Assembly: GCA_041576165.1 (NCBI GenBank) | Contig: JBFGLM010000088.1 | Span: forward strand, 1 to 12,120 | Source of the DNA: Acidimicrobiia bacterium | GTDB lineage: Bacteria > Actinomycetota > Acidimicrobiia > Spongiisociales > Spongiisociaceae | DNA: 12,120 nt | Direction of reading: 5' to 3' | Shown: positions 1 through 12,120 of the stretch, in pieces | How positions within the stretch are numbered: position 1 is the stretch's first letter | How the letters are laid out: each line of letters begins with the position of its first letter | Position numbers and translations under genes: made by a program | The notes under the pieces: model-generated | Told to the model about the DNA's origin: nothing | The model's input: only the letters and a program-made list of their open reading frames with translations | Databases searched by the model: none

Positions 1-67
1 AGCGAACCTCGCGCAACGGGCCGCCGGTTGAGGCCACAAACCGCACCCGCGGTACCCTGTCGCTCAC

Positions 68-1546
68 ATGTTCGAATCACTGACTGATCGGATCACTGGG
101 ATCCTCGACGGATTGCGCGGCCGCGGCCGCCTGGCGGAGGCAGACGTCGACGCTGCGCTCCGGGAGGTACGGCTGGCGTTGCTCGAAGCCGACGTCAACG
201 TGGGCGTGGCTCGCAACTTCTTGGATCGCATCCGGGACCAGGCAGTCGGCGTTGAGGTCACGAGGTCCCTCACTCCCGGACAGCAGGTCATCAAGTTGGT
301 CCATGAGTCGCTCATCGAGACGCTCGGGCACGAGGCTGTTTCGCTGGCCAAAGCAGCCAAGCCTCCATTGACCATCATGATGGTCGGTCTTCAGGGATCA
401 GGTAAGACCACGTCGACGGGCAAGCTGGCCCGGAAGCTGAAGTCTGAGGGCCGACGCCCGCTGCTCGTTGCAGCAGATCTCCAGCGCCCGGCCGCTATCG
501 ACCAGCTGGAGACGCTCGGTGAGCGCATTGGCGTCTCCGTCTTCTCGGACCGCAAGACCAAGCCCACCCGGCTCGTCAAGGCGGCGATGAAACACGCAGA
601 CCGCGACCACCACGACGTCGTCCTGATCGACACAGCCGGGCGGCTTCAGGTCGACCGCGAACTGATGGCTGAACTGGCCGATATTCGCAAGATTGTCGAG
701 CCGGACGAAGTGCTGCTGGTGGTCGACGCCATGACCGGCCAAGACGCAGTCAACGTGGCCCAGGGCTTCCTGGAATACACCTCGTTGACCGGCATCGTGC
801 TCTCGAAACTCGACGGTGACGCCCGCGGTGGTGCGGCCATCAGCGTACGGGAGGTCACCGGATGTCCCATCAAATACGCGGGCATCGGCGAGGGCCTGGA
901 CGACCTCGAGGTCTTCCATCCGGAGCGGATGGCATCGCGAATTCTCGGCATGGGCGATGTGCTCACCCTGATCGAGAAGGCCGAGGAGGCTTGGGACGAA
1001 GCCGAGGCCGAAGAGATGGCCGAGAAAATGCTCGAGGCGACGTTCAACTTCGAGGACTTCCTCGAGCAGTTCCAGCAGATCCGCAAGATGGGGCCGCTGG
1101 GCGATTTGCTTGGTATGCTGCCCGGCGCTCGTTCCGCCTTCAAGGACGTCGAGATCTCGGATAGGGATCTGGGTCGCGTCGAGGCGATCATCCGGTCGAT
1201 GACCCCAGATGAACGTCGCGACCCGAAACTGATGAACGGGAGCCGCAAGCGGCGCATCGCTGCAGGTTCTGGGACGACGGCTCAAGAGGTGAACTCGCTG
1301 CTGAAGCAGTTCAACGAGACACAGAAGATGATGAAGTCGCTTTCGTCCGGCAAGGGCATTCCCGGCTTGGGGAAGCTTGCAGGACTCGGTGACGCCTCCG
1401 GATTGGCCCCGGAGGCGGGGCGGGGCGGACGTCAAGCACGCAGGGAAAGCCAGAAAGTGGCGACTCAGACCGCGGCCCAGCCGTCCTCTCGCAAGGGTGG
1501 GACACCGCGCACCAGCAAGAAGAATCAGAAGAAAAAGAAGAGGTGA
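68..1546 (+). CDS. ffh: Signal recognition particle protein Ffh (SRP54), 492 aa
   Basis: MFESLTDRI start; SRP GTPase motifs [33 protein letters not shown]; Met-rich M domain with RRIAAGSG; Gly-rich then Lys-rich C-terminal tail. Confidence 0.98.
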
Positions 1547-1550
1547 TGGC

Positions 1551-1991
1551 ATGGCGGTGAAGATCCGCCTCATGCGAATGGGCAAGAAGAAGCAGCCGAC
1601 CTACCGGGTCGTGGTCGCCGACTCGAGGTCGCCGCGCGACGGGCGCATCATCGAGAGCATCGGTCGATATGACCCACGCCAGGAGCCCTCGCTGATAGAG
1701 GTTGACAACGAACGGGCGTTGCACTGGCTGGGAGTGGGGGCGCAACCGACCGAGCGGGTGCAAAAACTGCTCGAAATCAGCGGAGCGTGGGCGCGCCACA
1801 AGATCGCCCGGGGCGAGGTGTACACGGTTCCGTCCCGGCCGGAAACCCCGGCCGAGGAGGAGCCTGGCGGTGAAGCACCGCCTGTGGAGGCGGCAGCCGA
1901 CGGTCCGGCCCCTGACACAGCGGCCGGCGCGGAGCAGCCGGACGACGTGTCCGATACTGAGGCAGCTGACGCAGGTACCGAAGAGGAGTGA
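1551..1991 (+). CDS. rpsP: 30S ribosomal protein S16 with acidic Ala/Pro/Glu-rich C-terminal extension (146 aa)
   Basis: [42 protein letters not shown]...[12 protein letters not shown]. Start moved to ATG 1551, after a GAGGTG RBS, rather than the ORF-track start at 1377. Conserved synteny after ffh. Confidence 0.98.
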
Positions 1992-2242
1992 CCGTGAGCG
2001 GGGACATTGTCGAAAAAGTGGTTCGGTACGTGGTCTGCGAGATCGTCGAAAACGATGACGAGGTCGAGATCACAATGATCCAGGAGGGGCCGGAGGACGT
2101 TGTTGCCGAAGTGAGGACGGCGAAAGCGGACATGGGCCGCGTTATCGGGCGGCGAGGGCGTGTTGCTCGCGCGATCCGCACGGTCGCCCAGGCCGCCGCC
2201 GAGGAAGAGGGCCTCAACGCTGGGGTGGAGTTCCTCGACTGA
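1988..2242 (+). CDS. khpA: KH-domain RNA-binding protein KhpA (YlqC/UPF0109)
   Basis: [19 protein letters not shown] (KH GxxG loop); GTGA overlap with the rpsP stop; canonical position between rpsP and rimM. GTG 1994 is an alternative start. Confidence 0.93.
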
Positions 2243-2246
2243 GGCC

Positions 2247-2768
2247 GTGGACCGGGTTTTCGTAGGTTCGATCGGCCGGGCCCACGGCGTCAAAGGCGCC
2301 GTGGTTGTTCGGCCCGACTCCGATCATCCTGCTCGCTTCGATCCCGGCTCCCGGCTGCTCACCGACCTGACGGGCCGCCCCGTCGTCGAGATTGTCCAGG
2401 CAACACCCGACGGGAAGGGCAATCTGATTGTCCGGTTTGCCGGCGTTTCCGATCGCACGGCGGCCGAAGGATTGCGTGGCGCCGAACTGTTCATCACCGC
2501 CGGCGACCGGCGTCCACTGTCGGATGGTGAGTACTGGTCGGAGGATCTGGTTGGGCTCGAGGTGCGGGTGGCCGGCGAATCGGTCGGCCGCATCACCGAT
2601 GTGGATCTCGATGCGGCCCAGACTCGGATCACAGTGGCGCTCACCAGCGGGGGATCGGCCGACGTTCCTTTCGTTGAGCCGCTGGTGCCGGTCGTGGACC
2701 TGATCGCCGGGTACGTCGAGATCGCCGACGTCGAAGGATTGCTCACCGAGACTCGAGGTCGATCGTGA
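2247..2768 (+). CDS. rimM: Ribosome maturation factor RimM (about 173 aa)
   Basis: VGSIGRAHGVKGAVVV, DRTAAEGLRG, EYWSEDLVGLEV, VPFVEPLVPVVD. Start placed at GTG 2247, just after the khpA stop. Synteny. Confidence 0.95.
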   Translation: MDRVFVGSIGRAHGVKGAVVVRPDSDHPARFDPGSRLLTDLTGRPVVEIVQATPDGKGNLIVRFAGVSDRTAAEGLRGAELFITAGDRRPLSDGEYWSEDLVGLEVRVAGESVGRITDVDLDAAQTRITVALTSGGSADVPFVEPLVPVVDLIAGYVEIADVEGLLTETRGRS

Positions 2769-3597
2769 CCCCGGTGCGGGAGCCGTCTGCGGGCGACTGA
2801 CCTCCGACGAAGAGCTGGAAAGGGCCCTCGGGTACCTGCTCCAGGGTCATGAGGAAGGATCCCCACGTCTCGACGTATGCCGCGGAGGCCGTGACTCGCT
2901 CTTCTGCGGTCCCGGCGCCGTCAGTGACCCGCCCGATCACTTGCCCGTCGAGTGTTCGCGCATAGCCGGTGACCTGCAGGGGCGGGCTCACCACCGGATC
3001 AATCGGAGAGGTCACGACGATCAAATCGGAGGTGACCGGACCAGCTGGAGGCTCGGCATCCGAAGGGCGCAACTCGACCACCAGCCGAGCGGGCGTGCGG
3101 TTGGTCATGAGACGGGCCTCGGCCGCACCGCCCAGAATCACATCGACGAAGATGCGACCATTGAGATCCCGTACCACGTAGGCACGCTGGGCGATCGACC
3201 CCTCGAACACCGACTCGGCCAGTGCGCTCGACTGCACGACCGTGCTAAAACTGACTCGGACGATCCCCAAATCGGCCAGCAGCTCGACCTGCGCCGGGCT
3301 CAGCTGAGTGGCCGGTGCTCCGCCCCGGGTGGCGAACTCCAGCGTGACTCGCTCACATTCCGGCTGGGTGTCGAGGCTGATGGACAGGATCTGTTCGGTG
3401 TCGCCCGAGCCGTCGCCGACCCGACCCAGCGGCCCGGCGGCCACATAACCGCCCGTGCCACAGTCGGCTCCTGCGGCCTCGGCGGTCGCTGGAGCGGCAG
3501 TGGAGGTGTCGCCGGCCGTATCGGGGACCGTCGGACCGTTGACCGAGGTGGTGCAGGAGGTCACCAGCAGCGCCAGGCCGACGACGATGTGTCTCAC
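2743..3597 (-). CDS. Putative lipoprotein: AMIN-like beta domain plus C-terminal Gmad2-like Ig domain
   Basis: Signal peptide and lipobox MRHIVVGLALLVTS-C from GTG 3597; Thr/Ala/Pro linker; CERVTLEF...PARLVVEL resembles actinobacterial AMIN-like domains; IVVTSP...PLQVTGYART...WGSF resembles Gmad2. Domain calls are by eye. Confidence 0.7.
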   Translation of the reverse strand: MRHIVVGLALLVTSCTTSVNGPTVPDTAGDTSTAAPATAEAAGADCGTGGYVAAGPLGRVGDGSGDTEQILSISLDTQPECERVTLEFATRGGAPATQLSPAQVELLADLGIVRVSFSTVVQSSALAESVFEGSIAQRAYVVRDLNGRIFVDVILGGAAEARLMTNRTPARLVVELRPSDAEPPAGPVTSDLIVVTSPIDPVVSPPLQVTGYARTLDGQVIGRVTDGAGTAEERVTASAAYVETWGSFLMTLEQVPEGPFQLFVGGQSPADGSRTGVTIDLESR

Positions 3598-3664
3598 GGA
3601 GCGCGAGGGTACAGCACCCGTCCGGCTCAAGTAATTGGACCGCCGTTCCGATACCGGTAGCTAG

Positions 3665-4246
3665 ATGGTAGGGGTCCTCCGCGCGACGTTGTTGTTCGCC
3701 GCCGTCCTGAGCTTGATCGGGATCGGCGCCGTCGCCGCGATGGCCCAGGAATCACCGGTAGAAGCCTTTCCGCACCTCGACGAAGACGCCAACTACAAAG
3801 ACGACTTTGGCGTGTTCGCCCGTGACCGGATTCACATGGGCATCGACATCTTCTCACCCAAAGGAACGCCGATTGTGGCGGTCGCCGACGGGTTCGTGGT
3901 CCGGATGGCGAAGGGAACCAAGGCTGGGTATTACATCGTGGTTCGCCACGCCGAAGGGTGGGCTTCCTACTACCTGCACCTCGACAACGACGTCCGCGGC
4001 GACGACGGCCGGGGAGGCCGGGGCACCGCCTTCGCTGACGGCGTCAGCGTGGGGGACTACGTAGAGGCCGGCACCGTCATCGGCTACGTGGGCGATTCAG
4101 GCAACGCAGAGGGCACACCATCTCACACCCATTTCGAGCTCCACTACAGAGGTAGGCAGGTCGACCCGTGGCCGTATGTCCATCGGGCGATGCAACGCTG
4201 GAAGCTGCGCACCGACATCATCGAAGGCAACACCCCGTTTCGCTGA
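3665..4246 (+). CDS. Secreted M23-family Zn metallopeptidase (peptidoglycan endopeptidase-like)
   Basis: N-terminal signal peptide (AAMA|QE); HMGID (HxxxD), GTPIVAVADG, YYLHL, IGYVGDSGNA, SHTHFE (HxH), VDP. Confidence 0.93.
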   Translation: MVGVLRATLLFAAVLSLIGIGAVAAMAQESPVEAFPHLDEDANYKDDFGVFARDRIHMGIDIFSPKGTPIVAVADGFVVRMAKGTKAGYYIVVRHAEGWASYYLHLDNDVRGDDGRGGRGTAFADGVSVGDYVEAGTVIGYVGDSGNAEGTPSHTHFELHYRGRQVDPWPYVHRAMQRWKLRTDIIEGNTPFR

Positions 4247-4268
4247 TCGACCTCCGCCACCGGCCCTG

Positions 4269-5294
4269 TCACGCCGGCACGGGGTCGGGCAGCCGTCCCA
4301 GGCGTTCGATCAGATCCACAACCCGGTTCGAATAACCCCATTCGTTGTCGTACCACGACATGACCTTGATCAGGTTGTCTCCGAGCACTTGCGTCGCGTT
4401 GGCATCGAATATGCTCGAGTGCGGGTTGCCGATGATGTCGGTGGACACCAGCGGCTCCTCTGAATATTCGAGGATGCCGCGCATGTCGCCCTGCGCAGCA
4501 TTGCGCACCGCTTCGCGGATCCGGTCCGCATCGACCGGCTGCTCGACCTCGACCACCAGATCGACGGTGCTTCCGTCGGGCACCGGCACCCGCATGGCCA
4601 TCCCGTCCAGCTTGCCCTGCAGCTTGGGGAGCACCTCGCCAACCGCCTTGGCTGCGCCGGTGGTCGTCGGGATGATGTTCTCGGTGGCGGCTCTCGACCG
4701 GCGTAGATCCTTGTGGGGCACATCGGCCAGCCGCTGGTCATTGGTGTATGCGTGTACGGTTGTCATGACACCGCGTTTGATGCCGAACGAGTCGTCCAGC
4801 ACCTTGGCGAGCGGCGCCAGACAATTCGTGGTGCACGACGCATTCGAGACGATCCGGTCGGAGGCGTCCAATTCCTCATCATTGACGCCCAGGACAACTG
4901 TGGCGTCGATTTCGTCCTTGGCGGGAACCGTCAGCAACACCCGCTTGGCGCCTGCCTCCAGATGTTTCTCCAACGACGCCCGGTCGCGGAAGACGCCCGT
5001 TGATTCCACTACGACATCCACGTCCAAGTCCCGCCACGGCAGCTGGGCCGGATCACGTTCCATCAACATCTGGACGTGGTGCCCGCCCACGGTCATCACT
5101 CCTTCGCCCAGCGTCACCTTCGAATCGAGTGCGCCCATCACGGTGTCGTAGCGAAGCAGGTATGCGAGCACCTCATCATCGGCCAGGTCGTTGATCGCCA
5201 CCACATCGATGTCGCTGTCCTGACGCTCCATGATGATCCTGAACACAGCGCGGCCAATTCGGCCGAACCCGTTGATTGCGACCCGGGTCGTCAT
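4269..5294 (-). CDS. gap: Type I glyceraldehyde-3-phosphate dehydrogenase, catalytically intact (341 aa), probably NAD-preferring
   Basis: INGFGRIGR, AINDL, ESTG, NASCTTNCLAP (catalytic Cys codon TGC at 4833-4835), TTVHAYT, IPTTTGAA, RVP, WYDNEWGYS. ATG 5294 is preceded by GAGGAGG. Confidence 0.97.
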   Translation of the reverse strand: MTTRVAINGFGRIGRAVFRIIMERQDSDIDVVAINDLADDEVLAYLLRYDTVMGALDSKVTLGEGVMTVGGHHVQMLMERDPAQLPWRDLDVDVVVESTGVFRDRASLEKHLEAGAKRVLLTVPAKDEIDATVVLGVNDEELDASDRIVSNASCTTNCLAPLAKVLDDSFGIKRGVMTTVHAYTNDQRLADVPHKDLRRSRAATENIIPTTTGAAKAVGEVLPKLQGKLDGMAMRVPVPDGSTVDLVVEVEQPVDADRIREAVRNAAQGDMRGILEYSEEPLVSTDIIGNPHSSIFDANATQVLGDNLIKVMSWYDNEWGYSNRVVDLIERLGRLPDPVPA

Positions 5295-6310
5295 GCTGGT
5301 ACCTCCTCGAGCTGTGACAGCAATTCGAGTGTCTCCACGATCCGCACGGAATACCCCCAACCGTTGTCGAACCACACGATGAATTTGACCATGGTCTCTG
5401 CCATCGTCATGGTTGCCAGGCTGTCGTAGATACCTGAGTGCTGGCTGCCCCACACGTCGGTCGAAACGATCGGGTCGATCTGATACTCGAGGATGCCGGC
5501 GTATTTGCCCTGGGCCGCGGCCCGCACTGCTTCGTTTACCTCGTCCTTGGTGGCCGCACGTTTGAAAATCGCGACCGCGTCGACCGTCGATCCGTTTTCG
5601 ACCGGGACGTTCAGCGCCATCGCCGACAGCTTCCCGGCCAGCTGCGGAAACACTTGGGACAGGATCTCGGGTGAGTTGGTCTCGGCCGGGATGATGTTCT
5701 CACCTGCGGCCCGGCTCGTCCGGAAGCCCTCGGTCGGGACGTCGGCGAGGCGCTCACGATTGGTATACGCATGCACGGTCGTGAAGAACATCCGCTCGAT
5801 TCCGAACTCCGAATCGAGCACGTCCAGCACCGGGGCCAGCGCATTAGACGTGTTGGAGCCCATCGCGATGATCCGGTTCTCCGGTGTCACAACCTCGTCG
5901 TTCACCCCCTTCAACAGGATCGGCAGATCGTTGGGATCTTCGGGCGTCGACGCCAGGATGACCCGACCTGCACCGCGTTCGAGGTGTTTCTCACACCAGG
6001 CCCGCGTGCGGTACTTGCCCGTCGCTTCTACCACTGTCGACACACCGAGATCGCTCCAGTCAACGCCGCCAGGTTCACGGACGTTCACGATCGGGATTCG
6101 GGCGTCTTCCACTACCAGGGTGCTGCCATCGAGGGAGACCGTCTTCGAGAAGCGTCCGTAGATCGAGTCGTACTTGAGCAGATAGGCCAGCGCTTCGGGT
6201 TCGGCGACGTCGACAATCGCTCCCACCTTGGGGCCGTCGGCCGCATTCAGCAGCCGGAAAACGTTGCGGCCGATCCGGCCAAACCCCATGAGGCCGATTT
6301 GTTGCGCCAC
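5291..6310 (-). CDS. GAPDH-like protein lacking the catalytic cysteine (339 aa); probable pseudoenzyme or non-catalytic GAPDH paralogue
   Basis: Collinear with gap over its full length (MGFGRIGR, YLLKYDS, EATG, TTVHAYTN, RLADVP, WFDNGWGYS), but the active-site motif reads MGSNTSNALAP. GTG 6310 is preceded by GAGGTG. The stop overlaps the gap start (ATGA). Confidence 0.9.
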   Translation of the reverse strand: MAQQIGLMGFGRIGRNVFRLLNAADGPKVGAIVDVAEPEALAYLLKYDSIYGRFSKTVSLDGSTLVVEDARIPIVNVREPGGVDWSDLGVSTVVEATGKYRTRAWCEKHLERGAGRVILASTPEDPNDLPILLKGVNDEVVTPENRIIAMGSNTSNALAPVLDVLDSEFGIERMFFTTVHAYTNRERLADVPTEGFRTSRAAGENIIPAETNSPEILSQVFPQLAGKLSAMALNVPVENGSTVDAVAIFKRAATKDEVNEAVRAAAQGKYAGILEYQIDPIVSTDVWGSQHSGIYDSLATMTMAETMVKFIVWFDNGWGYSVRIVETLELLSQLEEVPA

Positions 6311-6339
6311 GGTCACCTCGCAGATTTGAAGAATCGCCG

Positions 6340-6345
6340 ACAGTA
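6340..6345 (-). promoter_or_regulatory. Putative -10 element for the gap-like/gap operon
   Basis: TACTGT (TAnnnT) on the minus strand in a locally AT-richer stretch about 30 nt upstream of GTG 6310 and its GAGGTG RBS. Confidence 0.35.
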
Positions 6346-6399
6346 CTACACAAATCCTCCGCTCTTGCCGGGTCGGTTGTCCCGGCGATTTCGGATCCG

Positions 6400-6408
6400 T
6401 GATAGCGT
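6400..6408 (+). promoter_or_regulatory. Putative extended -10 promoter for a leaderless or near-leaderless cofG transcript
   Basis: TGA-TAGCGT (TGn-TAnnnT) 8 nt upstream of ATG 6417, with no Shine-Dalgarno. Confidence 0.45.
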
Positions 6409-6416
6409 CCCGGGCC

Positions 6417-7553
6417 ATGGCTCACCCGGCACCCGACCGTGCGCTGGCGATCGATTATCTCGATGGCGTCGTCGACGCCCGTCCCCTGTTTGCCGAGGCA
6501 ACGCGCCTACGCGATGAGGGTAAGGGCCGTACCATCACCTTCAGCCCCAAGGTCTTCGTCCCCTTGACCACCCTCTGCAACGACATCTGTTCCTACTGCA
6601 CGTTTGCCAAACCGCCCGGCGCGGGCGGTCAGTATCTCGAGCCGGAAGACGTTGCCGCCATCGTGGGCGCGGGCGACCGCGCCCGCTGTACGGAGGCACT
6701 TTTCACGTTGGGTGACCGTCCGGAGGCTCGCTGGCCGGCGGCCCGGGCTTGGCTCGACGCGCACAATTATGCCTCGACGCTGGATTACGTCCGGGCCATG
6801 TCCGAGCTGGTGGTCGAGACGAGCGGTCTCTTCCCGCATGCCAACCCCGGCGTGATGGACGATGCCGCAGTGGAGATGCTGCGACCGACCAATGTCTCGA
6901 TGGGCCTGATGCTCGAGAACATTTCTCCCCGCTTGACCGAACCGGGCATGCCGCATCACGGCAGCCCCGACAAGGACCCGCAGGTCCGGGTAGCGACGAT
7001 CGAAGCCGCCGGGCGGCAGCACGTTCCATTCACCTCAGGAATCCTCGTCGGCATCGGTGAGACGAACGAGGAGATCGTCGACAGCCTCTTGGCGCTGGCC
7101 GAGCTCCACCAGCGATGGGGCCACATTCAAGAGATCATCGTCCAGAACTTCCGAGCCAAGGCCGATACTCGCATGCGGCGTTCGGCCGAACCGGTGCCTT
7201 ATTGGTTCGCCCGGGTGATTGCGATCGCCCGCTGGATCCTGGGGCCGGAGATGAACCTGCAGGTGCCGCCCAACCTGACCGAGAGCTATGAGACCTATCT
7301 GGCGGCCGGTATCAATGACTGGGGCGGGGTTTCGCCGCTGACAATCGACTGGGTCAATCCCGAGGCGCCGTGGCCGCATCTCACGGAACTCCGCCGTCGG
7401 ACCGCGACCGCCGGCTTCCGCCTCCGGCCACGTTTGCCTGTGTACCCGGAGTTCATTTCTGAGCATTGGGTCGACGCCCGGCTGTTGCGCCGGGTCGACG
7501 CCGCGGTGGACGCTGACGGATATGCAGCCGCCCCCCAGGCGGCGGGGGTGTAG
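6417..7553 (+). CDS. cofG: 7,8-didemethyl-8-hydroxy-5-deazariboflavin (FO) synthase subunit CofG, radical SAM (F420 biosynthesis)
   Basis: TFSPKVFVPLTTLCNDICSYCTF (CxxxCxxC at 6576-6599), EALFTLGDRPE, LFPHANPG, SMGLMLE, PDKDP, FTSGILVGIGET, HIQEIIVQNFRAK, AGINDWGGVSP, NPEAPWP. GTG 6399 is an alternative start. Confidence 0.95.
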   Translation: MAHPAPDRALAIDYLDGVVDARPLFAEATRLRDEGKGRTITFSPKVFVPLTTLCNDICSYCTFAKPPGAGGQYLEPEDVAAIVGAGDRARCTEALFTLGDRPEARWPAARAWLDAHNYASTLDYVRAMSELVVETSGLFPHANPGVMDDAAVEMLRPTNVSMGLMLENISPRLTEPGMPHHGSPDKDPQVRVATIEAAGRQHVPFTSGILVGIGETNEEIVDSLLALAELHQRWGHIQEIIVQNFRAKADTRMRRSAEPVPYWFARVIAIARWILGPEMNLQVPPNLTESYETYLAAGINDWGGVSPLTIDWVNPEAPWPHLTELRRRTATAGFRLRPRLPVYPEFISEHWVDARLLRRVDAAVDADGYAAAPQAAGV

Positions 7554-7556
7554 CGA

Positions 7557-9449
7557 ATGGAGCGCTCAGTGAAAGATGACAGTGCGGTCAGAGTGACGTT
7601 TCTGCGGATGCGGCCGGTTGAGACCATCAACGAGCTGACGGCCGGCACCCGGCGTCGAGAAGGCACGACCACGGTTGAGCTGGCTGTACCCGACGTAGCC
7701 GGCGTGGCCGCGGCGGTCCGGGGCGGGCTGCTCCCGGTGTCGGTGGGCGAAGAGTCGGTGGATGCCGCTGCGTGGGTGATCGAGCCCGAGCAGGCAGCTG
7801 CGCTCGTCAAACGCCGGGTAGAGCCTTGGCGGGTCACCGTGATCGACTCGGGTCCCCGAGCCGCGGTGCTGGACGCGGTTGCCCGTACCCAAGCGGCGTA
7901 CCTGCGCACCGGTCGCAGCCGCATCACGGAGGCGGTCGACCTGGCCGGTCTGCCGGCCATCCCCACCGTGGTGTCGGTGTTCGTGGACGACGTGGAGGAT
8001 GGGGTGCAGGCGGTTACTCAGGGCGCACGCGATCTGCTGTTGCGAGACTGGGACGTGGAGCGCATCGGACAGCTGCGTGACGCGCTCGATATCCCACTGG
8101 TCGAGCGCACGGCCATTCCGCCGGGGATCGCAATCGACGCAGTGCGCGAATCATTCACGCCCGACCTGTTCGGCACGTACCTGGACCAGGTCGATGGATC
8201 AGGTGTCGCCCGGCCCCGCTACAGCTGGGCGCCCGGCCGAGACGAGCCGCCGCCGGTGCCGCCGCGACGTATCTCGGTTGAATGGCTTGACGCAAGCTGG
8301 TTGACGGGGCGATCGCCCGAGGCACTCAGCGGCGCTTCCGGCGCGGTCCGGTCCGTGCTAGAGCGTTGCTTGGAGGACACGCCACCTAGTCGCAACGAAG
8401 TCGAGGATCTGCTGTCGGCCCGGGGTGACGACGTGGATGCCATTGCGTGGGCGGCGGATCAGCTCCGATCGCGCCGGGTGGGTGACATTGTGACCTACGT
8501 GGTGAACCGCAACATCAACTACACCAACATGTGCTACTTCCGGTGCGGATTCTGCGCGTTTTCCAAAGGCCCGCGCAGTCTCAACTTGCGGGGCGAGCCT
8601 TATCTCATGGGCGTAGACGAGGTGGTCGCTCGGGCGCAGGAGGCTTGGGACAAAGGCGCCACCGAGGTGTGTCTCCAAGGTGGCATCCACCCCGAGTTCA
8701 CCGGCGATTTCTACGTGTCGGTGCTGCGCGGCATCAAAGAGGCGCTTCCCGGGATGCATGTTCACGGGTTTACGCCCCTGGAGGTATGGCAGGGTGCCGA
8801 GACCCTGGGCATGAACGTGCGTGACTTCCTCGTCATGCTGCGTGACGCCGGCCTCGGGACGCTGCCCGGGACTGCTGCGGAGATTCTGGATGACCGCGTG
8901 CGGGAGCATCTGTGCCCGGACAAGATCAGGACGTCGCAATGGGCCGAAGTCATGATCACGGCTCATGGTCTCGGGTTGAGGTCCACCGCCACGATCATGT
9001 TCGGTCACATCGATGATCCCGGCTCGTGGGCCAACCACTTCGAGGCGCTGCGCCAGATTCAGCGCCGGACCGGCGGCATCACCGAATTCGTTCCCTTGCC
9101 CTTCGTGCATATGGGTGCCCCGATCTATCTGCGGAGGGCGTCGCGGCCGGGGCCCACATGGGACGAGGTGGTGCTGATCCACGCGGTCGCCCGCCTGGCG
9201 TTCGACGGCCTGATCGACAACATCCAAGGATCGTGGGTCAAGCTGGGTCTCGACGGCGCCGGCCGGCTCCTCGGAGCCGGGTGCAACGACCTCGGCGGCA
9301 CGCTCATGAATGAAATCATCAGCCGTTCGGCCGGTGCATCGCACGGCCAGGAGATGACGGTGGCCGACTTCGAGCAGCTCATATCCGGGTTGGGCAGGAT
9401 CCCCGCCCGCCGCAATACCGTGTACGAGATCCTCGAAACGGCCGACTGA
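7557..9449 (+). CDS. cofH: FO synthase subunit CofH (radical SAM) with long N-terminal extension
   Basis: C-terminal part: TYVVNRNINYTNMCYFRCGFCAFSKG (CxxxCxxC at 8532-8555), EVCLQGGIHP, LPGTAAEILDD, TIMFGHID, EFVPLPFVH, NIQGSWVKLG, NDLGGTLMNE. Start uncertain (7557, 7569 or 7608). Adjacency to cofG favours CofH over MqnC/MqnE. Confidence 0.92.
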   Translation: MERSVKDDSAVRVTFLRMRPVETINELTAGTRRREGTTTVELAVPDVAGVAAAVRGGLLPVSVGEESVDAAAWVIEPEQAAALVKRRVEPWRVTVIDSGPRAAVLDAVARTQAAYLRTGRSRITEAVDLAGLPAIPTVVSVFVDDVEDGVQAVTQGARDLLLRDWDVERIGQLRDALDIPLVERTAIPPGIAIDAVRESFTPDLFGTYLDQVDGSGVARPRYSWAPGRDEPPPVPPRRISVEWLDASWLTGRSPEALSGASGAVRSVLERCLEDTPPSRNEVEDLLSARGDDVDAIAWAADQLRSRRVGDIVTYVVNRNINYTNMCYFRCGFCAFSKGPRSLNLRGEPYLMGVDEVVARAQEAWDKGATEVCLQGGIHPEFTGDFYVSVLRGIKEALPGMHVHGFTPLEVWQGAETLGMNVRDFLVMLRDAGLGTLPGTAAEILDDRVREHLCPDKIRTSQWAEVMITAHGLGLRSTATIMFGHIDDPGSWANHFEALRQIQRRTGGITEFVPLPFVHMGAPIYLRRASRPGPTWDEVVLIHAVARLAFDGLIDNIQGSWVKLGLDGAGRLLGAGCNDLGGTLMNEIISRSAGASHGQEMTVADFEQLISGLGRIPARRNTVYEILETAD

Positions 9450-9460
9450 CGGTCGGCCGT
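9438..9460 (+). terminator. GC-rich hairpin over the cofH stop codon; possible terminator without a U-tract
   Basis: ACGGCCGAC-tgacg-GTCGGCCGT, a perfect 9-bp inverted repeat with the TGA stop in the loop. Confidence 0.35.
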
Positions 9461-9483
9461 CGCGCGGCACACCAACGTCCCGG

Positions 9484-9489
9484 TACGCT
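9484..9489 (+). promoter_or_regulatory. Putative -10 element for a leaderless two-component operon transcript
   Basis: TACGCT 7 nt upstream of GTG 9497, with no Shine-Dalgarno. Confidence 0.45.
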
Positions 9490-9496
9490 GGCGAGC

Positions 9497-10648
9497 GTGA
9501 TTGTTGCCGACAAGATCCGCTGGCTGAGCGACGTCGAACGCTCGATCCGGCGCATCGCCGTCGCCTACCGGGTGGTCGCCATCGTCTGGACCGGGGTGCT
9601 GGTCCTCAGCGCAGTCCTGACCGACGTCGTCATCCCGCGTCTGTGGCTCGTCATCGCGGCGTGGGGGCTCATGATCGCTTGGGGTGTGTTCATCGTATCG
9701 GCCCACCTGCGCAACCCGCTCATCCTGCACCACCCGGTGGTCCTGGTCACCGACGTCGCGACGGCGGTGGCGGCGCTGTACGTCCCCTGGATGGCCGGGA
9801 ACACGGCAACGCTCGAATTCTCGGCGGGATATCCGCTGTCGTCGGTGGCACTGGTGGTTGCCGTGGCCGGCCGCCGGGCCGGTGTAGCAGCGGGAGGCAC
9901 GCTGCTGGTGGCGGCCCTCGCCCGCCGAATCTTCGTCTTGCAGAATCCGACGCTCGGCAACGTCGTTTCGGAGGTCATGTTCTGGCTGTTCCCGACGGCG
10001 CTGATGGCGTGGGCCGCGATGATCATCCGTGGCTTTGCTCGGGAGCGTCGCCAGGCTGAGGAAGCCCTGGCCGGGGCGCGGGCTGAGCAAGCCCGGCTCG
10101 AGGAGCGCCAGGACCTTGCCGCTCACCTGCATGACTCGGTGTTGCAGACTTTGGCCCTCATCCAGCGTCAACCGGACGACCCGGCAGCGGTAGCGGCGCT
10201 GGCTCGAACGCAGGAGCGGGAGCTGCGAGCGTGGTTGTACGGCAGCGGACGTAACCCGGAAACGAGTATGGCTGCGGCCGTGGAGGCCGTATGCGCACAG
10301 GTTGAAGACCTGCACGGCGTCGCGGTGGAACTGGTAACGGCCGGAGACACGGCGATGTCGGAGCACGTTGTTGCGCTGGTCGGCGCCGCCCGGGAAGCTC
10401 TCGTCAACGCTGCCAAACATTCGAAAGCCGGGTCCGTATCGGTGTTCGCCGAGGTCGACGGCGGCATGGCGCGCATCTTCGTGCGGGATCGTGGGATCGG
10501 ATACGATCCCACCATGGTGGCCGCCGACCGCAGGGGAGTCCAGGATTCGATCGTCGGCCGTATGCGCCGGCATGGTGGGTTGGCCGAGATACGTACCGGC
10601 CCGGATGAGGGAACAGAGGTGCGGCTTCAACTGGCAGTGCCGTCGTGA
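9497..10648 (+). CDS. Membrane sensor histidine kinase (HisKA_3-type, NarL-cognate)
   Basis: About 5-6 hydrophobic segments in the N-terminal half; coiled coil; H-box AAHLHDSVLQTLALIQ; N-box EALVNAAKHS; G1 DRGIGYD; terminal GTEV. Confidence 0.93.
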   Translation: MIVADKIRWLSDVERSIRRIAVAYRVVAIVWTGVLVLSAVLTDVVIPRLWLVIAAWGLMIAWGVFIVSAHLRNPLILHHPVVLVTDVATAVAALYVPWMAGNTATLEFSAGYPLSSVALVVAVAGRRAGVAAGGTLLVAALARRIFVLQNPTLGNVVSEVMFWLFPTALMAWAAMIIRGFARERRQAEEALAGARAEQARLEERQDLAAHLHDSVLQTLALIQRQPDDPAAVAALARTQERELRAWLYGSGRNPETSMAAAVEAVCAQVEDLHGVAVELVTAGDTAMSEHVVALVGAAREALVNAAKHSKAGSVSVFAEVDGGMARIFVRDRGIGYDPTMVAADRRGVQDSIVGRMRRHGGLAEIRTGPDEGTEVRLQLAVPS

Positions 10649-11274
10649 CGATCCGCTTGTTCATCGTTGACGACCACGATCTGTTTCGGGCCGGTGTGCG
10701 CGGCGCGTTGCCGGATGACATCGAGGTGGTGGGCGACGCGTCCGATGTGGAAGGAGCGGTCGAGCTGATCCAAGAGCGTCACCCCGATGTAGTGCTGCTC
10801 GACGTTCACATGCCCGGCGGGGGAGGGGTTCAGGTCATCCGCCAGCTCAAGGACCAGGTTGGATCCGTGTTCCTTGCACTCTCGGCGTCCGATGCTCCGG
10901 AGGACGTGGTCGCCGTCATACGGGCGGGAGCCCGCGGCTATGTCACGAAGACGATTTCTACGTCCGAGTTGGCCGACGCCATCCGTTCGGTCGCTGGGGG
11001 AGAAGCTGTCTTCTCTCCCAAGCTGGCCGGCTTCGTGCTGGATGCGTTTGCGTCCATGCCGGTCGGCGAAATCGACACCGAGCTGGACCGGCTCACAGAG
11101 CGGGAGCGCGAAGTCCTCCGCCATATAGCCCGCGGCTACACGTATCGGGAAGTCGGCGAGGAGTTGTACATCTCGGTCAAAACCGTCGAGTCACACGTGT
11201 CGTCCGTACTCCGCAAACTGCAGCTTTCCAACCGGCACGAGCTTGCCAGATGGGCCCACGACCGCGGATTGTGA
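10645..11274 (+). CDS. NarL/LuxR-family DNA-binding response regulator
   Basis: REC motifs IVDDH, LLDVHMP (phospho-Asp), GARGYVTK; LuxR HTH LTEREREVLRHIARGYTYREVGEELYISVKTVESHVSSVLRKL; GTGA overlap with the kinase stop. Confidence 0.96.
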   Translation: MTIRLFIVDDHDLFRAGVRGALPDDIEVVGDASDVEGAVELIQERHPDVVLLDVHMPGGGGVQVIRQLKDQVGSVFLALSASDAPEDVVAVIRAGARGYVTKTISTSELADAIRSVAGGEAVFSPKLAGFVLDAFASMPVGEIDTELDRLTEREREVLRHIARGYTYREVGEELYISVKTVESHVSSVLRKLQLSNRHELARWAHDRGL

Positions 11275-11285
11275 ACCTGGAGCGG

Positions 11286-11306
11286 GCTCAGCCGGCCGGG
11301 CTGAGC
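11286..11306. terminator. Hairpin at the convergent junction of the response regulator and YbjQ-like genes; possible terminator
   Basis: GCTCAGCC-ggccg-GGCTGAGC, an 8-bp inverted repeat with no U-tract. Confidence 0.25.
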
Positions 11307-12120
11307 GTCACTGCGGTGCCCGTGGCGGTGACCACCATGCTTCCGACGACCTCGTGCACCGCGAGGTTCACTCCGATCACGGCGTGAGCACCCCGCGTCA
11401 AGCTCTCTTCAACCATCGCCTGCACCGCAGCCGATCGTGCCGCACCGATGTCGGGGTGATCGCCTAGCGAGGCGTCGCCGGCCACCAGGCCCAGGTACGT
11501 CTCGGGAGTCCAACCATGGATTGTGCTGACCGTCGCAACGATCGGGCGCCACTCGGATGCCACGCCGTCGCCCTGGCCGTCCACCCAGCCCTGAGCGGAC
11601 TCTGCCCATAGGCTTGCCCACTCCAGTGCCGCCGGCGCCGCCCGCGCGCCTGCGCTGGTTTCCTCGACGGGGGGTTCGGCGCCAGCTCCCGGTAGCGCCT
11701 CGGCCTCGTCCTCCACCGCTTCCTCGGTCTCCATGACCGGCGCCTCCGTGGATTCCGGATCGTCGAGCGCCATGGCGGCCGGCGCAGCCGCGGCAGCGGC
11801 AACCAAGGCGCCCAGGTTGGGTCGATCCTCGCCTTCCTCCTCGGCTCGCTCGGTATCTGCCGCGTCCGCCGGGACCGGGTCAGCAGGGGGCGAGCCGGCC
11901 GGACCGTCCTCGGCTGGAACCACCTCGGTCCAATGCGTCAGGGCAGATTCCTGAACGTCGACGACCGACTCGGGGGCGACCATTACCTCGCTTGGCGCAT
12001 CGTCGGTGGGTGTCGGTTCGGGGGTTGTTTCTTCGTCGGGTGTGGCGGCGAAGGTTTGTTCGGCTGCGGGTTCGTGGTCGGTGGGTGTCGGTTCGGGGGT
12101 TGTTTCTTCGTCGGGTGTGG
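11288..12120 (-). CDS. Acidic low-complexity, repeat-containing protein with C-terminal YbjQ/UPF0145-like (putative heavy-metal-binding) domain; probably 5'-truncated by the window edge
   Basis: C-terminus PIVATVSTIHGWTPETYLGLVAG...ARSAAVQAMVEESLTRGAHAVIGV...MVVTATGTAV matches the YbjQ pattern. The frame stays open upstream of ATG 11983 to the window edge (TPDEETTPEPTPTDHEPAAEQTFAATPDEETTPEPTPTDDAPSEVM). Confidence 0.8.
   Translation of the reverse strand, partial: TPDEETTPEPTPTDHEPAAEQTFAATPDEETTPEPTPTDDAPSEVMVAPESVVDVQESALTHWTEVVPAEDGPAGSPPADPVPADAADTERAEEEGEDRPNLGALVAAAAAAPAAMALDDPESTEAPVMETEEAVEDEAEALPGAGAEPPVEETSAGARAAPAALEWASLWAESAQGWVDGQGDGVASEWRPIVATVSTIHGWTPETYLGLVAGDASLGDHPDIGAARSAAVQAMVEESLTRGAHAVIGVNLAVHEVVGSMVVTATGTAVTLSPAG
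12002..12120. repeat. Intragenic direct repeat: identical 44-bp copies at 12002-12045 and 12077-12120 (75-bp period; second copy cut by the window edge)
   Basis: gtcggtgggtgtcggttcgggggttgtttcttcgtcgggtgtgg occurs twice; the period is a multiple of 3; encodes TPDEETTPEPTPTD on the minus strand. Confidence 0.92.

Follow-up and report, generated by a model that had tools for sequence, protein, structure and literature searches.

A GAPDH paralogue with altered catalytic residues is encoded in tandem with canonical GAPDH across bacterial phyla and may be its partner subunit

Few enzymes have been studied as much as GAPDH, whose bacterial form is regarded as a homotetramer. In plant A2B2 GAPDH both subunits are catalytic, and GapB regulates the enzyme through a C-terminal extension; the chemistry of erythrose-4-phosphate dehydrogenase (Epd), a paralogue of GAPDH that handles substrate and phosphate differently, requires the catalytic Cys. 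The chloroplast enzyme (GapA/GapB; e.g. PDB 2pkq and 7q53) unites two paralogous subunits, one of them regulatory, in one heterotetramer, and in this it resembles the A-B assembly that we propose here. Divergent GAPDH chains in one cell also form mixed tetramers, as in the E. coli GAPDH/rat sperm GAPDH heterotetramer (title of PDB 2vyn), which is an expression artefact of two active enzymes and not an evolved pair. NAD+ binding is independent of the catalytic Cys, because the Cys149Ser and Cys149Ala structures of B. stearothermophilus GAPDH hold NAD+ (titles of PDB 1nq5 and 1npt). Arabidopsis PDX1.2 with catalytic PDX1 (PMC6829848) exemplifies a selected dead paralogue acting through an active relative; this and similar pseudoenzyme heteromers have another fold and pathway and are eukaryotic and lineage-restricted. 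A full-text literature search, with subscription journals outside its coverage, did not turn up any paper describing a bacterial GAPDH partner that is Cys-less or inactive.

The stretch of DNA analysed here (the window; 12,120 nt of an Acidimicrobiia genome) carries two adjoining minus-strand genes. Gene A (5291-6310), which starts with GTG, encodes a GAPDH-fold paralogue of 339 aa, and gene B (4269-5294) encodes a canonical type I phosphorylating GAPDH of 341 aa, the two being 46% identical over 339 residues. Gene A reads GSNTSNALAP at the equivalent of SCTTNCLAP in GAPDH, and the catalytic Cys position is an AAC codon, Asn153 (codon 153; 5852-5854, minus strand). In B. stearothermophilus numbering, the replacements in A are Cys149 to Asn153, Cys153 to Ala157, Arg231 to Asn234 (AAC; 5609-5611, minus strand) and Glu314 to Gly317, and the His176 equivalent is still present. 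We take Arg231 to be the substrate-phosphate (Ps) site of GAPDH, following the B. stearothermophilus literature. Since Asn replaces the nucleophile and Arg231 and Glu314 are lost, the A protein of this organism cannot run the thiol-dependent reaction. The catalytic stretch of gene B is SNASCTTNCLAP, with TGC as codon 154 (4833-4835), and the protein has Cys154, Cys158, His181, Arg201, Arg235 and Glu318 in addition to the subfamily marks YDTVMG and LLTVPAK. Asp32, an NAD-type mark, is found in both proteins. A can be aligned over its whole length with the bacterial enzyme of 334 aa, and both A and B stop at the GAPDH core; in contrast to the chloroplast A2B2 subunits, A has neither the catalytic Cys nor an extension.

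Both Pfam domains, Gp_dh_N (PF00044) and Gp_dh_C (PF02800), match A (2.4e-28 and 7e-45) as well as B (1e-36 and 1.2e-69). Against TIGR01534 (type I phosphorylating GAPDH; cut-off 367.2 bits) B scored above the cut-off with 460.8 bits and A below it with 306.8 bits. A also stayed below both E4P dehydrogenase cut-offs in NCBIfam (241.2 and 236.3 bits against 539 and 530.55 bits) and reached none of the NCBIfam equivalog cut-offs. In a protein atlas, A lies near clusters automatically named erythrose-4-phosphate dehydrogenase, and a search there with A returned nothing beyond generic GAPDH and E4PDH clusters; A differs from Epd, however, in being without the required Cys and in scoring far under the Epd cut-offs. 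The source annotations label A proteins as 'type I glyceraldehyde-3-phosphate dehydrogenase'. A and B are the only Gp_dh_C genes in the whole genome (96.5% complete), and the pgk-tpiA operon is on a different contig with no gap gene beside it. B is thus the only catalytic GAPDH of the organism.

The two genes are joined by an ATGA (5291-5294, minus strand; TCAT on the plus strand) in which the TGA of A (5293-5291) overlaps the ATG of B (5294-5292). A GAGGAGG Shine-Dalgarno sequence for B lies within the final codons of A, 7 nt before the ATG (5302-5308, minus strand; CCTCCTC on the plus strand). The earlier note on this DNA had reported this overlap of the stop of a Cys-less paralogue with the start of gap, and a ribosome-binding site inside the end of the upstream gene, and both are present. 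When B starts in 140 A-B pairs were set to the start codon closest to the homology-predicted start, stop/start spacing was -8 to -1 nt in 107 pairs, 0 to +3 nt in 22 and 9 to 157 nt in 11. Overlap or a spacing of at most 3 nt was accordingly found in 129/140, with the identical 4-nt overlap in 81/140, and a GGAG/GAGG/AGGA core preceded the B start by 5-17 nt in 110/140 pairs versus 10% of windows inside A. The tight A-B arrangement exceeds chance. Translational coupling and co-inheritance are also seen for sequential enzymes that never bind each other. On the other side of A, a GAGGTG stands 3 nt before its GTG (6314-6319, minus strand), and a divergent spacer of 88 nt (6311-6398), in which the promoter of the A-B bicistron presumably lies, separates A from a cofG-like radical-SAM gene (6399-7553, plus strand). 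Because a promoter scan found no sigma-70-like or consensus site, the A-B promoter is placed by inference only. A terminator scan gave two terminator-like hairpins inside A (5793-5820), not above shuffled sequences (1.6 expected).

The two-gene unit is spread over at least 13 bacterial phyla. Of 8000 candidates scored, 6905 were homologous to A at E ≤ 1e-40. We compiled 140 A-B tandems, 61 of them in Acidimicrobiia and the other 79 in 12 further phyla, and A was upstream of B on the same strand in 140/140; among the non-Acidimicrobiia loci, the order A then B on one strand was seen in 79/80. Wherever downstream DNA was visible B adjoined A (140/140), and one additional A gene (L026) ends at a contig edge. 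The question raised in the earlier note, whether such a paralogue always stands beside a YDTVMG-type gap, is thereby answered with a strong yes: a canonical gap directly follows A in 140/140 genomes of at least 13 phyla, and Met53 of that motif is present in 136/140. The 79 non-Acidimicrobiia loci were found via A-like queries, and they show that A implies B, not how frequent lone B-type genes are in those phyla. In at least 3/5 tested carriers from other phyla, B is the sole GAPDH. Four near-complete genomes of the window's own family have neither gene (0/4 with Gp_dh_C); here A and B were lost together. In some lineages A appears to be dispensable. A B-type gap without A occurs in five Acidimicrobiia genomes, and upstream of one of these gaps there is no more than a faint trace of A (E 0.09); in one complete genome B is intact, but the A match next to it is split in two, with the halves in different frames. 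No conserved third gene accompanied the pair, the largest downstream cluster being PFK at 9/50 loci and the largest upstream cluster accounting for 3/52. An A-profile scan of 201 Actinomycetota genomes gave about 480-518 bits for A, about 460-475 bits for B and up to 434 bits for others, a profile that fails to separate A from canonical gaps; among the matches listed, tandems were confined to the window's own order, which is a weak indication that A-B is restricted to Acidimicrobiia within Actinomycetota.

The residue at position 149 is not uniform in the A family. Across 140 A proteins it is Asn in 65, Ser in 33, Cys in 25, Ala in 14 and Pro, Ile and Val in 1 each; when A lineages are compared, Gly is also among the residues seen there. 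On the A tree the position changed at least 13 times, at least 8 of them between Cys and non-Cys. In Acidimicrobiia it is Asn in 62/62 A genes examined. The description of A as 'Cys-less' in the earlier note therefore holds for gene A here, with its Asn153, and does not define the family, because 25/140 A proteins keep the Cys. The same 25/140 keep both Cys149 and His176, and A in those lineages may therefore still catalyse something. Family-wide changes are Arg231 to Asn in 129/140, loss of Glu314 (kept in 0/140) and an altered 208-209 loop; in B proteins the Arg231 equivalent is Arg in 139/139 aligned. On the other hand, His176 is retained in 128/140 and Arg195 in 140/140 A proteins, and GxGxxG, Asp32, Arg195, W84 and D282 are invariant or almost so. 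No A gene has an internal stop (0/140), and dN/dS of A is 0.05-0.20 (38 close pairs) compared with 0.04-0.14 for B, demonstrating that A is under purifying selection. Relative to B, conservation of A is most relaxed at the active-site loop, where the ratio is 0.64, and at the phosphate loop TTGAAKA, where it is 0.57, and its best-kept region is the S-loop (0.70). These sequence patterns indicate that catalysis is not the conserved property of A. Monophyly of A was only moderately supported (SH-aLRT 73 with the better model), and the FastTree value for the identical split was negligible at 0.014; a single origin of A is favoured. Identity between A and B was 44.0% within and 43.5% between genomes; within-genome identity thus equals between-genome identity, and recent tandem duplication or gene conversion was rejected.

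The partner gene has marks of its own. The B proteins that have a partner group in a single clade (SH-aLRT 95) and are of the YD[TS]VMG / LTVP type, with Met53 in 136/140 and TVP in 138/140; in gaps of the same class that are unpartnered, the motifs are YDSVHG / ISAP. The YDTVMG and LLTVPAK strings, which had been singled out in gene B as slightly atypical, thus mark the whole partnered B clade. The Met53 and TVP marks fall in or near an interface motif: according to PMC8910861, YDSxHGR is a tetramer-interface determinant of B. stearothermophilus GAPDH, Y46G/S48G and Y46G/R52G giving O-P dimers, and mutations of W84 and D282 disrupt the tetramer. A-A and B-B distances were correlated (Spearman 0.64), and 0/500 permutations were as high. 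These comparisons indicate that B co-varies with the presence of A, and the suggestion that the active copy co-evolved with a partner fits the partner-linked changes in YDSxHGR. The strings TTVHAYTN..RLADVP, SRAA.ENIIP, GSTVD and AAQG, which had been read as a signal shared by the pair, were all found in A and B; B. stearothermophilus GAPDH, however, has nearly identical strings, and their sharing is ordinary family conservation.

An AF2 model of the A monomer had a pLDDT of 91.6 and a TM of 0.92 to 1gd1/1nq5, with the S-loop as the sole low-confidence part. A matched 1nq5 and 1npt best in both sequence and fold (TM 0.92, 42% identity), and a PDB sequence search with A returned no natural A-like structure among the best 60. 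1nq5 and 1npt are point mutants made from a homotetramer in the laboratory, whereas A constitutes a gene family of its own that arose in nature and is also without Arg231 and Glu314. Prediction of the A+B complex scored 0.51 (0.51, 0.53 and 0.51 in the runs; best of 3 controls 0.01), with 100% contact agreement between runs and a partner pLDDT of 91, although solved GAPDH tetramers exist and the score may reflect likeness only. The mark used for such predictions was reached by 58/80 solved complexes and 2/110 mismatched pairs, and at 0.60 or below by only 7 of the same 80 complexes and both mismatches, counts that apply roughly to A+B since custom alignments were used. Because all chains are GAPDH homologues, the prediction cannot separate A-B from A-A or B-B assembly, and it weakly favours co-assembly.

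We propose that A serves as a non-catalytic subunit and assembles together with B in mixed GAPDH tetramers, for example A2B2, and we put the probability of this reading at roughly 55%. It starts from what is directly observed: the loss of catalytic residues in A, the conservation of the pair, the coupling signals, the selection on A, and the retention of interface residues and the NAD fingerprint. A shows the features of a pseudoenzyme partner, namely lost residues for the parent reaction, purifying selection and constant co-occurrence with B; compared with the eukaryotic pseudoenzyme heteromers, A-B is bacterial, is operon-encoded by genes that overlap and occurs in at least 13 phyla. A and B would form a two-gene GAPDH module expressed from one mRNA with coupled translation, and nascent A and B would co-assemble into mixed tetramers, the A2B2 stoichiometry being, like the assembly itself, what we infer. 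A would contribute its fold, interfaces, S-loop and probably an NAD(H) site, turnover would occur at B sites only, and A may tune or stabilise B rather than catalyse. A further step is possible though doubtful: A-B could be an obligate heterotetramer of ancient origin that serves many uncultured bacteria in at least 13 phyla as their main or only GAPDH, a hard-wired 'half-of-the-sites' enzyme in which the NAD(H)/ligand pocket of the dead subunit would be allosteric and its S-loop would be lent to the cofactor pocket of the active subunit. Overall, the observation in the earlier note was confirmed and its interpretation as a co-assembling pair is partly supported.

Among the other readings, the one we weigh most seriously, while considering it rather unlikely, is that A does not bind B and instead forms its own oligomer as a separate non-catalytic pathway protein, either a buffer or sensor of NAD(H)/triose phosphate or a moonlighting protein, co-expressed because both serve glycolysis. 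Retention of the NAD fingerprint, Asp32, His176 (128/140) and Arg195 (140/140) fits ligand binding of this kind; a homotetramer would conserve interface residues equally, B-type gaps are able to exist alone, and the A+B prediction is only weak. However, stop and start overlap or lie no more than 3 nt apart in 129/140 pairs from 13 phyla, which is tighter than co-regulation alone requires, and the partner-linked changes of B lie in the interface motif. Moreover, separate A and B chains would require active avoidance, because co-produced divergent GAPDHs do mix in one cell (2vyn).

That A is an active enzyme with altered chemistry or substrate (thiol-independent, or acting on a non-phosphorylated substrate) and a pathway neighbour of B seems improbable to us. 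In its favour, both phosphate sites are remodelled family-wide (Arg231 to Asn in 129/140, Glu314 lost in 140/140, the 208-209 loop changed) and the cofactor site is retained; Cys149 is kept in 25/140, and the replacing Asn is invariant in Acidimicrobiia (62/62). Against this, position 149 is N, S, A, P, I, V, G or C by lineage, and because of this variation the A family is without a common catalytic group. Conservation within A is also lowest in the pocket loops, the pair has no conserved third gene beside it, and A lies below all NCBIfam equivalog cut-offs, E4P dehydrogenase included. Hardly credible is a functionless A, either a decaying duplicate (pseudogene) or an annotation artefact: the catalytic Cys is missing and a few lineages carry a broken A or none, but the ORFs are full-length and intact in 140 genomes from 13 phyla, dN/dS is 0.05-0.20, the GAPDH fold is confident and the coupling signals are conserved. 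Pair conservation, dN/dS and the fold model contradict the pseudogene reading.

Our data suggest that, in many uncultured bacteria, the central enzyme GAPDH has a non-catalytic subunit as its partner. If A and B co-assemble, the pair would be a natural test case for half-dead oligomers evolving from homomers, and the regulation, redox sensitivity and cooperativity of GAPDH would have to be modelled differently in large groups that are mostly uncultured, such as Acidimicrobiia, Marinimicrobia, Acidobacteriota and Planctomycetota. The 'type I' label on A proteins, which leads to miscounted active gap genes in metabolic reconstructions, would then also call for correction. If the obligate heterotetramer reading were true, the homotetramer of the textbooks would not describe GAPDH in all bacteria.

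Gene A (5291-6310, minus strand; P0001, 339 aa from a GTG start), the degenerate GAPDH paralogue, is directly followed by gene B (4269-5294, minus strand; P0002, 341 aa), the canonical GAPDH. B's ATG and A's TGA share the four bases of an ATGA overlap (5291-5294, minus), and a GAGGAGG (5302-5308, minus) lies within the final codons of A, 7 nt ahead of B's ATG. The two proteins have the Gp_dh_N and Gp_dh_C domains in common and are 46% identical in a pairwise alignment. B exceeds the NCBIfam type I GAPDH equivalog cut-off of 367.2 bits (460.8), whereas A falls below it (306.8) and exceeds no other NCBIfam equivalog cut-off either. The active-site motif is SCTTNCLAP in B and GSNTSNALAP in A, so that, in the B. 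stearothermophilus GAPDH numbering used for reference positions, Asn153 occupies the position of the nucleophilic Cys149 and Ala157 that of Cys153. In addition, A has Asn234 for Arg231, Gly317 for Glu314 and Thr-Asn for Thr208-Gly209; GFGRIGR, Asp34 (Asp32), His180 (His176) and Arg200 (Arg195) are kept. All the motifs cited in the earlier note were found in the A and B sequences. The common S-loop strings, however, also occur in aligned B. stearothermophilus GAPDH and thus reflect family conservation rather than a mark of the A-B pair.

A and B were the only Gp_dh_C genes in the window's assembly (161 contigs, 96.5% complete, 7.5% contamination). The pgk-tpiA operon lies on a different contig (L165, G000:C50:5041-9165), preceded by a CofD/YvcK-family gene, and no gap gene was found beside it. 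B is therefore the sole catalytic GAPDH found in this 96.5%-complete assembly. B is followed by a convergent M23 peptidase gene; on the other side, divergent cofG- and cofH-like radical-SAM genes lie 88 nt upstream of A, and a search of this 88-nt spacer for a sigma-70 consensus found none. The cofH-like ORF (7557-9449, plus strand; 630 aa) has Radical_SAM (320-488) and CofH_C (507-628) matches in its C-terminal half only, the ~300 N-terminal residues being without Pfam match. Judged by translation, we take the ORFs at 68-2768 (plus strand) to resemble ffh, rpsP, a KH-domain protein gene and rimM; those at 9497-11274 are presumably a sensor kinase and a response regulator.

The window's lineage belongs to Acidimicrobiia, judging by the source names of close homologues. 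Among 41 relatives, 37 gave a gap match. Each of the 30 best loci holds an A-type gene (identity to A 52-69%); in 29 of them a B-type gene (identity to B 70-82%) comes right after it, and in the remaining locus (L026) the contig end cuts off the DNA after A. When tandems were tallied from the search table for 201 evenly drawn genomes of the class, the window's order had them in 37 of its 57 sampled genomes and a small-genome family (~1 Mb) of a different order in 25 of its 26, and all eight retrieved loci of that family read A then B. A script confirmed 62 genes of type A and 61 of type B in the Acidimicrobiia loci. Asn at 149 together with Ala at 153 was found in 30 aligned Acidimicrobiia A genes, and also in further verified A genes whose active-site motif was displayed. 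A B-type gap without A was found in five genomes (G029, G040, G030, G154 and G157); in one of them, no more than a weak A-like signal precedes it (E 0.09). In the complete genome G019 (C1:3213800-3215750), an intact B stands next to an A-type gene that matches as two segments, each in its own frame (query residues 4-155 and 169-329), which is either a genuine frameshift or an assembly error. A second B copy with A fragments at the very start of a G018 contig (C1:133-1788) repeats the pair at 761689-763693 and is possibly an assembly overlap. Four genomes of the window's family (G001, G003, G009 and G013; 93-96% complete, three of them single-contig) had no Gp_dh_C match and appear to be without any type I GAPDH. 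Pair-less families have a different, typical gap with YDSVHG and ISAP. Unpublished genomes included G039 (one pair), G028 (contig-cut A) and G217 (one pair-less genome), and eight were among the pair-less Actinomycetota scanned; no conclusion rests on unpublished genomes.

A search of A against 1.84 billion representatives gave non-Cys residues at position 149 in 21 of the best 150 matches, with cluster names including Planctomycetota and unclassified bacteria. An alignment of ten such A-like proteins was used as the query for a species-genome scan, which returned 80 loci. Seventy-nine of these show an A-like gene immediately ahead of a canonical gap (61-71% identity to B); the other, on a Falsibacillus chromosome, is a single canonical gap. 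Since the loci were picked by likeness to A-like proteins, what they establish is that A implies B, not the converse. Assigned from record titles, the carriers are Acidobacteriota (24), Fidelibacterota (13), Planctomycetota (6), Bacteroidota (5), Thermodesulfobacteriota (4), Pseudomonadota (4), Eiseniibacteriota (2), one locus each from Krumholzibacteriota, Myxococcota, Bdellovibrionota, Fibrobacterota, Latescibacterota and Actinomycetota, and unclassified MAGs. The pair is the entire Gp_dh_C content of three of the five carriers tested from other phyla. A phosphofructokinase gene follows B in nine of 50 loci with a same-strand downstream ORF (L090, L098, L133, L134, L136, L138, L141, L145 and one more), including Neomarinimicrobiota/Marinimicrobia, Acidobacteriota and Thermoanaerobaculia records. 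The best 150 representatives also include very long GAPDH-like proteins, P0124 (2089 aa), P0183 (1455 aa), P0227 (1862 aa) and P0242 (958 aa), with one or several GAPDH-like stretches each (four in P0124).

Across the 140 pairs, every B protein has Cys149, and 134 show all six residues of the signature CCHRRE. In A proteins, position 149 is N (65), S (33), C (25), A (14), P (1), I (1) or V (1), and on a FastTree tree of these proteins it underwent at least 13 changes, at least eight of them between Cys and non-Cys. The Arg231 position is Asn in 129, position 314 is Gly in 127 and Glu in none, Arg195 is kept in all 140, and His176 is kept in 128 with Lys in the other 12. Because the Arg231 and Glu314 changes are near-universal in A and position 149 changed many times, the family-wide phosphate-site changes are presumably ancestral, and loss of the nucleophile followed repeatedly.

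The two families also look old as a pair. In an IQ-TREE quick search (LG+C20 PMSF; 102 thinned rows of 422), one branch (SH-aLRT 95) set the 25 B-type rows apart and another (SH-aLRT 73) the 18 A-type rows, with A not nested within B; FastTree on all 422 rows gave both splits again with poor support (0.014 and 0.663). A-B identity is 44.0% within the same genome and 43.5% between genomes, which argues against re-creation of the pair by local duplication. A-A and B-B distances are correlated (Spearman 0.64; as high in none of 500 permutations). Together, the splits, equal identities and correlated distances indicate a pair that looks old and seems to have been passed on as one unit, by inheritance or by transfer.

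Over 97 non-redundant pairs, the commonest residue reaches a mean frequency of 0.58 in A and 0.73 in B. The A/B conservation ratio is lowest in the 208-220 phosphate loop (0.57) and the active-site loop (0.64), and the S-loop is the best-conserved region of A (0.70). For 38 close pairs, dN/dS ranges over 0.05-0.20 in A and 0.04-0.14 in B. An AF2 model of A (pLDDT 91.6, except for the S-loop at 53-64) matches 1nq5 and 1gd1 with a TM of 0.92. The B residues that the earlier note had called atypical (YDTVMG, LLTVPAK) turned out to be marks of paired B, with Met53 in 136 of 140 and Thr-Val-Pro at 122-124 in 138 of 140. YDTVMG aligns with Y46-R52 of B. stearothermophilus GAPDH; according to PMC8910861, Y46G/S48G and Y46G/R52G of that enzyme give O-P dimers, and D282G, Y283V or Y283V/W84F give O-R dimers. 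B carries subfamily-specific changes inside the stretch aligned with this interface motif. W84 and D282 are invariant in the A and the B alignments (45 rows each), indicating that both families keep tetramer-holding residues.

We propose, with a probability of roughly 0.55, that A and B form a mixed tetramer. In 129 of 140 pairs A's stop overlaps B's start or is at most 3 nt from it, and 110 of 140 have an SD-like core ahead of the start of B against a 10% background, suggesting that one mRNA would yield A and B in about equal amounts. The chains would co-assemble with catalysis at B sites only, A contributing interfaces, its own S-loop and probably an NAD(H) site. Half-of-the-sites behaviour belongs to classical GAPDH enzymology and may bear on such a tetramer. 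The predicted A+B complex scored 0.51 (runs 0.51, 0.53, 0.51; best of three controls 0.01), past a mark reached by 58 of 80 solved complexes and two of 110 mismatches, in a range (up to 0.60) that holds only seven of the 80 solved complexes reaching the mark plus both mismatches. Contacts agreed 100% between runs, with a partner pLDDT of 91; the prediction used custom alignments, its pass may mirror solved GAPDH tetramers, and it cannot distinguish A-B assembly from self-assembly of A or of B. It lends weak support to A-B co-assembly. Precedents are 2vyn, in which E. coli and rat sperm GAPDH chains form a mixed tetramer, and Cys149Ser and Cys149Ala mutant GAPDH structures solved with NAD+ bound.

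A could instead be a separate, non-catalytic ligand-binding protein, a possibility to which we give about half the weight of the mixed tetramer. That A is an enzyme with new chemistry seems improbable, since so many residues occur at position 149 and the pocket is relaxed. Decay as a dying pseudogene is contradicted by the purifying selection on A and by its conservation, and we regard it as very improbable indeed.

A proteins carry database names of plain GAPDH or 'NAD-binding domain-containing protein'. A PDB sequence search gave no natural A-like chain among the 60 best matches, and full-text literature searches, with subscription journals outside their coverage, returned nothing on an inactive bacterial GAPDH partner. 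Paralogous pseudoenzyme partners and heteromeric GAPDH are kinds already known, of which the A-B pair is a variant; what is unusual in it is the breadth of its spread and the textbook enzyme concerned.

Follow-up and report, generated by a model that had tools for sequence, protein, structure and literature searches.

GapX, a Conserved GAPDH Paralogue without the Catalytic Cysteine Encoded Directly Upstream of gapA: a Candidate Partner Subunit

The stretch of DNA analyzed here (12,120 nucleotides; referred to as the window) carries two genes of the glyceraldehyde-3-phosphate dehydrogenase (GAPDH) family side by side on the minus strand. One, gapA (P0003; 4269 to 5294), encodes a canonical type I GAPDH of 341 amino acids; the other, gapX (P0001; 5291 to 6310, including the stop codon), was recognized from its translation, domain matches, and alignment as a GAPDH-fold paralogue of 339 amino acids in which the nucleophilic Cys149 is replaced by asparagine. 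This raises the question of what a GAPDH without its thiol is for, and whether GapX is a dying gene, an enzyme of another kind, or a protein that works with the active GapA encoded beside it.

The gapX Gene and Its Active Site

A preliminary description of this locus had stated that the gapX reading frame is unbroken and preceded by a ribosome-binding site, and that its asparagine codon, AAC, is two base changes away from TGC. Both statements were borne out. The 339-residue translation begins at a GTG codon (6308 to 6310, minus strand) with a Shine-Dalgarno-like GAGGTG located 5 nt upstream (start and site together, 6308 to 6321). An ATG at 6418 was disfavored as the start because homologues are 335 to 345 amino acids long, and the homologue N termini also informed this choice. 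The AAC codon lies at 5852 to 5854 on the minus strand and reads GTT on the plus strand. Logan DNA contigs from runs of two studies span this codon (X1 record 7, 4654 to 6450; X2 record 16, 5449 to 6450; and X5 record 22, 5637 to 5919) and agree with the window there without a difference, so an error of assembly or sequencing does not account for the gapX sequence. A scan of 4100 to 6600 returned no promoter-like sites; it returned two terminator-like sites within gapX versus 1.3 expected, which were taken as chance.

GapX belongs to the GAPDH superfamily, with both Pfam domains (PF00044, Gp_dh_N, 2.4e-28; PF02800, Gp_dh_C, 7e-45) and the GAPDH fold. The domain search found only these two and no added DNA-binding, RNA-binding, or signaling domain. 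The AlphaFold2 model of the monomer (mean pLDDT, 89.1; pTM, 0.89) had as its best solved match the GAPDH of Geobacillus stearothermophilus (TM score, 0.88 to 0.89; 42 to 43% identity), and it fell below a pLDDT of 50 only at residues 184 to 190 and 195 to 205. Low confidence in the S-loop, although it is the most conserved stretch, is what one would expect if neighboring subunits order this segment. The ESM Atlas yielded generic GAPDH and Epd clusters and nothing else.

At the level of the family models, GapX scored 306.8 against TIGR01534 (type I GAPDH, EC 1.2.1.12), below the cut-off of 367.2, while GapA scored 460.7; the type I cysteine motif S-C-T-T-N-C reads S-N-T-S-N-A. Erythrose-4-phosphate dehydrogenase (Epd) is likewise paralogous to GAPDH and has changed its function, and its model, TIGR01532, matched GapX weakly (236.3 versus a cut-off of 530.55). 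Epd, as described in the available text of a GAPDH-family review, retains the cysteine and acts on a phosphorylated aldehyde, whereas GapX has neither the cysteine nor a fit to a phosphorylated aldehyde.

Alignment with the neighboring GapA (46% identity over 339 residues) contained every motif change that had been listed earlier: NASCTTNCLAP to MGSNTSNALAP, IPTTTGAA to IPAETNSP, MRVP to LNVP, TNDQR to TNRER, DLRRSRA to GFRTSRA, and DNEWG to DNGWG. Compared with type I GAPDH, exemplified by GapA and by the G. stearothermophilus enzyme (1GD1) with its C149S and C149A mutants (1NQ5 and 1NPT), GapX has the same two domains and fold and keeps GxGxxG, Asp32, Ser148, Thr150, His176 (in the window), Thr179, Thr208, and Asn313. 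It differs in having lost Cys149, Gly209, Glu314, and the two arginines of the anion site (Arg195 to Thr and Arg231 to Asn). All of the NAD-binding motifs (GxGxxG, Arg10, Asp32, and Asn313) are present. Nature has thus in effect produced in GapX the equivalent of the C149 mutants made in the laboratory, along with additional changes in the pocket, and the solved C149S and C149A mutants were deposited with NAD+ bound, according to their entry titles. From established GAPDH enzymology we infer that GapX would have no glyceraldehyde-3-phosphate dehydrogenase activity and would bind NAD(H): with no thiol nucleophile and neither of the arginines that bind phosphate, it should be unable to oxidize glyceraldehyde-3-phosphate.

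Conservation and Descent of the Asn Form

The preliminary description had proposed that the active site was dismantled selectively rather than by random decay. In line with this, orthologues lack the cysteine as well. Position 149 is Asn in 118 and Asp in 1 of 119 database homologues; across 80 genomic loci it is Asn in 76 and Cys in 4, and these four Cys forms constitute a separate sister clade from other phyla. Arg195 is found only in the four Cys forms, position 231 is Asn in 79 loci and Ala in 1 and is never Arg, and position 314 is Gly throughout (80/80), while gapA has the canonical residue at 149, 195, 231, and 314 in the same loci. The motifs GFGRIGR, AIVD, VHAY, and WFDN, which had been reported as kept, are retained in the window; retention of the catalytic histidine does not extend to the whole family, in which position 176 is His in 59 of the 80 loci and Lys in 21. 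The residues of the NAD motifs are nearly constant over these loci (Arg10, 80; Asp32, 80; Asn313, 76, with Thr in 4).

Sixteen positions are fixed differently in gapX and gapA, nine of them in active-site segments, and the pocket changes are not simple drift. A new polar set (C149N, G209N, A210S, R231N, and E314G) is fixed at 90 to 100% in gapX. A pocket fixed in this way would be expected of a new ligand site or of new catalysis, and some other activity of GapX is possible given its presence. Positions 181, 182, 190, 192, and 195 are less than 60% conserved in gapX versus at least 95% in gapA. Alignment A1 shows no variation at S-loop residues R187, L188, D190, V191, and P192, and the RLADVP motif is common to GapX and GapA.

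Selection was estimated by NG86 from close pairs only, because dS levels off at about 0.6 to 0.7 in these high-GC genes and inflates omega. In close pairs, the dN/dS of gapX was 0.04 to 0.25, well below 1 and similar to that of gapA; the 16 listed pairs with a dN(X) of at most 0.1 gave an omega of 0.036 to 0.254 for gapX and 0.026 to 0.245 for gapA. The GapX protein has the higher rate of evolution, about 1.8 times that of GapA (median dN(X)/dN(A), 1.84 over 2,775 pairs; median identity, 58% versus 75%). Frameshifted relatives were looked for, and none was seen in the 80 loci. The claim of selective dismantling stands, since the non-Cys residue is conserved, dN/dS is low, no frameshifted copies were seen, and the subfamily is undescribed in the literature found. 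By its sequence GapX is a candidate pseudoenzyme, with a catalytic residue lost, an intact gene, and purifying selection.

In a mixture-model tree, the Asn form of gapX is one clade (99% SH-aLRT) that spans orders. A first tree, made with FastTree, had put all divergent representatives in one clade, which the mixture-model tree did not; because P0134, P0137, P0140, P0143, P0144, and P0147 are unplaced in the latter, we do not claim a single origin of all Cys-less GAPDH-like proteins. Genome-streamlined marine members, with genomes of about 1 Mb, also carry the Cys-less copy: the gapX-gapA pair was present in 5/5 examined loci of a family of this kind, and 41 of its 47 genomes had two GAPDH matches. 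Some relatives have cleanly lost gapX, as in locus L090, where cofG lies directly beside gapA, and one match only was obtained in 17 of 48 genomes sampled from the same order. GapA is therefore not dependent on GapX everywhere.

A large GapX-like sister subfamily that keeps the cysteine was found in Krumholzibacteriota and Acidobacteriota bins. In the tree it is nearest to the Asn clade, with the branching between them lacking resolution. It shares C153A, A210S, R231N (or C/T), and E314G with GapX and likewise lies upstream of gapA (4/4 loci); however, position 209 is aromatic or His where GapX has Asn, and Cys149 (120/120), His176 (120/120), and Arg195 (118/120) are retained. Judged by these residues the sister subfamily is probably still an enzyme, which suggests that the ancestral GapX was probably an enzyme in its own right and not a mere scaffold.

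Coupling of gapX to gapA

The stop codon of gapX and the start codon of gapA overlap as ATGA (5291 to 5294, minus strand), and a GGAGG sequence (5302 to 5306) lies within the last gapX codons. The gapA gene of the window is the only canonical GAPDH gene found in the genome, and pgk is on another contig. A canonical gapA is found directly downstream of gapX on the same strand in 78 of the 80 loci, and in the remaining two the contig ends at gapX. The spacing at 77 junctions was −4 (ATGA) in 59, −1 in 3, and +1 to +14 in 15, with a Shine-Dalgarno-like 4-mer ahead of gapA in 61. Furthermore, the pairwise identities of gapX and gapA correlate (r = 0.78 over 2,556 pairs), and their subtrees mirror each other with the same subclades. 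This obligate coupling, the strongest lead at the locus, had no part in the reasoning of the preliminary description.

In the loci surveyed, gapA was the sole constant neighbor of gapX. In the window, cofG (6399 to 7553) and cofH (7557 to 9449), encoding the FO synthase subunits, lie on the plus strand and are divergent from gapX. The same arrangement was seen in 11/80 loci and in 5/5 loci of one family (f12); in most loci, gapX has other neighbors, encoding, for example, a CoxE-type VWA protein, an AAA ATPase, TrkA, an M23 peptidase, and RsfS. A link to F420 was rejected because of these other neighbors and because cofG adjoins gapA where gapX has been lost, and we read the position of cofG/cofH beside gapX as ancestral synteny that was inherited rather than as a functional link.

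No gapX-gapA fusion protein was found among 18 longer-protein matches, all of which were other fusions (with PGK, PFK, and others; the best, 44% identical), and this speaks weakly against GapX being a partner subunit of GapA. Apparent in-frame gapX-gapA fusions with long open frames, such as that of genome G054, contained a stop and the usual frame change on translation. Two GAPDH matches in another family (f14) were considered as a GapX pair and rejected, being unlinked and only 37 to 41% identical to GapX.

Structure prediction for the GapX-GapA complex gave a score of 0.54, versus 0.00 for the best of three controls, a pass that may reflect likeness only, because GAPDH homotetramers have already been solved. 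Of 80 solved complexes, 58 reached the mark used for such predictions, as did 2 of 110 mismatched pairs; among the passes, scores of 0.60 or below comprised only 7 of the 80 solved complexes together with both mismatches. The runs agreed in at least 99% of contacts, with a partner pLDDT of at least 90. This prediction weakly favors a partnership of GapX and GapA.

Possible Functions of GapX

The best explanation, which we hold tentatively and rate a little short of probable, is that GapX, inactive as a GAPDH but able to bind NAD(H), is a partner subunit made together with GapA, with a remodeled and newly fixed polar pocket that binds a ligand. GapX would be transcribed and translated together with GapA via the ATGA overlap and would join it in mixed GAPDH-type oligomers as a noncatalytic subunit. 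Its pocket, fixed as Ser148-Asn149-Thr150, His/Lys176, Thr208-Asn209-Ser210, Asn231, and Gly314, would hold NAD(H) and perhaps a neutral metabolite as well, and so tune GapA; both the mixed oligomer and the regulatory role are put forward as hypotheses. Speaking for this reading are the coupling and coinheritance of the two genes, the purifying selection on gapX, the loss of its catalytic residues, and the S-loop and NAD-binding residues that it retains; the fixed pocket, the probable enzyme ancestry, and the clean losses of gapX speak against it. The operon coupling fits two separate enzymes of one pathway as well.

Two kinds of known system bear on a partner role. GapB of chloroplasts is catalytically competent and regulates via a C-terminal extension. 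The chloroplast GapA/GapB A2B2 enzyme (PDB 2PKQ and 7Q53), in which a heterotetramer is built of two paralogues, one of them regulatory, serves as the model for our proposal of a GapX heteromer, although GapX has neither the extension nor the catalytic residues. In trypanosomatids, the AdoMetDC prozyme is an inactive paralogue that partners the active enzyme. Hexokinase HXK2 of Trypanosoma brucei is active only with HXK1, according to the text available from PMC4106842. By analogy, GapX may be a dead paralogue of an oligomeric enzyme that is retained through assembly with the active one; it is paralogous to the active GapA, and coexpression would follow from the overlap and adjacency of the two genes. 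A search for RNA runs covering 4200 to 6450 listed none.

An unlikely alternative is that GapX is a stand-alone, neofunctionalized NAD-dependent oxidoreductase that acts on a neutral, nonphosphorylated substrate without thiol catalysis. His/Lys176 would be the acid/base, Asn149, Asn209, Ser210, and Asn231 would hold the substrate, and coexpression with GapA would follow from linked reactions, e.g., NADH recycling or the handling of triose-derived carbonyls. Such an enzyme would be consistent with the near-complete fixation of the polar constellation, with a potential base at position 176 in every locus, and with the retained NAD motifs. The loss of both phosphate-binding arginines fits an uncharged substrate, and the sister clade, whose Ps site is altered, appears able to catalyze, suggesting that the substrate change came before the loss of the cysteine. 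To our knowledge, however, no member of the GAPDH family catalyzes without this cysteine, and in the subfamilies covered by the available text of the GAPDH-family review it is present. In addition, no substrate can be named, positions 181, 182, 190, 192, and 195 are less constrained than in gapA, and the strict adjacency to gapA across clades exceeds usual pathway linkage.

GapX could also bind NAD(H) or a metabolite in a nonenzymatic role outside any complex with GapA, for example by sensing redox state or a ligand or by moonlighting as a binder of RNA or protein, and merely be expressed from gapA's promoter. We consider this distinctly unlikely: conserved dinucleotide-binding motifs and a pocket that is remodeled but fixed are in keeping with it, yet it leaves unexplained the ATGA coupling, the universal adjacency, and the invariant S-loop common to GapX and GapA, and GapX consists of the two GAPDH domains only. 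It does have a precedent. A literature search for a Cys-less GapX subfamily found no description, in agreement with the earlier statement that no characterized example was known; for Cys-less GAPDH-like proteins at large that statement did not hold, because TbGAPDHL of T. brucei has already been described. In the available text of PMC4106842, this GAPDH homologue has its nucleophilic cysteine replaced by proline, is judged inactive with a cofactor pocket that is possibly retained, and has a structural role as a component of the paraflagellar rod. TbGAPDHL is eukaryotic and, by the same text, weakly conserved among orthologues; GapX, in contrast, comes from bacteria, shows strong conservation, and shares an operon with the active enzyme.

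It is extremely improbable that gapX became a pseudogene recently or that a duplicate of gapA was distorted by assembly or sequencing, since the missing cysteine, the score below the TIGR01534 cut-off, and the faster protein evolution are outweighed by reading frames intact in the window and all 80 loci, an omega far under 1, a single well-supported Asn clade across orders, matching independent contigs, and retention in streamlined genomes, which together refute it.

The partner-subunit reading has a bolder form, which we regard as possible but rather doubtful: GapX would be the regulatory, noncatalytic subunit of a heteromeric bacterial GAPDH or, equally, the first thiol-free dehydrogenase of the GAPDH fold, and either way GapX and its Cys-keeping sister would form an unrecognized two-gene GAPDH module across several phyla. 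As a regulatory subunit, a "GAPDH prozyme," it would have been passed down alongside GapA from a time before this class split into its orders. NAD(H) or a neutral metabolite would be sensed in its rebuilt pocket, which carries no charge, and flux through the central step of glycolysis and gluconeogenesis would be gated in this way.

Public records label GapX proteins "type I glyceraldehyde-3-phosphate dehydrogenase," and metabolic reconstructions count them as GAPDH because of this name; the proteins so counted are almost certainly not GAPDH. Annotators could tell the two apart by the signature Asn149, Asn231, and Gly314. GAPDH is among the best-studied enzymes, yet a large environmental clade carries, tied to the active copy, another that lacks the cysteine. 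If GapX is an enzyme, it would represent thiol-independent chemistry on the GAPDH scaffold; if it is a partner subunit, bacteria would have a new means of assembling or regulating a core enzyme of glycolysis, and GapX would be a clear bacterial case of a dead paralogue retained for assembly. Collectively, the conservation of GapX and its adjacency to gapA point away from a gene in decay and toward a partner or regulator of central metabolism that has so far escaped study.

The gapX-gapA pair and its surroundings

The two GAPDH-family genes of the window form a tandem pair on the reverse strand, in which the upstream gene, gapX (6310 to 5291), encodes 339 amino acids (P0001) and the downstream gene, gapA (5294 to 4269), encodes 341 (P0003). 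Just ahead of the gapX GTG start codon is GAGGTG. The TGA that ends gapX shares bases with the gapA ATG (ATGA at 5291-5294), and a GGAGG lies within the final gapX codons, seven bases upstream of the gapA start. Two overlapping terminator-like hairpins within gapX (5793-5820, reverse strand) are probably due to chance (2 versus 1.3 expected from shuffles). In this genome of 5.1 Mb and 161 contigs, gapA was the sole canonical GAPDH found; pgk is on another contig, placing gapA outside any gap-pgk-tpi operon.

Translation and alignment against gapA, whose product is 46% identical to GapX, confirmed every substitution listed in the preliminary description, including that of the Cys149 nucleophile by Asn (codon AAC at 5852-5854). 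Contigs from public runs of two studies cover this codon, with no differences listed there. GapX matched both Pfam GAPDH domains in a profile search and is a GAPDH superfamily member by fold and domains. It scored 306.8 with the curated type I GAPDH model, below the cut-off of 367.2 (gapA, 460.7), and by curated score and the defining catalytic features it is neither a type I GAPDH nor Epd. Public names for GapX proteins are "glyceraldehyde-3-phosphate dehydrogenase," "type I GAPDH," and, once, "NAD-binding domain-containing protein."

Two genes lie between rimM and gapA, one (2743-3630, reverse strand) for a putative lipoprotein containing a Gmad2 immunoglobulin-like domain and one (3665-4246, forward strand) for an M23 peptidase. 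Several loci have these genes and an ffh-rpsP-KH-rimM block next to their gap pair as well. CofG and CofH are encoded separately in the window, unlike the fused FbiC form. The 630-amino-acid cofH product (7557-9449, forward strand) matched CofH and radical-SAM models from about residue 265 onward, and its N-terminal ~265 residues had no Pfam or NCBIfam match. An open reading frame running off the window end (11288-12118, reverse strand) has a repetitive N-terminal part rich in Pro, Glu, Thr, and Ala and a C-terminal YbjQ_1 domain (putative heavy-metal-binding).

Active-site residues in GapX and a Cys-keeping sister subfamily

Among the 119 best database matches to GapX (59-96% identity), position 149 was Asn in 118, Asp in one, and Cys in none. 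Scanning species-representative genomes gave 593 relatives, of which the best 80 loci were examined; most of these records are named Acidimicrobiia, and a few bins are otherwise labelled. Position 149 was Asn in 76 of the 80 and Cys in four. Cys153 was replaced by Ala and Glu314 by Gly in all 80, Arg231 by Asn in 79 and Ala in one, Ala210 by Ser in 73, and Gly209 by Asn in 70, while Arg195 was kept solely in the four Cys forms and was Thr, Ser, Gln, or others elsewhere. Arg10, Asp32, Ser148, Arg194, and Arg197 were constant throughout, and the partner gapA genes retained all canonical residues. The catalytic His176 (P0001 position 180), described earlier as kept, is indeed present in the window, but it is Lys in 21 of the 80 loci, which form one clade. 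Members of this Lys176 subclade (e.g., L042, L051, L056, and L079) also carry Thr179Ser and Tyr178Met.

Comparison of 77 GapX with 78 GapA sequences revealed 77 columns conserved alike and 16 fixed to differing residues, nine of them in active-site segments (147, 149, 151, 209, 210, 213, 230, 231, and 314). Constraint was lost in GapX at 35 columns and gained at two. This pattern indicates that the pocket was rebuilt to a new fixed state, beyond mere erosion.

The bins containing the four Cys-type loci (L069, L076, L077, and L081; gene at ~6001-7020 in each) are labelled Krumholzibacteriota and Acidobacteriota, and these loci led to a sister set of 120 homologues (73-100% identity). Cys149 and His176 are kept in all 120 and Arg195 in 118. 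Shared with GapX are C153A (120/120), A210S (112/120), and E314G (120/120); Arg231 is always replaced (Asn in 102, Cys in 16, Thr in 2), and at position 209 the residue is aromatic (Trp, Phe, or Tyr) or His. These genes also lie directly upstream of a canonical gapA. The sister proteins are probably still enzymes of some kind, with a modified site for the substrate phosphate.

In further GAPDH-like representatives without Cys149 (P0127, P0128, P0132-P0134, P0137, P0140, P0143, P0144, P0147, and P0153), the position is occupied by Val, Ala, Pro, Ser, or Gly. Every one of them has a GAPDH annotation, and source names put some in Planctomycetota and unclassified marine bins. P0126 (Acidobacteriota by source name) groups with them yet retains Cys149.

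Inheritance and distribution of the pair

In 78 of the 80 loci gapA directly follows gapX on the same strand, and the remaining two contigs stop at gapX; the other neighbours vary. At 77 junctions, the genes overlap by 4 nt (ATGA) in 59 and by 1 nt in three and are otherwise 1-14 nt apart, with a Shine-Dalgarno-like 4-mer ahead of gapA in 61.

As the preliminary description had proposed, homologues were placed in a tree (IQ-TREE, 88 rows, quick search, LG+C20 PMSF, SH-aLRT support only). Three clades emerged: Asn-type GapX (99), the four Cys-keeping forms (95), and the full set of canonical GAPDHs, every partner GapA among them (100). How the first two clades and a small number of other divergent representatives branch from one another does not come out of this tree, so any order of events would be inferential. 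GapX and GapA show matching subclades in their parts of the tree; the duplication is therefore older than the radiation of the group, and the pair was co-inherited. Seven Asn-type gapX-gapA loci (L005, L009, L051, L054, L061, L062, and L078) come from bins that their submitters assigned to Gammaproteobacteria or Acidobacteriota. The genes of these loci fall among the Acidimicrobiia sequences, so the contigs look mislabelled or mis-binned, and gene transfer looks the less likely cause.

In a sample of 201 genomes of the class, GapX was found at 50% identity or more in 31 of 48 genomes of the window's order (families f2, 20/20; f3, 7/8; f4, 0/9; f5, 2/6). In family f12, with genomes of ~1 Mb, 41 of 47 had two matches, and all five fetched loci read cofH-cofG, Asn-type gapX, gapA. 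In one relative (L090, G078:C69, 261-2490), cofG abuts gapA and the downstream genes are as in the window (Gmad2-domain protein, rimM); gapX was therefore cleanly lost from its syntenic place. The gapX gene matters enough to outlast genome streamlining, yet it is dispensable in some lineages. Every carrier record seen was a metagenome bin, and no cultured carrier was found among the public records.

Possible roles of GapX

In GAPDH, the thiohemiacetal and thioester intermediates depend on Cys149, binding of the substrate phosphate on Arg231 and Thr179, and binding of inorganic phosphate on Arg195 together with Ser148, Thr150, Thr208, and Gly209. A review (PMC12041015) agrees on the Cys requirement. 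Lacking Cys149, Arg195, Arg231, and Gly209, GapX would in practice be incapable of glyceraldehyde-3-phosphate oxidation. Its dinucleotide-binding motifs are retained, and engineered C149S and C149A GAPDHs are, by their structure-entry titles, deposited with NAD+ bound, so by analogy GapX likely binds NAD(H).

The AlphaFold2 model of GapX (mean pLDDT, 89.1; pTM, 0.89) superposed on solved GAPDHs with TM scores of 0.88-0.89, the top match being the G. stearothermophilus enzyme; no subfamily member was found among the solved structures searched. The S-loop (RLADVP ... R-x-S-R-A-A) is invariant in GapX, and its motif is identical in partner GapA. It alone falls below a pLDDT of 50 in the monomer model, which fits a segment ordered in an oligomer core, as in GAPDH. 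A two-chain prediction of GapX with GapA scored 0.54 (best of three controls, 0.00), with runs agreeing in at least 99% of contacts and partner pLDDT of at least 90. Of 80 solved complexes 58 reached the mark, as did two of 110 mismatched pairs; both of these mismatches, and only seven of the solved complexes, passed with scores of 0.60 or less. The prediction is weak support and may reflect likeness only, because GAPDH tetramers have already been solved.

The mechanism of GapX is a hypothesis. The best single explanation, held tentatively, is that GapA and GapX would assemble into a mixed oligomer, which is favoured because of the shared S-loop, translational coupling, and co-inheritance together. 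The new fixed polar pocket argues that GapX may bind something specific there, which is compatible with a regulatory-subunit role. The same pocket speaks as much for the main rival, in which GapX would be a stand-alone oxidoreductase acting on an uncharged substrate without a thiol; we consider this rival rather unlikely. Slightly less likely again is a binding protein independent of GapA.

That gapX is a pseudogene is highly improbable: in 16 listed close pairs (dN ≤ 0.1), NG86 omega, a comparison the preliminary description had suggested, was 0.036-0.254 for gapX and 0.026-0.245 for gapA (omega of distant pairs is unusable because dS saturates). With the near-uniform Asn149, these values mark gapX as a conserved subfamily and support the earlier view that its active site was dismantled selectively and under selection, not by decay. 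The rate of evolution is higher for GapX than for GapA (median dN ratio, 1.84; 2775 pairs), with median identities of 58% versus 75% in 2556 pairs from 73 genomes, and GapX was the more conserved in only seven of these.

Chloroplast GAPDH is a heteromeric A2B2 enzyme; unlike in the role proposed for GapX, both of its subunits are catalytic. A trypanosome GAPDH-like protein is described as inactive and Cys-less (Cys152 to Pro), poorly conserved, and a component of the paraflagellar rod (PMC4106842). Full-text literature searches, mostly judged by listings, turned up no description of a GAPDH paralogue lacking the Cys in bacteria or of a comparable partner for GapA. Oligomeric enzymes with a conserved paralogue that is dead or rewired are already known; new here are the obligate pairing of gapX with gapA through the ATGA overlap, the mirroring of the two gene trees, and the retention of gapX in streamlined genomes, together with the His176Lys subclade and the Cys-keeping sister subfamily.
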